Source of the DNA: an uncultured Gemmatimonadales bacterium
GTDB taxonomy: Bacteria; Gemmatimonadota; Gemmatimonadetes; Gemmatimonadales; GWC2-71-9
Direction: 5' to 3'
Assembly: GCA_963825055.1 (NCBI GenBank)
Contig: CAWGSK010000018.1
Location: 1 to 64,000, forward strand
Length of the DNA: 64,000 bases
Shown: piece by piece, positions 1 to 64,000 of the stretch
How the letters are laid out: each line of letters starts with the position of its first letter
Position numbering within the stretch: the stretch's first letter is position 1
Translations under genes and position numbers: made by a program
The notes under the pieces: model-generated
The model's input: only the letters and a program-made list of their open reading frames with translations
Databases searched by the model: none
Told to the model about the DNA's origin: nothing

Positions 1-1095
1 GAGCACATCGACTACTGCGGCCTGCCGGTGTTCCCCATGGCGATCTCGAGGGCAGTGTGGCTGCGGGCCCGCGCGCGGCCGGATGCCGGGGTCCGTGTCG
101 TCAATGACGACCGCTCCCTCGGCAGCCGGGAGTTCGAGGTCGCCGCGAAAATCCCGCCCTACGGGATGGGCGACTGGGGAAACTATCTCAAGGCCGCGGC
201 CCAGGCACTGCACTGGCAGTATGGTCCCCTGCGGGGGATGGACGCTGCCCTCTGTTCCACGCTTCCGATGGCCAGCGGGCTCAGTTCGTCATCGGCGCTG
301 TTGATCGCGGCGCTGCTGGGCCTGCTTCAGGCCAATGGCCTCGAGGTCCCGGCTGACCTGGCGTCTATTGCGATGCGCGCCGAGCGATACGTAGGTACCC
401 AGAGCGGCGGGATGGACCAGGCCATTATCCTGGGTGCCCGGGCCGGCCATGCGGCACTCGTGGAGTTCGACCCGCTCACGCTGCACCAGCATCGGGTCCC
501 GGACAGCTGGCGCTTCATCGCGGCGTTCAGTACGGTACCCGCCCCGAAATCGGGCTCGGCCAAGGGCGGCTACAACAATCTCACCGAGAGGGCGCGGGAG
601 GCGCTCATCCCTGTGCTCAGGCACCTCGACTTACCCGCAACCACGTCCTGGGCCACGCTCACGGGCATGATGCCTTCCCGGGAACTCGTGGCCCGCGGGG
701 CCGAGGCCCTGCCGGCCGCCCTCCTGCCCAACTTCCGGCATATCGTCACCGAGGTCGCGCGAGTGCACGCCGCGGTGAAGGCCATGAAATCAGGGGACCT
801 GGCCGGATTCGGGGCGCTGATGAATGCGTCGCACCAGAGTCTCCGGGACGACCTTGGCGTCAGCACTCCGGACCTGGACCAGGCCGTAGCCATCTGCCGG
901 GAGGCCGGCGCCACCGGCGCCCGTCTCACCGGCGCCGGGTTCGGAGGGAGCATTGTTGCCCTGTGTGAAGCGGGGGCAGAGGAGAGGGTCCGGACCGAGC
1001 TGCGCCGGCGATACTACGAACCCCGGGATGCGGCCCGGTCCAGTGATGATCATTGCTTCGTGGCTGCACCTTCCGCCGGCGCGGGGCTCGCGTAG
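1..1095 (+). CDS. galK: GHMP-family sugar kinase (galactokinase / N-acetylgalactosamine kinase-like); 5' end outside window
   Basis: Frame from base 1 reads EHIDYCGLPVFPMA (galactokinase signature); PMASGLSSSSAL ATP loop; GGMDQA; GARLTGAGFGG. Confidence 0.88.
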   Translation, partial: EHIDYCGLPVFPMAISRAVWLRARARPDAGVRVVNDDRSLGSREFEVAAKIPPYGMGDWGNYLKAAAQALHWQYGPLRGMDAALCSTLPMASGLSSSSALLIAALLGLLQANGLEVPADLASIAMRAERYVGTQSGGMDQAIILGARAGHAALVEFDPLTLHQHRVPDSWRFIAAFSTVPAPKSGSAKGGYNNLTERAREALIPVLRHLDLPATTSWATLTGMMPSRELVARGAEALPAALLPNFRHIVTEVARVHAAVKAMKSGDLAGFGALMNASHQSLRDDLGVSTPDLDQAVAICREAGATGARLTGAGFGGSIVALCEAGAEERVRTELRRRYYEPRDAARSSDDHCFVAAPSAGAGLA

Positions 1096-1097
1096 TC

Positions 1098-1532
1098 ATG
1101 CCCCATGTCCTTCATGCCCGTTCCACCGAGGACATCCAGCGGTGCTGGCCGGTGCTGCGTGATCTCCGGCCCGACCTGAGCGCGGACGGTCTCGTCGAGG
1201 CCGTGCGGCGCATGACGCCCCACGGGTTTCACCTGGTGATGCTGGAGGACGAAGACGGAGAGGTACGGGCCGTGGCCGGATACCGGGTCACGGAGATGCT
1301 CCGTACGGGCCGCATGCTCGAAGTTGATGATCTCGTGACCGATCCACTGGCCCGCTCGCGCGGACACGGACGGCACCTCTTCGAATGGCTGGTGGCGGAA
1401 GCCGGACGCCAGGGGTGCTCCGTGCTGGAGCTGGACTCAGCCGTCCATCGACACGAGGCTCACCGCTTCTATTTTCGGCAGCGCATGCGGATCCTCGGGT
1501 ATCACTTCTCCCTCCCGTGCGCCTCGGCCTGA
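1098..1532 (+). CDS. GNAT-family N-acetyltransferase
   Basis: VDDLVTDPLARSRGHGRHL acetyl-CoA motif; LELDS...AHRFY; ATG 2 nt after kinase stop. Confidence 0.85.
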   Translation: MPHVLHARSTEDIQRCWPVLRDLRPDLSADGLVEAVRRMTPHGFHLVMLEDEDGEVRAVAGYRVTEMLRTGRMLEVDDLVTDPLARSRGHGRHLFEWLVAEAGRQGCSVLELDSAVHRHEAHRFYFRQRMRILGYHFSLPCASA

Positions 1533-1572
1533 GGCTGCGGCCTGGCCCTTCGCCCGCGCCTTCGCGGGCCGG

Positions 1573-3345
1573 CTATCGCACGCCGCCGAGACGGGGGAGC
1601 ATCCGGAACAGGCCGATGGCGCTGCCCGTCGCGACCGCAAGGTAGGCCAGTCCCGCCCCGAGGTGACCATACAGCAGTGAGCCCGTCGCGAACAGGGCGG
1701 CGTACACGGCGGCAACCCCCAGGAACCACGCCAGGAACGAGGCGCTCAGGCTGCCGTCACCGGTGGCGCGGGAGGTATCCACCGCGCGTGCCCACCCCGG
1801 CCCCTGCGGGTGGATCCTGTCGTAGAACGACTGCAGCACGGCGCGATCGGTGGGAGGGGTGAGGAGGGTGACCGTCACCCAGCCCGCTGTCGTGATCAGC
1901 ACACCGGTGACCAGCTGCACCGGCCCGGAGAGTGGGGGCAGCCCGGCCTTCACGTGGAAGAACTGGAACCATATCGCCACGAGGAATGAGATCACCATCC
2001 CGGAGATCTCGCTCCAGGCGTTGATCCGCCACCAGTACCACCGCAGCAGGTAGATGAGCCCGGTCCCCGCGCCGATCTGCAGCAGGATCTGGAATGCCTG
2101 GTAGGCATTCTGGAGCCAGAGCGAGACTGCCGCGCCCAGGATGACCAGGATCACGGTGGATACCCGGGCGGCTGCCACATAGTGCCGCTCGTCCCGGTCA
2201 TGGACCACGAATCGGCGGTAGACGTCGTCCACGAGGTAGGAGGAGCCCCAGTTGAGGTGGGTGCTTATGGTGGACATGTACGCCGCCGCGAGGGACGCAA
2301 CCATCATCCCCAGCAACCCGTGCGGGAGGAAAATGAGCATCGCCGGGTAGGCGAGGTCGTTCCGGAGGATGGACGGGTCCACATGGGGAAACCGGGCATG
2401 GATGGCCGCGAGATCCGGGTAGACAATGAGCGAAGCCAGCGCAACAATGATCCACGGCCAGGGACGGAGGCCGTAATGGAGGACGTTGAACAGCAGGGTC
2501 GAGAGCATCGACTCTTTTTCGTTCCGTGCCGCGAGCATCCGCTGCGCCACGTATCCTCCGCCACCGGGTTCCGCGCCCGGATACCAGGTGCTCCACCATT
2601 GCACCGCGATCGGTATGATGAACACCATCAGGGCCGTATCGAGCCGGCTGAAGTCCGGCAGGAGGCTCATTTTCGGTATGACCGCGGGATGGGAGATCAG
2701 GCCTGAGAGCCCGCCGACCTCCGGCAGGGAGAGTGCGTACCACGCCGCCGCTACCGCGCCGATCATCGCCAGGCCGAACTGCACCAGGTCCGTGAGGACG
2801 ACACCCCGGAGCCCTGAACTGGCCGCGTAAAGCACGGTGACGGCGCTGCAGACCAGGACCGTGGTCTGCTTGTCGAATCCCAGCAGGACCCCTGAGATCT
2901 TGATCGCCGCCAGGTTCACCGAGGCCATGATCATGACGTTGAAGAACAGGCCCAGATAGATGGCACGGAAGCCGCGGAGGAATGCGGCCGGACGGCCTGA
3001 GTAGCGGAGCTCGTAGAAGCCGATGTCGGTCATCGCCTCCGACCGCCGCCACAGCCTGGCGTAGAAGAAGACGGTGCACATGCCGGTGATGAGGAACGCC
3101 CACCAGACCCAGTTCTGGCTGACGCCGCCGGTCCGCACGAGATCGGTCACCAGGTTCGGCGTGTCGGTGGAGAAGGTCGTCGCGACCAGCGAAATGCCGA
3201 GGAGCCACCACGGAAGGCTGCGGCCGGAGAGGAAGAACTCCTGGGTTCCCGACCCGGCCCGCCGGACCACGGCGAGTCCGATCGCAACCGTGAGCAGGCC
3301 ATACAGCGCGATGACGGCCCAGTCGAGTGCGGTCAGTGCCATCAA
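1573..3345 (-). CDS. Sodium:solute symporter (SSS family)
   Basis: EFFLSGRSLPWW, SLVATTFSTDTP, QRMLAA, AAYMSTISTHLN; many TM helices. Confidence 0.92.
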   Translation of the reverse strand: MMALTALDWAVIALYGLLTVAIGLAVVRRAGSGTQEFFLSGRSLPWWLLGISLVATTFSTDTPNLVTDLVRTGGVSQNWVWWAFLITGMCTVFFYARLWRRSEAMTDIGFYELRYSGRPAAFLRGFRAIYLGLFFNVMIMASVNLAAIKISGVLLGFDKQTTVLVCSAVTVLYAASSGLRGVVLTDLVQFGLAMIGAVAAAWYALSLPEVGGLSGLISHPAVIPKMSLLPDFSRLDTALMVFIIPIAVQWWSTWYPGAEPGGGGYVAQRMLAARNEKESMLSTLLFNVLHYGLRPWPWIIVALASLIVYPDLAAIHARFPHVDPSILRNDLAYPAMLIFLPHGLLGMMVASLAAAYMSTISTHLNWGSSYLVDDVYRRFVVHDRDERHYVAAARVSTVILVILGAAVSLWLQNAYQAFQILLQIGAGTGLIYLLRWYWWRINAWSEISGMVISFLVAIWFQFFHVKAGLPPLSGPVQLVTGVLITTAGWVTVTLLTPPTDRAVLQSFYDRIHPQGPGWARAVDTSRATGDGSLSASFLAWFLGVAAVYAALFATGSLLYGHLGAGLAYLAVATGSAIGLFRMLPRLGGVR

Positions 3346-4250
3346 CGATCCTTTCGCTGGGCGGAAGCGCCCGGATGAGGGCCCGGAATGGCCGCGAGGC
3401 GACGGGCGACGTCGTCCCGGTCACCCGGGAAGGTCATGCCCATCCACCTCTGTCCGACGGGAAGAATCCGCACGGCGAGGTCGCCGGAGGCGATCAGTTC
3501 GCCCACGGCATCGCTCAGCAGGAACTCACGGGACGGATCAGTGGAGTGTCGCCGGAGGAATTCCCGGAAGCGGTCCTCGAGCGCCGGGAGGACGGACGCC
3601 GGGAAGCCCCACAGGTTCATGGAGACCGGCGTGCCGGGTGGGATGACGTGCTCACTGCCCTCGACGTCGCTTCCGGTCACACCGTCCGGGCCCATGGCAA
3701 GGCCGTGCAGTTCCCGGATGCCGCGGAGCGTTCCATCGTCGTCGCTGACCAGGGCCGCCCGGGAGACGCCCCCGCTCATCGAGAGCGTGTTCTCGACCGG
3801 ATATCCGACCACGGCGGCGTCCCGCGACGTCACGAGATGGCGTGCCAGTGCCAGCCAGGCCTCCGGTCCGTAGTAGTCATCGGCGTTGCACACCCCGAAC
3901 GGGCCATGAACCAGTGCCCGCGCGGACAGGACGGCGTGGCCCGTGCCCCACGGCTTCTCCCGTGAAGGACCGGCGGCGGCCGCGAGATCATCCCGGTGCT
4001 GCTCGGCGAACCGGGCCAGGCCGGCGTCACCGTGGACCCGCTCGAGGTGGGCAGCCACGTCGGGCTGCATCCCGGGGCGGATGACCAGGAAAATATCCCC
4101 GAACCCTGCCGCCCGCGCATCCTGTATCGCGTAGTCGAGCAGGGCACCGCCTCCCGGGCCGACCGGGTCGAGCTGCTTGGTCCGGCCATAGCGCCGGGCG
4201 AGACCGGCTGCCAGCACCACGAGCGCCGGCCGCGATGAGGACGTGGACAT
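3342..4250 (-). CDS. Sugar-1-phosphate nucleotidyltransferase (NTP_transferase family)
   Basis: LVVLAAGLARRYGRTKQ, KPWGTGHAVL, NADDYYG, SMNLWGF. Confidence 0.88.
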   Translation of the reverse strand: MSTSSSRPALVVLAAGLARRYGRTKQLDPVGPGGGALLDYAIQDARAAGFGDIFLVIRPGMQPDVAAHLERVHGDAGLARFAEQHRDDLAAAAGPSREKPWGTGHAVLSARALVHGPFGVCNADDYYGPEAWLALARHLVTSRDAAVVGYPVENTLSMSGGVSRAALVSDDDGTLRGIRELHGLAMGPDGVTGSDVEGSEHVIPPGTPVSMNLWGFPASVLPALEDRFREFLRRHSTDPSREFLLSDAVGELIASGDLAVRILPVGQRWMGMTFPGDRDDVARRLAAIPGPHPGASAQRKDR

Positions 4251-4410
4251 GAGCTCCGACAGTGTCGTGTCGATGTGTGACGGGACGGTCGCGCAAATCG
4301 GCGACCCGATGCATAATACTCAGGTCGGCGGCTCCCGGCCTGCCGGCGTTCCAGTACTCATTCCCGGCCCCCGGGCCCGCCCCGGCCGCCGCTCCAGCGG
4401 AGCGCTCGTG

Positions 4411-5250
4411 ATGCAGCGCCGAACAATGGTCCAGTTGATGGGTGCTGCCGCCGTCGGAACCCTCGCCCCCGGCCTGGCGCGGTTCCGCCGGCGGGCGACG
4501 CTGCCACCCCCCGGCATCCAGCTCTACTCGGTGCGGGATGCGATGAAAACGGATACGACCGGGACGCTGGGGCGACTGGCCGGGCTGGGCTATCAGGAGG
4601 TGGAATTCGCCGGCTATTTCGGGCATGACCCCGCGCGCCTCCGCGCAGCGCTCGACCGTTTCGGACTGGCGGCCCCGTCGGTCCACGTGTCACTGGAAAG
4701 CCTGGAGGGGGATTTCGAGTCCGTCGCCGGCCCGGCTGGCGTGCTGGGTCACTCCTGGCTCGTGGTGCCCTGGCTCGACGCCGCGCTGAGAGACCCGGCC
4801 GGCTGGGGTGACCTTGGCGTGCGTTTCAACCGGCTCGGCCGGCGGGCACGTGACGCCGGGTTCCGCTTCGGGTACCACAATCACGACTTCGAGTTCACCC
4901 CGGCTGCCAACGGCCGGGCCCTGTTCGACGTCCTGCTCCAGGAGACGGACCCCGCGCTGGTGGCATTCGAGCTGGACGTCTACTGGGCGGTGAAGGGCGG
5001 CCGCGACCCGGTTGCGATGGTCGCCGCGCATCCCGGACGTTTCCCGATGCTGCACATCAAGGATTCGGCCGGACCTCCCGACCATCGCATGGTGGATGTC
5101 GGCTCGGGGACGATCGACTTCGCCGCGGTCCTCGACGCCGCTCGCGGAGGCATCAGCCACGCCTTTCTCGAGCACGACGAGCCCGCGGACCCATGGGCGT
5201 TCGCCCGTCAGGGCATGACGTGGTATCACTCTCAGAGGAGCCCCACATGA
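4411..5250 (+). CDS. Tat-exported sugar phosphate isomerase/epimerase (xylose-isomerase-like TIM barrel)
   Basis: MQRRTMVQL Tat-like leader; GIQLYSVRD, YHNHDFEF, ELDVYW, LHIKD, EHD. Confidence 0.85.
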   Translation: MQRRTMVQLMGAAAVGTLAPGLARFRRRATLPPPGIQLYSVRDAMKTDTTGTLGRLAGLGYQEVEFAGYFGHDPARLRAALDRFGLAAPSVHVSLESLEGDFESVAGPAGVLGHSWLVVPWLDAALRDPAGWGDLGVRFNRLGRRARDAGFRFGYHNHDFEFTPAANGRALFDVLLQETDPALVAFELDVYWAVKGGRDPVAMVAAHPGRFPMLHIKDSAGPPDHRMVDVGSGTIDFAAVLDAARGGISHAFLEHDEPADPWAFARQGMTWYHSQRSPT

Positions 5251-5780
5251 AACGCCTCATCCTGGCGGGAGCAATGCTCCTGGCCACCAGTCCAGCCGCA
5301 GCCCAGCAACAGCCGATGCCGGAGTCCTACCGGCAGGTACAGGGCGACATGCTCGCCTTGCAGCGCAAGCTCCTGATCGCCATGGTGGATTCGATGCCGG
5401 AATCGCTGTATCAGGACAAGGTGACCGAGCCCCAGCGGGATTTCGCGGGGCAGGTGGCCCATGCCGCCTGGGCCGTGCCCTTTGTCGCGTACATGACCGC
5501 CGGCAAAGACATGCCCGCCCTGCCCGACAGCGCGGCCTCCATGACGACGCGCGCCGGGCTCCGCAAATACGTCAACGCCAGCTTCGACGTAGCCGGGCAG
5601 CTCTTCAAGTCGCAGAGCGCGGCGGATCGCAATGCCATGGTGAACTTCTTCGGCATCAAGCAGATGCCGGTCTGGCAGACGTGGGACGAGATTCACCAGC
5701 ACACCTTCTGGACGGCCGGGCAGATCGTCGCCAACTTCCGCAAGCACGGGATGGCCCCGCCGGGATTCGGCTTCTTCTAG
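5247..5780 (+). CDS. Secreted DinB-family protein
   Basis: Signal peptide; MPESLY, RDFAGQVAH, HQHTFWTAGQ...R.HG.APP; ATGA overlap with upstream stop. Confidence 0.7.
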   Translation: MKRLILAGAMLLATSPAAAQQQPMPESYRQVQGDMLALQRKLLIAMVDSMPESLYQDKVTEPQRDFAGQVAHAAWAVPFVAYMTAGKDMPALPDSAASMTTRAGLRKYVNASFDVAGQLFKSQSAADRNAMVNFFGIKQMPVWQTWDEIHQHTFWTAGQIVANFRKHGMAPPGFGFF

Positions 5781-5820
5781 CCGATCGCCTTCTACCGCAC
5801 ACTCCTCAGTGACAGGTGCC

Positions 5821-7512
5821 ATGACGCAGCAGCAACGGAAGACCTGGGATGTCTGTATCGTCGGGTCAGGCGCGGGCGGCGGCATGGCCGCCTGGGCCCT
5901 CACGAAAGCCGGCGCGGATGTCGTCCTCCTCGAGGCCGGCGTTCCATGGGACAACACGACCGACGGCGCGATGCTCAAGTGGAACTACGATTCGCCCCGG
6001 CGTGGCGCCGGGACGAAGGAACGGCCCTTCGGGGAGTTCGATGCCTGCATCGGCGGCTGGGACATCGAAGGCGAGCCCTACACCCGGGCCGCCGGGTCGC
6101 GCTTCGACTGGTGGCGGGCCCGGATGGTGGGCGGACGGACCAACCACTGGGGGCGTATCTCGCTCCGGTTCGGCCCCGACGACTTCCGCCGCAAATCGCT
6201 GGACGGGCTGGGTGACGACTGGCCCATCGGGTACGACGATCTCCAGCCCTACTATGACCGGGTCGACCGGCTGGTGGGCCTCTTCGGCAGCGTCGAGAAC
6301 ATCCCCAACCAGCCGGACGGCATCTTCATGGCGCCGCCGGAGCCCCGGTGCTACGAGCTGCTGGTGAAGCAGGCCTGTGACAAGCTCAACGTCACGTGCA
6401 TTCCCGCCCGCCTGTCGATCATCACCGAGCCCCTGAACGGGCGGGCGCCATGCCACTACTGCGGGCAGTGCAACCGGGGCTGCGGGGTCAACGCCAACTT
6501 TTCGTCCACCAACGTGCTGCTCCCGCCCGCGAAGGCGACAGGCCGCCTCACCCTTCGGACCGGGGCCATGGCGCGTGAAATCACTGTCGGGAGCGACGGG
6601 CGTGCCACCGGTGTCTCCTACATCGACAAGGAGACCGGCCTGGACGAACACGTCCAGGCGCATGTGATCGTCCTCGCGGCGAGCGCGTGCGAGTCGGCGC
6701 GCATCCTGCTCAACTCGCGATCCACCGCCTTCCCACAGGGACTGGCCAACTCGAGCGGGGTCGTCGGGCGATACCTGACCGACACGACCGGAACGGACGT
6801 GGCCGGGTTCATCCCCGCACTCGTCGATGGGCTCCCGCACAACGAGGACGGTGTCGGGGGCGGCCATGTGTACAGCCCGTGGTGGCTCGACAATCGGAAG
6901 CTGGGTTTTCCCCGGGGATATCACATCGAGGTCTGGGGTGGCCGGGGAATGCCGGGCTACGGTTTCATGGGCGGCATTCAGGGCTACCCCGGTGCCGGCG
7001 GGTACGGCGCCAGCCTGAAGAACGATTACCGACGCCTCTGGGGTTCCACGGTCGGGTTTTCAGGACGGGGCGAGATGATCCCGAACGACCGGAGCTACTG
7101 CGAACTCGACCCTTCGGTCGTGGACCAGTGGGGCATTCCGGTGCTGCGCTTCCACTGGGAGTGGAGCGACTACGAGTACCTGCAGGTGAAGCATATGCAG
7201 GAAACCTTCCGGGCCATCATTGACGCGATGGGCGGGCAGGTGTTCTCCCCCATGCCGACGAAGGAGCAGGGCTATGGGATTGCCCCGGGTGGGCGCATCA
7301 TCCACGAGCTCGGCGTGACCCGGATGGGCAGTGACCCGTCGCGCTCGGTGGTCAACGGCCACTCCCAGGCGCATGACGTCCCGAACCTGTTCATCGCCGA
7401 CGGCGGCCCCTTCGTCTCCCAGGCCGACAAGAACCCGACCTGGACCATCATGGCCCTCGCCTGGCGCGCGTCGGACTACATCATGGAACAACGGAAGCAG
7501 GGGGCGATCTGA
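5821..7512 (+). CDS. GMC-family flavin oxidoreductase (glucoside 3-dehydrogenase large-subunit-like)
   Basis: IVGSGAGGG FAD motif, GGRTNHWGR, CHYCGQCNRGC Fe-S motif, IHELGVTRMG, KNPTWTIMAL. Confidence 0.92.
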   Translation: MTQQQRKTWDVCIVGSGAGGGMAAWALTKAGADVVLLEAGVPWDNTTDGAMLKWNYDSPRRGAGTKERPFGEFDACIGGWDIEGEPYTRAAGSRFDWWRARMVGGRTNHWGRISLRFGPDDFRRKSLDGLGDDWPIGYDDLQPYYDRVDRLVGLFGSVENIPNQPDGIFMAPPEPRCYELLVKQACDKLNVTCIPARLSIITEPLNGRAPCHYCGQCNRGCGVNANFSSTNVLLPPAKATGRLTLRTGAMAREITVGSDGRATGVSYIDKETGLDEHVQAHVIVLAASACESARILLNSRSTAFPQGLANSSGVVGRYLTDTTGTDVAGFIPALVDGLPHNEDGVGGGHVYSPWWLDNRKLGFPRGYHIEVWGGRGMPGYGFMGGIQGYPGAGGYGASLKNDYRRLWGSTVGFSGRGEMIPNDRSYCELDPSVVDQWGIPVLRFHWEWSDYEYLQVKHMQETFRAIIDAMGGQVFSPMPTKEQGYGIAPGGRIIHELGVTRMGSDPSRSVVNGHSQAHDVPNLFIADGGPFVSQADKNPTWTIMALAWRASDYIMEQRKQGAI

Positions 7513-8108
7513 TGACCGACCTGAGCCGCCGCGATGCAATTTCGGCCCTCGGGGCCGCGGCACTCGCCGCCTCGGGCCTCGCGGCCTGCCGCCCTGGCGA
7601 CGTGGACCGGGCCCGGCGCCACGCCGAGGCGAACCCAGGCAGCGACTTCACGCCGCAGTACCTGACCCCCCGCGAGGTAGCGACCGTTGTGCTCCTTGGC
7701 GACATGATCATCCCCGCTGATGATCGCTCCGGGTCGGCCTCCGATGCCGGAGTCCCGGCGTTCATCGATTTCGTCCTGGCTGAAGAGATGACCGACCAGA
7801 CCCGGATCCGCGGCGGCCTGGCCTGGCTCGATCGAGAAAGCACCGAGCGCTACCGGGCCCGCTTCGTGGACGCCAACCAGGCCCAGCGCGAGGCCATCCT
7901 GAACGACATCGCCTGGCCGGAGAAGGCAAAGTCCGGGCACAGCCAGGGCGTCGCATTCTTCAACGCCTTCCGCGACCTCGTGGCATCCGGCTTCTGGTCC
8001 AGCAGGATGGGCGTGGAGGACATCGGGTACATGGGCAACCATCCCGTGCAGCAGTGGAACGGCTGCCCTCCGGAGCAGCTGCGGAAGATCGGGGTGCAGA
8101 ATGCGTAA
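7512..8108 (+). CDS. Gluconate 2-dehydrogenase subunit 3 family (Tat carrier subunit)
   Basis: SRRDAI twin-arginine; IIPAD...A.DAGVPAFID; GFWSS..G..DIGY.GN. Confidence 0.88.
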   Translation: MTDLSRRDAISALGAAALAASGLAACRPGDVDRARRHAEANPGSDFTPQYLTPREVATVVLLGDMIIPADDRSGSASDAGVPAFIDFVLAEEMTDQTRIRGGLAWLDRESTERYRARFVDANQAQREAILNDIAWPEKAKSGHSQGVAFFNAFRDLVASGFWSSRMGVEDIGYMGNHPVQQWNGCPPEQLRKIGVQNA

Positions 8109-9336
8109 GACGCTGGGTATCGGTATCATCGGGAGCGGCTTCAACGCCCGCTTCCACCTTCAGGCCTTCGTGGGCGTGCGGGACGCCGATATCCGCGGAC
8201 TGTGGAGCCCCACCCGAAAGCACGCCGAGTCCGCTGCGGCCCACGCGCGGGAACTCGACGTGGGGCCCGACGCAAAAGCCTACAGGTCGATCACCGAGAT
8301 GGTGGCCGATCCCGCCGTCGACGCCATCTGGCTCTGCGGCCCGAATCAGGCGCGGATCGAGAACGTGGAAGAAATCACCGACACCATCATCCGTGGGAAG
8401 GGCGAGCTGCGCGGGCTGGCCTGCGAGAAGCCGCTCGCCCGGAACGTCAGGGAAGCTGCGGAGGTCGTGCGCATGGTCAAGCAGGCCCATCTGCGCCATG
8501 GCTACCTCGAGAACCAGGTGTTCGCGCCGCAGGTGAGCCGCGGACGCGAGTTGCTGTGGGCGCGCGGTGCATCCGCCACCGGCCGGCCGTACCTGGCCCG
8601 CGCCGCCGAGGAGCACGCCGGGCCGCACATGCCGTGGTTCTGGCGGGGTGACCTGCAGGGCGGTGGTGTCCTGAACGACATGATGTGCCATTCCGCGCTG
8701 GTGGTCTGGCATCTCCTGACCCGGCCCGGCGAGGCCCTTACGACGGTGAAACCGAAGCGGGTGACCGGTCACATCGCCAGCCTCAAGTGGACCCGGCCGG
8801 AGTATGCGAAGCAGCTGAAGCAGCAGATGGGGGTGGACTACCGGAAACGGCCGTCCGAGGACTTCGCGAGCCTCATGATCGAATTCGAGACTGCCGAGGG
8901 GTATACCGTCATCGGCGAGGCCTCGACCTCGTGGAGCTTTGTCGGTGCTGGCCTCCGACTTTCCTCCGAGCTTCTCGGCCCGGAGTACTCGATGTCCTGG
9001 AACACGCTGGAGACCGGCCTCAACCTCTTCTTCAGCCGGGCCGTGTCTGGTCGTGAGGGAGAAGACCTGGTCGAGAAGCAGAATGCCGAGATGGGCCTGA
9101 TGCCGGTGGTCGCCAACGAGGCGGTTGCCTACGGCTACGAGGCAGAAAATCGTCACTTCACCCGGGTCTTTCTCGGCAAGGAGAAGCCCATCCTGACGTT
9201 CGACCATGGGCTGGCCGTGGTGAAGCTGCTGATGACCGCCTACCGGAGCGCGGAGACCGGCCGGACTGTCCGGTATCCGGCGCCGGGCCTCGACAAGTTC
9301 GTCCCGAAGGTAGCCAGGGGGACCTGGCGGCCGTGA
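8101..9336 (+). CDS. Gfo/Idh/MocA-family oxidoreductase
   Basis: GIGIIGSGFNARFH, CEKPLARN, GGGVLNDMMCH. Confidence 0.9.
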   Translation: MRKTLGIGIIGSGFNARFHLQAFVGVRDADIRGLWSPTRKHAESAAAHARELDVGPDAKAYRSITEMVADPAVDAIWLCGPNQARIENVEEITDTIIRGKGELRGLACEKPLARNVREAAEVVRMVKQAHLRHGYLENQVFAPQVSRGRELLWARGASATGRPYLARAAEEHAGPHMPWFWRGDLQGGGVLNDMMCHSALVVWHLLTRPGEALTTVKPKRVTGHIASLKWTRPEYAKQLKQQMGVDYRKRPSEDFASLMIEFETAEGYTVIGEASTSWSFVGAGLRLSSELLGPEYSMSWNTLETGLNLFFSRAVSGREGEDLVEKQNAEMGLMPVVANEAVAYGYEAENRHFTRVFLGKEKPILTFDHGLAVVKLLMTAYRSAETGRTVRYPAPGLDKFVPKVARGTWRP

Positions 9337-10925
9337 TCGCGGCCGCCCTGGTCGCCCTGGCTGCCGTGGCCCCGGTGGATACGGCCCCCGTGGCGATCAT
9401 ACCGGCGCCGTCCCACCTCGAGCGACGGGACGGCGCATTTGTCGTGGACGCGGGATTGCACGTCGTGCTCGCCGACCTCGGTGGGGAAGAGGCGCACCGC
9501 CTCCGCGAGATGGCCGACAGTATCCTGCGCAATTCGCTGGGCCGGCCGCTCGGGTCCGGCGGATCGGCGAAGGACGCCCTGATTCTCGACCTTGATCGGG
9601 GGGCGGAGGGTCTGGGCACCGAGGGCTACCGCCTCGAGGTTTCGCCTGACGGGATCCGGATCACGGCCGCCGCCGGGGCGGGCCTGTTCTACGGACTCCA
9701 GACCCTGCGGCAACTGTTCCCTCCGCCCGGTTCGGAACCCGGCGGCTGGGCCATTCCTGCCCTGGCCATCGAGGACGTGCCGCGCTTCCCCTGGCGCGGG
9801 CTGCACCTCGATGTTGGCCGCCACTTTTTCCCACCCGAGTTCATCAAGCGGTACATCGACCTGATGGCCCAGTGGAAGCTCAACACCTTCCACTGGCACC
9901 TGACGGAGGACCAGGGCTGGCGTCTCCAGATCAGGAAGTATCCGCGGTTGACCTCCGTCGGGTCGCGCCGCCGGGAGACGGTGCTGGGCCGGAACCTGAA
10001 TCCGTACGTGGGCGACAGTACGCCCTACGGTGGCTTCTACACCCAGGACCAGGTACGCGAGATCGTCGACTACGCGGCGGACCGCTACGTGACCATCGTT
10101 CCCGAGATCGAAATGCCGGGGCACTCACTGGCTGCCCTGGCCGCCTACCCCAGGCTGGCCTGCACCCCGGGCCCCTTCGAGGTCGGCACCACGTGGGGCG
10201 TCTTCGAGGATATCTACTGCCCCTCCGAGGCCACGTTCACATTTCTCGAGAACGTGCTCACGGAGGTCATGGAGCTCTTCCCGTCCACCTTCATCCACAT
10301 CGGAGGCGATGAGGCGCCGAAGGCCCGCTGGAAAAGGAGCCCTCTGGCGCAGCGGATTATCCGGCGGGAAGGCCTCAAGGATGAGCACGAACTGCAGAGC
10401 TGGTTCATCCACCGGATCGACCGGTTCCTGACGGCGCATGGGCGCCGGCTGGTGGGCTGGGACGAGATCCTCGAAGGCGGGCTGGCTCCGGGCGCCACCG
10501 TCATGAGCTGGAGAGGTGTAGCCGGGGGCATCGCCGCGGCGCGCGAGGGGCATGACGTGGTCATGACGCCCACGAGCCATCTCTACTTTGACTACTACCA
10601 GTCGACTCCCGACAGCGAGCCGCTGGCGAATGGCGGGGTCCTGCCCCTGGAGAAGACGTACGGGTTCGAGCCCGTACCGGACAGCCTCACGGCCGAGGAG
10701 GCCGGTCACGTCCTGGGCGCGCAGGGCAACGTGTGGACCGAGTACATCCCCACGCCCGCGCAGGCCGAGTACATGGCCTGGCCCCGCGCCCTCGCGCTGG
10801 CTGAGGTCGTCTGGTCGCCAAAGGAAAGGCGCGACTGGAACGATTTCCGGTCGCGCCTGCCGGTGAGTCTCCGGCTGCTGGAAGCGCAGGGGGTGAATTA
10901 CAGAAGGAGAGTGACTGGTGACTAG
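9333..10925 (+). CDS. Beta-N-acetylhexosaminidase (GH20)
   Basis: WRGLHLDVGRHF, FHWHLTEDQGWR, PEIEMPGH, catalytic HIGGDE, VWTEY. Confidence 0.95.
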   Translation: MIAAALVALAAVAPVDTAPVAIIPAPSHLERRDGAFVVDAGLHVVLADLGGEEAHRLREMADSILRNSLGRPLGSGGSAKDALILDLDRGAEGLGTEGYRLEVSPDGIRITAAAGAGLFYGLQTLRQLFPPPGSEPGGWAIPALAIEDVPRFPWRGLHLDVGRHFFPPEFIKRYIDLMAQWKLNTFHWHLTEDQGWRLQIRKYPRLTSVGSRRRETVLGRNLNPYVGDSTPYGGFYTQDQVREIVDYAADRYVTIVPEIEMPGHSLAALAAYPRLACTPGPFEVGTTWGVFEDIYCPSEATFTFLENVLTEVMELFPSTFIHIGGDEAPKARWKRSPLAQRIIRREGLKDEHELQSWFIHRIDRFLTAHGRRLVGWDEILEGGLAPGATVMSWRGVAGGIAAAREGHDVVMTPTSHLYFDYYQSTPDSEPLANGGVLPLEKTYGFEPVPDSLTAEEAGHVLGAQGNVWTEYIPTPAQAEYMAWPRALALAEVVWSPKERRDWNDFRSRLPVSLRLLEAQGVNYRRRVTGD

Positions 10926-11032
10926 TGACTGGTGACTAGTGCTCAGGGGTTCTTATCAGCATGTGACCAGGTCCGGGTCTTGAAACACCAATCGCCAATC
11001 ACTAGTCACTAGTCACCAGTCACTAGTCACTA
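10911..11032. repeat. Facing heptamer arrays (GTGACTR)n ... (CACYAGT)n between convergent genes
   Basis: gtgactg gtgacta gtgactg gtgacta at 10911-10941 and the reverse-complement run cactagt cactagt caccagt cactagt at ~11000-11032. Confidence 0.85.
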
Positions 11033-12367
11033 CAACGTCCATCCCGTCCTGAACTCCGGCTTCATGTACCAGGCCGGGATCCCGGTGGTCTTCACCTCGC
11101 CCGTGGCCGGGTCCAGGTCGATCGTACGGCCCTCACGCACGGCGAGGCAGCCCAGGAGCACCATCTCCGTGAGTGGCCCGGCGTGGCCGTCGAAGGTGGA
11201 CAGCGCCGGCGGCCCACCCTTGCAGGCATCCAGCCACTCCTGGTACACGCCTTTCGAGCGGGGGTACTTCTCCGCTGGCGGGTTGGCCTTGAGTTCCGCA
11301 TCGCGCTTCGGGTCCAGCAGGCGCGGGTCCTGGCCATAGATGTCGGCGACCAGGGCACCGTCGTCTCCCACCCACATCTGGCCGCCGATCTCGGCAGGTG
11401 GCCAGTCCGCGTCAGCCGGCAGGGAATCGGGTCGCGGCGGCCAGAGGCCCCCGTCCCGCCAGACCACCTTGATCGGCCCCCGTCCGCCCTTCGCGGGGAA
11501 GTCAAAGGTGATCCGGGAGGACTTGGGCGCGGTCTCGTCGTACCGCTTCGTGGTTTCAGGCGTCACCCGGGTCGGGTAGCCCAGGCCGAGCGCCCAGAAG
11601 GCGGCGTCCATGCCATGGCACGCCATGTCGCCCAGGGCGCCGGTGCCGAAGTCCCACCATCCCCGCCACCGGAACGGCGCGTAGGCCGGGGCGTAGGGGC
11701 GCTCGGGTGACGGGCCGAGCCACAGGTCCCATCGCATCCATGGTGGAACGTTGAACGCCTCCAGCGGCCGCTCGATTCCCTGGGGCCAGATGGGGCGGTT
11801 GGTCCAGTAGTGCACCTCCCGCACCGTCCCGATGGCGCCAGCCTCGGTCCACTCGCGGATCTGCCTCGTGCCCTCCATCGTATGGCCCTGATTGCCCATC
11901 TGCGTCATCTGTTTCGGGCGGTTCCGGGCCTCCGCGCGGACGGTGCGCACCTCATGGAGCGTGCGCGCCAATGGCTTCTGGCAGTACACGTGCTTCCCGG
12001 CCTTGAGCGCCGCCATCGTGGCGGCAGCGTGGCAGTGGTCCGGGGTGGAGACGGTGACCGCGTCGATATTGGCGGCTTCCTTCGCAAGCAGCTCCCGGAA
12101 ATCCCGGTACTGCCTTGCCTTGGGATAGGTGCGGAACGCATCCTCCGCCGAGTGCAGGTCGACGTCGCAGAGGGCGTAGATGTTCTCGCCTTCCACCCCA
12201 CGCACGTCATTCCGGCCCATGCCGCCCACGCCGATGCACGCCATGTTCAGCATGTCGCTCGGGGCGCGGTAGCCGCGTCCGAGCACATGGCGCGGCACGA
12301 TGTGGAAGGATGCGACGCCGGCGGCCACAGTCCCCGCGAAATCGCGTCTGCTGATTCCCTTGCTCAT
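11030..12367 (-). CDS. Tat-exported Gfo/Idh/MocA-family oxidoreductase
   Basis: ISRRDF Tat motif; IGVGGMG, STPDHCH, YCQKPL, QMGNQ, WRGWWDFGTGALGDMACH. Confidence 0.92.
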   Translation of the reverse strand: MSKGISRRDFAGTVAAGVASFHIVPRHVLGRGYRAPSDMLNMACIGVGGMGRNDVRGVEGENIYALCDVDLHSAEDAFRTYPKARQYRDFRELLAKEAANIDAVTVSTPDHCHAAATMAALKAGKHVYCQKPLARTLHEVRTVRAEARNRPKQMTQMGNQGHTMEGTRQIREWTEAGAIGTVREVHYWTNRPIWPQGIERPLEAFNVPPWMRWDLWLGPSPERPYAPAYAPFRWRGWWDFGTGALGDMACHGMDAAFWALGLGYPTRVTPETTKRYDETAPKSSRITFDFPAKGGRGPIKVVWRDGGLWPPRPDSLPADADWPPAEIGGQMWVGDDGALVADIYGQDPRLLDPKRDAELKANPPAEKYPRSKGVYQEWLDACKGGPPALSTFDGHAGPLTEMVLLGCLAVREGRTIDLDPATGEVKTTGIPAWYMKPEFRTGWTL

Positions 12368-12386
12368 CAGGTCCTCCGGGAAGGGT

Positions 12387-13610
12387 TCAGGCGGTAACCC
12401 GCCGGGCAGGGCGGAAGATGAAGGCGAAAACGATCATGATGGCGAACGCCCCGAGCGCCGGCACGAGCCAGATCCCATGCCAGTCATGGGAGCCGTCGGG
12501 GCGGATATTGGCGTCCACGACGATGCCCGACACAAAAGCGCCGATGAAGTATCCGAGGCCATTCGTGACGAAGTTCAGGAGCCCCTGCGCCGCCGCCCGG
12601 ATCCTCGGCCCTGCGATTTCATCCGTGTAGATCTGTCCACTCACGAAGAAGAAGTCGTAGCAGACCCCATGCAGCAGGATGCCGGCGTAGATCAGCCACA
12701 TTCCCGGCCCGGCATTGCCCGCTCCGAACGCCAGGTAGCGCAGCCCCCAGGCGGCCATCCCCACCAGCATGATCACCTTGATGCCGTAGCGCCGGAGCAG
12801 GAACGGAAGGAACAGCATAAAGGCGATTTCCGACATCTGGCCGAACGTCTGGATGAAGGCCGGTTCGGGCACCCCGATCTCATTGAGGAACGGGTTGGCG
12901 AATGTGTAGTAGAACTGGAGCGGAATGCAGAGCAGGAACGAACCGATCACGAACACGAGGAATGAGCGGTTGCGGAGCAGCGCCAGCGCGTCGAGCCCCA
13001 GGGCGTCACGCACGTTGAACGCGGTGCCCGCCGCCCTGGGTGGCGTATGCGGGAGGGCGAGACTGTAGAGGCCCAGGACGATGGACGCGCCCGCCGCCAC
13101 CCGCATCGGCAGCGCGAGCGCATCCGCATGGAGGACCTTTCCGATCACGATCCCCGCCACGATCCAGCCGATGGTGCCCAGCACCCGGATCAGCGGGAAT
13201 TCCTTCGCGGGGTCCTTCACGTGATGGAAGGAGATCGAGTTCGTCAGGGACAGCGTTGGCATGTACGCCAGCGCATACAGGATCAGGACCGGGTAGAACG
13301 TCCCGAACGTGGTGAGGGTGGAGGCGTACCAGAGAACCGCGCCACCGAAGAGATGCAGGGCAGCCAGCAGCTTCTCGGTGGCCATGTAGCGGTCGGCCAC
13401 GATGCCGATGAAGAATGGCGAGACCAGGGCCGCGATGGCCGTCGCGCCGTAGGCCAGGCCCACCTGGGCGCCGGTGAAGCCGAGTGTCTGGCTCAGGTAG
13501 GTGCCCATGGTGACAAACCACGCGCCCCACACGAAGTACTGCAGGAACATCATGGCGGAGAGCCGGAAGCGTGCGCCGCCCTCGGGCTCGGGCATCGCGG
13601 CGGCGCTCAC
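12387..13610 (-). CDS. MFS permease (nucleoside:H+ symporter NupG-like)
   Basis: [41 protein letters not shown]; 12 TM pattern. Confidence 0.9.
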
Positions 13611-14347
13611 GGCAGGACCTTGATACGGATGTCCCGGTAGGCCACCCGGTCACCGTGGTCCTGGAGGGCGATATGCCCCGAGGCGGCCCGGCCGTACCCC
13701 TTCCACTGGTCGAACTTGCTCTGCTTCACCTTTCCTTCCCACTCGGGGCTGCCCAGTTCGTACTCGGCGATCTTCTGCCCGTTGAGCCAGTGCTCCACGT
13801 GGTTTCCCTGTACCACGATGCGGGCGTCATTCCATTCGCCGGCAGGCTTGACCACGCCCTCGGGGGCGGGATACAGGCCGTACACGGATCCGGCGCTGGT
13901 CAGCCGGGAGGCTCCGTCCGGGTGCCCGGCATCGTCCAGGACCTGCATCTCCGGGCCGGTGCGGTAGGTCGCGCTGTCCGCCTCGGTCACCCGGTACATG
14001 ATGCCGCTGTTTCCCTTCGGCGAGATCATCCATTCCAGACGGAGGTCGAAGTTGGCGAACTCGTCCTTCGTGATGATATCCGCCCCCGGGCCGACCCGGG
14101 TAAGCGCACCGTCCACCGCCTGCCAGCCTGAGGGCAGCGAGTCCATCTGGAATCCGCGCCACTGGCTAATGTCCGCGCCGTTGAAGAGCAGGCGCCAGCC
14201 GTCGGCACGCTGGTCGGCAGTGAGCGTGTTGGGTGGTGGGGGGGATGTTTCCGGCATGCCATTGTCCCCGTTGGAGTTCGCGCCGCCGCCGCAGGCGGCA
14301 AGCAGGCAGGCAAGGAACACGCTCGAGCGGAAGATGGATTGGGCCAT
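13607..14347 (-). CDS. DUF1080 (3-keto-glycoside hydrolase/lyase) lipoprotein
   Basis: LLAAC lipobox; [40 protein letters not shown]. Confidence 0.9.
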
Positions 14348-14482
14348 GGCTGGACCTGGCGTATGTGGGGGGAGCAGGCCCGGACGAGCCGGGCCGGATG
14401 GGTGCAGCAAGTTTACGCGATTTTTCCCGGGGATGCTACTCGGTCCCGCCAGCGGCGCAGGCCGGCAGGTGTAAGGAGGGCT

Positions 14483-15889
14483 TCACGGGGTGAGGCCTCC
14501 CGCGAGATCCTTCACCAGCCGGTAGAGGAACTCCCGCCCATCGTGGAATGCCTCCACGCCCATCCGCTCGTCACGGCCGTGGATCCTGACATCATCGACG
14601 TCCTCGAAGAGCCCGGAGACCCCGTAGGTCGGGATGCCGGCGTTCCGGAAATAGAGACCATCAGTCGCCCCGGTCACCATCACGGGCACAACCGGTACCC
14701 CCGGCCAGGCACGACGGGTTTCACCCTCCACGGCGCCCAGGAGCTCCGGCGTGAGCGGCGACGGTTCGCTTGACTTGAACTCCCCGAGTGGCGTAACGGC
14801 GATGCCGGTGTCGGCCACCACGCCGATCAGGGTCCGGCGGACTTCAGCCTCGGCCTCCCCAGGAATGACCCGGCAGTTCACGGTCGCCCTGGCCATCTGC
14901 GGGAGGGCATTCTCGGCGTGGCCGCCCTGCAGCATGGTGGCAACGCAGGTCGTGCGAAGCTGCGCGTTGAAGTATGGATCCCTGCTGAGCGTAGCGGCCG
15001 CAGACCGGCTGGAGGGATCCCGCGCTATCGCACGCATTGCCGCCGCCACCGTGTCATCCCCGAGCGCGGCCATCTTCGCAAAGAACGCCCGGGTGGTCTC
15101 GGTCAGGTGGACCGGGAAGGTATGTCCCGCGATGCGCGTCAGGGCCGCCGCGAGACGGTTAATCGCGTTATCCGGCCGCGGGATGGAGCTGTGGCCGCCC
15201 GCATTGTGGATCTCGAGCGCGTAGGTCTGGTAGACCTTCTCGCTGGTCTGTATCTCGTTCAGGATGCGCCGGCCATCCCGCATCTGGCCCCCGCCGCCTT
15301 CGTTGAGGACGAAGGCCGCCTCAACCAGGTCGCGGTGCTCCCGCAGCAGCCAGTCCACCCCGTTGTAGTCCCCGCCTTCCTCGTCCGCGGTCAGAGCCAC
15401 GATGATGTCGCGGTCGGGGAGGAACCCCTCGCGCCGGTACCGGATGAGGTTGGCGATCCAGATCGCGGCCATGGCCTTGTCGTCGGATGTGCCCCGTCCG
15501 TAGTACCACCCGTCCCGCTCGAGGAAGGCGAAGGGTGGCACCGACCAGTCGGACGGGTTGGCTTCCACCACGTCGATGTGGGCCAGCAGCAGGATCGGCG
15601 GACGCTGCCCCGTTCCGCGGTAGCGGGCGACCAGGTTCCCCTTTCGCTCATGCGGCACGAGGACCCGGACGTCGGAGTCGGGAAAGCCCGCCGCCCTGAG
15701 CCGGGCCGCCATCGCCTCCGCCGCCCGGGTGTTGTCCCCTTCGGAGTTCGTCGTGTTGATCTCCACCAGCTCGCGGTAGATCTCCCGTGCGGCGCTGCTG
15801 TCGGCCGCGGATGCGGAGGACTGGGCCATGGCGACGGCCGGCAGGGAGACCATGAGGCTGGCGAACAGGAAAGAAGCCCGGCGGTGCAT
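14483..15889 (-). CDS. M20/M25/M40-family metallo-hydrolase
   Basis: Signal peptide; LLAHIDVV, GRGTSDDK, ADEE, NEGG, GHSS, GATDG, IHGRDER. Confidence 0.9.
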   Translation of the reverse strand: MHRRASFLFASLMVSLPAVAMAQSSASAADSSAAREIYRELVEINTTNSEGDNTRAAEAMAARLRAAGFPDSDVRVLVPHERKGNLVARYRGTGQRPPILLLAHIDVVEANPSDWSVPPFAFLERDGWYYGRGTSDDKAMAAIWIANLIRYRREGFLPDRDIIVALTADEEGGDYNGVDWLLREHRDLVEAAFVLNEGGGGQMRDGRRILNEIQTSEKVYQTYALEIHNAGGHSSIPRPDNAINRLAAALTRIAGHTFPVHLTETTRAFFAKMAALGDDTVAAAMRAIARDPSSRSAAATLSRDPYFNAQLRTTCVATMLQGGHAENALPQMARATVNCRVIPGEAEAEVRRTLIGVVADTGIAVTPLGEFKSSEPSPLTPELLGAVEGETRRAWPGVPVVPVMVTGATDGLYFRNAGIPTYGVSGLFEDVDDVRIHGRDERMGVEAFHDGREFLYRLVKDLAGGLTP

Positions 15890-16009
15890 GCAGGTATCCG
15901 TGATTGCGGAAATGGCGGGTTCGAAGCCCTCAAGGCTACCCTGCGCCGCGGGGACGCGCAACGTGTCCCGTGGCCCATGTAGGTTTGTCCCCATGATCGA
16001 GCGCCAATC

Positions 16010-17176
16010 ATGCAGGTGGTGATCTGCGGAGGTGGCATCGCCGGCCTGACGCTGGCCTGGTGGCTCAACCGGGCCGGCTGTGAGGTCACGATCGTGGAGC
16101 AGGCCGCCGGCCCCCGCGATGCCAGCTATATGATCGACTTCTTCGGGCCGGGGTGGGAGGTTGCCAGCCGCATGGGACTTGTCCCCTCGCTGGAGAGGGC
16201 CAGGTATGTGATTCCCCGGATTACATACGTGAATGGCAGCGGCAGGCGGACATCCGGTATCAACTACGAGCGCCTCCGTCATCTCCTCGCAGGTCGGCTG
16301 GTCAACCTGATGCGGGGGGAACTCGAGCGGATCCTGCTCGACCACCTTCCGGAATCGGTCGCGATCACCTACGGGGCCACGGTGCGTGCCTTCACCGCCA
16401 CGCCGGCGCGGGTCGAGGTCAATATCAGTGACGGGCGGACCCTGGCCGCGGACCTTCTGGTCGGCGCCGACGGGATTCATTCCCGCGTACGGAAACTCGC
16501 CTTCGGCGCGGAGAGCCGCTACCTCCGCCCGCTGGGTTACCATACCGCCGCCTACCTCTTCCGGGACGACGCCCTCCGTGACCGCCTCGGCGGGGATTTC
16601 GTCAACCTCTCGGTCCCAAACCGTACCGCCGGCTTCTATCCGGTTCGAGAGCAGCGGATCGCATCGTTCTTCGTCCATGCCGCCGACGGCCCGCCCCCCG
16701 GCGACCCGTGTGCCAGGCTCCGCGAGATGTACGGTGACCTGGGCTGGCTTGTGGACGGGGCCCTCGAGCGCTGTCCGGTGGACGGGGTGTACTGCGATGC
16801 CGTAGCCCAGGTCGAGATGCCGCGGTGGAGCCGGGGCAGGGTCACGCTCGTTGGCGACGCCTGCGGCGCGGCTTCGCTTCTCGCAGGGCAGGGGGCTTCA
16901 CTGGCCATGGCCGGGGCCTGGGCACTCGCTCTGGAACTCACCGCCCCGGATGGAGTCGACGCGGCGCTGGCGCGCTACGAAGCCAGGGTGCGACCGGTCG
17001 TGGAACGTGCCCAGGATTCCGGGCGCAGGAACGCCCGGTGGGTCGTACCTTCCGGTCGAGTGCGGATTCTGGCCCGCGACGCCGTCCTGAAACTCTCAGG
17101 GCTCCCGGGCCTGGCCGGACTGCTGAAGCCCATCGTGTCCCGTGGCGGAGAAGACCTCTTCGCGGATTCGGACTGA
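16010..17176 (+). CDS. FAD-dependent monooxygenase
   Basis: [29 protein letters not shown]...LAGQGASLA. Confidence 0.88.
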
Positions 17177-17182
17177 CCCTGG

Positions 17183-17260
17183 TGCCGACTGCCGATTGCC
17201 TACTGCCGATTGCCGATTGCCGACTGCCGATTGCCTACTGCCGATTGCCTATTGCCTACT
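17183..17260. repeat. Heptamer tandem array (GCCKAYT)n, about 11 units
   Basis: gccgact gccgatt gcctact gccgatt ... gcctatt gcctact directly after the monooxygenase stop. Confidence 0.88.
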
Positions 17261-17425
17261 CCCTTCTCCCAAGTCCACCAGGCGCCCTCCCCTCGCACTG
17301 ATTCAGCCCCCATGCGCGTAAATCGTTACCCAACAGGGTGTTGATCAAGATTTTACCTCCCCATGCGAACGTCGTTTCAGCCAGCTGGCATCTGGAACTC
17401 ATTTCGTCTCTCGCAGGGGATCACA

Positions 17426-18640
17426 ATGCGACTCACCATTCTTGCGCTGGCGGTTGCCGGCGCGCTGCTGGCTGCCTGCACGGACTCCACGTCCCCGCCG
17501 GCGAACGCCGGCGAAGCCCGGCCAGGGTCAATGGCCGGCCATCACGCCTCGTTCGTAAGCGTTCGTGGCCTGGCCGTACCTTCCGCGGCTGCGCACCAGG
17601 TACAGCGCCGCGTCGTCAAGGCTCTTGCAACCGCCCTCGGCGCTGCCGCCCTGCGTCAGGGCATTCATGCCAGGCTCGGGGCTTCCACCATGCCCGAGCA
17701 CAAGCTGCACTTCCGGGACCTTCTTCAGGACGGGACGCTTGGGCTCGGCCCGGCCTTGGCCCGCGCCTTCCATGGGACGCCGGCGCAACTGCTGGCCGCC
17801 CTGGACAGCCTGGTCGACTTCGAGCTCTATCTCCCCGTGCCGGCCCATCGCCAGCAGTGGACGGGCGATGCGTCGCTGATCATCGCGAGCATGCTCCACG
17901 AGGATGAGGACCCGATAGCCTACAACCTCGACGGACAGCGCCTGAAGGACCTCTCGCGCACAGCCCCACCAGGAACGCCGGTCCTGATTCTGGCTCCCGT
18001 CGAGCAGTCGTTCAGAGTCCCCGCCGCTGGTCCTTCCCTTGCGACCTGCGGCGACGATTGCCAACCTCCCTGTCAGGGAGAAAGTTGTGGCGGGACCTCT
18101 GACGGGGGGGACGGTGACGTGGGCGGCGTTCCCGGCGGGATTCTCCGGCTCGAGGGAATCAAGATCGACGATGACCACGAGCCCTGGACATCGGGCAGCC
18201 CGGAATTCGCGGTCTGGGTGTGGGCGGCCGCACCGGATGGCAGCCCGCTCCTGGAGCAGATCCAGCATCCCGATGTCGACTTCTACTCCCTGGTCGACGT
18301 GGCGGTTGCGGCGGACTGTATCGGACAGTATTACCCGAAGTCCTCCGAGAAGTACTGGGATCTGAACAATGAGAGTTGGTGGACGGCGCCCTACCCTCAG
18401 CCGGTCATCTTCCGTAACGACGATCCCGCGAAGAACGCGCAGTACCGCTGGGACCTGGTGGTGGTGGAGAATGACGATCCGGGCCGGTGCCCGGAGGCCT
18501 TGCCGACCATCGGTAATCCCAATCCACTGGATAACGATGACGACCTGGTCGGACGGATGACCCTGCCGGGAGGCCTCGGCCCGCTTGATGTATCAAACAT
18601 GGGCGATGTGGGCCGGATCGTCCTGCGCTACGGCAACTGA
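17426..18640 (+). CDS. Lipoprotein, DUF3103-like (uncharacterised)
   Basis: LLAAC lipobox; IAYNLDG...L....P..PVLIL and IKIDDDHEPWTSGSPEF resemble DUF3103 motifs from memory. Confidence 0.55.
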   Translation: MRLTILALAVAGALLAACTDSTSPPANAGEARPGSMAGHHASFVSVRGLAVPSAAAHQVQRRVVKALATALGAAALRQGIHARLGASTMPEHKLHFRDLLQDGTLGLGPALARAFHGTPAQLLAALDSLVDFELYLPVPAHRQQWTGDASLIIASMLHEDEDPIAYNLDGQRLKDLSRTAPPGTPVLILAPVEQSFRVPAAGPSLATCGDDCQPPCQGESCGGTSDGGDGDVGGVPGGILRLEGIKIDDDHEPWTSGSPEFAVWVWAAAPDGSPLLEQIQHPDVDFYSLVDVAVAADCIGQYYPKSSEKYWDLNNESWWTAPYPQPVIFRNDDPAKNAQYRWDLVVVENDDPGRCPEALPTIGNPNPLDNDDDLVGRMTLPGGLGPLDVSNMGDVGRIVLRYGN

Positions 18641-18664
18641 CCACTCTTGAGGGTGGAGGGACGG

Positions 18665-19237
18665 ATGACCCGAACCATGATTTGCGGAATGCTCGCCCTG
18701 GCGCTCGCCGCCATCCCGAACACGGCCGCGGCCCAGTCAACCATGCCCGAAGGGCCCTGGCAGGCGGAACTGTCCGCCTCCCTGGGCTCGGTTGCCGATG
18801 GTTGTGAGGGTTGTCCCCCCTTCCGACTGGGCCCCTTCGACGGCCTGGCACTGCGGGCCGGATTGAGTCGCGCGGCGACGTCCCGGGTCCGCCTGGGAGT
18901 GGAGGGGATGTGGTGGGAGGGAGAAGAACAGGGGGTGAGCCGAAGGCTCACCCTGGCCGGCGCCTCCGTGGCATGGTTCCCGTTCGCGCGGGGATTCCGC
19001 CTCGATGGCGGCATTTCGTGGTTCCATTATCGCGAGAGCGATTTGCGGGCGAACGGTGTGACGTTCCAGGCCGGGGTGTCCTGGGAACTTGCGCTGACCC
19101 GCGCGCTCCATGCCGGGCCATTCGTCCGCTACTTCCGGAGTGCCGGGGGGGGCGCATCGGTCGACGGCAAGGAGATCGACCTGACGTTCAGCCCCCGGAT
19201 GCTGGATGCGGGGGTCCGGATTGCGGTCGGGTTCTGA
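18665..19237 (+). CDS. Small outer-membrane beta-barrel protein
   Basis: Signal peptide, alternating amphipathic strands, C-terminal GVRIAVGF. Confidence 0.65.
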   Translation: MTRTMICGMLALALAAIPNTAAAQSTMPEGPWQAELSASLGSVADGCEGCPPFRLGPFDGLALRAGLSRAATSRVRLGVEGMWWEGEEQGVSRRLTLAGASVAWFPFARGFRLDGGISWFHYRESDLRANGVTFQAGVSWELALTRALHAGPFVRYFRSAGGGASVDGKEIDLTFSPRMLDAGVRIAVGF

Positions 19238-19245
19238 AAGGCCTC

Positions 19246-20118
19246 CTACCGCCGCCGCAGCCAGTCCTGCCAGAGGTCCTTGAGGGACATGATGTCCGGC
19301 GGACGCACGCCCGCGGCGGCGAGGGCCGGTTCGGGATTCATGCCCGGTCGCAGTGTCCGGAGCAACTCCGGGGTTACCCGGTGCCCGGCGTGCTCTGACA
19401 GGAAGTCCAGCACGGCGGAGGCCTCCATCTGGAGGAGGACCGGGCGGGCCAGCCGGCCACGATCACGAGGTGGCCCCCCCCTTGCCCCGACCGGCCTTTC
19501 CCCGGGTGTCCACGCGGGAAAGGCGGTGGGTGGGGCATAGAACAGCGAATCGAGGGGCAGCAACTCGTCCTTCCTGTCGCGCAGGCGGGAGGGGCCTGCC
19601 CCACTGAACGCGGCGGATGAAACCGTTCCTGAAATTCCCGCCATCAGCCACGGCGGGATGGAGTCGGCCAGTTCGCCCAGCCACGTGCTCACCAGCCCGG
19701 GCGGCAGCGCACCGCGGGGCGCGAACATGCCCCGACGGCGGCCACGATCTTCCGTCCGGAAGACCAGCAGAACAGGCCGGGCCGACGTGTCCGCGAACGC
19801 GACGGAAGGAAGACTGTCGGGCCCGCTCCCTATGACGAGCGTAACCGGGCGGGGAAGAAGCCCGGTCTCGTACTCGAACAGCTGGAGGGCTCGCTCCAGG
19901 TCCTCCTTGACGTCGGCTAGGCGCATCCGATCACGGGCAATCGCAGTATAGGCGGCCGTGCGTTCCACCCACGCGGTGTCCGTGCCGGCGATTTGACGTT
20001 CCCCCACGTCCGGCGGGATCGGGGCGAAGATGTCTTCGTGACTGCCGAAATGGGAGCAGCCCAGGGCTGCAGGGATGAGGGCCGGGAGCAGGAGGCGGAG
20101 GTTCCAGCGGGGCGTCAT
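19246..20118 (-). CDS. Hypothetical lipoprotein
   Basis: ALGC lipobox after hydrophobic stretch; RBS-like GAAAGG upstream. Confidence 0.6.
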   Translation of the reverse strand: MTPRWNLRLLLPALIPAALGCSHFGSHEDIFAPIPPDVGERQIAGTDTAWVERTAAYTAIARDRMRLADVKEDLERALQLFEYETGLLPRPVTLVIGSGPDSLPSVAFADTSARPVLLVFRTEDRGRRRGMFAPRGALPPGLVSTWLGELADSIPPWLMAGISGTVSSAAFSGAGPSRLRDRKDELLPLDSLFYAPPTAFPAWTPGERPVGARGGPPRDRGRLARPVLLQMEASAVLDFLSEHAGHRVTPELLRTLRPGMNPEPALAAAGVRPPDIMSLKDLWQDWLRRR

Positions 20119-20197
20119 CGGTGGCCTTTCTCGGGATACGGGCATCAGGGGGTGTTTTACCGGGGGACGAAAACGCGCGGCTGCCTCGCACCGCGGG

Positions 20198-20470
20198 CTA
20201 CGCCGGGCCTTCCGTCCTGCCTCGGGCCAGCAGCCGCTCCGTGAAGTCGACCCGCTCCTGCAACTCCACCAGTTCCGTGCGCAGGTCCTGCACCTCACGT
20301 GACATCGCGTCCAGCTCCGCCGCGACGTCGCCGTCGATGCCTCCCGCCCGGAGCCTGGCCTCCTCCAACCGTGCCTTCTGGAGTTTCAGCAGGCCGGCGA
20401 AGATCACGCCCGCCACGGGAATGGACAGGGCAAGGATCGGGATGAGCAGGGCAAGCGAGTGACTATCCAT
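20198..20470 (-). CDS. Small membrane-anchored coiled-coil protein
   Basis: N-terminal TM helix; ELQERVDFTERLL coiled coil. Confidence 0.7.
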   Translation of the reverse strand: MDSHSLALLIPILALSIPVAGVIFAGLLKLQKARLEEARLRAGGIDGDVAAELDAMSREVQDLRTELVELQERVDFTERLLARGRTEGPA

Positions 20471-20507
20471 GGCACCGATCGTTTTCTGGGGACCAGCGAA
20501 TACTAAG

Positions 20508-20576
20508 TGGTCGAAGGTCGAAGGTCGAAGGTCGAAGTGAAATCTTTCGACCTTTGCCCTTCGACGTTCGACCTTT
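20508..20576. repeat. Facing heptamer arrays (GGTCGAA)n ... (TTCGACC)n between divergent genes
   Basis: ggtcgaa x4 followed by degenerate ttcgacc units. Confidence 0.8.
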
Positions 20577-20620
20577 ATCCTTTCACTGCAGCATCCAGCC
20601 ATCCCACACCGGAGGCCGGC

Positions 20621-21358
20621 GTGACCCATGACGCGCCGAACCCGTCATCCTTTCCCAGAACGCGGGTGTCGATCGTCGAGCAACTGCAGAGTCCGGATCC
20701 GGACGCCCGGCGCGAGGCGTTCGGTCGGCTGGTCACGGCCTACTGGAAGCCTGTCTACAAGTACGTCCGGCTTCGCTGGCACCGTTATCCGCAGGACGCC
20801 GAAGACCTGACCCAGGGGTTCCTCCTGGCGTCGTTCGAAAAGGACTATCTCGCCCGCTTCGACCCGGAGCGGGCCCGGTTCCGGACCTTTCTCCGCGTCT
20901 GCCTCGACCGCTACATCATGAATGCGGACAAGGGTGCCCGCGCCCGGAAGAGGGGTGGGGGGCGCATCGTCGTCAGCCTGGATTTCACCGGTGCGGAGGG
21001 TGAGATGCACGGCCACGAGCCGGCCGACCCCGGCGATACCGAGGCCTGCTTCCGCCAGGAGTTCCTTCGCGACCTGTTCAGCCGGACGGTCCGCGACGTA
21101 CGCGACGAGGCCCTGGCGGCGGGTCGCGACCGGCAATGGGCGGTGTTCGAGCGGTACGACCTGGGCCCCGCCGAGCGACGTACGTATGCCGATGTAGCCG
21201 CGGAGCTGGGCCTTACAGTGAGCCAGGTGACGAATGACCTGGCTGCCCTCCGCCGGAGCTTCCGGGCCCGCCTGCTCACCCACCTCCGCGACGCCTGTGG
21301 CAGCGAGGAGGAGTTCCGTGCGGAGGCCCGCGAACTGCTCGGCCTCGACGTCGCATGA
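20621..21358 (+). CDS. ECF sigma-70 factor (kinase-associated type)
   Basis: FPRTRVS, YWKPVYKY, DAEDLTQGF, RFRTFL, YADVAAELG HTH; GGAGG before GTG. Confidence 0.85.
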   Translation: MTHDAPNPSSFPRTRVSIVEQLQSPDPDARREAFGRLVTAYWKPVYKYVRLRWHRYPQDAEDLTQGFLLASFEKDYLARFDPERARFRTFLRVCLDRYIMNADKGARARKRGGGRIVVSLDFTGAEGEMHGHEPADPGDTEACFRQEFLRDLFSRTVRDVRDEALAAGRDRQWAVFERYDLGPAERRTYADVAAELGLTVSQVTNDLAALRRSFRARLLTHLRDACGSEEEFRAEARELLGLDVA

Positions 21359-22332
21359 ACTTCCTTCCCGACGAGACCGTCTCGCGCCTGCGGGCCGTGG
21401 CCGGCCGTACCACCCTGGATGCCGGCCGCTATGCCCTCGTCGAGGAGGTGGGCCGGGGCGGGATGGGCACCGTGTACCGCGCCACGGACGAGCGGCTGGG
21501 GCGCGACGTCGCCATCAAGATCGCGCACCATACGCTGGCGTCGGCCGGCCTCGAACGCCGGATGCGGACCGAGGCAAGAGTGCTCGCCGCCCTCGAACAT
21601 CCCGGAATCGTCCCGGTCCACGACGTGGGCACGCTGGATGACGGCCGGATGTACTACGTCATGAAGCTGGTGGATGGGGCTGCCCTGGATGCCCTGCTCG
21701 GCGGGATGGAATCCCGCGATGAGCGGCTCCGGCTCTTCGAACGCATCTGCGAGCCGGTGGCCTTCGCCCACGCCCGCGGCGTGGTCCACCGGGACTTGAA
21801 GCCCGCCAACATCATGGTCGGAGCGTTCGGGGAAGTCCTCGTCATGGACTGGGGGGTCGCCCGGATCCTCACGGAGTCCGATATCCCGGCCGAGGCCGCT
21901 GCGGGGGCACCGGGCACCACCGCCCCCGGCACTGTGATGGGCACCGCCGGGTACATGTCTCCGGAGCAGGCGGCAGGCGGGGCCGCCCACGCCGACCAGC
22001 GGGCGGACGTGTACGCCCTCGGCGCTGTCCTGGCCCGGATGGTGTCCGGCAGGGAGCCATCGGGAGCCGCCCCCCCGGACTTACCGAAGCTGCCGCGGCG
22101 CCTCCGGGCCATCATCGAACGGGCAATCGCGCCTCTCCCCGAAGACCGTTATCCGGACGCGGGCCGGCTCGCGGAGGACATCGCGCGATTCCGGGCGGGG
22201 CATCCGGTGGAGGCGTGGCCGGAGGGCCCCATGGAGAGGGCCGGACGCCTGGTGGTGCGGTACCGGGCGCCCATCCTCCTGGTCCTGGCCTATCTCGCGA
22301 TGCGCATCATCGTTGCCCTGGCCTCCAGATAA
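21355..22332 (+). CDS. Hanks-type Ser/Thr protein kinase with C-terminal TM helix
   Basis: GRGGMGTVY, VAIK, HRDLKPANIM, DWG, GTAGYMSPEQ, DVYALG; ATGA overlap with sigma factor. Confidence 0.93.
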   Translation: MNFLPDETVSRLRAVAGRTTLDAGRYALVEEVGRGGMGTVYRATDERLGRDVAIKIAHHTLASAGLERRMRTEARVLAALEHPGIVPVHDVGTLDDGRMYYVMKLVDGAALDALLGGMESRDERLRLFERICEPVAFAHARGVVHRDLKPANIMVGAFGEVLVMDWGVARILTESDIPAEAAAGAPGTTAPGTVMGTAGYMSPEQAAGGAAHADQRADVYALGAVLARMVSGREPSGAAPPDLPKLPRRLRAIIERAIAPLPEDRYPDAGRLAEDIARFRAGHPVEAWPEGPMERAGRLVVRYRAPILLVLAYLAMRIIVALASR

Positions 22333-22394
22333 AGGCAGCCCGCCGACCGCGTAATGGATGGTCGGGTACCTTCTTCCACTACCAGGAGGCAGTC

Positions 22395-22754
22395 ATGAAT
22401 AAGCCGGTGCTGGGACTCCTGCTCGGCGGTGTGCTGGGCATCTTCGACGGGCTGTCGGCCCTCATCTCCGCTCCCGAAACGGCGCCCCAGATCACGGGGA
22501 TCGTCATCGGATCGACCTTCAAGGGCCTCCTGGCGGGTGTGCTGATTGGCTGGTTCGCCAGGAAGGTGCACTCGGTCCCCGCCGGCATCCTCTTCGGCCT
22601 GGTGGTCGGCGCCGCCTTCGCGTTCATGGTTGCCGCCATGCCGAGCCCGGACGGCACACACTACTACTGGGAGATCATCCTCCCGGGGAGTGTCCTCGGC
22701 ATCATCGTCGGGTACGCCACCCAGCGGTTCGGCCGACAACCTGCCCGGGCCTGA
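22395..22754 (+). CDS. Small 4-TM membrane protein
   Basis: AGGAGG RBS; four hydrophobic Gly-rich helices. Confidence 0.75.
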   Translation: MNKPVLGLLLGGVLGIFDGLSALISAPETAPQITGIVIGSTFKGLLAGVLIGWFARKVHSVPAGILFGLVVGAAFAFMVAAMPSPDGTHYYWEIILPGSVLGIIVGYATQRFGRQPARA

Positions 22755-22846
22755 ACCCCCGCCCGGGAGGCGTGTGAAACAATCCGGGCCCGATTCTCGT
22801 TACGATATGAAACGGCAGGTCTTGCACATCGAGGATCGAGGGACAT

Positions 22847-23563
22847 ATGAACCGCTACTGGCTGCGCATCACTCTCGGTGCCCTGGGCATTTTCGTCGTG
22901 GGCATGCTCGTGATCGGATTCACTCGTCGGGGGGTCGAGAAGGTCAAGGAACTCGCCGCCCAGGACCATTTCTCCATTCCAATGGCATTCCTCCCCTTCC
23001 AGCTGGACGGCCACCGGCTTGGCCGGCTGGAAAGGGTGGGGGTGACCCGGTCCACCGATGGCCAGCTGCAGGGCTTCCGGTTCGTTGCCCGGCTGGACAG
23101 CGGGGAGGCCGCTCCTTCCCTCAGCCAGTGTCTCGTGGGGATGCCGGATGTGGGCGACCTCGGCGGCGGAGCAAAGTTCGTCTGCCTGGAGGCCTCGGAC
23201 AGCGCATCCGGGTCGTATGTTCCCTTCGGGACCGTGACGTTCAAGCCCGACGGACTTGACCGGACCCTGTATGTGCCGGCGGACATGACCCACGGGATTC
23301 AGGCCAATGTGGTTGCTCCCGTGGCACCCGCGCCCCCCGCAGCGAAGACCGCTTCGACGGTGAACATCAACGTCCCCGATCCCTCGGTCCATATCCGGGC
23401 GGACGAGCAGGGCGCACACATGGACATCCAGGGCAAGGGTGCCGGCCTGTTCCACCTCCGGGCCGATTCCAATGGCGCCCGGCTGGTCATCCGGGACTCC
23501 GCGGGTCGAATCATTATGAACCTGAAGGCGGATTCGACCGGCGCGGCCTTTGACGTAGAGTAA
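22847..23563 (+). CDS. Hypothetical membrane-anchored protein
   Basis: GAGGG RBS, N-terminal TM, beta-rich C-terminus. Confidence 0.65.
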   Translation: MNRYWLRITLGALGIFVVGMLVIGFTRRGVEKVKELAAQDHFSIPMAFLPFQLDGHRLGRLERVGVTRSTDGQLQGFRFVARLDSGEAAPSLSQCLVGMPDVGDLGGGAKFVCLEASDSASGSYVPFGTVTFKPDGLDRTLYVPADMTHGIQANVVAPVAPAPPAAKTASTVNINVPDPSVHIRADEQGAHMDIQGKGAGLFHLRADSNGARLVIRDSAGRIIMNLKADSTGAAFDVE

Positions 23564-23690
23564 GGGAAGAGGGAAGAGGCAACAGGGAAAAGGGAATGGA
23601 AGCGAAAGGCCCGCCGGGGACTGCCGGCGGGCCTTTCGTCTGTTCGGAGATACTGCTCCCTATTCCCTATTCCCTACTCCCTGTTCTCCG
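23563..23690. repeat. Facing heptamer arrays (AGGGAAN)n ... (TCCCTAY)n flanking the terminator
   Basis: agggaag agggaag aggcaac agggaaa agggaat / tccctat tccctat tccctac. Confidence 0.75.
23603..23638. terminator. Bidirectional intrinsic terminator
   Basis: gaaaggcccgccgg-ggactg-ccggcgggcctttc between convergent genes. Confidence 0.8.
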
Positions 23691-23692
23691 TC

Positions 23693-25399
23693 CTATTGCT
23701 TGCACTGCCCCTTCGGATCAGGCTTCGGCTTGTCCACTACCACGCGGTGGTCGAGGTTCGCCACCTGTGCGGCCATGTCGTGCACGAAGCGCCCGATCCG
23801 CGCCATCTTGTCGTAGTTGATGTATTGCGGCTCGTCCGTCACCTGGTGGTAGTCCCGGTGGGTGCCCGTAGTGAAGAAGACGATGGGGATGCCGTAGCGC
23901 GCGTACATGTAATGATCGCTGCGGCAGTAGTAGTTGGACGGGTGGCCGTCAGCGTCGTACTGGTAGTCGAAGCTGAACCCGAACGATCCGCTCGTGTTCA
24001 CCTCTTCCACCATGTCACCCAGTTCGGTGCTCAGCCGTCGCGAGCCGATGAGCTGGACGTAACCCGGCCCGCCGTTGGGCACGTCCTCCGGGTTGCCCCG
24101 GCCCACCATGTCCATGTTGAGCTGCGCGACGATCGAATCCCGCGGGACGGTGGGGTGGTCGGTATAGTACGCCGATCCCCAGAGGCCCTTTTCTTCTCCC
24201 GTATGCCAGACGAAGAGCAGTGACCGCTTCGGACGGTCTTTTGCCCCGGAGAAAGCCTGGGCAATCTCCAGCACCGTGACGGTCCCGGAACCGTCGTCGT
24301 CGGCCCCGTTGTAGATCGAGTCCAGGCGCGGGCCGCGGAGGGCGCGGAGGCTGTCCAGCGACTTCTGGATCTTCGCCGCCTGTTCAGCGTCGGGCTGCTT
24401 CGGCTGGTCCTCGGCGCCGCCCGGCTGCATGATGCCCAGATACGCGCGCATGGAGTCGTGGTCGACTGGCTTGCCCATGCCGATGTGGTCGTTATGCGCC
24501 CCAATCGCGACGTATTCCCCCTTGAGCGCCGGGTCGCTGCCCGGCAGGATCGCGACAACGTTCCTGGCGGCGGCCTCCGGCGGTCCGTCAACGAAGCCGA
24601 TGGAACCGCCCATCGCCGTGCCGGCCGTCCCCGGCGCCAGTCCCTCAAGCGGCCCGCCCATGATGGCTTCTGCCACCGATGGGGTCACGAAGATGAGGAG
24701 TGGGCCGGTCGGTCCCTGCTCCGCGTCATCTCCCTTGAGGCTCGTGCGCGGGGTCTGCAGGAAGCCGCGGAAATTGGGAGGCATGACATCGAGGTTCGCC
24801 ATGATCACGGCCGACGCTCCCGCGAGGGCCTGCATTGTGCCCCGGCTCACCGAGAAGCGGCGTTCACCGTTAGGGGCATGCTGCGCCGCGAGCACCACGA
24901 CCTTGCCGTTCGCATCAGCGGGGCTGATCAGGTTTGCCGTGTCCGCGACCTGGCCGCCATAAACCACCGGGACTCCCGCGATCGTCCCGGTCCTGCCAAT
25001 GGGGAGGCCGAAGCCGGGGGCGAGCGGGAAATATTCTTCCCACAGAGTGAAGGTGCGGCCGCCGGCGCTCAGTGAAGTGCCCGGCGCGATATCCACTTTC
25101 GTGAGCGGGACTTCCTGGAAGTATGTGCCGTTCTCACCGGCCGGCGTGAGGCCCATGCGGCGGACCTGGTCCGCGATATATGTGGTGGCCATGTAGTTGC
25201 CGGTCGTCCCGGCCTCACGGCCCATCATGGAGTCGGCCGCGTAGGCGAACAGCCGCTGGCGCAGATCCTGGGCAGTGATGGCTGTGGACGTGCCACCCGA
25301 CGGCGCCGGGCCGGCCGCCGTGCCCTGGCTTCCACCACAGCCTAGCGACGGCAGGGTGGCCAGCATTGCGCAGAAAGCGATACGATGAGCAGGTCTCAC
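23693..25399 (-). CDS. M28-family aminopeptidase (PA-domain lipoprotein)
   Basis: SLGC lipobox; GAHNDHIG, NGADDDGSG, GEEKGLWGS, NMDMVGR, RSDH, DYHQVTDE; start approximate. Confidence 0.9.
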   Translation of the reverse strand: MRPAHRIAFCAMLATLPSLGCGGSQGTAAGPAPSGGTSTAITAQDLRQRLFAYAADSMMGREAGTTGNYMATTYIADQVRRMGLTPAGENGTYFQEVPLTKVDIAPGTSLSAGGRTFTLWEEYFPLAPGFGLPIGRTGTIAGVPVVYGGQVADTANLISPADANGKVVVLAAQHAPNGERRFSVSRGTMQALAGASAVIMANLDVMPPNFRGFLQTPRTSLKGDDAEQGPTGPLLIFVTPSVAEAIMGGPLEGLAPGTAGTAMGGSIGFVDGPPEAAARNVVAILPGSDPALKGEYVAIGAHNDHIGMGKPVDHDSMRAYLGIMQPGGAEDQPKQPDAEQAAKIQKSLDSLRALRGPRLDSIYNGADDDGSGTVTVLEIAQAFSGAKDRPKRSLLFVWHTGEEKGLWGSAYYTDHPTVPRDSIVAQLNMDMVGRGNPEDVPNGGPGYVQLIGSRRLSTELGDMVEEVNTSGSFGFSFDYQYDADGHPSNYYCRSDHYMYARYGIPIVFFTTGTHRDYHQVTDEPQYINYDKMARIGRFVHDMAAQVANLDHRVVVDKPKPDPKGQCKQ

Positions 25400-25518
25400 G
25401 AGCGTTCCCCTGGATGAAGTTGGCGGAGGGCCGGAACCTTCCGGCCCGAGCAACGTACGGGGGGCCGGCGCGCGGGGTTTCTCCCCGAGCCGGACGGAAT
25501 GTAGCACAGGGAGGTCCC

Positions 25519-26661
25519 ATGGGCCGATACGCGGTCGCGGATGTGTGCGTGGTGGGACTGGGGGCCATGGGAGCGGCCACCACATGGGCGCTGGCCCGTC
25601 GCGGCGTGACCGTGGTCGGGGTTGATCGCCTGGATCCTCCCCATGCCCTCGGTTCGACCCACGGCCGGACCCGGATCATCCGGCAGGCGTATTTCGAGGA
25701 TCCGCTGTACGTGCCGTTTCTCCGCCGGGCGGCGGAACTCTGGGCTGAGCTGGAGCGGGTATCCGGCGAACGGCTTTTCCTTCCTACCGGCGGGCTGATG
25801 ATCGGCCCTCCGGACGGAACCCTGCTGGCTGGGGCCGCCGAGAGCGCCCGGCTGCACGGGATCCCCCACGAAATGCTCGACGCCACCGCAGTGCACGAGC
25901 GCTTCCCGGCGTACCGGCCTGCGGGACACCATCTCGCCCTGTTCGATCCTGGAGCGGGAGTGCTCATGCCCGAGCGGATCGTGTCTACCATGCTTGATCT
26001 TGCCCGCCAGGCCGGAGCCACCCTGATGACCGGCGCGACGATGACCGGATGGGAACAGCATGACGGCCATGTCACGGTGCATGTCGATGATCGCGTGGTG
26101 GAGGCCGGCAGCATGGTACTGGCGGCCGGTCCATGGATGCCCGGTCTCCTTGCCCGCCTGGCGCTGCCGCTTTCGGTTGAGCGTCAGCTGGCCCACTGGT
26201 TCGCGCCGGTGGCACGGCCGGAGATCCACGGTCCTGACTGCTGTCCCATCGCCCTGGCGGAGGAGGATGGCGGAAGGCTCTTTGCCACTTTCCCCGACCT
26301 GGGCGATGGCGTGAAGATGGGCATTCATCATGAGGGCGACCTCACTACCCCGGCGGCTGTGGTGCGCGAGGTGAGCGAGGGTGAGACCATCGAGCGGCGC
26401 GAAACCCTCCGGCGGCTCATGCCGGATGCCGCCGGCGACCTCCGTGACGCGGTGGTCTGCCTCTACACCAACACCCCTGATCGCCGCTTTGTGATCGATC
26501 GCCATCCCGGGATGGACCGGGTCGTGATCGCCAGTGCGTGTTCGGGACACGGCTTCAAGTTCGCCAGCGTGATCGGTGAGGTCCTGGCCGATCTGGCGAC
26601 CAACACGCCTCCGGCGCTGAGTATCGCGCCGTTCGCGCTCGAGCGTTTCAGGGCGAGCTGA
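25519..26661 (+). CDS. solA: N-methyl-L-tryptophan oxidase / monomeric sarcosine oxidase family
   Basis: VVGLGAMG, GSTHGRTRIIRQAYFE, CLYTNTPD, CSGHGFKF. Confidence 0.85.
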   Translation: MGRYAVADVCVVGLGAMGAATTWALARRGVTVVGVDRLDPPHALGSTHGRTRIIRQAYFEDPLYVPFLRRAAELWAELERVSGERLFLPTGGLMIGPPDGTLLAGAAESARLHGIPHEMLDATAVHERFPAYRPAGHHLALFDPGAGVLMPERIVSTMLDLARQAGATLMTGATMTGWEQHDGHVTVHVDDRVVEAGSMVLAAGPWMPGLLARLALPLSVERQLAHWFAPVARPEIHGPDCCPIALAEEDGGRLFATFPDLGDGVKMGIHHEGDLTTPAAVVREVSEGETIERRETLRRLMPDAAGDLRDAVVCLYTNTPDRRFVIDRHPGMDRVVIASACSGHGFKFASVIGEVLADLATNTPPALSIAPFALERFRAS

Positions 26662-26722
26662 CTGTGCGGATGTCAACCGCCCCGGCGTCTCCCCGTCCAC
26701 AGCCCTTCAATCCCTCGCCGAG

Positions 26723-27631
26723 GTGCCGATCATGCTGCGGCCGAATCGCCTGTTCGTGCTTCTGCTCGTGCTTCTGGTCCCCGCCGTGCTTCCCGCGCAG
26801 GGCGTCACGATCGACTCTGCCCGAGCCCTCATCGGGGCCGAGCGCTGGAGTGACGCGGCCACCGCGTGGGAGTCTATCATTCGCCGGGACAGCACGCAGG
26901 GGGAGGCCTGGTATCGACTGGGTATGGCCCGACAGGCCCTCAAGGACTACCCGGCAGCGGTCAGGGCGTTCCGCCGCGCGCAGGAACTCGGGTTCCAGCC
27001 CGGCGGCGCGGACTACCGCCTGGCCCGGGTCTACGCCGTCACCGGCCGGGACGACTCGGCCTTTGCGCACCTCCAGAAACTGGCGGACGGTGGGTTCGGC
27101 CAGACAGCGCTGGTAGCCGACGAGCAGGACTTCACCCACCTGCGTGACCAGTCCCGGCTGGCCCGGCTCGTCGAGCAGATCCGCGGGAACCAGTATCCCT
27201 GCCAGTCTCGTGAGGAGGCGAAGCAGTTCGATTTCTGGATCGGGAGGTGGAATGTGACGGTCGGCGGACGGCAGGCCGGCGTGAACGAGGTCTACCCCAT
27301 CCTCGAGCATTGCGTCATCTACGAAAACTGGTCCGGGGCGCAGGGCGGGAACGGCAAGAGCTTCAACTTCTGGGACGCGCAGCGAAATCACTGGCGGCAG
27401 GTCTGGGTGGCGGACGGCGGAAATGTCCTGGAGTACACCGGCGAGTACCGTGACGGCGCCATGCGCTTTCGTGGGTTCACCCTCACCGCGTCCGGCGACA
27501 CGGTCCTGCAGAAGCTCACGTTCTTCAACGTGGCGCCCGACACCGTACGCCAGCTCTTCGAGGCCAGCCAGGACGGTGGTCGGACGTGGCAGGCGACGTT
27601 TGACGGGTTGTACGTGAAAAGCAGTGAGTAG
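26723..27631 (+). CDS. Secreted TPR protein with C-terminal beta domain (DUF1579-like)
   Basis: Signal peptide; AWYRLG..., DYRLARVYA TPRs; QFDFWIGRWNV, WRQVWVADGG. Confidence 0.7.
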   Translation: MPIMLRPNRLFVLLLVLLVPAVLPAQGVTIDSARALIGAERWSDAATAWESIIRRDSTQGEAWYRLGMARQALKDYPAAVRAFRRAQELGFQPGGADYRLARVYAVTGRDDSAFAHLQKLADGGFGQTALVADEQDFTHLRDQSRLARLVEQIRGNQYPCQSREEAKQFDFWIGRWNVTVGGRQAGVNEVYPILEHCVIYENWSGAQGGNGKSFNFWDAQRNHWRQVWVADGGNVLEYTGEYRDGAMRFRGFTLTASGDTVLQKLTFFNVAPDTVRQLFEASQDGGRTWQATFDGLYVKSSE

Positions 27632-27725
27632 TGAGTAGTGGGTAGAGAGTAGTGAGTAGTGAGTAGTGCTTCACTGCGGAGATCTCACCCTGAAGCACTA
27701 ATCACTAATCACTAATCTCTACTCG
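27620..27725. repeat. Facing heptamer arrays (AGTGAGT)n ... (CACTAAT)n between convergent genes
   Basis: agtgagt x~6 and cactaat x3, each overlapping a stop codon. Confidence 0.85.
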
Positions 27726-29417
27726 CCGCTTTCTCATTCCCCACGCAAACCACGCCACGCTCAGCAGCCACGCCGCATAGAGGGCCACACGGATCGGGTG
27801 CCACGCGATGGTCTCGATCACCTGCGCGGGGGCGCCGAGCCCGCCCAGCAGCGTCCGGCTCAACTGCTCGACCGTAAACCACCCCCAGAGCAACGCAGCC
27901 CAGACCAGGGCCACGCGCGTGCCGGCGCCCGGCCGGAGTGCTGGTGGGAGGCGCCGCACGTTCAGGCAGCCCACGACCAGGGCGAACAGGTACATGCTGG
28001 CGATGGTAAACGGCCCCGCGATCAGAACGAGAAAGTCGGGCTGGAGGCCCTCCAGCGCCCTGCCGCCCACCCATGAGGCAATGATGATCGCCGCCGAGGC
28101 GAGGACGAACACCGTGAGCACGGTGAGGAACGTCCGCTTCAGCGTCCAGGTGGCCGTGTGCCGGCCATACCGCTCATGAAAGATGCTGCCGACGATCCGT
28201 GTCACCGTGTCCACAATGCCCAGTTGCGTGCTGAAGAGGACGAAGGCCCCGCCCAGCAGGAAGGCCACCTCGAGCCACCGCCCGCCGATGCGCGCGAGGA
28301 CGGCGCCCTGCTGCGCCACCATCTCGCCCAGGTTGCCGGCCAGGCCGGTGTTGCCGGTCCCCAGTGTCGCTGTCACCACGAGAGACGTGATCACCACGCT
28401 GACCAGGATCAGCACGACGAACGTGACCAGGAGCTCGGTGCGGGATACGCGAAGCCATGCCCGGAAGCGGGCCAGGGGCACTGGTGCCGAGCTGTCGAAC
28501 ACGTACCCTGTCTCGCTTACGTGTTCATTGGTTCCCCGAATGCCGGCGATCCGCCCCTGGTAGGCCGCCATCCCGAAGCCCTTGTCGCGAAGCCAGAGCG
28601 ACTGGGCCAGCAGCAGCGTGCCGCCACTGCCGGCGTACGCGACCGCGATGAGCAGGGTGGGGAACTGGGAACCGCGGAGCAGGTCGTCGGGGGCGTGGCC
28701 GATGGACCCGGCACCCTTGAGCAGGGCGAGGACATCCGACGGCAGCACGCCCACCAGGATCAGGACCAGGGCGAGCAGCGGGAAGAACCCCAGCACGAGG
28801 CCGATTTCAAATCGCTCGAGCGCGTTATACACGATCCGGCTGCCCGCAAGGCCGATATAGATCACGGCCAGCATGAGCAGCGCGATCGGCTGCCAGGCGA
28901 TGTCTGTTCCGGTCAGGAGTGAGACGATCCGGCCGGTGAACTCGGCGGACTGCGATGCCCAGCCCGGCCAGAAAAAACTGACCAGCGTGGCCACCAGGAA
29001 GAACCAGGGCCAGAACGCGAAGCGGTCAAGGCGCGCCATGCCGCCGAAGACCGATTCACCGGTGGCAATGGTCCAGCGCTCGATCTCCAGGATGACGAAG
29101 AACTGGGTGACCACGCCCACCCAGAAGAGCCACCAGATGCCATACCCGTTCACGGTGATGAGATTCGGCCAGAGGAGGAACTCGCCCGCGCCCAGGCCCA
29201 TGCCCAGCGCGATGACGGAAGGGCCGATCAGGTGCCGGAGGCGCGGGACCCGGGGGATGTCGTCGAGTTGCCGGAAGGGCGGGCCGTGCCCGGGATCAGG
29301 GAAGGGCTCCCCGGCCGGCGCCTCAGCCAGGGTGTCTTCCTCCAGTGGCTGGAAGACACCGTCACGATACCGGCGCCCTTCTTCGTCGGTGCATCGGATC
29401 TCGTCGGGCTGCGGCAT
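27705..29417 (-). CDS. Nramp-like (APC superfamily) membrane transporter
   Basis: IGPSVIALGMGLGAGEFLLWP, ERWTIATGES, LFSTQLGIVD; ~12 TM. Confidence 0.8.
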   Translation of the reverse strand: MPQPDEIRCTDEEGRRYRDGVFQPLEEDTLAEAPAGEPFPDPGHGPPFRQLDDIPRVPRLRHLIGPSVIALGMGLGAGEFLLWPNLITVNGYGIWWLFWVGVVTQFFVILEIERWTIATGESVFGGMARLDRFAFWPWFFLVATLVSFFWPGWASQSAEFTGRIVSLLTGTDIAWQPIALLMLAVIYIGLAGSRIVYNALERFEIGLVLGFFPLLALVLILVGVLPSDVLALLKGAGSIGHAPDDLLRGSQFPTLLIAVAYAGSGGTLLLAQSLWLRDKGFGMAAYQGRIAGIRGTNEHVSETGYVFDSSAPVPLARFRAWLRVSRTELLVTFVVLILVSVVITSLVVTATLGTGNTGLAGNLGEMVAQQGAVLARIGGRWLEVAFLLGGAFVLFSTQLGIVDTVTRIVGSIFHERYGRHTATWTLKRTFLTVLTVFVLASAAIIIASWVGGRALEGLQPDFLVLIAGPFTIASMYLFALVVGCLNVRRLPPALRPGAGTRVALVWAALLWGWFTVEQLSRTLLGGLGAPAQVIETIAWHPIRVALYAAWLLSVAWFAWGMRKRRVEISD

Positions 29418-29453
29418 GCGTCCTCGCGAAGGAAGCGGGCCTGTCGGGGGTTC

Positions 29454-32168
29454 TCAGGGCGTCGACCGCATCTGGTCCAGCACCTCGCCGAGCCGGCTGA
29501 TCTCCTCTCCGTAGCGGGCCCAGTCCCCCTCGCGCTGGGCCTGGATGGCCGCGTCGTAGTGCCGCCGCGCCTGGTCGACCAGACCCTGGAGCGGGGCCGG
29601 GGTGGTCGGCACGGGCGCACCCGCCACCTCGGCAGGAGGCGCCGCGCCGCGGGCGCCCGCGGCCGAGCCGCCGAACAGTTCGGTGAGCGCGCCGTCCAGG
29701 GTCTCCCGCATCACGACCTGGTTCTGGTAGGCCACCACCACGCGCTTCAGCTCCGGGATGCGCCCGCCCTCGGCGCGCAGGTAGAGCGGCTGCACGTACA
29801 TCAGCGATTCCTCGATCGGGATCACGAGGAGGTCGCCACGGATGACCTGCGAGCCGCGCTGGTCCCACAGCGAGACCTGGCGGGAAATTTCGGTGTTCTG
29901 GTTGATGCGGTTCTCGATCTGCTTCGGTCCGAACACCAGGCTCTGCCGGGGGAAACGATAGACCCGGAGCTTGCCGTAGTCGTCACCGTCGTTTCGCGCC
30001 ACCATCCAGGCGGCAAGATTGTCCTTCCCCCGGGGGGTGAAGGGGACCATGTAGATGAACTCGGCGGCCGGCTCTTCCGGCAGGCGCATCACGATGTGGC
30101 GCATGAACGGCACGGCCGCATCCGCTTCGTTCACCGCCGGAATCTGCCACTGATCTTCCCGGTGGTAGAACGTCTCGGGTTCGTCCATGTGGTAGGTGGT
30201 GTACAGGGCCGTCTGGACCCGGTAGAGGTCGTCCGGATAGCGGATGTGCGCGCGCAGGTCGGCGGGCATGCTGTCCATCGGCACGAGGATGCCGGGGAAG
30301 ACCTGGTCCCAGGTGCGGATGAGGGGATCGGAAGGCGCGGCCACGTAGGCGGTGACGGTCCCGTCGTACGCGTCGATCACCACCTTCACGCTGTTCCGCA
30401 TGTAGTTGGTGCCGTCGCGCAGCGGCTGTGCATAGGGAAACGCGTCGGTGGTCGTGTAGGCATCGAGTATCCATTTGAGGGTACCGGAGGCCGTCACGAC
30501 CATGTAGGGGTCGCGGTCAAAACGGAGGAACGGCAGGGCTTTGCGCCCCCGGTCCATGATGTCGCGGATGAACAGAATACGGCTCTCGGAGGTGAGGTCC
30601 TGGGAGAGCAGGATCTTGCTCGAGCCGAAGCGGAGCGCGAGCATCGCGCGCCGGAAGAGTCCGCCCGAGGGCACGCCGGCCTTGCCCTCGTAGCTGGCGA
30701 AGACGTTGTCCTCGCCGGCCGGGTGGTCGAACTCGCGCTGCCGCGTGCGCACGATGACGAAATCGTTCGTCAGCTCGCCGAAGTAGATCTGGGGGCGGGT
30801 AACCCGAAGGTCGCCGACCGCGGACGGAGGCAGGTCCTTCACGAAGAGGACCGGCAGGCCCTCGGTCGTCACCTGGTTCACGGGGCTGAGGGTGAGGCCC
30901 ATGCCGTGGGTGAAGGTCAGGTGCTCGTTGATGAACGTCCGGGTTGGCAGCGAGGCGGCGTTCAGCTCACGGGGCGAGAGCAGGACCTGCCGGTATTTGC
31001 CGTCGATCCAGTACCGGTCGTCATCCACCGACACGAAGTCGTAGTACGTTCGAATTTCCTGGAGCTGGCCGAAGGTCTGCAGGAGCGGCTCCCGGTCCCA
31101 CAGGCGCACGTTCTCGATCGTCGCGGAATTGGCGCGGATGTCGTCCAGCGTGAGCGGTGCTTCGCCCTTGATGTCGCGCACCTCCACGCTGTCCAGCCCC
31201 CAGGCCTGCCGGGTGGCCGTGATGTGGTATTGGAGATAGGGCGCTTCGCGGGTGAGTTCGGTCGGCGCCACCACGAGCTTCTGAATGGCAGCGGGATAGA
31301 TCCCCCGGCCAATTACGGCGACGGCCACGTAGCAGCCCACCGCCCAGAGCCCGTACCAGGCCACCCGGTGCCGGAGGCCACCCACCAGCACGGCGACCGC
31401 AGCCAGGAGCGCCGCAACTGCCGAGATCCGGATGGCCGGCAGGGTGGCGTGCATGTCGGTGTAGCTGGCACCTGCCAGCGGTCCGGTGGTGGAAAACAGC
31501 AGGCCCGGCGCATCCACGAACCAGAGCCGGAGCGCCGTCAGCACAAAGAACACCGCGAGCAGGACCGCGAGGTGCATGCCCGCCGTGGGCTCGACACGGA
31601 GCTGCTTCGGGCGCAGGATGATGTCGCCGCGGAGCCAGTAGAGCACCACAACGAGCAACAGGGTCAACAGGGTCAGCCCGAGGAGAACCCCGAGCAGCGC
31701 CGTGATGGCGGGAAGGGTGAAGACGTAGTACCCCACGTCCCGACCGAAAATGGGGTCGGTCACGCCGAAGGGCGTGCGGTGAATGAACAGCAGCACCAGG
31801 CGCCAGGCCTGGGCGCCACCGATGGCGGCCACGAACCCGAAGAACAGCGCTGCCGGCAGGCTGACCCGCCGCAGGGCGGCCGTGACGTTGAGCCTCGGCG
31901 CCGACGGCGCCAGCCGGAACACCACCGGGTCCGGCACGAGGCCCCGCTGGGCGAAGTGCAGGTTGCCGAAGAGGTACCCGAAGGTCACCAGCCCGGCGCC
32001 CAGGAAAAGCAGTACCTGGGTCGAGAGTTGCCGGGTGAGGACAACCTGGTACCCGATCTCCTGGTACCACCACCAGTCGGTGAGGAGCCCGACGGCCGTG
32101 GGCAGGAAGATGAAGAGCAGGGCGAAGGCGGCGATCGCCACCAGAAGGGCGAGTCGGCGTCGATTCAC
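29454..32168 (-). CDS. UPF0182-family membrane protein
   Basis: DWWWYQEIGY, DPIFGRDVGYYVF, GASYTD, NVRLWD, THGMG, NYMRNSVK, H.RYP.DL, YVQPLY. Confidence 0.95.
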   Translation of the reverse strand: MNRRRLALLVAIAAFALLFIFLPTAVGLLTDWWWYQEIGYQVVLTRQLSTQVLLFLGAGLVTFGYLFGNLHFAQRGLVPDPVVFRLAPSAPRLNVTAALRRVSLPAALFFGFVAAIGGAQAWRLVLLFIHRTPFGVTDPIFGRDVGYYVFTLPAITALLGVLLGLTLLTLLLVVVLYWLRGDIILRPKQLRVEPTAGMHLAVLLAVFFVLTALRLWFVDAPGLLFSTTGPLAGASYTDMHATLPAIRISAVAALLAAVAVLVGGLRHRVAWYGLWAVGCYVAVAVIGRGIYPAAIQKLVVAPTELTREAPYLQYHITATRQAWGLDSVEVRDIKGEAPLTLDDIRANSATIENVRLWDREPLLQTFGQLQEIRTYYDFVSVDDDRYWIDGKYRQVLLSPRELNAASLPTRTFINEHLTFTHGMGLTLSPVNQVTTEGLPVLFVKDLPPSAVGDLRVTRPQIYFGELTNDFVIVRTRQREFDHPAGEDNVFASYEGKAGVPSGGLFRRAMLALRFGSSKILLSQDLTSESRILFIRDIMDRGRKALPFLRFDRDPYMVVTASGTLKWILDAYTTTDAFPYAQPLRDGTNYMRNSVKVVIDAYDGTVTAYVAAPSDPLIRTWDQVFPGILVPMDSMPADLRAHIRYPDDLYRVQTALYTTYHMDEPETFYHREDQWQIPAVNEADAAVPFMRHIVMRLPEEPAAEFIYMVPFTPRGKDNLAAWMVARNDGDDYGKLRVYRFPRQSLVFGPKQIENRINQNTEISRQVSLWDQRGSQVIRGDLLVIPIEESLMYVQPLYLRAEGGRIPELKRVVVAYQNQVVMRETLDGALTELFGGSAAGARGAAPPAEVAGAPVPTTPAPLQGLVDQARRHYDAAIQAQREGDWARYGEEISRLGEVLDQMRSTP

Positions 32169-32229
32169 GGCGGTGTCCTGTTGAGGCGGTACAGAGGAAG
32201 GGTCGCGGCCACGCCGCGCCCCCCTGCAG

Positions 32230-32480
32230 CATCGTCACCTGGGGCGGGGAAGTCCAGTCCGGGGCCCACCTGAGGCCGCCGCCGATACCCGGCCGGCGGG
32301 ATCCGGGGTGGTGTGAAACCCCGGCTTCGGCCTCACCTGGCCGATCTGTTCAAGACGCCACGCGGCCGGACTGCTAGCCTGTACGGGTGAAGGTACGTCC
32401 CTCTGCGGAGGGGTGAGCTTTCCGGGCTCCCCGAGCTGGGCTCCCCCCTGAAGCGAGAGTCGGTGGAGACCACCGTACGC
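32230..32480. ncRNA. Candidate structured non-coding RNA / cis-regulatory leader (family not recognised)
   Basis: Nested complementary segments 32255-62/32366-73, 32271-78/32328-35, 32303-09/32318-24 plus hairpin 32399-32412 in an intergenic gap with no credible CDS. Confidence 0.45.
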
Positions 32481-32561
32481 GAAGCGGCCCGCCGTCCGGG
32501 AGCGGGGCAAACAGTCACATTCTGCGATTCAACTGGACATCGACAGACACGGAGGATACGG

Positions 32562-33041
32562 ATGGGAAGTGCAGCCGTGGTGGACACGGGCGGGGCGACA
32601 CGGACGTTCCGGATTTCGGCGACACGTCGCATTGCGGCCCCGCCCCCCGCCGTCTACAGGGTCTTCGCCGACTACCGGGTGGCCCACCCGGGCATCCTCC
32701 CGCCGCGTTTCTTCACCGGCCTGACCGTGGAGGCCGGCGGGTATGGCGCGGGCACCGTAGTGGTGGTGAAGACCCGCGCCGGCGGTCGCATCACCTCAAT
32801 GCGTGGCTTCGTCACGGAACCCGAACCGGGACGGCTTCTTGTGGAGTCCTATCCGGAGCACGGCACGGTCACCTCCTTCTCCGTTCTTCCGGATTCGGGA
32901 GGTGCCGCCAGCGTGGTGACGATCGCCACGGATTTCCCCCGGCGGCGAGGACCGGCCGGCTGGCTGACGGAGCGCCTGGTGCGGCGGCTGATGGCCGGGG
33001 TGTATGAAGAGGAGCTGGACCTGGTTGCCGCGTCCTTCTGA
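32562..33041 (+). CDS. SRPBCC (polyketide cyclase-like) protein
   Basis: GGAGG RBS; I.APP..VY..FADY...HP.ILP, VTEPEPGR.LVE. Confidence 0.8.
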   Translation: MGSAAVVDTGGATRTFRISATRRIAAPPPAVYRVFADYRVAHPGILPPRFFTGLTVEAGGYGAGTVVVVKTRAGGRITSMRGFVTEPEPGRLLVESYPEHGTVTSFSVLPDSGGAASVVTIATDFPRRRGPAGWLTERLVRRLMAGVYEEELDLVAASF

Positions 33042-33044
33042 CCC

Positions 33045-33863
33045 TCAGACGCAGCGAGAAAACAGCAGCGGGACGGTCACGTCGTGGGGGCCGGCCAGGA
33101 GTTGCCCCGGAGTGGTGTGTGCCAGGGCCCTGAACTCGCGAGTCATGTGCGCCTGGTCGGCGTAACCACTTTCCGCAGCCAGACGACTCAACGTTGCCTG
33201 CCCGCGGCGGTGGTGTGCCAGGAAGAGCACTCTCTGGAAGCGCAGAATTCGCTGCATCGCCTTGGGGCCGAAGCCCAGGGCGCGGGAGAACCTTCGAAAG
33301 ACCTCCCGGGAGGACCATCCGAGCCGGGCGCCGAGGGCGTCCACGGTGGCCGACGGGTGACGGGCGAGCCAGGCGGCTCCATACGCCACCCCGTCGTCGG
33401 GCCGTGCCGAATCGACGAGAGGGCCCAGCGCGCCGATCAACGGACGAAAGCCCTCACAGGCCAGCCCCAGGTGCCGTGAGCCCCGCAGGTTCCGGGGCAC
33501 GCCGGGCAGGTCGCTGAGCAGCCCCTGATGATTGGGCAGCTCGCCGGCCGCCGATCCGAAGAGGCGCGCCCCCACCCCGGGCCGCAGCCGCACGCCCGCG
33601 ATCTCGGTGCCGCCGGGAATGACGTGGTCGGCTCGGACGGTCTCCGGGCCCATCAGCCAGGCCGGGGCTCCGTCGAGCGACAGGATGTCAATGCAACCGT
33701 CGGGGAGTGTCGGCTGCACCACGGCATCCACGTCGGGCGGAAAGCGACGTCGCCAGAGGTAAAGCACGAATTCGTCCAGGCCGGGCGGCGGCCGGTAGAA
33801 GGTGTCTTCACCGTATCCGGGCGAACCGCCGAGGTGGGGCAGGAACTCGTGCGTGGGGGCCAT
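33045..33863 (-). CDS. AraC-family transcriptional regulator (DUF6597 N-terminus)
   Basis: LPDGCIDI, GVRLRPG, GFGPK...RILRFQR, LA..SGYADQAHMTREF. Confidence 0.85.
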   Translation of the reverse strand: MAPTHEFLPHLGGSPGYGEDTFYRPPPGLDEFVLYLWRRRFPPDVDAVVQPTLPDGCIDILSLDGAPAWLMGPETVRADHVIPGGTEIAGVRLRPGVGARLFGSAAGELPNHQGLLSDLPGVPRNLRGSRHLGLACEGFRPLIGALGPLVDSARPDDGVAYGAAWLARHPSATVDALGARLGWSSREVFRRFSRALGFGPKAMQRILRFQRVLFLAHHRRGQATLSRLAAESGYADQAHMTREFRALAHTTPGQLLAGPHDVTVPLLFSRCV

Positions 33864-33925
33864 CACCAGAATATCTACCGGCCCTCCGGGTGCCTCAAGG
33901 CCCCGGCGAATGGCGCCCCACGAGG

Positions 33926-34351
33926 TCAGGCTTCGCTCGCTATCCTCATGCGCTCCAGCACGTAAACCCGCAGACGCTTCCTTGCCTCCCGACGTACAAA
34001 CCCCGGTGCCAGGAGCGCGAGGAGCCGATAGGCCCCCTTGAAACGGAGGCTGCCCGTAACGCGCAGCCGGGTCCCGGCGCCATCGCCGGCTTCGATGAAC
34101 TCGTTCCTGAAGACGCCATCGAAATGCGCCTTTCCTTCTTCGACTACGACCTCCCCGCCGCCCACGCACAACCGATTGCAGACCAGCCCCTCCTGCCTGT
34201 GGTCCACCTGGATGAGCCGCCACCCACCCCTCTCTTCGAGGATGTGTGCGGAACGAATGGTTGGGGCGAACGTGCGACCCCACCGCTCCACGTCCAGATA
34301 GATCTCCATCACCTGATCGCGCGGCGCCCGGATGTCGATGGCCGCCTCCAC
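33926..34351 (-). CDS. SRPBCC-family protein
   Basis: AAIDIRAPRDQV..IYLDVERW; start uncertain (ORF is open to 34570). Confidence 0.6.
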   Translation of the reverse strand: MEAAIDIRAPRDQVMEIYLDVERWGRTFAPTIRSAHILEERGGWRLIQVDHRQEGLVCNRLCVGGGEVVVEEGKAHFDGVFRNEFIEAGDGAGTRLRVTGSLRFKGAYRLLALLAPGFVRREARKRLRVYVLERMRIASEA

Positions 34352-34693
34352 TCGGAGCCACCTTCCGCCTCCCCGCGCAAGGAATGCCGGCCCTTCCACG
34401 CTGCGGTTTCCTCCTCTCCGTCCTTGAAGCCCGACCCGGCTTGCCGCTCCTGTTGAAGGTGCGGAGCGGCGCTTCGCCGGTCTTGAAGGATTCGGCCAGG
34501 CCTGCCTCGGCCATGGATCACATGGACGGTGCCATGAGCGGCCGGTCTGTTCAAGACGTGTGGACCTCAAGCCTCCACTGTACCGAAGTGGCTGACCCGG
34601 GGGGCGCGGCGAACGCGGCGCGAGCCTGGCTGCTGGGGCTGGCTATCGTGCTGATGCTCCTCCAGCTCCGCTGGTGAAGGATCGGCGTGCGGC

Positions 34694-35059
34694 TTACACC
34701 CAGGCATCTGTCTCTGCCGTCAGCGGCCCTCCGGCCGTGCCCGTATTGACCACGTCCCGTGGCTCGATGAGAAGCATGTGACATTCCCGGGCTGCGACGG
34801 GTCGATGTTCCACGCCGCGCGGGACGACAAACATCTCCCCCGCGCCGAGGGTCACCTGCCCATCCCGCAGCTCGATGGTCACCTCACCGGCAAGGACGAC
34901 AAACGCCTCGTCGGTGTCTTCGTGCAGGTGCCACACGAACTCCCCCAGGGTCTTCACGAGCTTGAGGTCGTAGTCGTTCAGTCGAGCGATGATCCGGGGT
35001 GTCCAGCAGTCGGAGAAGTGGGTCAGCTTCTCGGCGAAATTGATGGGGCGATACGCCAT
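34694..35059 (-). CDS. Cupin-domain protein
   Basis: [29 protein letters not shown]. Confidence 0.9.
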
Positions 35060-35238
35060 GAGGGCTCCCAAGGTCTGGCGGCGAGGATGGTGGACTCCCC
35101 GCCCTCCCGACATCACGCGGTGGCGGTGCCACGATGCCATCGTAGTCCGTCCGATGCTTCGGGGTCTTGAAGAAATCGGCCAGCAGGCCACGCGGTCGCG
35201 GGGCTCGCCCGCGGCGGAGAAATGCAGCCCGGGCCTGG

Positions 35239-36054
35239 TCAGCCGCCCGAGGCCAGGGTCCGGTACCGGCCCGGGGGAATTCCGGTGTGGCGCCGGAAGG
35301 CGTTGGAGAAGTGGCTCTGGTCGGAGTATCCGGATGCGAGGGCAACCTCTGCGATGGGTCGGTCCGTGGCGACCAGCAGGCGGCTGGCTTCCTCGAGGCG
35401 GAGGCGCCGCAGGTACTGGCCGACCGAGCACCCAAAGGCCCGGCGAAAGGCCCGCGCCAGTGTGACCGGATGCACGTCCACCGCGCCGGCGATGGCCGTG
35501 AGCGTGTGCCGCTCGGCGGGCGCGTCGTGGAGGATGTCGCGGGCTCGCGCGAGCCATGGTCGCGGCTCCCCCGAATCGCGCGCCTGCGAGCGCTGCGCTT
35601 CCGCGATCAACTCGAGAAGCAGGCCTTCCAGGGCCAGTGAGGCAGCCCCGTCGGTCTCCATCAACTCGGATCGGATCCGCCGGGCCAGCGCGACGAGCTG
35701 CCCGCCAGAGGCCTGGAAGGGCTCGTCCAGCACCTCGGCATGGGGTCGCAGGGCAGCGAGGCGCCCGGAGCCAACCTCGATCATCAGCCCGCGCGCATCA
35801 CCGCTGTCGAACTCGTTGGCATGCGGCTCACCGGCTGGGGTGACCTTGAGGGTCCCGGTGGTACAGCGCAGGGTCCGCCTGCCGCTCCGCTCGGCAAACG
35901 CGCCGCCCAGGACATAGCAGATGGTCGGGCCATCATGATGGTGCCAGGGCAGACGGCTCCCATCTGGATGGAAGGCTTCCGTGACCTGGAATCCCTCGAC
36001 CTCCGCGTGGTGCAGGGGCCGCGAGACCGCTGTCTGGCCAAATGGCTCGCGCAT
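35239..36054 (-). CDS. AraC-family transcriptional regulator
   Basis: PWHHH cupin sensor; [26 protein letters not shown]. Confidence 0.9.
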
Positions 36055-36229
36055 GGTCCTCCCGGTTGATGCTAAGGGTGCGCAACTCGCATCGGGGGTA
36101 CAAGACCCACCGCACCTCCTCCATCAATGTGTAACCCGTTCATGGCCCAGCCGGTTCCACCCTCCGGGGAGCGACCGTCCATTCATGACGCGGTCGTGCC
36201 GACGGGCGCTCTTGATCCCATTTGGAGGC

Positions 36230-37213
36230 ATGATGCCACATCCCAGGAACCTTCTGGCCGCCTGTGCCTTCCTGGTCGCTGCATGCGGCGGTGGGGACGG
36301 AGGGGGCGGCGGCGGACCCAGCCCGTCGACTGTTACGGTCGGCAGGGGGCCGGCGAGCGGGAATAACCAGTCAGGCACCGTCGGACAGCCCCTGTCCCAG
36401 CCGATTCAGGTCATCGTGCGCCGGGATGGCGGTGCCGAAGCGGGAACTCAGGTGACCTGGGCGACGCAGGCGACCGCGGGGACGCTCAATCCGGTCTCCA
36501 GCACCACGGATGCGGCGGGCCTGGCCTCCTCCAGCTGGACGCTCGGGACCACGGCAGGGGCGCAGACCGCGACCGCCACCGTGTCGGGCGCCACCGGGTC
36601 CCCGGTCAGTTTCATGGCCACCGCCGCGACGGCCGCGGCCAGCAGCCTCGCCATGGCCTCGGGCAACAATCAGTCGGGGCAGACCGGTGACGCGCTGGCC
36701 AGCCCGCTGGTGGTCCGGGTGATCGACCCGTTCGGCAATGGGGTGACGGGGACTCCGGTCACCTGGGCGGTGACCGGGGGAACGGCCACCGTGAACCCCA
36801 CCTCCTCCACCACTGGCCTGACCGGCACTGCCAGCACCCAGGTGACCCTCGGAATGACCGCCGGCACCATCGCCATCCAGGCGACTTCGGGGACTCTGGG
36901 CGGGTCGCCCGTCACCTTTACCGCGCAGGCCACGGCTCCGGCGCCCAATGCCGTGCAGGTCATCAACAACCAGTTCGTGCCGGCCACCATCACAGTCGCG
37001 GCAAATACCACCGTGACATGGACGTGGGCGCCGACGGCGCTGCAGCACAACATCACCCCGGACAACTCCGCTGGAGTGCCGAGCGTCGCGACCATCACCG
37101 ACGGACCGTTCACGTACATGCACACCTTCACCGCGCCCGGGACCTACGACTACTACTGCGTCGTTCATGGCGCTCCGCAGAGCGGGATGCACGGCACGGT
37201 CATCGTCCAGTGA
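36230..37213 (+). CDS. Lipoprotein with two Ig-like domains and C-terminal cupredoxin domain
   Basis: VAAC lipobox; repeated SGNNQSG..G..L..P.V Ig units; HN...YYCVVH.....M type-1 copper ligands. Confidence 0.8.
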   Translation: MMPHPRNLLAACAFLVAACGGGDGGGGGGPSPSTVTVGRGPASGNNQSGTVGQPLSQPIQVIVRRDGGAEAGTQVTWATQATAGTLNPVSSTTDAAGLASSSWTLGTTAGAQTATATVSGATGSPVSFMATAATAAASSLAMASGNNQSGQTGDALASPLVVRVIDPFGNGVTGTPVTWAVTGGTATVNPTSSTTGLTGTASTQVTLGMTAGTIAIQATSGTLGGSPVTFTAQATAPAPNAVQVINNQFVPATITVAANTTVTWTWAPTALQHNITPDNSAGVPSVATITDGPFTYMHTFTAPGTYDYYCVVHGAPQSGMHGTVIVQ

Positions 37214-38058
37214 GATGGGCAATCGGGGCTATCCTCGGCATCCTTCTCGTGCCGGTTCGCGCGGAGGCCCAGGGAGACTGCTTCCCTCCCGATGATTCGC
37301 ACGAGGCCCGCGCTATGGCCATTGCGCTGGTCCCGGTGGCCTACGGACCCGGCGGGGCTCCATCGGCGCCGGTGCCGGGCCGGGTAACGGTGGCCCTGGA
37401 GGGGGCGTGGCTGCCCAGCATCGACAGTGCCACCTCCACCCCAACCATCTGCCGGCCGGGCAAGGGGCCGGAGAACACCAACGTGCTCTTCGGCATCGTA
37501 CGGCCCCGGATCGAGGTCGGACTCCCGTGGAGGATCCTCGCGAGCGTCAGCTGGGTTCCCCCGGTCCGGGTGGACGGCGTTCGTGCGCACCTCGGCGCAT
37601 TGTCGCTTGCCCGGGTATCCCGGCTCGGCTCGCACACGCTCCTCGCTGTCCGCGGCCACATGAGCTTCGGGAAGATCCTGGCGCCCATCACCTGCGATGA
37701 GGAGGCACTCCAGGATCCCGCCAGCGAATGCTTCGGCGGCACCTTGAGCGACGACGAGCTTCATCCCAATGTCTTCGGGGTCGATGCGTCGGTGGGCTGG
37801 GCGATGGCCGGTGGGCGCCTGCAGCCCTACGCCGGGGCCGGCTGGTCTCACCTGGCTCCGCGATTCCGGGTAGACTTCACGAACAGTGCGGGACAGCGGG
37901 ACCGGCGCCGCGTGGAGGTGGACCTCGAGCGCGCCGTCGTCTTCGGAGGTGTCTCATGGGTGCCCACACCCCGTGCATCAATCAGCAGCGAGTTCTACGC
38001 CACTCCCTCAGACGCCTTCACCGTGCGGCTGTTGCTCCGGCTGGTACCATGGAGCTGA
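37210..38058 (+). CDS. Hypothetical exported protein, probable outer-membrane beta-barrel
   Basis: GTGA overlap; signal peptide ending AEA; amphipathic strands (QPYAGAGWS). Confidence 0.6.
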   Translation: MRWAIGAILGILLVPVRAEAQGDCFPPDDSHEARAMAIALVPVAYGPGGAPSAPVPGRVTVALEGAWLPSIDSATSTPTICRPGKGPENTNVLFGIVRPRIEVGLPWRILASVSWVPPVRVDGVRAHLGALSLARVSRLGSHTLLAVRGHMSFGKILAPITCDEEALQDPASECFGGTLSDDELHPNVFGVDASVGWAMAGGRLQPYAGAGWSHLAPRFRVDFTNSAGQRDRRRVEVDLERAVVFGGVSWVPTPRASISSEFYATPSDAFTVRLLLRLVPWS

Positions 38059-38642
38059 TCGCCCGCATCCTGCCTGCCGGGCTGTACGCGCTGCTCGTCC
38101 TCACGGCGCCGGCCCTGGCACAGGAGGGCGTACCTGACGGGCGCCTGGAACGGGGCACCCTCAGCTTCGATGCTCGGGCCACGCTCGGGGATTTTACCGG
38201 CACGACCGACTCGGTCCGGGGCGCCTTGCGCGGTGCCCCCGCTCTGGGGCAGGTGCGTGGTTGGGTCGAGGCGCCGTCCGCCTCACTGGGGACGGGGAAC
38301 GACCGGCGTGACCGGGATCTCCGGAAATCGATGGAGACCGACAAGTATCCGCTCATGCGCTTCGCGCTGGACTCGGTCATCCCGGGCCGGCGGGTGTCGG
38401 ACAGCATGGAGGTGGTGCTCGAGGGAGATCTCACCCTGCACGGAGAGAAACGCCGGGCGCGCATCCCGGGCATCCTGACCTTTGCCGGCGGCACGGCGCG
38501 CTTCAGGGGCGGGGTACGTATCAACGTGAAGGACTACGGGGTGGGGGGGCTCAGCAGGTTCCTCGGCATGTTCAGCATGAACAAGGAAATCGATGTCCAC
38601 ATCGACGTGACCTTCGCGCTCGCAGAAGCCCCGGGGCCGTGA
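38049..38642 (+). CDS. YceI-family lipid/polyisoprenoid-binding protein
   Basis: SLGTGNDRRDRDL, YP...F, GDLTLHG, DYGV. Confidence 0.85.
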   Translation: MELIARILPAGLYALLVLTAPALAQEGVPDGRLERGTLSFDARATLGDFTGTTDSVRGALRGAPALGQVRGWVEAPSASLGTGNDRRDRDLRKSMETDKYPLMRFALDSVIPGRRVSDSMEVVLEGDLTLHGEKRRARIPGILTFAGGTARFRGGVRINVKDYGVGGLSRFLGMFSMNKEIDVHIDVTFALAEAPGP

Positions 38643-38649
38643 CCCGCTC

Positions 38650-39525
38650 CTAGGATGGCGGTTGCGGCAGCACGGCCTCCAGTACGATCCGCCAGGTGCC
38701 GGCAGGATCTCGCCGCCAGATGCGGGAATAACTGACCGTCCGCAGTCCCCCCTCCATGCCGTCCCGCGTCATCCGGCCAGTCCCGTACGTGTAGCCCAGG
38801 TCGCCGGACACCGCGACTCCCCCGCCCACCGGATTCCATTCCATGCTCTCATGCCGGGCGGCCTGGTCCGAGTCGGCTGCCGAGCGGCCAGGCAATGGCA
38901 GCTGTCCGTACCGGTAGGCACGGAGCCGCTCGGCGGCAAACTTTTCGAGCGCGGCGCTGCGTCCATGCTCCCGGTACGCCACCTGGTAGGCACGATCGTG
39001 CGCGAGGAGGTCCCCGGCCGAGGCTCCGCGTGCGAGGCGGGCCGACCCGATCCGGACGCCGGCGCGCTCCACCTCCCCCACGGGGGGCGGCTCGCCGTGG
39101 GGGCCTCCCATGTCCAGCAGCACTTTCCAGCCACCGCCGGGAGGGCGCCCCCACACACTGTGGTAGTGCCCCCAGGCGACCGATCCGTCTGGACGGGTCG
39201 CGTGATAGGGCCCGCTGGTGTAGCCCATGTCCCCGGCAGCGCTCACCTCCGCGATCTCCGGCTCCCATTCGAGCGGCCCGAAGTCCGGTCCGGACCGCAG
39301 TGACGCGGTACCCTTCTGTGGCTCCGGGTTGAAGGTCACCACGCTGTCGCTGAAGTACTGGAGAAATGCTGAGCGCGGGCCATCGGTCACCGACGTGGCC
39401 GCGAACTCGCGCTCCGTGGCGATCAGCGAATCGAGGACAGCAGGCTCCGCGGGAGGCCGGGGGCTGCCCGGGCCGCAGGCGGCGAGGATACACAGGCCGG
39501 CGAGGGCCAACAGGAGAGGACGCAT
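38650..39525 (-). CDS. Lipoprotein with tandem NTF2-like/DUF4440 domains
   Basis: LAAC lipobox; duplicated EW.P....VS..GD.GYT.G ... W.....G.W. Confidence 0.75.
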   Translation of the reverse strand: MRPLLLALAGLCILAACGPGSPRPPAEPAVLDSLIATEREFAATSVTDGPRSAFLQYFSDSVVTFNPEPQKGTASLRSGPDFGPLEWEPEIAEVSAAGDMGYTSGPYHATRPDGSVAWGHYHSVWGRPPGGGWKVLLDMGGPHGEPPPVGEVERAGVRIGSARLARGASAGDLLAHDRAYQVAYREHGRSAALEKFAAERLRAYRYGQLPLPGRSAADSDQAARHESMEWNPVGGGVAVSGDLGYTYGTGRMTRDGMEGGLRTVSYSRIWRRDPAGTWRIVLEAVLPQPPS

Positions 39526-39623
39526 TGGACGAGCCCCGGGTTATGCTTCGACGAACAGACGGCGCGGGTCAGTAGCCAACATGCTGCTTTCACTCGCCGG
39601 CGCAAGGCGAGAGGAGACGCGCG

Positions 39624-40532
39624 ATGCAGATCGGGATGATTGGGCTGGGGAGGATGGGACTCAACATGACTACCCGCCTTGTGCGGGGGGGCCACCAGGT
39701 AGTGGCATGGGACCGCGATCCCGCGGCCGTGGCACGGGCCGTGGAGGCCGGCGCGGCGGGGGTGGGGTCCCTGGAGGAGTTGACCGGTGCGCTCAAGACC
39801 CCCCGGGCCGTGTGGGTCATGGTCCCGAGCGGCGACCCGACTGAAGCGACCGTGTCGGCCCTGGCCGGGGCCCTCGGCCGCGGCGACACCGTCGTGGACG
39901 GCGGCAACAGCAATTACAAGGACAGCATGCGCCGCTCGACGACCCTCGCAGAGTCCGGCATCCATCTCGTGGATGCCGGCACCAGCGGCGGGATCTGGGG
40001 GTTGGCGGAAGGATACAGCCTCATGGTTGGCGGCGATGCCGCTGCCGTGGAGCGCCTGCGGCCGGTATTCGAGACCCTGGCGCCCGCGGCGGATCGCGGA
40101 TGGGGTCACGTCGGTCCCTCCGGCGCGGGGCACTTCGTGAAGATGGTGCACAATGGCATCGAGTACGGAATGATGCAGGCGTACGCCGAGGGGTTCGCCA
40201 TCCTCGAGCACAAGAAGGAACTCGAACTCGACCTCGCGCAGGTGGCGGACATCTGGCGCTACGGCAGCGTCGTGCGTTCCTGGCTGCTGGACCTCACCAG
40301 CCGCGCGCTGCATGAGGACGCCACGCTGGCAGAGATCGCGCCCTGGGTGTCGGACTCCGGCGAGGGGCGCTGGACGGTGGCGGAAGCGATCGACCTCGAC
40401 GTCCCGGCGCCCGTGATCAGCCTGGCCCTCATCGCGAGGCTCAGGTCCCGCGACAGCACCGCCTGGGCCGACCGACTGCTGGCGGCCATGCGCAACCAGT
40501 TCGGGGGCCACGCCATCCGGAAGGAAACGTGA
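39624..40532 (+). CDS. gnd: Decarboxylating 6-phosphogluconate dehydrogenase (short form)
   Basis: IGLGRMG, DGGNS, GTSGG, GHFVKMVHNGIEYG, DSGEGRW, RNQFGGH. Confidence 0.95.
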   Translation: MQIGMIGLGRMGLNMTTRLVRGGHQVVAWDRDPAAVARAVEAGAAGVGSLEELTGALKTPRAVWVMVPSGDPTEATVSALAGALGRGDTVVDGGNSNYKDSMRRSTTLAESGIHLVDAGTSGGIWGLAEGYSLMVGGDAAAVERLRPVFETLAPAADRGWGHVGPSGAGHFVKMVHNGIEYGMMQAYAEGFAILEHKKELELDLAQVADIWRYGSVVRSWLLDLTSRALHEDATLAEIAPWVSDSGEGRWTVAEAIDLDVPAPVISLALIARLRSRDSTAWADRLLAAMRNQFGGHAIRKET

Positions 40533-41230
40533 TCCTGCGGGTCGCGGCCGACCCCGCGGCCCTGGCGCGTGAGGTCGCCCTGGCCATGGCGGACCTCATC
40601 CGTCGCGCCGCGGCGACTTACGGTTCGAGCCGGGTCGTCCTCGCCGGCGGCAGCACACCGGCGGGCGCCTACCGCCGTCTCGCCGCGCTCGACCTGCCCT
40701 GGGAGCGCTCCACCTGGTTCTTCGGCGACGAGCGTGCCGTGCCGCCGGATGACCCGGACAGCAATGCCCGGATGGCGCGGGAGTCGCTGTTCAACCGCGT
40801 CCCGGTTCCGGCCGGGGCAATCCACATGATCGACGGCGCGGCCGGGTCGCGTGTCGCCGCGGAACGCTACGAGTCCCTCCTGCGCAACCTGCCGCCCCGG
40901 CCCGGGGGTTTCCTCTTCGATCTCGCTCTTCTCGGCCTCGGCGAGGATGGGCACACCGCCTCGCTCTTTCCCGATGATCCCGTCCTCGCGGAAACCTCGC
41001 GCCGGGCCTGCGCCGTGCTCGGGCCTGCAGGACGCCCGCCCCGCGAGCGCATCACACTGACGCCGGCCTGCCTTGCCCTGGCCGCCGAGCGCTGGTTCCT
41101 GGTGAGTGGAGAGGCCAAGCGGGAGATCCTTGCCCGCATGCGAGACTCGGGGCCGACGCCATCACTTCCGGCCACGCTCCTGGCAGCTGGCGCCACCTGG
41201 TTCGTGGACGCGGCTGCCGCGGGCCCCTGA
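40529..41230 (+). CDS. pgl: 6-phosphogluconolactonase
   Basis: LAGGSTP, FGDERAVPPDDPDSN, LGLGEDGHTASLFP, RITLT. Confidence 0.93.
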   Translation: MILRVAADPAALAREVALAMADLIRRAAATYGSSRVVLAGGSTPAGAYRRLAALDLPWERSTWFFGDERAVPPDDPDSNARMARESLFNRVPVPAGAIHMIDGAAGSRVAAERYESLLRNLPPRPGGFLFDLALLGLGEDGHTASLFPDDPVLAETSRRACAVLGPAGRPPRERITLTPACLALAAERWFLVSGEAKREILARMRDSGPTPSLPATLLAAGATWFVDAAAAGP

Positions 41231-41417
41231 CGTCGCGCACACCATCCGCTGACACACACCCGACAGTTCCTGCGTAGTGACGGCCGGTGGTACTCGTGCG
41301 ACTGGTCGGGCTTGAGGCGTCTCTCAGGTCAGAACGGGCAGGTCAGGCTGCAACGTCCCGGAACACAAGCCGGGGAATGCCGTGTGCATGCCATGACCGG
41401 ACCGAGGGAGGGACCTG

Positions 41418-42116
41418 GTGAACCGCATCCTGATCATCGACAACGATCCCACGCTGGCGGAGACGCTGCGCCACAACCTCGAGCTCGACGGCCACGAGGT
41501 CGAGGTAGAGCAGGAGGGGGCGTACGGGCTGGCGCAGGCGCGTGAGTTCCAGCCCGACCTGGTCATCGCAAACCTGCTGATCCTCGAGTCGGACGAGTAC
41601 ATCCTGCTGCAGCAGCTCCGCGCGGAACATCCCTCCCTTCCCGTGCTGATCCTGGCCTCGCGCACGGAAGAGGCCGCCCGGTTGCCCGGCTTCCGGCTGG
41701 GTACGGACGACTTCCTGCTCCGGCCCGCGAGCGTGCTCGAGGTACATGGCCGCATCGACGCACTGCTCCGCCGGACCGACACGAACGGTACGCACCATCC
41801 AGAACCAGTGATGGACACGGTCATCCGGTTCGGCTCGATCGAGGTGCACCCCCCGACGCGGACGGTGCAGCGGGACGGTGAGGCGATATCGCTGCGGCCG
41901 AAGGAATTTGACCTGCTGATCGCACTGCTCAACCACAACGGACGCATCGTGTCCCGCCTCGAGCTGCTGCGCGAGGTCTGGGGATATCGCAGTTCGATCG
42001 TGTCGCGCACCGTGGATTCACACGTCGCGGAATTGCGGCGCAAGCTGGAACGCAACCCCTCCGAGCCCGACTTCATCCTCACCGTACGCAAGGCGGGATA
42101 CCGGCTGCAGCGCTGA
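41418..42116 (+). CDS. OmpR/PhoB-family response regulator with degenerate (pseudo-)receiver
   Basis: Winged helix intact (LRPKEFDLL, SRTVDSHVAELRRKLE, TVRKAGY); receiver has DLVIANL and FLLRP in place of D and K. Confidence 0.85.
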   Translation: MNRILIIDNDPTLAETLRHNLELDGHEVEVEQEGAYGLAQAREFQPDLVIANLLILESDEYILLQQLRAEHPSLPVLILASRTEEAARLPGFRLGTDDFLLRPASVLEVHGRIDALLRRTDTNGTHHPEPVMDTVIRFGSIEVHPPTRTVQRDGEAISLRPKEFDLLIALLNHNGRIVSRLELLREVWGYRSSIVSRTVDSHVAELRRKLERNPSEPDFILTVRKAGYRLQR

Positions 42117-42369
42117 TCCGGTCGTTCTTCCCGTCTGACAGAACCCGAACAACTCCGTCAACAACCGCCCACGTCCTTGTTCGTCATCAGGGGTAATCGG
42201 CGCGACTGCCTGGAGGAGTCACCCGCGGCCCGCCCACTTCGGTGGGGGCCAAAGGGCCCGGGCCTCCACTCTCCGCCGACCCGGCTGGTCATGCCGGCCG
42301 TCCCCGCTTCGCGCCAAAGGCGTCATGCCGGCAGCGCCGAGCACCTGATGCACTATACCCGGAGGACGT

Positions 42370-45300
42370 ATGCGACCACATGCTGTGTCCGTGTTCTTGC
42401 GAGGATGGCGCCACGTTGCGCTGGCCGTGGCCGGATTCTGCCTCGCGGCGGGGACCGTCGCGGCGCAGGGCACCGGCAAGGTCGAGGGTCATGTTCGCGA
42501 CCAGGGCGGCGAGCCCATCCAGAACGCACAGGTGCGAATCGTGAACACCACCTTCGCCACCGCGACGAACGGTCAAGGCTACTACTTCTTCAACAACGTT
42601 CCCCCGGGCGAGGTCTCCATTCAGGCGGCATTCGTCGGGTACCAGAAGACCGAGGTTCGCAGTGTCCGCGTGCTGGGTGGCCAGACGCTGACCCAGGACT
42701 TCGCCCTCGAGCAGCAGACCATCACGATCGACTCGTTGGTGGTCATGGCCCGGCGGAACGATCTGGTCCCGCGTGACGCCGTGACCACGAAACAGATCAT
42801 TGACGGGCAGTACTCCGCGGCGCTTCCGGTGGACAACATCAACAGCCTGATCGCCATCCAGCCGGGCGTAAACGCGACGCCCGCCGGGGCAATCTCGATC
42901 CGTGGCGGCAGGGTGGACGAGGCCGCCGTCTATGTCGACGGCGTTCCCACAAGCCCCGGTTACCGGGGAAATGCCTTTGTCGGGTCCGGCGGGACTGCCC
43001 TCACGGTGCCGGAAAACGGCTTCATCGAGGCCTCGGTCACGACGGGTTCCTCCTCCGCGGAGGTGGGCAATGCCCAGGCGGGGATCATCAATATCGAGAC
43101 CCGGTCGGGCAGCGCCGCGTTCCGCGGCAACTTCGGGTATGAAACCGATGAGCCATTCGGGGTCAACCACAGCCAGGGCCTGAATCGCCTGCAGGGCAGC
43201 TTCAGTGGTCCCCTGCGTGAAAACCTGACGTTCTTCATGTCGGGCGTGCTGCAGGGCACCCAGTCGCCGGTGCCCGGCTTCGGTCAGGCGGATTACCCGA
43301 TCTTCGTTCAGGCGGGGATCGACACCACGGTCGCCGTACCAAACGCGACCACCACCAACGCCGATACGTCGTTCGTGGGCGTGTCCCAGTTCGCGATTTA
43401 TACCGGCAACTGTGATGCCTTCAGCGGCAGCGCCAACAGCCGGATCGCGGCTAACTATGGCGCCGGATGCCAGGGCGCCCGCCTGCCCTCGGCCGCGGCC
43501 ACCCAATACCAGCTGGCCGGCAAGCTGAACTACACCTTCGGTGCCGGGAACCGGCTGTTCCTGAGCTCCCAGCGGAGCCAGAACCAGGGCCGCAACTTCA
43601 ACTACCTCGGCCTGTACAACCCCCAGGCACTGACCGGCTTCCGCGCGGTCAACAACAACCTCACGCTGGGCTGGACCCAGAACCTGGCACGGTCCGCGGA
43701 GCGGGCGCTGGCGCTTGATGTGGCGCTCTCGTACCAGACGGACCAGACCATTGCCAGCCCGCTGACCCGGCAGAGCGAGATTGATACCCGCAATCCGTTC
43801 GGAGGGTTCATCCTGGGCGGCCTCGATTTCCAGTGGGACTTCGACAATTTCCCGGTCAATGACGAGCTGATCAACAATTTCCGGCTCAACACCCCGGGGT
43901 CCCGTCGTTCCCCGCTCGATCTCGAGAACCGGGACCAGTACGGCGTCATCGACAGCTACCGCAACAACGCGTATGGCGTCACCGGTTTCACCGAGGGCGG
44001 TTTCGCCAGTTCGAGCGGTCCTGGCGCTCGCCGGCTCTCGCTCTACAAGGAAAAGCGCTACATCGGCAAGGCCAACCTGGACTGGCAGCTCGACCGGTAC
44101 AACCGGATCAAGCTCGGCGGGCGCTTCACCCAGTACGACCTGCTCAGTTACTCACACAACCTCGTGAGCCAGGCGTTCTCGGACGCGTTCCACGAGAAGC
44201 CGGTCGCCTATGACCTCTTCGTCGAGGATCGTCTGGACCTCGGTGACGTGGTCCTGGTGGGCGGCCTGCGCTACGACTCCTATGACTCGCGGGCCAGCCG
44301 TCCGGCCGACTTCCCGCGGATCTCGTCAGCGCCCGACTTCGATCCCGCCGACCCGACCGCCGGCTGGGTACGGGACCAGAGCCACAGCTACCTGAGCCCG
44401 CACATCCAGGTCTCCTTCCCGGTGACGGAGCGCACGAATTTCCGGCTGTCTTACTCTCATGCCGTCCAGGCACCGGACTTTGGCGTGGTCCTGACGGGTA
44501 TCAACACCGACCTGGCCATCACCAACACGAACCACGTGTATGGCTCGGACCTGGACTTCGGGAAGTCCATCACCTTCGAGTTCGGCATCCGTCACGCGTT
44601 CAGCGACGACATGGTCCTGGACATCTCCGCGTACAACAAGGACAACCTGTCCAACGCGGCCGGCCGGCTCATCTCGAAGTTCGATCCGCTCTTCGGCCGC
44701 AACCAGGACATCCGCGTGATGACCACGGCCGACTTCGGCAACACGCGCGGAGTCGACGTCCGGCTCGACCGCCGGATCGGCCGGTTCTTCAACGGTGTCG
44801 TGGCCTATACGTACCAGGATGCCAAGAACACCGGCTCGAATCCATTCACGTACATCAACTTCGGCTCCCGGATCGTGAACCAGGTCTCGGGTGGCAACCA
44901 GCCGCCGCCGCAGTCGATCTTCCCGACCGCGACGAGCCGTCCCCATAGCCTCACCGGATCCTTCGCCCTGACCCTTCCGGAAGACTTCAGGGAAGGAACC
45001 ACCCTGGGTTCGATCCTGGGGAACGTCGGTATCACGGCGCTCTTCCGGTACGCGAGCGGCACGGCGTATACGCGCTGCCCGCAGGAGTCGGGGAACCAGG
45101 GTGTCCTGTCCGGGCAGGTATGCGCCCGGCAGTTCGAGGGAGACTTCTTCGGCGCCCGGACCCCGTCCACCAAGCAGCTCGACATGCGCTTCACGAAGGG
45201 CTTCGCGCTGGGCGGCCTCGACCTGACCGCGTACCTCGATGCCCGCAATATCCTCAATTTCAGGAACGTACTGGCCGTCTTCACGACGACCAACGACGTC

Positions 45301-45666
45301 GTGGATCGGGAGGAACAGATTCAGAACTGGGGGACCGACAGCACGTCCTTCAGCAATGAAGCGGCCGCCAACAGCCTCTATCAGGGCGATGGCGCCATCG
45401 ACCTTCGCTTTGGCGGGGCGGGCACCGCGGGATGCGGAATGTGGGTCACGGCCCAGGGCAGCCCGGGCGCCCCCAACTGCGTCTACCTCATTCGTGCGGA
45501 AGAGCGGTATGGGGACGGCGACCACGTCTTCAACCTGGCGGAACAGCGCCGGGCGTCCGATGCCGCCTACTTCGCCGGTGGGAGCCCCAGTGCCCCGGCC
45601 CGCGGGATCAACAACCTGACGGGTACGCCACGGCTCATGCGGCTGGGCTTCGAAGTGAACTTCTGA
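42370..45666 (+). CDS. TonB-dependent outer-membrane receptor with N-terminal CarboxypepD_reg-like domain
   Basis: Signal peptide; GKVEGHVRD..GEPI; plug QPGV...IRGGR..E....VDGV; GLRYD; C-terminal PRLMRLGFEVNF. Confidence 0.9.
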   Translation: MRPHAVSVFLRGWRHVALAVAGFCLAAGTVAAQGTGKVEGHVRDQGGEPIQNAQVRIVNTTFATATNGQGYYFFNNVPPGEVSIQAAFVGYQKTEVRSVRVLGGQTLTQDFALEQQTITIDSLVVMARRNDLVPRDAVTTKQIIDGQYSAALPVDNINSLIAIQPGVNATPAGAISIRGGRVDEAAVYVDGVPTSPGYRGNAFVGSGGTALTVPENGFIEASVTTGSSSAEVGNAQAGIINIETRSGSAAFRGNFGYETDEPFGVNHSQGLNRLQGSFSGPLRENLTFFMSGVLQGTQSPVPGFGQADYPIFVQAGIDTTVAVPNATTTNADTSFVGVSQFAIYTGNCDAFSGSANSRIAANYGAGCQGARLPSAAATQYQLAGKLNYTFGAGNRLFLSSQRSQNQGRNFNYLGLYNPQALTGFRAVNNNLTLGWTQNLARSAERALALDVALSYQTDQTIASPLTRQSEIDTRNPFGGFILGGLDFQWDFDNFPVNDELINNFRLNTPGSRRSPLDLENRDQYGVIDSYRNNAYGVTGFTEGGFASSSGPGARRLSLYKEKRYIGKANLDWQLDRYNRIKLGGRFTQYDLLSYSHNLVSQAFSDAFHEKPVAYDLFVEDRLDLGDVVLVGGLRYDSYDSRASRPADFPRISSAPDFDPADPTAGWVRDQSHSYLSPHIQVSFPVTERTNFRLSYSHAVQAPDFGVVLTGINTDLAITNTNHVYGSDLDFGKSITFEFGIRHAFSDDMVLDISAYNKDNLSNAAGRLISKFDPLFGRNQDIRVMTTADFGNTRGVDVRLDRRIGRFFNGVVAYTYQDAKNTGSNPFTYINFGSRIVNQVSGGNQPPPQSIFPTATSRPHSLTGSFALTLPEDFREGTTLGSILGNVGITALFRYASGTAYTRCPQESGNQGVLSGQVCARQFEGDFFGARTPSTKQLDMRFTKGFALGGLDLTAYLDARNILNFRNVLAVFTTTNDVVDREEQIQNWGTDSTSFSNEAAANSLYQGDGAIDLRFGGAGTAGCGMWVTAQGSPGAPNCVYLIRAEERYGDGDHVFNLAEQRRASDAAYFAGGSPSAPARGINNLTGTPRLMRLGFEVNF

Positions 45667-45737
45667 TACACGGGATACGCCGGTCGGGGCCTCGCGCTCC
45701 GGCCGGCGACCCTTTCCTGTGACCAAGCGAGGAAGCG

Positions 45738-48700
45738 ATGCATGCCATCATAGATCGAACGTCCCGGACCGGGTGGGTACCCCTGCTCCTGGCCATTCTG
45801 CTCCTGGTACCCCGGCCGGCACTGGCAGGACCGGAGCCGGGCGCCAAAAACACCCGCGGGTTCCGGCTGTTTGCCCGTGCCCTCGGGGCGCTCACGATCA
45901 ACCGTGTCTACTGCGGGCTGCAGTCGACCGGAAACGTGTGTGTGGACTCGAACGGTTCTTCCACGATCGGTGGCGGCTTCTGGCCGAAGGGTACGGCCGA
46001 CCAGTACGTCTTCAACTCCGGCCTGCAGGTGGCCGGCATCATCGGCCCTGACGGCGGCCCCTGGGCCGACGATACGACCGGCGCGTTCTTCTTTGATCCA
46101 AAGGGCACCACGGCCCACGGTGATGAAGTGGCGCCGATCTACAACACGACCAACCTGGCCGATGCGGCCTTCATCGCTGACGCGGCCACGAGCGACCCGG
46201 TGGCCCTGGCGGCCCGGGTGCCGAGCGGCGACGCGACGGCCGACATCTTCAATCCGCTCCTGCAGGGCCGGACCTCGGCCTCGCAGGGCGACGTCTGGTG
46301 GCTCACGTGGGACGGCAACCCGGGCCTGATCGCCGGCCGGCCGCACCCGCTGGGTGTCATGGTGGAACAGCGCGGCATGGGCTGGAACTACCCGGCGGGC
46401 AATGAAGACATCGTCTACTTCGTCTACACGTTCTACAACGTCACCTCGACCGACCCGTCGGTGTATGCCGCGGTCCGGCCGGGGATGCGGGACATCCTGA
46501 TCCAGAAGGCCCAGGAGTTCCAGCAGCGGAACAACAGCACCTTCGGCGTGACCCTGCCGAGCGGGGGCTACACCATCACGGACCTGTACGCCAACTTCTC
46601 GGCGGACATGGACGTGGGCAGCGCCGGCAACAACTACGCGTCGGTCAATGTCCCGTTCGGGCTGGGCTACACCTACGAGAACACCTTCAGCCGCGTGGAT
46701 GGCTGGTCCTTCGACCCGGCCATCTTCTCCAAGCCCTTCTTCTCCGGCGCCGGCTTCGTCGGCGTGAAATACCTGAAGAGCCCGGAGATCAACGGCCAGG
46801 AAGTGGGCCTGACGCTGTTCAGCAACACCACGAACGGCGGCGGCTTCTCCGATCCGCAGAACACGACACAGCTGTGGCGCTACGTCTCCGGCAACATCAA
46901 CACGGCCGCCGGCGACAACGCCTGTAACTTCGACCCGGTCAATACGAAGATCTGCTTCATTCGCGGCAGCGGTCCGTTCGACATGCGCTTCTTCCAGTCG
47001 TCCGGCCCGCTGACCCTGGGCCCGGGCGAGTTCGGCTCGGTAGTGGTGGCGTACATCTTCGCCGCCCCGGTCCAGACCGGCACCTGCCCCGGCCCCAGCT
47101 GCGACATCGCACCGGGCAACCCGACGATCATCGCGGGCCTGACCAATCCGGCCATCGTGGCGAATGGGGTCAACCCGATCGACTCGCTGACCGGCTTCCT
47201 GAGCGCCACGGACACCAGTGGTAACGGGACCCTGGAGCAGGGCGAGTTTGACGTGGTCCCGGGCTCCCTGCTCGGCAAGGCGCGGGTGGCGCAGGCCGTG
47301 TTCGACGGTGGCTTCCTGCTCCCGTTCGCTCCGGAACCGCCGGAGTTCTTCCTGGTGCCGGGCGACAACCAGGTGACGGTGCTGTGGCGCCCCTCGGTCT
47401 CCGAGACCACGGGCGACCCGTACTACCAGCTGGCCTCGGATCCGACGAATTCCCTGTATGACCCGAACTACCGCCAGTTCGACGTCGAAGGCTACCGGGT
47501 CTACCGGGGCCGGGTGGACGCGCCGAACTCGCTGACCCTGCTCGCGCAGTTCGACTACGGCGGCACGGTCATTTCGGACTACGCCGGCCAGATCAACCCG
47601 AGCCCGCTCTGCGCGCCGGAACTGGCCATCACGACCGACTGCCCCACGACGTACGATCCCATCACCCCGGGCGTGCCCCGGACGGCGCACAATGACGTGC
47701 CGCTGGTGGGACAGATCGTCCAGGTGAAGCTGGGCGAGCGGACGGCACTGGCCGACGGGACGGCGATCGTCCTGATCGCGGACACGGCGGTGACGGGCAA
47801 CAACACCGTATATCCGCAGCTGTCGGATAACGGCGTGCCGTTTGTGTACGTGGACCAGACGCCACGGAACAACTTCCGGTACTTCTACTCCGTGACGGCG
47901 TTCGACATCAACTCGTTCCAGTCCGGCCCGTCGAATCTCGAGTCGCCGCGCAACACCAAGCCGGTGACCCCGCGGCGGCCAGCCGGGAACTACGTGAGTA
48001 GCGGGACGATCACCAGCGCCAACATCGAAGGCCGTGGCGTGGTGCTCGACCCGACCCAGCCGCTCCCGACCATCGACCCAGCCACGGGGCAGTTCTCCGG
48101 GCCGTTCCCGGCGGCGAACGCCTGGACCATCGGGTTCGGTGACTTCGTGGCCAGCGTGCTGAGCACCTCCGGCAGCTTCTCCGCCACGCTCGACAGTATT
48201 CAGATCGGCTCGCCGTACGGCGGCACCCCGCACGTGTACTGGTGGACGGCGGCGGCCGGTCCCGATACCTCCATCTTCTCGATCCCGATTCTACAGCAGC
48301 AGGAATCCGGGGTGGTCTCCGGGTCGACCCAGTTCGGGACCGTGGCCGTGGACCCCTCCCTCGCGGCGCGGTACGGCGGCGGGCAGGGCTACCGGCTCCA
48401 GGGCAAGGTCAGCATGCAGTTGCCCAGTGTGGAGACCGAAACCCTGTATGGCCGCGGCTGTGTCAACAGCCAGACCACGGCCGGCCGGCCGGGTTTCACC
48501 CGCGAGGCCACGGCGTCAGGGGCCTCCAAATGTGCCTATAACGGCTCCCGGTGGTTTGACGGCCCCTCACCCGCCAATAACGAGACGAAGGTGGATCCGA
48601 ACGGGGGCAACGTCGAGAACTTCAGCGGCGATCCCTATACGGACTACAACAATGCCGGCGAGCTCTCCGGCGTGGACACCATCCACATCACCCAGGCCTA

Positions 48701-49655
48701 CCAGTCGGTGGGCGGCGGCGAGTACCGGCCGGTCGAGGGGGCGATGGGAGGTGTGCATCGAGCAGCAGACTACAACGTCTACTGGGGGAATGGCGGCACC
48801 GTGGACTCGGTGATCGACGTGACCCACAACGTGGTCGTGCCGTTCAGCCCCGATCTGGGGGGAACCTGGGGGATCCTGAACCCGGGAGACGCCCTGCCGG
48901 CGGCGGGGTCTTTCGATGGACGGGCGGAACTGACATCCACCGACATGGGGTGTGTCGAGCCCCTCCGCAGCCTGGGAACGAGCATCTCCTGCGGCGCCAG
49001 TGGACCGACGTATCAGTTGAGCCAGACGGCCGTGCCGGGCCCGATCGCGTTCTTCAGCACCGGGTTGGCGGCAGCGACGTCGGCGCCGGCGTCGAACGAA
49101 TCGGGTTTCGTCTTCTACCTGGCCGGCGACTGGTTCACGATGGCCCTGAACAGCTCCGTGCCCGCAGCCGGGACGGTCTGGTCACTCCGGCAGTACATCG
49201 GGGCGATCAACTTCGGGAACGGTTCGGCCGGCAACTACGGGCCGTACGAGTTCCAGAACGTGGAGGACGTCCTTCCCATGACGGCGGTGGGAGCGACGTT
49301 GCGGGTGAGTTATGACGTGACGAACCAGATCAACGCGCCGACGGACGCGGACCTGAGCCAGGTCCACACGGTGCCGGATCCGTACTACGTGACGAACGAG
49401 TTCGAGCAGACGACGGACACGAAGATCATCAAGTTCGTGAACCTGCCGGACAATGCGATCATCCGGATCTACTCCTCGAGCGGGGTGCTGGTGCGGCTGC
49501 TGGAGCACCACGCCGCGGCCTTCGGGGGGGCGGAGACCTGGGACGTGCGGAACCGCAACAACCAGGTGGTCGCCAGCGGGGTGTACTTCTACCACATCGA
49601 GAGTGGCAACGCCCGGCGGGTGGGCCGCTTTACGATCGTCAACTTCGCTCAGTAG
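45738..49655 (+). CDS. Large secreted protein with FN3-like module and C-terminal T9SS type-A-like (FlgD-Ig) sorting domain
   Basis: Signal peptide ending ALA; PGDNQVTVLW, EGYRVYR, YFYSVTAFD; C-terminus VPDPY...IKFVNLP...IRIYSSSGVLVR...WD.RN.....VASGVYFYHI. Confidence 0.8.
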   Translation: MHAIIDRTSRTGWVPLLLAILLLVPRPALAGPEPGAKNTRGFRLFARALGALTINRVYCGLQSTGNVCVDSNGSSTIGGGFWPKGTADQYVFNSGLQVAGIIGPDGGPWADDTTGAFFFDPKGTTAHGDEVAPIYNTTNLADAAFIADAATSDPVALAARVPSGDATADIFNPLLQGRTSASQGDVWWLTWDGNPGLIAGRPHPLGVMVEQRGMGWNYPAGNEDIVYFVYTFYNVTSTDPSVYAAVRPGMRDILIQKAQEFQQRNNSTFGVTLPSGGYTITDLYANFSADMDVGSAGNNYASVNVPFGLGYTYENTFSRVDGWSFDPAIFSKPFFSGAGFVGVKYLKSPEINGQEVGLTLFSNTTNGGGFSDPQNTTQLWRYVSGNINTAAGDNACNFDPVNTKICFIRGSGPFDMRFFQSSGPLTLGPGEFGSVVVAYIFAAPVQTGTCPGPSCDIAPGNPTIIAGLTNPAIVANGVNPIDSLTGFLSATDTSGNGTLEQGEFDVVPGSLLGKARVAQAVFDGGFLLPFAPEPPEFFLVPGDNQVTVLWRPSVSETTGDPYYQLASDPTNSLYDPNYRQFDVEGYRVYRGRVDAPNSLTLLAQFDYGGTVISDYAGQINPSPLCAPELAITTDCPTTYDPITPGVPRTAHNDVPLVGQIVQVKLGERTALADGTAIVLIADTAVTGNNTVYPQLSDNGVPFVYVDQTPRNNFRYFYSVTAFDINSFQSGPSNLESPRNTKPVTPRRPAGNYVSSGTITSANIEGRGVVLDPTQPLPTIDPATGQFSGPFPAANAWTIGFGDFVASVLSTSGSFSATLDSIQIGSPYGGTPHVYWWTAAAGPDTSIFSIPILQQQESGVVSGSTQFGTVAVDPSLAARYGGGQGYRLQGKVSMQLPSVETETLYGRGCVNSQTTAGRPGFTREATASGASKCAYNGSRWFDGPSPANNETKVDPNGGNVENFSGDPYTDYNNAGELSGVDTIHITQAYQSVGGGEYRPVEGAMGGVHRAADYNVYWGNGGTVDSVIDVTHNVVVPFSPDLGGTWGILNPGDALPAAGSFDGRAELTSTDMGCVEPLRSLGTSISCGASGPTYQLSQTAVPGPIAFFSTGLAAATSAPASNESGFVFYLAGDWFTMALNSSVPAAGTVWSLRQYIGAINFGNGSAGNYGPYEFQNVEDVLPMTAVGATLRVSYDVTNQINAPTDADLSQVHTVPDPYYVTNEFEQTTDTKIIKFVNLPDNAIIRIYSSSGVLVRLLEHHAAAFGGAETWDVRNRNNQVVASGVYFYHIESGNARRVGRFTIVNFAQ

Positions 49656-49727
49656 GCCAGGGACCAAGGGGGGCGGGGCGGCCACGGTGGTGGCCCCGTC
49701 CTCCCCATCCAGGAGAGGTGAGATTCA

Positions 49728-50849
49728 ATGCGTGACTTTTCCCTGAAGCGGTGGTTGGTGGTAGGCGCCCTGCTGAGCGGGCTGCCGGCCGTGGGGCTGG
49801 CGCAGGACGTCAACCAGGACAACACGCCCTATGGCACGACGGCGGCGGAGTTTCTGCTGCTGGGAGCCGGGGCGCGGGGCACGGCGCTGGGCGGAGCCTA
49901 TTCGGCGATCGCCAGCGACGTGAGTGCCCTGTACTACAATCCCGCCGGCGCGGCGCTGATGGCGCGGCCGGGGGCGATGCTGGGGACGTATGACTACGTG
50001 GCCGGGACCCGGTACACGTGGGGCGGGATTGCGTTCCCGTTCGGCAACGGGGCCCGGACGTTCGGGCTCCAGCTGGGGACGTTCGGGTTCAATGACCAGC
50101 CGGTGTACACGGTGGACCAGCCGGAAGGCACGGGGTCGGTGTACTCGGTGAATGAGACGTTCGCGGGCCTGACGTACGCGGAGAACTTCTCGGACCGCTT
50201 CAGTGCGGGCATCACGGCGAAGTTCGTCTCGGACAACCTGGGCGATGCGAACGGGTCGGCGTTTGCGGTGGACTTCGGGACGAACTTCCACGCGATGCTG
50301 AACAACCATCCGGTGAAGTTCTCGTTCGTGCTGGCGAACCTGGGCACGGACCTGAGCTACAGCGGGGACGCGCTGAACACGGGCTCGGCGCGGGATCCGC
50401 TGCCGGGCGAGGACCCGGTGCCGAGCCTGGACCAGCCGGCGCGGCTGCGGACGAAGGGCTTCCCGCTGCCGACGACGTTCCGGGTGGGGCTGGCGTACGA
50501 CCTCCTGACGGGGGCGTCGAACCGGCTGACGGTGCTGAGTGACTTCAACCAGCCGAACAACAACTCGGCGGGCTTCTCGGCCGGGGCGGAGTGGATGCTG
50601 GACCAGCTGGGGGGCAGCGCCTTCGGGGTCGCCCTGCGGGGGAGCTACTCGTACAACCCGGCGAACAACCTGGAGCCGGCCAGCCTGTCGTCGACGGCGC
50701 TGCTGGACGAGGAAAACCTCCAGGGCCTGGCGTTCGGCGGCGGGCTGAACTACCAGACGGGCAACTTCCGCCTGGGCGTGGACTACGCCTGGAAGTACAT
50801 GGGCGTGCTCGGCTCGACCAACTTCTTCAGCTTCAACATCGGCTGGTAA
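49728..50849 (+). CDS. PorV/PorQ-family outer-membrane beta-barrel
   Basis: FLLLGAGARGTALGGAY.AIASDVSALYYNPAG; AVDFG, LP..FRVG, GAEW, ALRG.Y, DYA; terminal W. Confidence 0.88.
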   Translation: MRDFSLKRWLVVGALLSGLPAVGLAQDVNQDNTPYGTTAAEFLLLGAGARGTALGGAYSAIASDVSALYYNPAGAALMARPGAMLGTYDYVAGTRYTWGGIAFPFGNGARTFGLQLGTFGFNDQPVYTVDQPEGTGSVYSVNETFAGLTYAENFSDRFSAGITAKFVSDNLGDANGSAFAVDFGTNFHAMLNNHPVKFSFVLANLGTDLSYSGDALNTGSARDPLPGEDPVPSLDQPARLRTKGFPLPTTFRVGLAYDLLTGASNRLTVLSDFNQPNNNSAGFSAGAEWMLDQLGGSAFGVALRGSYSYNPANNLEPASLSSTALLDEENLQGLAFGGGLNYQTGNFRLGVDYAWKYMGVLGSTNFFSFNIGW

Positions 50850-50860
50850 CCCTGCATACG

Positions 50861-50889
50861 GCGCCCCGGCGGGCATCCCGCCGGGGCGC
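50861..50889. other. Intercistronic GC hairpin without U-tract
   Basis: gcgccccggcggg-cat-cccgccggggcgc perfect 13-bp stem. Confidence 0.7.
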
Positions 50890-50894
50890 AAGGG

Positions 50895-52343
50895 ATGGAT
50901 CACATGGGAGTAATCACGCTGCTGGCCGCCGTCGGTGCCCTGACGGGTCCCGTACGACATGCACCGTTGGTCCCCGGCGGGAACGGGGACGAACTCATCG
51001 TGCACGCCGTGCGCTTCTACCGGGGCGTGGGCGATTCCGAGACCCGGACGGCGGTGAAGGCCTTTGTGCAGGTACCCTACCTGCACCTTCGCCCCGCCGG
51101 AGACATGGCAACCTTCACTGTCTCCGTCGTCGTTCGGGACTCGGCCGGAACCGCGCTCACGCAGGATGCGTGGCCGGCCCAGCACGTCCGGGCAGAGTTG
51201 TGCCAGCCGGGCGCCTACAGCGTGAACATGATGGAATTCCAGGTGCTGCCCGGATCGTATGACCTGGAAGTGGTGGTGACCGACTCGGTCTCGGGCACGG
51301 TCATGACCGCGTCCGCGCCGATTACCGGGTTTGCGCGCCCGCCCCGGGTCTCGGACCTGCTGCTGTCTCCCAGCATCAGGCCCACCGGGGGCGATTCCAC
51401 CCCGTCCGGAGGCGAGTGGCGCAGTGGGAACGTCATGGTGGCCTCCGCCGCGCAGCTGCACCTGACGCCACTTCGGGCCAATCTCTTCTACCTGCTGGAG
51501 GTATACACCGACTCCCTCACGGCAGGCACGATCTCGCTCGACGTGGTGGACAGTACGGGACGTGTCCTCCTGAACCGGCCGCCCCGCCCGATGCAGCTGG
51601 CGGCGGGCGGCGGGGTGCTGATGGGCCAGGTGGACCTCGAGGGCCTCCCCGAGGGGACGTACACGCTCAAGACGCATCTTTCCCTCCCGTCGGGCACCGC
51701 CGAGCAGGCAGCGACCTTTACCATGGCCGGCCTGCAGGAGACGGTCGCGCGCGCGGCGGAGATGCGTGAGGCCAGCCGTTCCTCGGACGCCGGCTACTTT
51801 GCGGGCCGGACGGATGAGGAATTGAAGGCCCTTGCCGAGCCGCTGGAGTACATCGCGGGGAGTGGCGAGATGAAGCCGTTCGACGGGCTGTCAGTGCAGG
51901 CCAGGCGCGATTTCCTCGCCGCGTTCTGGGCCCGGCGGAATCCGGACACGTCCGGGAGAACCAACCCTGCGCGCGACGGATTCTATTCGGCCATCGACTA
52001 CGCGAACGCGGCCTTCCGCGAGCCGGGGCGTAATTCACGCCCCGGATGGAAGACTGAGCGCGGCGAGGTATGGGCACGATACGGCAAGCCGGACGAGGAA
52101 CTGGAACGGGTGCGCTCCGGGATCGCCCCCACCTACGAGGTGTGGCGTTATACGAACGGTCGCGCGCGGTACTTCGTCTTCGCCGATCGCACGGGGCTTG
52201 GGCACTACTCCCTGCTGACCTCGAACGACCTGCAGTTCCGCGGGGTGATGGACTGGCGCGACCGCCTGGGGGAGGATGCCGTCCGCGACATCGGCCAGTT
52301 CCTGAGCGTCGACTTCTACCAATCCGCGCGGCCCGACTTCTAG
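50895..52343 (+). CDS. GWxTD-domain protein (variant GWKTE)
   Basis: FLAAFWARRNP, YANAAF, GWKTERGEVWARYGKPDE, YEVWRY, FVFAD; N-terminal Ig-like domains. Confidence 0.85.
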   Translation: MDHMGVITLLAAVGALTGPVRHAPLVPGGNGDELIVHAVRFYRGVGDSETRTAVKAFVQVPYLHLRPAGDMATFTVSVVVRDSAGTALTQDAWPAQHVRAELCQPGAYSVNMMEFQVLPGSYDLEVVVTDSVSGTVMTASAPITGFARPPRVSDLLLSPSIRPTGGDSTPSGGEWRSGNVMVASAAQLHLTPLRANLFYLLEVYTDSLTAGTISLDVVDSTGRVLLNRPPRPMQLAAGGGVLMGQVDLEGLPEGTYTLKTHLSLPSGTAEQAATFTMAGLQETVARAAEMREASRSSDAGYFAGRTDEELKALAEPLEYIAGSGEMKPFDGLSVQARRDFLAAFWARRNPDTSGRTNPARDGFYSAIDYANAAFREPGRNSRPGWKTERGEVWARYGKPDEELERVRSGIAPTYEVWRYTNGRARYFVFADRTGLGHYSLLTSNDLQFRGVMDWRDRLGEDAVRDIGQFLSVDFYQSARPDF

Positions 52344-52453
52344 AGGGACCGGATGGACGGGGGACGAGATTGGCGGCGGGGCGGGTCGGTGACCCGCCCC
52401 TCCTGCTGTACGGCGATTCTCCTATCTTTGCCGGGACTCCTTCACGAGCCTCG

Positions 52454-53103
52454 ATGGAATATCACGAGATCACGGTACCCAGAACCGCGCGCTTTGCCCT
52501 CTCGGCTGATCCGGGCGATGCCACGACCGAAATCTGGTTCGCCTGTCACGGGTACGCCCAGCTCGCGGGCAGCTTCCTGGAATCCATCATGCCTGCCGCT
52601 GCTCCCGGGCGCGTGCTGGTGGCGCCTGAGGGCCTCTCCCGTTTCTATCCCGACAGTGGGACCGGGCGGGTGGGGGCATCGTGGATGACGAAGGAGGGAA
52701 GGGAATCCGAAATCCGGGACTACGTGGCATTACTGGATGCCGTACGTGACGAAGTGACCCGCGGCCTTCCCTCGCCCCCCGCATCACGATCCTCGGCTTC
52801 TCCCAGGGGGCGGCTACGGCGTTCCGATGGGCGGTGCGCGGGAGGACACCCCCGAACCGCCTTATCCTCTGGGGAGGCGGCGTTCCCGGCGATCACGACC
52901 CGGTAGCCACCCGACAGGTCCTCGGCGACACTCCGATGACCCTGGTAACCGGTACCCGCGACCGCTATACCAGCCCTTCGGTCATGGAACGTGACGCAGC
53001 CAGACTCCGGGAGACGGGCATGGCGGTGGATGTCGTGATTTTTGACGGAGGACACCGGCTGGATGATGCGACGCTGCTCGAACTGGCGGACAGGACGGAC
53101 TGA
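52454..53103 (+). pseudogene. Alpha/beta-hydrolase (phospholipase/carboxylesterase) split by a 1-nt frameshift
   Basis: First frame CHGYAQ, APEGLSRFY, VGASWMT; second frame RITILGFSQGAA...FDGGH; junction at C6 run 52775-52780. Confidence 0.8.
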
Positions 53104-53132
53104 CGACTGACGCTCCCCGATTCCCGACCCGT

Positions 53133-53522
53133 CTACTCACCCCTCAGCTTCCTCAAGTCCCGTCGATCTTTCTTGGACGGCTTGCCCTTCACCTGCCGGA
53201 GCGGGCCGTCCAGCCGGCTGGCCTGGAGCGCCCGGAGTTCGCGCTCCTTCCGGCTTTCCGGCAGTTCATCGTACAGCAGGGCGGCTTCCCTTGCCGGGCC
53301 CCTTCGGAGCGAAAGCTCACGCACGATGACCCGATACTCGTAGATACCCTGACGAATTCGTATCTCTTCCCCGGGGCGGATGGTTCGTGCCCGCTTGACC
53401 CGGCTGCCGTCCATCTGGACTTTCCCTCCGTCAATCGCGGCGGCGGCCATTGCCCGCGTCTTGTAGAAACGAGCGGCCCAGAGCCACTTGTCAAGCCGCT
53501 CGTCGCCGGGCGATTCAGGCAT
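53133..53522 (-). CDS. hslR: Ribosome-associated heat shock protein Hsp15 (S4 domain)
   Basis: RLDKWLWAARFYKTR, GGKV, RRGPA..A..LY.E, GKPSKKDRR. Confidence 0.92.
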   Translation of the reverse strand: MPESPGDERLDKWLWAARFYKTRAMAAAAIDGGKVQMDGSRVKRARTIRPGEEIRIRQGIYEYRVIVRELSLRRGPAREAALLYDELPESRKERELRALQASRLDGPLRQVKGKPSKKDRRDLRKLRGE

Positions 53523-54084
53523 TGTAGATCTCTCCGCCACCTTCCTTATACAGCTCGAGAACTGCCTTTCCCTCTTCTTGTCGTATCCCCCTCCGCACCT
53601 CGACCCCCCGCCGGCCGAGATACTCCCAGGAGGAGGTGTAAACCGGTCCCTCGTCGAAGGATAGCTGCTCGGCATCCTCCCGGCGTGCTGCCGCCACCAG
53701 CCGACCGATCCCGCTCCAGAGGACCGCGCCGAGACACATGGCGCAGGGGTCGCACGAGGTGCCGAGTGTCATCGGCTGGCTTCCTGCGCGGGCGAGAGAG
53801 TGGTTACCCACTCGCGCGTGCGCGAGCATCAGGGCAACCACCTCGGCGTGGAGGACAGAGTTCTGCCTCGGTACGACGAGGTTGACCCCGGCTGCGATGA
53901 TTCCGCCGCTTCCGTCGACGACCACCGCCCCGAAGGGTCCCCCGGTACCGCGCTCGACGTTCTCGCGCGCCAGGGCAATCGCCAGCCCGGCGATCGCCTC
54001 ATCCGTGGCCAGGGCGCCCGTACGGGTCACGAGCGGGACCACCCACCCGGGAAGCGACAGCGTGATCGAAGGCTGAAGGTTCAC
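53515..54084 (-). CDS. Zn-dependent nucleoside/guanine deaminase
   Basis: GGPFGAVV, HAE, SCDPCAMC, FDEGP; start approximate. Confidence 0.88.
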   Translation of the reverse strand: MNLQPSITLSLPGWVVPLVTRTGALATDEAIAGLAIALARENVERGTGGPFGAVVVDGSGGIIAAGVNLVVPRQNSVLHAEVVALMLAHARVGNHSLARAGSQPMTLGTSCDPCAMCLGAVLWSGIGRLVAAARREDAEQLSFDEGPVYTSSWEYLGRRGVEVRRGIRQEEGKAVLELYKEGGGEIYNA

Positions 54085-54231
54085 CTGCTGCTCCCCCGCG
54101 ACCGTGCCCTGGCACTGTCTGACTGTGAATTGCATCACATCTTCCGGGGGCCGGAACCGGTAATTTCAAGCCCGGGAAAACATGAGGAGGGAGAGGTCCC
54201 CTCCAGTCTCCATTGAAGGAGTAGATAACTA

Positions 54232-54933
54232 ATGAATGTAACAAAGACTTTCGGACGCCTGGCAGGTGTGGCCGCACTGCTCATGGCGACCGGTGCGGCT
54301 CATAGCATGACCGCGCAGGTGAAGGATTCCACGGAAATGAAGGACGCTGCCCATGCGGCGGTGACGGTCGATACGAAGACCAATGTCGTGCTCAGCGACA
54401 GTGCCGTGATCGCCATGCTTCAGGTGGCCAACACGCAGCAGGTGGCGGCGGCCGATCTCGCGATCAGCAACAGCAACTCCGAAGAGGTCAAGGAGTTTGC
54501 CCGGACGCTCAAGTCCGACCATCAGGCCGCCCTCGACCAGCTGGACGCGCTCTCCCGGCAGCTCGCTGGCAACCCCTCGCCTGACAGCGGGATGGCCGCC
54601 GGCATGCCCGCCGACTCGGCCCGGCCGATGACGAAGGATGACCAGCCAGGGGATATGACCCCGCCGGACGCCGACGCCAACGTGCACGCTGACGCCGGCG
54701 CGGGCTTCATGTCGTCCCTCGAAGCCCTCAAGGGTCACGAGTTCGACCACGGTTTCGTGCGGCTCGAGATCAACGAGCACAAGAAAGAGATCGAGCACCT
54801 CCAGAATGAAGTGCTCCCCAAGATCGAGAACCCGGAACTGAAGCAGGCGATCGAGGCTTCCATCCCGAAGCTCCAGGACCACCTGCGGCAGGCCGTGGAA
54901 CTCGAGAAGATGCTGGGCAAGACCAGCGGCTGA
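54232..54933 (+). CDS. DUF4142-domain secreted protein
   Basis: GAAGGAG RBS; signal peptide; EVKEFA.....DH, FD..F......H, P.LQ.HL..A. Confidence 0.8.
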   Translation: MNVTKTFGRLAGVAALLMATGAAHSMTAQVKDSTEMKDAAHAAVTVDTKTNVVLSDSAVIAMLQVANTQQVAAADLAISNSNSEEVKEFARTLKSDHQAALDQLDALSRQLAGNPSPDSGMAAGMPADSARPMTKDDQPGDMTPPDADANVHADAGAGFMSSLEALKGHEFDHGFVRLEINEHKKEIEHLQNEVLPKIENPELKQAIEASIPKLQDHLRQAVELEKMLGKTSG

Positions 54934-54954
54934 ATGAGCGAAGCGCAAGAGCAG

Positions 54955-54996
54955 AAAGAGAAGCGCAGGGGGTTCCTCCCCCTGCGCTTTTCCTTT
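54955..54996. terminator. Bidirectional intrinsic terminator
   Basis: aagcgcaggggg-ttcct-ccccctgcgctt followed by T-rich tail, between convergent genes. Confidence 0.8.
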
Positions 54997-55961
54997 CAGC
55001 GCCTCTCTGCGGAGGGATACCCCAGTGCCCGGTTGAGCCAGCGTACCATGGGCAGCATCATCCTGAAATCGCGCTCGAGCCGATCTGGAAGCGAGCGGTC
55101 ATGTACTTCGTCGCCCAGCGGGCGGGATACCGTGAACGACCGGTACCGCAGCCAGGCGGCCGCAGGGTGGTCCTGGGCATAGCCGCGGGGCATGCGTTTC
55201 AGCATCGCCTCCTCGCTCAGGCTCCCGAAGCGTTTACGGAATCCCCGCACCCGCAGGGTGGCCGCAAATCCCTCCGGATCCTCCGCCAGGCTCTCCCGGA
55301 TCAGTCGGAGTCCCGCAGGGGGCGGCATCCAGATCCCACCCGCCACCAGGGATGCCCCCGGCTCGAGGTGGAAGTAGAACCCCGCTCCGCCCGTGTCCCC
55401 CGGACCGACGATCCGGCCGGCATCGCGGTGGTAGAACCAGCAGGCCGCGTGGGTCTTGAACGGTGACTTGTCGCGGGAAAAGCGGATGTCCCGGTAGAGC
55501 CGGAAGACGGATCGCTTCGGATCTCCAACCAGCTCCGGGGCCACCAGGCCGAGACGCGCGTCCATCTCTTCGATCAGCGCCTCCAGCGGCCTCCGGACCT
55601 CCTGGTCATGCACCAGCCTGGTCGTGGCGAACCAGTCCCGGTCATTGTGGCGGGCGAGGCTCCTGAAGAATCCCAGTGCTGCCGGGCTGAACCCGTGGAA
55701 GTCGTTCAGGGGGTTTGGGTTAGCCTGGATCAGGCGACGCTTGGCCCCGGTCGGTAACTGCTTGATCGCATGCTCGCGGCGCAGCGCGGCGCCCCGATCG
55801 GCTGCCGGCTCGAGCCACACCAGGGTTACCGGCCGCCGCGATCGGGTGTAGGCGCCGCCCCGGCCTGCATTGTGGGCCGTGATACGGGCGGCCGGATCGG
55901 GCGAGACACCGGTATAGAGCGACCCGTCGGCACAGCGGGCGAGGTAGACGAACCAGGACAT
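54996..55961 (-). CDS. GIY-YIG nuclease (UPF0213-like) fused to DUF2461 (TIGR02453) domain
   Basis: WFVYLARCADGSLYTG...R...HN.G.G..YTR.RRPV...E..IK, then in frame FF..L..HN.RDWF, FRLYRDIRFSRDKSPFKT, FYFH. Confidence 0.85.
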   Translation of the reverse strand: MSWFVYLARCADGSLYTGVSPDPAARITAHNAGRGGAYTRSRRPVTLVWLEPAADRGAALRREHAIKQLPTGAKRRLIQANPNPLNDFHGFSPAALGFFRSLARHNDRDWFATTRLVHDQEVRRPLEALIEEMDARLGLVAPELVGDPKRSVFRLYRDIRFSRDKSPFKTHAACWFYHRDAGRIVGPGDTGGAGFYFHLEPGASLVAGGIWMPPPAGLRLIRESLAEDPEGFAATLRVRGFRKRFGSLSEEAMLKRMPRGYAQDHPAAAWLRYRSFTVSRPLGDEVHDRSLPDRLERDFRMMLPMVRWLNRALGYPSAERR

Positions 55962-56086
55962 GGGAGTCGGGTATGGGGTATCGGGTATCGGGTGAGCTTG
56001 AAGGTACATTCGGGTGGATCGGCTGACACCAGCCCGCACGGCTATGGAATCATTTCCTTCCCGATCCCCGATCCCCGATCCCCGAT
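55962..56086. repeat. Facing heptamer arrays (GGGTATC)n ... (CCCGATC)n
   Basis: gggagtc gggtatg gggtatc gggtatc / cccgatc x3 in the divergent intergenic region. Confidence 0.75.
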
Positions 56087-56225
56087 AAAGAGGACTCCCG
56101 ACAATCGCGTCCCTCTTCTTGCTCTTTGCCTCTCGCGAATTGCCATCCCTCGCTTTTTGCCTGTTGTCTTTGCGAATCGGGCGCTATCTTAATCGGTGAC
56201 CCATCACCATACCCCCAGAGGGGAC

Positions 56226-57878
56226 ATGAACCAACGCCAGATGTACCGGCGCACGCTGCCGAGTCAGCGGACGCTGCTGGGCTGGCTGTTTTCCATCCGG
56301 GTGCTCCTGGCGATTGCGGGTGTTCTGGGCGCCTCGGTCACGTGGGTGGAGGCGCCGGATGTCGCCTTCATCATCACGGTCGCCGTTCTGCTCGCCTTCA
56401 CGGTCACGGCCTACGGCTACTGGTTCGTCTGGATCAAGGGGCGGGTACCGGGGAACGTTTTCCTCTTCCTGCAGGGCGCGGTCGACCTGGGTCTGGTCAC
56501 CACGATCGTGCACTTTACCGGCGGCAGCCTCAGCGGCTTCTCGGCGCTGTACGTCCTTGTCATTGCCTCCTATACCACGCTGATGAGCTTCCGCGCCGGG
56601 CTTGCCTTCGCGACGGTTGCGGCGCTGTCCTATTTCCTCGACGCCATCGTCAACCCCGGCGCGCTGGGCATCGCGTTCTGGGGACAGATTGCCGTCTTCG
56701 CCGCCGTATTCGGTGTCGTCGCCGGCATGATCTCGCGCCTGCGCGAAGTGAGCGAGGAGCAGGAGTCGCTCCAGACGGAGCTCATGCGGGTCCGCCTCGA
56801 GGCAGACGATATCCTGCGGAACATCCGTTCTGGTGTCCTCACCGTGGACGGCCAGGGCCGGCTCGCGTACATCAACCCGACCGCCGAGCGCCTGCTGCAG
56901 TTGAATGGGGAGACGCTGACCGGCTACCCGGTGCTGGACCAGCTCAAGCTGCGGTCGGCCGAACTCTGGGCGGCGATCGTTTCCGCCATCCGGACCGGGC
57001 GCAAGACCAATCGCGGGGAGGGCATGGTGCAGCTCGAGGACGGCCGGCTGTTCCCGATCGGGCTCAGCACCACGACCTTCGAGGAAGACTCGGACCAGGC
57101 TCCCTCGGTGACGGCCATCTTTACCGACATCTCGGACTCCAAGCGCCTCCAGGAGCTGCACCTCCGTGCCGAGCGCCTCGAGGCGGTCGCCTCGCTGAGC
57201 GCTGCGCTGGCGCACGAGATCCGCAATCCCCTGGCATCGATCCGGAGTGCGGTGGAACAGCTTGCCCGCTCCGCCAAGGCCGATGACGACGAGCGGTTCC
57301 TGGCGCAACTCATCGTGCGCGAGAGCGACCGCCTGAGCCGGCTGCTGAGCGAGTTCCTGGACTTCTCCCGCGTCCGTGCGACCCATTTCGACCCCGTGGA
57401 CCTCCATGAAGTCGCGGTCGCGGCCTCCCGGCTCGTGCGTGAACACCCTCATGCGGGCGGTGATGCCGTGATCGAAGTGGAGGGAGGGCGCACGACGGTC
57501 GAGGGAGACGAAGACCTCCTGCACCGTGTTCTTGTCAACCTGCTGTTGAATGCCGTTCAGGCAGCCTCCGGCACCGTCAGGATCAAGGTGAACGTCGGCC
57601 CGGCGCTGGTCAGCGATCTGCCTCCCGGCTGTGGCATCAGCAACCCGGTCCGGCTTTCCGTCAGCGACGACGGGCCCGGGATCCCGGAGGAATTGCGTGA
57701 GCGGCTCTTCGAGCCCTTCGTCACCGGCCGGCCTGGGGGGAGCGGCCTCGGACTGGCCATCGTCCAACGCGCGGTGGAAGCGCACCGCGGGCTCGTGCTC
57801 ATGGAAACATCCAGCGGGTCCGGTACCACCTTCACGATCTTTTTCCCGGCCAAGTGGTCGGCGGAGGACTTGGCATGA
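56226..57878 (+). CDS. pilS: PilS-like membrane sensor histidine kinase (PAS + HisKA + HATPase)
   Basis: ~6 TM with VDLGLVT..VHFTGG..S.FS.LY; LAHEIRNPL; NLLLNA; DDGPGI; GSGLGL; adjacent to pilR and pilA. Confidence 0.8.
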   Translation: MNQRQMYRRTLPSQRTLLGWLFSIRVLLAIAGVLGASVTWVEAPDVAFIITVAVLLAFTVTAYGYWFVWIKGRVPGNVFLFLQGAVDLGLVTTIVHFTGGSLSGFSALYVLVIASYTTLMSFRAGLAFATVAALSYFLDAIVNPGALGIAFWGQIAVFAAVFGVVAGMISRLREVSEEQESLQTELMRVRLEADDILRNIRSGVLTVDGQGRLAYINPTAERLLQLNGETLTGYPVLDQLKLRSAELWAAIVSAIRTGRKTNRGEGMVQLEDGRLFPIGLSTTTFEEDSDQAPSVTAIFTDISDSKRLQELHLRAERLEAVASLSAALAHEIRNPLASIRSAVEQLARSAKADDDERFLAQLIVRESDRLSRLLSEFLDFSRVRATHFDPVDLHEVAVAASRLVREHPHAGGDAVIEVEGGRTTVEGDEDLLHRVLVNLLLNAVQAASGTVRIKVNVGPALVSDLPPGCGISNPVRLSVSDDGPGIPEELRERLFEPFVTGRPGGSGLGLAIVQRAVEAHRGLVLMETSSGSGTTFTIFFPAKWSAEDLA

Positions 57879-59248
57879 GCCAGAAACCATCCGTACTGGT
57901 CATCGACGACGAATCCGGCATCCTGGATACGCTGCGGATCCTCCTCAAGAAGGAAGGATTCGAGGTGACCACGGCACAGGGCGGAAAGGCCGGACTGGAG
58001 GCAATCACGTCCGGCACGCACGACATCATCCTGACCGACGTGCGGATGCCGCAGGTCACCGGACTGGATATCCTGCAGGCCGCCCGGGACCAGGATCCGA
58101 TGACCCCCGTCATTCTCATGACGGCACAGGCCTCACTCCAGACCGCCATCGGGGCCGTCAACGCCGGCGCGTTCTATTACATCCAGAAGCCGTTCGCCAA
58201 TGACGAGCTCGTCGCCATCCTCCGGCGGGCCGGCGACTATCGGGCCGTCAAGGTTGAAAACAAGCACCTGAAGACCGAGATCCGCCGCCGGGAGGGTGAC
58301 GAGTTCACGCGTCCCATCGGCAAGTCCAGGCGCTTCATGGAAATGCTCAGGCTTGCGGAGCAGGTCGCGCCGACAGACTCGACGGTGCTGATTCAGGGTG
58401 AAAGCGGCACGGGAAAGGAAGTCATCGCCAAGCACATCCACAGCCTCTCGAATCGGGCCGACGGGCCGTTCCTCTCCATCAACTGCGGCGCCCTGCCGGA
58501 AAACCTCCTTGAGAGCGAGCTCTTCGGACACGTGAAGGGGAGCTTCACCGGCGCGGTCCGGGACAAGCAGGGACTGTTCGCCGCCGCGCGCAGCGGCAGC
58601 TTTTTCCTTGACGAAGTCGGCGAGATGACGCCGGGTCTCCAGACCAAGCTCCTCAGGGTACTGCAGGAGCGGGAAGCGATCCCGGTCGGCGCGACCGAGG
58701 CGATTCCCGTGGATGTCCGGATCATCGCCGCCACTAACCGCGACCTCGAGGAGGAGATGCGGCGGGGGACCTTCCGATCCGACCTCTTCTACCGCCTGAA
58801 CGTCATCGCCATCGACCTTCCACCGCTCCGGGACCGGCGGGAGGACATCCTGTCGCTCATGGAGAACTTCCTCCTCCGTCTGGCGGATGGCGGGGAGCCA
58901 AAGGTGTTGAGTTCCGAGGCGCTCGATGCGGTGATGGTCTATGACTGGCCGGGCAACGTGCGGGAACTGGAGAATGCGCTCGAGCACGCCGAGGTCCTGA
59001 CCCGCGGCAACACCATTGAGCCATCGGCCCTCCCGGAGCGGATTACCAAGCGGCGAAAGGAGCCGCTGGTCTCGGAGCGGTCCTATGAGAACCCCACCCT
59101 CGAAATCATCGAGCGGGCCTACATCATGTGGGTGCTGCAGGCGGAGGGGGGGAACAAGACCCGGGCGGCGGAGGTCCTGGGGATCGATCCGTCGACGTTG
59201 TACCGGAAGCTGAGCCGGTACGAGGAGTCCGGCGCGAAGGCGGAGTAG
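57875..59248 (+). CDS. pilR: PilR-like sigma-54 response regulator
   Basis: Receiver IDDE/TD/KP; GESGTGKE; ELFGHVKGSFTGA; FLDEV; DLFYRLNV; WPGNVREL; Fis HTH. Confidence 0.88.
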   Translation: MSQKPSVLVIDDESGILDTLRILLKKEGFEVTTAQGGKAGLEAITSGTHDIILTDVRMPQVTGLDILQAARDQDPMTPVILMTAQASLQTAIGAVNAGAFYYIQKPFANDELVAILRRAGDYRAVKVENKHLKTEIRRREGDEFTRPIGKSRRFMEMLRLAEQVAPTDSTVLIQGESGTGKEVIAKHIHSLSNRADGPFLSINCGALPENLLESELFGHVKGSFTGAVRDKQGLFAAARSGSFFLDEVGEMTPGLQTKLLRVLQEREAIPVGATEAIPVDVRIIAATNRDLEEEMRRGTFRSDLFYRLNVIAIDLPPLRDRREDILSLMENFLLRLADGGEPKVLSSEALDAVMVYDWPGNVRELENALEHAEVLTRGNTIEPSALPERITKRRKEPLVSERSYENPTLEIIERAYIMWVLQAEGGNKTRAAEVLGIDPSTLYRKLSRYEESGAKAE

Positions 59249-59252
59249 CCGG

Positions 59253-59472
59253 GATCGAGAGGTCGAGGAGTCGAAAGGTCGAGGGGGTGACGGGGAACGT
59301 TGCCCCTGTGCGGTTTCTTGCGCAGATCCGCGCGTACCGGGTTAGAACCCAAATCCCTTCCCGCCGTAATCTTTTATCAGGATCAGGCACCCAGATTTGC
59401 CATCTCCCAGTCGGGCGACCGCCCCCGACGGGTTGCCCCGGCGCCCCCGACCCCTCGACTTTTCGATCTTCT
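59253..59472. repeat. Facing 8-mer arrays (GTCGARRR)n ... (TCGAYYYY)n enclosing part of the pilA upstream region
   Basis: tcgagagg tcgaggag tcgaaagg tcgagggg at ~59255-59290; ccgacccc tcgacttt tcgatctt at ~59447-59470. Confidence 0.65.
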
Positions 59473-59587
59473 GGCGGTTTTCTCTCGCAAAATCCCCCGG
59501 ACCGCACCGGCAGGAGGGCGCAACAAGGCGCAGTCATCAACTGGTAACTTGTTAATCGGCAATGGTTTATGCCTGACAGCCTGGACA

Positions 59588-59603
59588 TGGCATACGTGTT
59601 GCT
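59588..59603 (+). promoter_or_regulatory. Sigma-54 (-24/-12) promoter of pilA
   Basis: TGGCAT-ACGTG-TTGCT matches TGGCAC-N5-TTGCW with exact GG-N10-GC spacing, ~80 nt before the pilA ATG. Confidence 0.85.
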
Positions 59604-59681
59604 TTCACTGAGCCCGGAAGTCGGAGCGTGCAGTATCGCCGGACAATGCCGGTCGTTCACTCAACTCGAAGGAGCAGCACA

Positions 59682-60104
59682 ATGAACCGCAAGGGTTTCA
59701 CCCTCATCGAACTTCTGATCGTTGTGGTGATCATCGGCATCCTGGCCGCGATCGCGATTCCGAAGTTCAGCAATACCAAGCAGAAGGCCGTTCTCGCGTC
59801 GATGAAGTCCGACCTGCGCAATTTCGTGACCGCGCAGGAAGCCTTCTTCAGCGACAACAATGACTACGCCGGCAACATCGGCCCCGCGCAGATCAACGGC
59901 GTCGGTGGCGCGGGTACCGTCGCCTTCACGCCGACCATCGGCAACGCCTTCGTGCCTACGTGGATCAGCGCCGCCGGCTTCAGCGCGGTTGTGACGAACC
60001 CGGCCGTGACGGGCGTTCCGTCGAGCTGCGGTGTCTACATCGGTGTCCCGGCCAACGCGCCGAACGCCGCTGTGGTGCAGGAAGGTGCCCCGGGCTGCTG
60101 GTAA
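59682..60104 (+). CDS. pilA: Type IVa major pilin
   Basis: MNRKG/FTLIELLIVVVIIGILAAIAIP class III signal with E5; C-terminal Cys pair; AAGGAG RBS. Confidence 0.92.
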   Translation: MNRKGFTLIELLIVVVIIGILAAIAIPKFSNTKQKAVLASMKSDLRNFVTAQEAFFSDNNDYAGNIGPAQINGVGGAGTVAFTPTIGNAFVPTWISAAGFSAVVTNPAVTGVPSSCGVYIGVPANAPNAAVVQEGAPGCW

Positions 60105-60134
60105 GCCCGGGCAGTTGATCCAAGGCAGTCCGGG

Positions 60135-60171
60135 CGGGCGGCGGAGAGACTCTTCCGCCGCCCGTTCCCTT
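60135..60171 (+). terminator. Hairpin terminator after pilA
   Basis: cgggcggcgga-gagactct-tccgccgcccg followed by ttccctt. Confidence 0.6.
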
Positions 60172-60231
60172 GCCTCCGCACATCGCACTACCCCGGTCCC
60201 CCCTGACCGGTCAGCCAGGAAAGGCAGATCC

Positions 60232-61491
60232 GTGCGCTTGCTGGTCCTCAGTGCCGACCAGGCACTCATCGAGCTGCTCCGTGGGACTTTCGGCCAGGCC
60301 GATACCCGCGTGCTCGACCCCACCGAAGCCGATCTCGCGCGACGCGCGGCCGGCATGAAGGATGTGGACGCCGTCGTGGCCGACCTGGCCGGCGGGGCGG
60401 CCGCATTCCTCGGGGAATGGCATGCAGCGGGTGGACGGGCCGCCATCCTGGTGGTCCAGCAGGCCGGCGACCGTCCCGGGCCCGACTCGGCCGACATTCC
60501 TCTCGATTATCTCCCGCGGCCCGTTTCGGCGGAGCTGCTGGCCTTCCGCCTGCGGCGCCTGCAGGACGCCGCCCGGGCACGCCGGGACGTCCGGGATCTG
60601 CGCTCGCGGCTCGCGGCACAGGAGCAGAGCGGACGCTTTATCGCGGAATCGCCCGTAACCAGGCAGTCGCTTGACCGGGCGCGGATTCTCGCCGGTACGG
60701 AGGGTGACGTGCTGATCGTTGCCGAATCCGGGGCCGGCAAGCATGCCCTGGCCGCCCAGATTCATGCCCTGGGCCCGGAGCGCGAAGGGCCCATGCTCTC
60801 CCTGCCGAACGGGGGCGAACCCGAACTGATCGAGTCGCTGCTCTTCGGTAACGGCAAGGGCGCCGAGGCGGGCCTGACCCGCCAGGTTGCAGGGGGATCC
60901 CTGCTGCTGGAGGAACTCTCGGCCATTCCCGGCGAGCTGCTGGCGCGGCTGGCGCAGGATCGTGACCGCAACGGCCACGCCTTCCGCCTCATCGCCCTCA
61001 CAGACCGTGAACCTGCCCCGGAGCACTTTGGCCAGCCCGCCGCCCGACGGCTGGTGGACGAACTGCTCCGTCGCGAAGTCCAGCTTCCGCCCGTCCGGCA
61101 GCGTCGCGAAGACATCCCGGCCCTTCTGGCCTGGTTTGCCCAGCAGGCGGCCCAGCGGCACGGCCGGGCGGTCAGCATCTCACCGGATGCGCTGGCGCTC
61201 CTGACGGTCTATCCATGGCCCGGCAATGTGCGCGAACTGCGGCAGGCCGTTGAGCGTGCAGCGGGCGTCGCCATCGGCCGGCCGCTCGAGTACGCCGACT
61301 TCGGGTTGATCGCGACCCACGAGGCCGCCGGGGTCAGCCTCAAGGCCCAGGTGGAAGCGTTCGAGCGCCAGGTCATCGCCCAGGTACTGGAGACGGCCAG
61401 CGGCAGCCGGCGTGAGACGGCTCGCATGCTTGGTATCAGCCTGCGTACGCTGTTTTACAAGATTCGGCGGTACAGTCTGGACGGGAAATAG
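60232..61491 (+). CDS. Degenerate NtrC-like (sigma-54 activator-like) regulator lacking GAFTGA
   Basis: AESGAGK, ESLLFGNGKGAEAG, LLLEEL, RQRREDIP, YPWPGNVREL, intact Fis HTH. Confidence 0.8.
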   Translation: MRLLVLSADQALIELLRGTFGQADTRVLDPTEADLARRAAGMKDVDAVVADLAGGAAAFLGEWHAAGGRAAILVVQQAGDRPGPDSADIPLDYLPRPVSAELLAFRLRRLQDAARARRDVRDLRSRLAAQEQSGRFIAESPVTRQSLDRARILAGTEGDVLIVAESGAGKHALAAQIHALGPEREGPMLSLPNGGEPELIESLLFGNGKGAEAGLTRQVAGGSLLLEELSAIPGELLARLAQDRDRNGHAFRLIALTDREPAPEHFGQPAARRLVDELLRREVQLPPVRQRREDIPALLAWFAQQAAQRHGRAVSISPDALALLTVYPWPGNVRELRQAVERAAGVAIGRPLEYADFGLIATHEAAGVSLKAQVEAFERQVIAQVLETASGSRRETARMLGISLRTLFYKIRRYSLDGK

Positions 61492-61592
61492 GTCGAGAGG
61501 TCGAGAGGTCGAGAGGTCGAGGGGTCGCGGGGTCGCGGAGTGAGTCGAACCTGAGCAACGATTCAACGATTCAACGACTCAACCACTCAACG
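61491..61592. repeat. 8-mer arrays (GGTCGAGA)n and (CAACGAYT)n
   Basis: ggtcgaga x3 then ggtcgcgg units; caacgatt caacgatt caacgact caaccact. Confidence 0.75.
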
Positions 61593-61680
61593 CTTTTCAC
61601 CCCCTCTTCGCACGATTCCGGTCCCACACGGATCCCGGTCCGTTCCTATCCTCGGTGAGAACATTCACCGGGGATTTTTC

Positions 61681-62037
61681 ATGGGTTCCTCCCGCGGGTT
61701 TTCGCTGGTCGAGATCATCGTCGCCCTGAGCATTCTCAGCCTGGCCCTCGTGCCGCTGATGAGCGGGACGCGGGGCGAGGTGGCCATGAACGGGGCCGGG
61801 CTGCTCAGCGGCCGCATGGCGCTGAGCGCCGCTTCCGCCCTGGACCGCGCGCGGCTGGCGAGGAGCGGCCCGGCCTGTCTCACGGTCGTCGGGGGCACCG
61901 TGAACCGGAATCGTGTCCTGCTCCATACGAGCGCCATGCCCACCGCCGGGAGGATCGATCTCGCAGTCTCCCTCTCGGCTGTTCTCCCCGGGCAGACCCT
62001 CACCGATTCGCTGACGGTCCGGCTCAGGTGCAACTGA
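61681..62037 (+). CDS. Minor pilin (PilV-like)
   Basis: RG/FSLVEIIVALSIL prepilin motif. Confidence 0.8.
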   Translation: MGSSRGFSLVEIIVALSILSLALVPLMSGTRGEVAMNGAGLLSGRMALSAASALDRARLARSGPACLTVVGGTVNRNRVLLHTSAMPTAGRIDLAVSLSAVLPGQTLTDSLTVRLRCN

Positions 62038-62843
62038 TGACGGGATGGCGCGGGTTCTCCCTGATTGAACTCCTGGTCGCAATGGTCGTTGCCGGAATCG
62101 TCGCCTTGGCGGGATGGCGGGTCATGATCCGGGCAACCACCGGTGCCTCCGCGCGCCATGCCGGAATCGCGCGGGAGGCCACGCTCCGAACCAGTGCCCT
62201 CTTTCTCGCCCATGAACTGCGCGGACTCGGCTCGCGGAATGACACCGCGGACCTGCTGGCCTTCGCGCCGGAGTCGCTGACGTATCGCGCCACGCGAGGC
62301 GCCGGCGTCGTATGCGGAAGCTCGGTCGGGGGCATCCTGGTAGAGCGGGACCGGTTCTTCGGGTTCCGGATCCCTCAGGCGGGGCGTGACAGCGTGGCAC
62401 TGTTCGAGCCGGCCACCGGTAGCTGGCGGGCGGGCCCGATTACCTCGGTGGCGCCGGGGAATTGCGGTGGACGGCCGGCGCTCCTCCTGGGCGGGCCGCT
62501 GGACAGCGCCTCAACCGGTACACCGGTCATCACCTGGGAAATCATGCAGGTCCGGCTGTATCGCAGCACGGACTGGCAGCTTGGTGCCCGTTCATTGAGC
62601 GCGGGAGAAACGACCCAGCCCGTGGCCGGGCCACTCTCGCCGGGAGGGCTGGTGCTCACCGGACGGGACTCCGGCGGCGGCCTGGCAACCTTCCACGAGT
62701 CGATCGCCGGTATTGGCGTGGTTCTCCGGGCTCCTCTCGCGCGTCCCGAACGCTCAGCGGCGGGGGAGGGACTTCGGTCGGTAACGGACGACAGCCTCGA
62801 GACGTTCGTCACCTTCCGCAACCGCGCAGGTGGATGGCCGTGA
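62037..62843 (+). CDS. Minor pilin (PilW-like)
   Basis: RG/FSLIELLVAMVV; L..ELR.LG; TGATG coupling to upstream gene. Confidence 0.8.
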   Translation: MTGWRGFSLIELLVAMVVAGIVALAGWRVMIRATTGASARHAGIAREATLRTSALFLAHELRGLGSRNDTADLLAFAPESLTYRATRGAGVVCGSSVGGILVERDRFFGFRIPQAGRDSVALFEPATGSWRAGPITSVAPGNCGGRPALLLGGPLDSASTGTPVITWEIMQVRLYRSTDWQLGARSLSAGETTQPVAGPLSPGGLVLTGRDSGGGLATFHESIAGIGVVLRAPLARPERSAAGEGLRSVTDDSLETFVTFRNRAGGWP

Positions 62844-63940
62844 ACAGCCATGATGACCGTCGGGGTTTCGCGCTCCTCCTGACCCTCCTGGTACTGGCCG
62901 TGCTCTCCGTACTACTGGCAGGCGGCTTCTTCCTGGCCAGGCTCGAGCTGGCGGCCGGCCGGGGGCTGGCAGCGTCCACCCGGGCCCTGAGCAGGGCGGA
63001 GCAGGGCCTCGACGCGGTGCTGTCCCCGTGGGATCCAAGCTTCGACAGCCTGCCGGCGCTGGTGGACACGATACTGACCAGCGGGAACGCCGGTCCCCGG
63101 CTTCTCGAGCGCCGCACGCTCACCCGTCTCATGGAACGAGTGTTTCTCCTGCGCAGCGAGGCGATCGTGACGGGCCCCTCGGGAGATACGCTCGCGCGGC
63201 GGGAGGTCGCGGCCTTCGTGCACGCTCCCCCACTTCTCCCCGATATCAGGGCGGCCTTGAGCGCGGTGGACTCCGTCACGCTCTCCTCGACGGCGCGCCT
63301 GTCCGGGATCGACACCGTGCCGGCATGGCCCGGCTGCGGCCCGCCCGACTCTGCCGTGGCAGCCCTTCTCCTCCGTGACACGACCCTCGCCGGTGGAACC
63401 TCGTGTCCCACCTGCCTGACGGGCTCTCCCCGGATCAGGGAAGACACCATGTTTTCCCCTGGCGCCCTGGACCGGTTGGGGCTTATGCGTGCGAGCCTGC
63501 TGGCCCGCCAGGCCGACCTCCTCGCATCGGGGGCAGTGACGCCTCTCCCGGTGGCGAGCGCCTCCGTCTGCGCCGCCTCCGCCCCGGGCAATTGGGGTGA
63601 TCCGGGTGGTGGTCCGTGCGGCGGATGGTACCCGGTCATCCATGCGCCGGGAGACATCGTAATCGTCGGGGGAACAGGGCAGGGAGTGCTCATTGTCGAT
63701 GGTGACCTCACCCTGGGCGGTGGGGCCGTGTTCGCCGGCCTGGTCGTGGTGCGCGGGCGGGTATCCGCTGGGGCTGGCGGAGGTCTGGTCCTTGGGGCCA
63801 TCCGGGCCGGCGCGGCGGATCTCCAGACGCCATCCGGCATCCTGAAAATCGCCTATTCCACATGCGTTTTGCGCCGAGTCCTGGCGGCGGCGGCCCGTCC
63901 GATACCCCTTCCCGGGCACTGGTGGATCGAGGTGCCCTGA
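62834..63940 (+). CDS. Minor pilin (PilX-like)
   Basis: RRG/FALLLTLLV lacking E5 (typical of PilX/GspK); A...AE.GL; C-terminal GQGVLIVDGDL...F.GLVVVRG beta-repeat. Confidence 0.78.
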   Translation: MAVNSHDDRRGFALLLTLLVLAVLSVLLAGGFFLARLELAAGRGLAASTRALSRAEQGLDAVLSPWDPSFDSLPALVDTILTSGNAGPRLLERRTLTRLMERVFLLRSEAIVTGPSGDTLARREVAAFVHAPPLLPDIRAALSAVDSVTLSSTARLSGIDTVPAWPGCGPPDSAVAALLLRDTTLAGGTSCPTCLTGSPRIREDTMFSPGALDRLGLMRASLLARQADLLASGAVTPLPVASASVCAASAPGNWGDPGGGPCGGWYPVIHAPGDIVIVGGTGQGVLIVDGDLTLGGGAVFAGLVVVRGRVSAGAGGGLVLGAIRAGAADLQTPSGILKIAYSTCVLRRVLAAAARPIPLPGHWWIEVP

Positions 63941-64000
63941 GCTTCCCGCAGGGATTGGTGGCTCCGTACGCCGATTATGCCGGCTTCCCGGGACCGAATG

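Follow-up and report, generated by a model that had tools for sequence, protein, structure and literature searches.

A conserved gene triad of TonB-dependent receptor, tailed secreted protein and PorV-family barrel in Gemmatimonadales and other lineages

Introduction

In the attachment complex of P. gingivalis, PorZ and PorU are held at the surface on barrels of their own, PorQ and PorV, according to the published account (PMC12365241). For type B cargo of T9SS, the type IX secretion system, the gene of a PorP/SprF carrier lies directly downstream of the cargo gene, as in SprB-SprF and Fjoh_3952-Fjoh_3951; these carriers, repeated as pairs with cargos that are mostly putative adhesins, are proposed to be anchors (PMC12618676). 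According to two reports, PorV of F. johnsoniae shuttles type A tails and is recycled, and the tails may lose their affinity outside SprA (PMC10994853, PMC12618676).

Here, we describe a locus within a window of 64,000 nucleotides from an uncultured Gemmatimonadales bacterium, the whole stretch of DNA that was analysed. It resembles the PorZ-PorQ and PorU-PorV pairs in that an Ig tail closest to that of PorZ is encoded beside a barrel of the PorV/PorQ family, and differs from them in that the cargo body is unrelated, the tail alone matching, in that a TonB-dependent receptor adjoins and in that no PorU was found in the class (0/86 genomes). With the type B pairs it shares a carrier gene placed right after the cargo gene and the repetition of such pairs, whereas its tail is type A/PorZ-like, its carrier belongs to the PorV family and its unit includes the gene of a receptor. 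Like SusC/SusD (RagA/RagB), it combines a receptor carrying a CarboxypepD-type N-domain with a following gene for a surface protein and is present in many copies in some genomes; unlike them, its receptor scores far below the SusC cut-off and, in place of a helical lipoprotein, the putative partner is a tailed protein of 1305 aa that is rich in beta structure. An earlier note, made from the sequence, had regarded the module as a SusCD analogue, which it may be; since its receptor is no SusC and a true SusC is encoded at another place in the genome, the module would add to SusCD and not replace it. No description of the receptor-cargo-PorV triad was found in the literature searched.

Results

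The open reading frames of the window place four genes on the same strand with intergenic gaps of 71, 72 and 45 nt (Table 1) and, with the family matches given below, bear out the co-oriented, closely spaced run that the earlier note had reported. Neither a promoter nor an excess of terminators was found, and no RNA holder was listed.

Table 1. Features of the locus, with positions in the window
Feature	Positions	Strand	Remarks
TonB-dependent receptor	42370..45666	+	1098 aa
Cargo, large secreted protein	45738..49655	+	1305 aa
Cargo domain 1, ~residues 38-528	45849..47321	+	beta-supersandwich (model)
Cargo domain 2, ~residues 528-750	47319..47987	+	fibronectin type III fold with insertions (model)
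Cargo variable region, residues 831-1190	48228..49307	+	beta-rich, well modelled
Cargo C-terminal domain, residues 1200-1305	49335..49652	+	T9SS-type Ig sandwich (model)
Tail and PorV block	49335..50836	+	99-100% DNA identity to the copy on contig C30
PorV/PorQ-family barrel	49728..50849	+	373 aa
GWxTD protein	50895..52343	+	482 aa; TIGR04514

Conservation of this order in relatives had been put forward as a check, and it holds across 80 Gemmatimonadales loci: the cargo gene precedes PorV in 76/76, the receptor is in place at 54/58, the remaining 4/58 having the cargo-PorV pair without it, and the GWxTD gene is in place at 71/77. As relatives show the same order, the run of four genes is not due to chance. 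The triad without GWxTD recurs in lineages outside Gemmatimonadales. From other genomes, a further 40 PorV loci were chosen by hand. A full-length PorV of the triad type was present at 27 of them; a receptor and a tailed protein were encoded directly upstream at 26 of these 27, the 27th being cut by a contig end, and at none of the 13 remaining loci. Genomes of likely Glassbacteria each carry 10-19 copies of the PorV family. The core unit is the triad of receptor, cargo and PorV. Distances of receptor, cargo body and PorV correlate among 13 paralogues (rho 0.57-0.66), a correlation that linkage alone would give.

The receptor matches the CarboxypepD_reg, plug and TonB-dependent barrel families. 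The barrel scores 54.7 bits against a cut-off of 27 (PF00593) and the plug 22.7 bits (E 1.4e-4), below its cut-off of 23.9 (PF07715); with barrel and plug both matched, the protein is a TonB-dependent receptor. Its N-terminus is signal-like and its last residue is Phe, and a stretch at about residues 121-127, judged by eye against the consensus, resembles a TonB box. It is not a SusC (31.3 bits to TIGR04056, cut-off 368.25); the SusC encoded elsewhere in this genome scores 638.8 on the same profile. No solved relative was found by sequence at E<=0.01. Four of five TonB_C matches in the genome lie above the cut-off. The four genes and the two flanking open reading frames scanned gave no SusD match, in agreement with the proposal of a TonB receptor lacking a SusD-like lipoprotein.

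Outside its tail, the cargo matched no named family in profile searches; among 8000 scored candidates 1629 relatives were recovered, the named ones belonging to Gemmatimonadales or Gemmatimonadota. Its structure was modelled with a pLDDT of 89.8 for residues 31-1230 and 93.9 for residues 750-1305. Domain 1 resembles the N-terminal domains of GH15, GH94, GH116 and GH65 enzymes and mutarotase-like proteins, with structural matches to 9ju0 (VIA; Z 19.3, rmsd 3.2, 254 aligned) and to 1lf6 and 1ulv (Z 18.6); Foldseek also indicated this likeness. The same supersandwich fold is found in non-catalytic domains and in YidC, and the catalytic (alpha/alpha)6 barrel is absent from the model by DSSP. In domain 1, Gly and Pro make up most of the positions conserved across 17 triad proteins from distant lineages, and a few Asp, Arg, Lys or Asn positions are shared by 12-16/17; within the cargos of the Gemmatimonadales family, D, R, H and W residues are conserved. 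Domain 2 is close to titin Fn3 (Z 11.9, rmsd 2.0, 97 aligned) and ranks among the best conserved parts of the cargo in distant triads. It is in the variable region that paralogues of the same genome diverge (74% amino acid identity and dS 0.75 between the two copies of this genome); no fold match was reported for it in a search dominated by the tail, and the atlas search was blank.

The C-terminal domain had been read as a T9SS type-A-like sorting domain, to be judged by whether it folds as an Ig-like domain of that kind. Its model is closest to the tail of PorZ, which is uncleaved (5m11; Z 13.4, rmsd 1.6, 89 aligned), followed by PorU (6za2, Z 9.7) and the C-terminal domains of mirolase (Z 8.9) and NucA (Z 8.3); Foldseek also matched the fold (E 4e-7), and profile comparison gave PorU (3e-4) and PorZ (3e-3). 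The Ig-like beta-sandwich of type A cargo is thus present in the model, and the score to TIGR04183 straddles the cut-off of 23, with 21.1 bits in one search and 26.1 in another. The match to CHU_C (21.2 bits) lies below the cut-off of 27. The tail is not type B, since TIGR04131 has no match in the cargo and the neighbouring barrel is of the PorV family.

That barrel, assigned to the PorV family in the earlier note, scores 147.6 bits on the PorV/PorQ family NF033709 (cut-off 90), matches the solved PorV of F. johnsoniae by profile (E 2e-17) and has no PorP/SprF match, while falling below the equivalog cut-offs for PorV (NF033710, 50.9 against 250) and PorQ (NF033711, 68.3 against 220). In a quick tree, the PorVs of triads are separated from those linked to PorU for 21 rows (support 97), whereas for all 26 the support of 79 does not establish the separation. 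The operon barrel is predicted to bind the cargo tail, as had been anticipated: the complex model reached 0.90 while the best of three controls gave 0.00, the mark being attained by 116/157 solved and 2/215 mismatched pairs, and the runs share at least 81% of contacts with a partner pLDDT of at least 79. Similar PorV-tail complexes have already been solved, so that the score may reflect prior exposure of the predictor to them.

The GWxTD protein exceeds the cut-offs of TIGR04514 (68.6 against 28) and PF20094 (37.6 against 26.9), which upholds its identification as the product of the fourth gene; the motif of the window copy reads GWKTE. Its N-terminus is hydrophobic without a lipobox, and the protein is probably periplasmic. 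No solved relative was found by sequence, and the atlas returned its own family alone. Within the family, GWxTD and the tail occur together in 23 genomes, are both absent in 18 and are discordant in 3/44. A fixed unit of four genes was rejected, given that a GWxTD gene stands behind only 4/27 triad-type PorV loci and that a close GWxTD match is present in 0/9 likely Glassbacteria genomes; triads outside Gemmatimonadales mostly do without it. Restriction to Gemmatimonadales was also rejected, as another class has the full four-gene order (locus L142 and partly L143). The GWxTD protein is an old yet dispensable fourth member, and its linkage would be compatible with an assembly factor. In the main operon copy, which in this genome lies on contig C30, a fifth and last gene encodes a lipoprotein with a PPC domain and no SusD match. 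Relatives share this gene (61/61 of the GWxTD-bearing loci that extend far enough), but it is missing from the window copy.

The window operon is an old second copy: its receptor N-half and GWxTD gene differ from those on contig C30 at dS 1.4-1.6. Tail and PorV, nearly identical between the two copies, appear from their sequences to have been copied and homogenised together. An assembly artefact is not favoured, given spanning contigs: in sequencing run X1 one contig spans exactly 49335-50836 with three letters different, and in run X3 the beginning of the GWxTD gene of C30, as read from a translation by eye, comes after PorV, both runs coming from one study that is possibly the source of the assembly. 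This genome has five triad-type cargo genes and two PorV genes of that type, which are identical. The PorV described earlier as dedicated is therefore so for the cargo family and not for a single protein, three further cargo copies having no PorV beside them. The genome also encodes members of the cargo and receptor families that stand alone as orphans, and cargo-PorV pairs are duplicated without a receptor in four genomes.

Among the components of the secretion system that the earlier note had listed as checks, SprA is encoded on contig C30 (C30:5783-11911, 2042 aa, 506 bits, cut-off 200) and PorU was not found, either in this genome (87% complete) or in any of the 86 genomes of its class, while it was detected in 15/15 genomes of other classes. 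Judged at the gene level, cutting by PorU, with release of the cargo or its linkage to LPS as in type A cargo, is thus not expected. SprA was found in 81/101 genomes and accompanies the tail type, all 48 genomes with the tail having SprA and 0/20 genomes without SprA having the tail, in a sample whose kin are not independent. The receptor was rejected as a general energy source for SprA, since 33/81 SprA genomes lack this tail type. GldM and GldN had no match (each 0/101 genomes) in a search without a positive control, and GldK gave, for this genome only, a weak match under the cut-off.

Discussion

With a little better than an even chance, in our judgement, the cargo is exported by SprA, stays uncut on its own PorV and is displayed there, likely acting with the receptor as its partner in the capture of substrate. 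The large protein would pass the SprA pore by means of its type IX tail; uncut, since no PorU was found in the class, it would likely remain on the PorV barrel, where tail binding is predicted and anchoring would be permanent; and from there it may cooperate with the upstream receptor in capturing a substrate, perhaps of the glycan type to go by the supersandwich fold. The conserved gene order (76/76, 54/58 and 71/77), the 26/27 triad loci and the likeness of the tail to PorZ and PorU speak for this display. Against it, the 4/58 loci without a receptor and the orphan cargos and receptors indicate that the partnership is not obligatory at the gene level, the substrate hint comes from a fold that non-catalytic domains and YidC also have, the tail scores near the type A cut-off, and the undetected GldM and GldN leave the exit of the cargo from SprA unaccounted for. 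A more specific form is less likely than not: receptor, cargo and PorV might form a stable complex in which a 140-kDa cargo, pinned by a barrel and not by a lipid, caps the receptor as a third type of lid and uses an exchangeable domain to choose its substrate, exported by a stripped-down type IX system of SprA without sortase or known motor.

The recycling of PorV in F. johnsoniae (PMC10994853, PMC12618676) counts against permanent display and in favour of PorV acting solely as a family-specific shuttle that extracts the cargo from SprA and passes it to the receptor or releases it, to serve as a lid on the receptor or as a soluble carrier bringing ligand back to it. Five cargo genes facing two PorV genes would suit such a shuttle, which we nevertheless consider quite unlikely: that each triad has a PorV gene of its own, in genomes where there are 10-19 copies, points to stoichiometric use, the tail is nearest to the permanently held tails of PorZ and PorU, and no PorU was found to cut it. 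Somewhat less doubtful, though still unlikely, is a cargo anchored on PorV as an adhesin or surface coat, independent of a receptor that is co-regulated only. The FN3 domain, the variable distal region and the receptor-less duplications of cargo-PorV pairs fit this, as does the putative adhesin nature of most type B cargos with a carrier (PMC12618676); however, the receptor lies directly upstream at 26/27 triad-type loci, across classes and many paralogues, and mere co-regulation would seldom outlast that many duplications. It seems improbable that the cargo represents a new enzyme family, acting at the surface to cut or modify a polymer whose products the receptor imports. Some of the lyases and mutarotases among the matches listed use the supersandwich for catalysis, and the D, R, H and W residues conserved within the Gemmatimonadales family would accord with catalysis, but the model has no catalytic barrel, no enzyme family matched, and the positions of domain 1 that persist in the distant triads are mostly Gly and Pro.

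If display of the uncut cargo on PorV as partner of the receptor is correct, type IX secretion would be directly coupled to TonB-dependent uptake in a phylum common in soil and sediment, and a function would be assigned to one of the large conserved proteins of unknown role in that phylum. The triad would also be suited to testing by what means cargo is extracted from SprA and anchored where PorU (0/86) and the known motor are undetected.

Conservation of the operon

The four open reading frames described in the earlier note are present as given, and profile searches assigned CarboxypepD_reg, plug and barrel domains to the receptor, which with 31 bits falls short of the SusC cut-off of 368. 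In these searches family matches of the 1305-aa cargo were confined to its last 90 residues, a tail scoring near the cut-offs of both T9SS tail types, while the third gene was above the PorV/PorQ family cut-off and below both the PorV and PorQ equivalog cut-offs, and the fourth encodes a GWxTD protein. An OmpR-family response regulator lies just 5' of the receptor, as also at locus L055. Sequencing runs X1 and X2 each carry one extra base at position 52775 of the window, which suggests that a hydrolase-like ORF is frameshifted through assembly error.

Features in the window (contig C18) and on other contigs of its source genome
Feature	Contig	Position	Strand	Remark
OmpR-family response regulator	C18	41418-42116
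Receptor	C18	42370-45666	+
Cargo	C18	45738-49655	+
PorV	C18	49728-50849	+
GWxTD	C18	50895-52343	+
Hydrolase-like ORF	C18	52070-52906
PilS/PilR-like sensor and sigma-54 regulators, then type IV pilin and minor pilin-like genes	C18	56196-63940
Second operon copy	C30	25270-35236	-
Orphan cargo copy, no adjoining PorV	C6	12847-16687		frame changes in assembly
Two orphan cargo copies, no adjoining PorV	C12	366132-373804		frame changes in assembly
GWxTD-like TPR protein	C7	81484-86795
GWxTD-like TPR protein	C12	549796-553675
Tail-only protein, 151 aa	C12	506923-507378		L141
Divergent PorV/PorQ-like barrel	C34	168408-169556		L004

The neighbourhood survey that the earlier note had proposed found the order kept in relatives. 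A PorV query found 95 loci, of which 80 were kept; where the flank sufficed, the cargo gene was immediately 5' of PorV in 76 of 76, the receptor 5' of the cargo in 54 of 58, GWxTD 3' of PorV in 71 of 77 and a lipoprotein gene 3' of GWxTD in 61 of 61. Of 101 genomes surveyed from the phylum, a PorV-family gene was found in 86, SprA in 81, the cargo tail type in 48 and a close GWxTD match in 34, and SprA was found in all 48 tail-bearing genomes, which as kin are not independent. A wider sample comprised 40 PorV loci, hand-picked in favour of long flanks among the 150 matches listed of 263. Full-length triad-type PorV was found in 27 of these, with a receptor and a tailed protein immediately upstream in 26 (the 27th ends at a contig edge) and GWxTD 3' in 4; none of the other 13 held the triad, and in three of them PorV comes after a PorU gene. 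One family, likely Glassbacteria from the homologue names, has 10–19 PorV-family copies per genome. Among ten more hand-picked loci inspected for gene order, L142, which belongs to another class, had all four genes in order, and triads lacking GWxTD occurred elsewhere. A single-contig genome of another order (L149 in G057) also has a triad that lacks GWxTD, its receptor frame being 1279 aa long. Since triads recur without GWxTD and the four-gene order reaches another class, the conserved unit, judged from gene order, is the receptor-cargo-PorV triad, and GWxTD is old yet dispensable; the reading of the four genes as a fixed unit is rejected.

A tree of 40 barrels, built by a quick method, placed 21 of the triad PorVs, the window's among them, in one cluster at support 97, and all 26 lay on one side of a branch with support 79, by which a common group is neither proven nor rejected. 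PorU-linked PorVs clustered with stand-alone Gemmatimonadales PorVs (support 98).

Genome context and the two operon copies

The assembly holding the window has 3.5 Mb (87% complete, 6% contaminated), and its relatives bearing names are Gemmatimonadales. Behind the second operon copy on C30 comes the gene of a PPC-domain lipoprotein of 543 aa, and some 13 kb beyond it lies sprA (2042 aa, 506 bits against 200), with an Oar-like receptor and lptF/G between them; the window copy is without the lipoprotein gene. Because its flanks match those of most relatives, C30 is, by this comparison, the ancestral site. The broken cargo copies on C6 and C12 lie within a region occurring on both contigs and may be due to assembly error or strain mixture. 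C34 carries two receptors of the operon's receptor family without cargo, and the genome encodes TonB genes and one true SusC.

The C18 and C30 copies stand at dS 1.4–1.6 in the N-terminal part of the receptor and in GWxTD, and their duplication is, on this divergence, old. Despite this, the two copies share one protein sequence in the cargo tail and in PorV (dS 0.00 and 0.01), while the cargo front half is 95–98% identical and residues 831–1190 only 74% (dS 0.75), which points to gene conversion that would have kept tail and barrel uniform and left one region distinct. Four other genomes have a second cargo-PorV pair (PorV DNA identity 99–100%), one with a like mosaic (variable region 47% identity) and three consistent with recent duplication. 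Contigs from three runs of one study, which may be the source sample, are consistent with a real repeat.

Several further genes resemble parts of the operon. Other GWxTD-like TPR genes, on C7 and C12 and at L102 and L120, lie directly after an Oar-like receptor, after a BamB-like propeller or next to triads, which hints that such proteins may serve the outer membrane more generally. In the tail-only protein a signal-like N-terminus is joined directly to a tail of type A-like character (TIGR04183 E 0.001, under the cut-off; no Pfam match), and a similar tail-only frame of 159 aa follows a triad-type cargo at L150. The divergent barrel on C34 (36.5 bits against 90, long tree branch) could be BamG-like or a general carrier, and no match was found in the genome for the L121-type PorV that stands alone in relatives.

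Fate and function of the cargo

The genome search for secretion genes that had been suggested recovered sprA and, weakly, GldK; it found no PorU, GldM or GldN. Within the class, PorU turned up in none of 86 genomes, of which 66 carry SprA, against 15 of 15 genomes from other classes, which served as positive control; a search for GldM and GldN without such a control found neither in any of the 101 genomes. The T9SS-like sorting domain that had been claimed for the cargo is supported by its modelled tail, whose top match among 48,161 chains is the PorZ tail (Z 13.4, rmsd 1.6, 89 aligned), followed by that of PorU (Z 9.7), and the tail's sequence profile also retrieves both. Modelling of the tail with PorV, likewise proposed earlier, predicted an interface with a score of 0.90 (best control 0.00), where 116 of 157 solved pairs, but only 2 of 215 mismatched ones, attain the mark; alignments had 46 rows each (99 pairs thinned to 47, less two frameshifted rows, with the window added), and runs had at least 81% contact agreement and partner pLDDT of at least 79. 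Because PorV-tail complexes have already been solved, the model indicates likeness to these rather than binding as such.

As no sortase was found, the nearest two tails are both uncut and barrel and cargo genes come one to one, it is simplest to suppose that the cargo would stay on its own barrel. On balance it seems probable, if narrowly so, that the cargo is exported by Sec and then SprA, is anchored on its cognate PorV through the predicted pairing and there captures a ligand or polymer on behalf of the receptor encoded next to it. Receptor-less cargo-PorV pairs and orphan genes count against this, and that the cargo is an adhesin independent of the receptor is unlikely. In the systems studied so far PorV is a recycled shuttle, which also tells against the favoured reading; that PorV here is a shuttle and the cargo is handed off or released appears distinctly unlikely.

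That the evidence for a putative substrate consists of a fold is a further point against the favoured reading. In two AlphaFold2 models (alignments of 60 and 65 rows selected out of 270 homologues) residues ~38–528 form a beta-supersandwich resembling N-domains that are non-catalytic in enzymes of GH15, GH94, GH116 and GH65 (best match Z 19.3, rmsd 3.2, 254 aligned). The model is without a catalytic helical barrel beside it, and a surface enzyme is improbable. An FN3 domain is also modelled; for the beta-rich region no fold match was reported in a structure search dominated by the tail.

The papers cited state that T9SS may occur in Gemmatimonadetes (PMC11285876), that T9SS models matched Bacteroidetes only (PMC4793230), that SprA is found across FCB phyla (PMC12611786), that PorU and PorZ are held on PorV and PorQ (PMC12365241), that the tail binds PorV and energy is needed (PMC10994853) and that type B cargo has cognate carriers (PMC12618676). 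No publication on the triad was found in the searched literature available without subscription, as far as its accessible text goes. The triad is a real, conserved and apparently undescribed combination of known principles.
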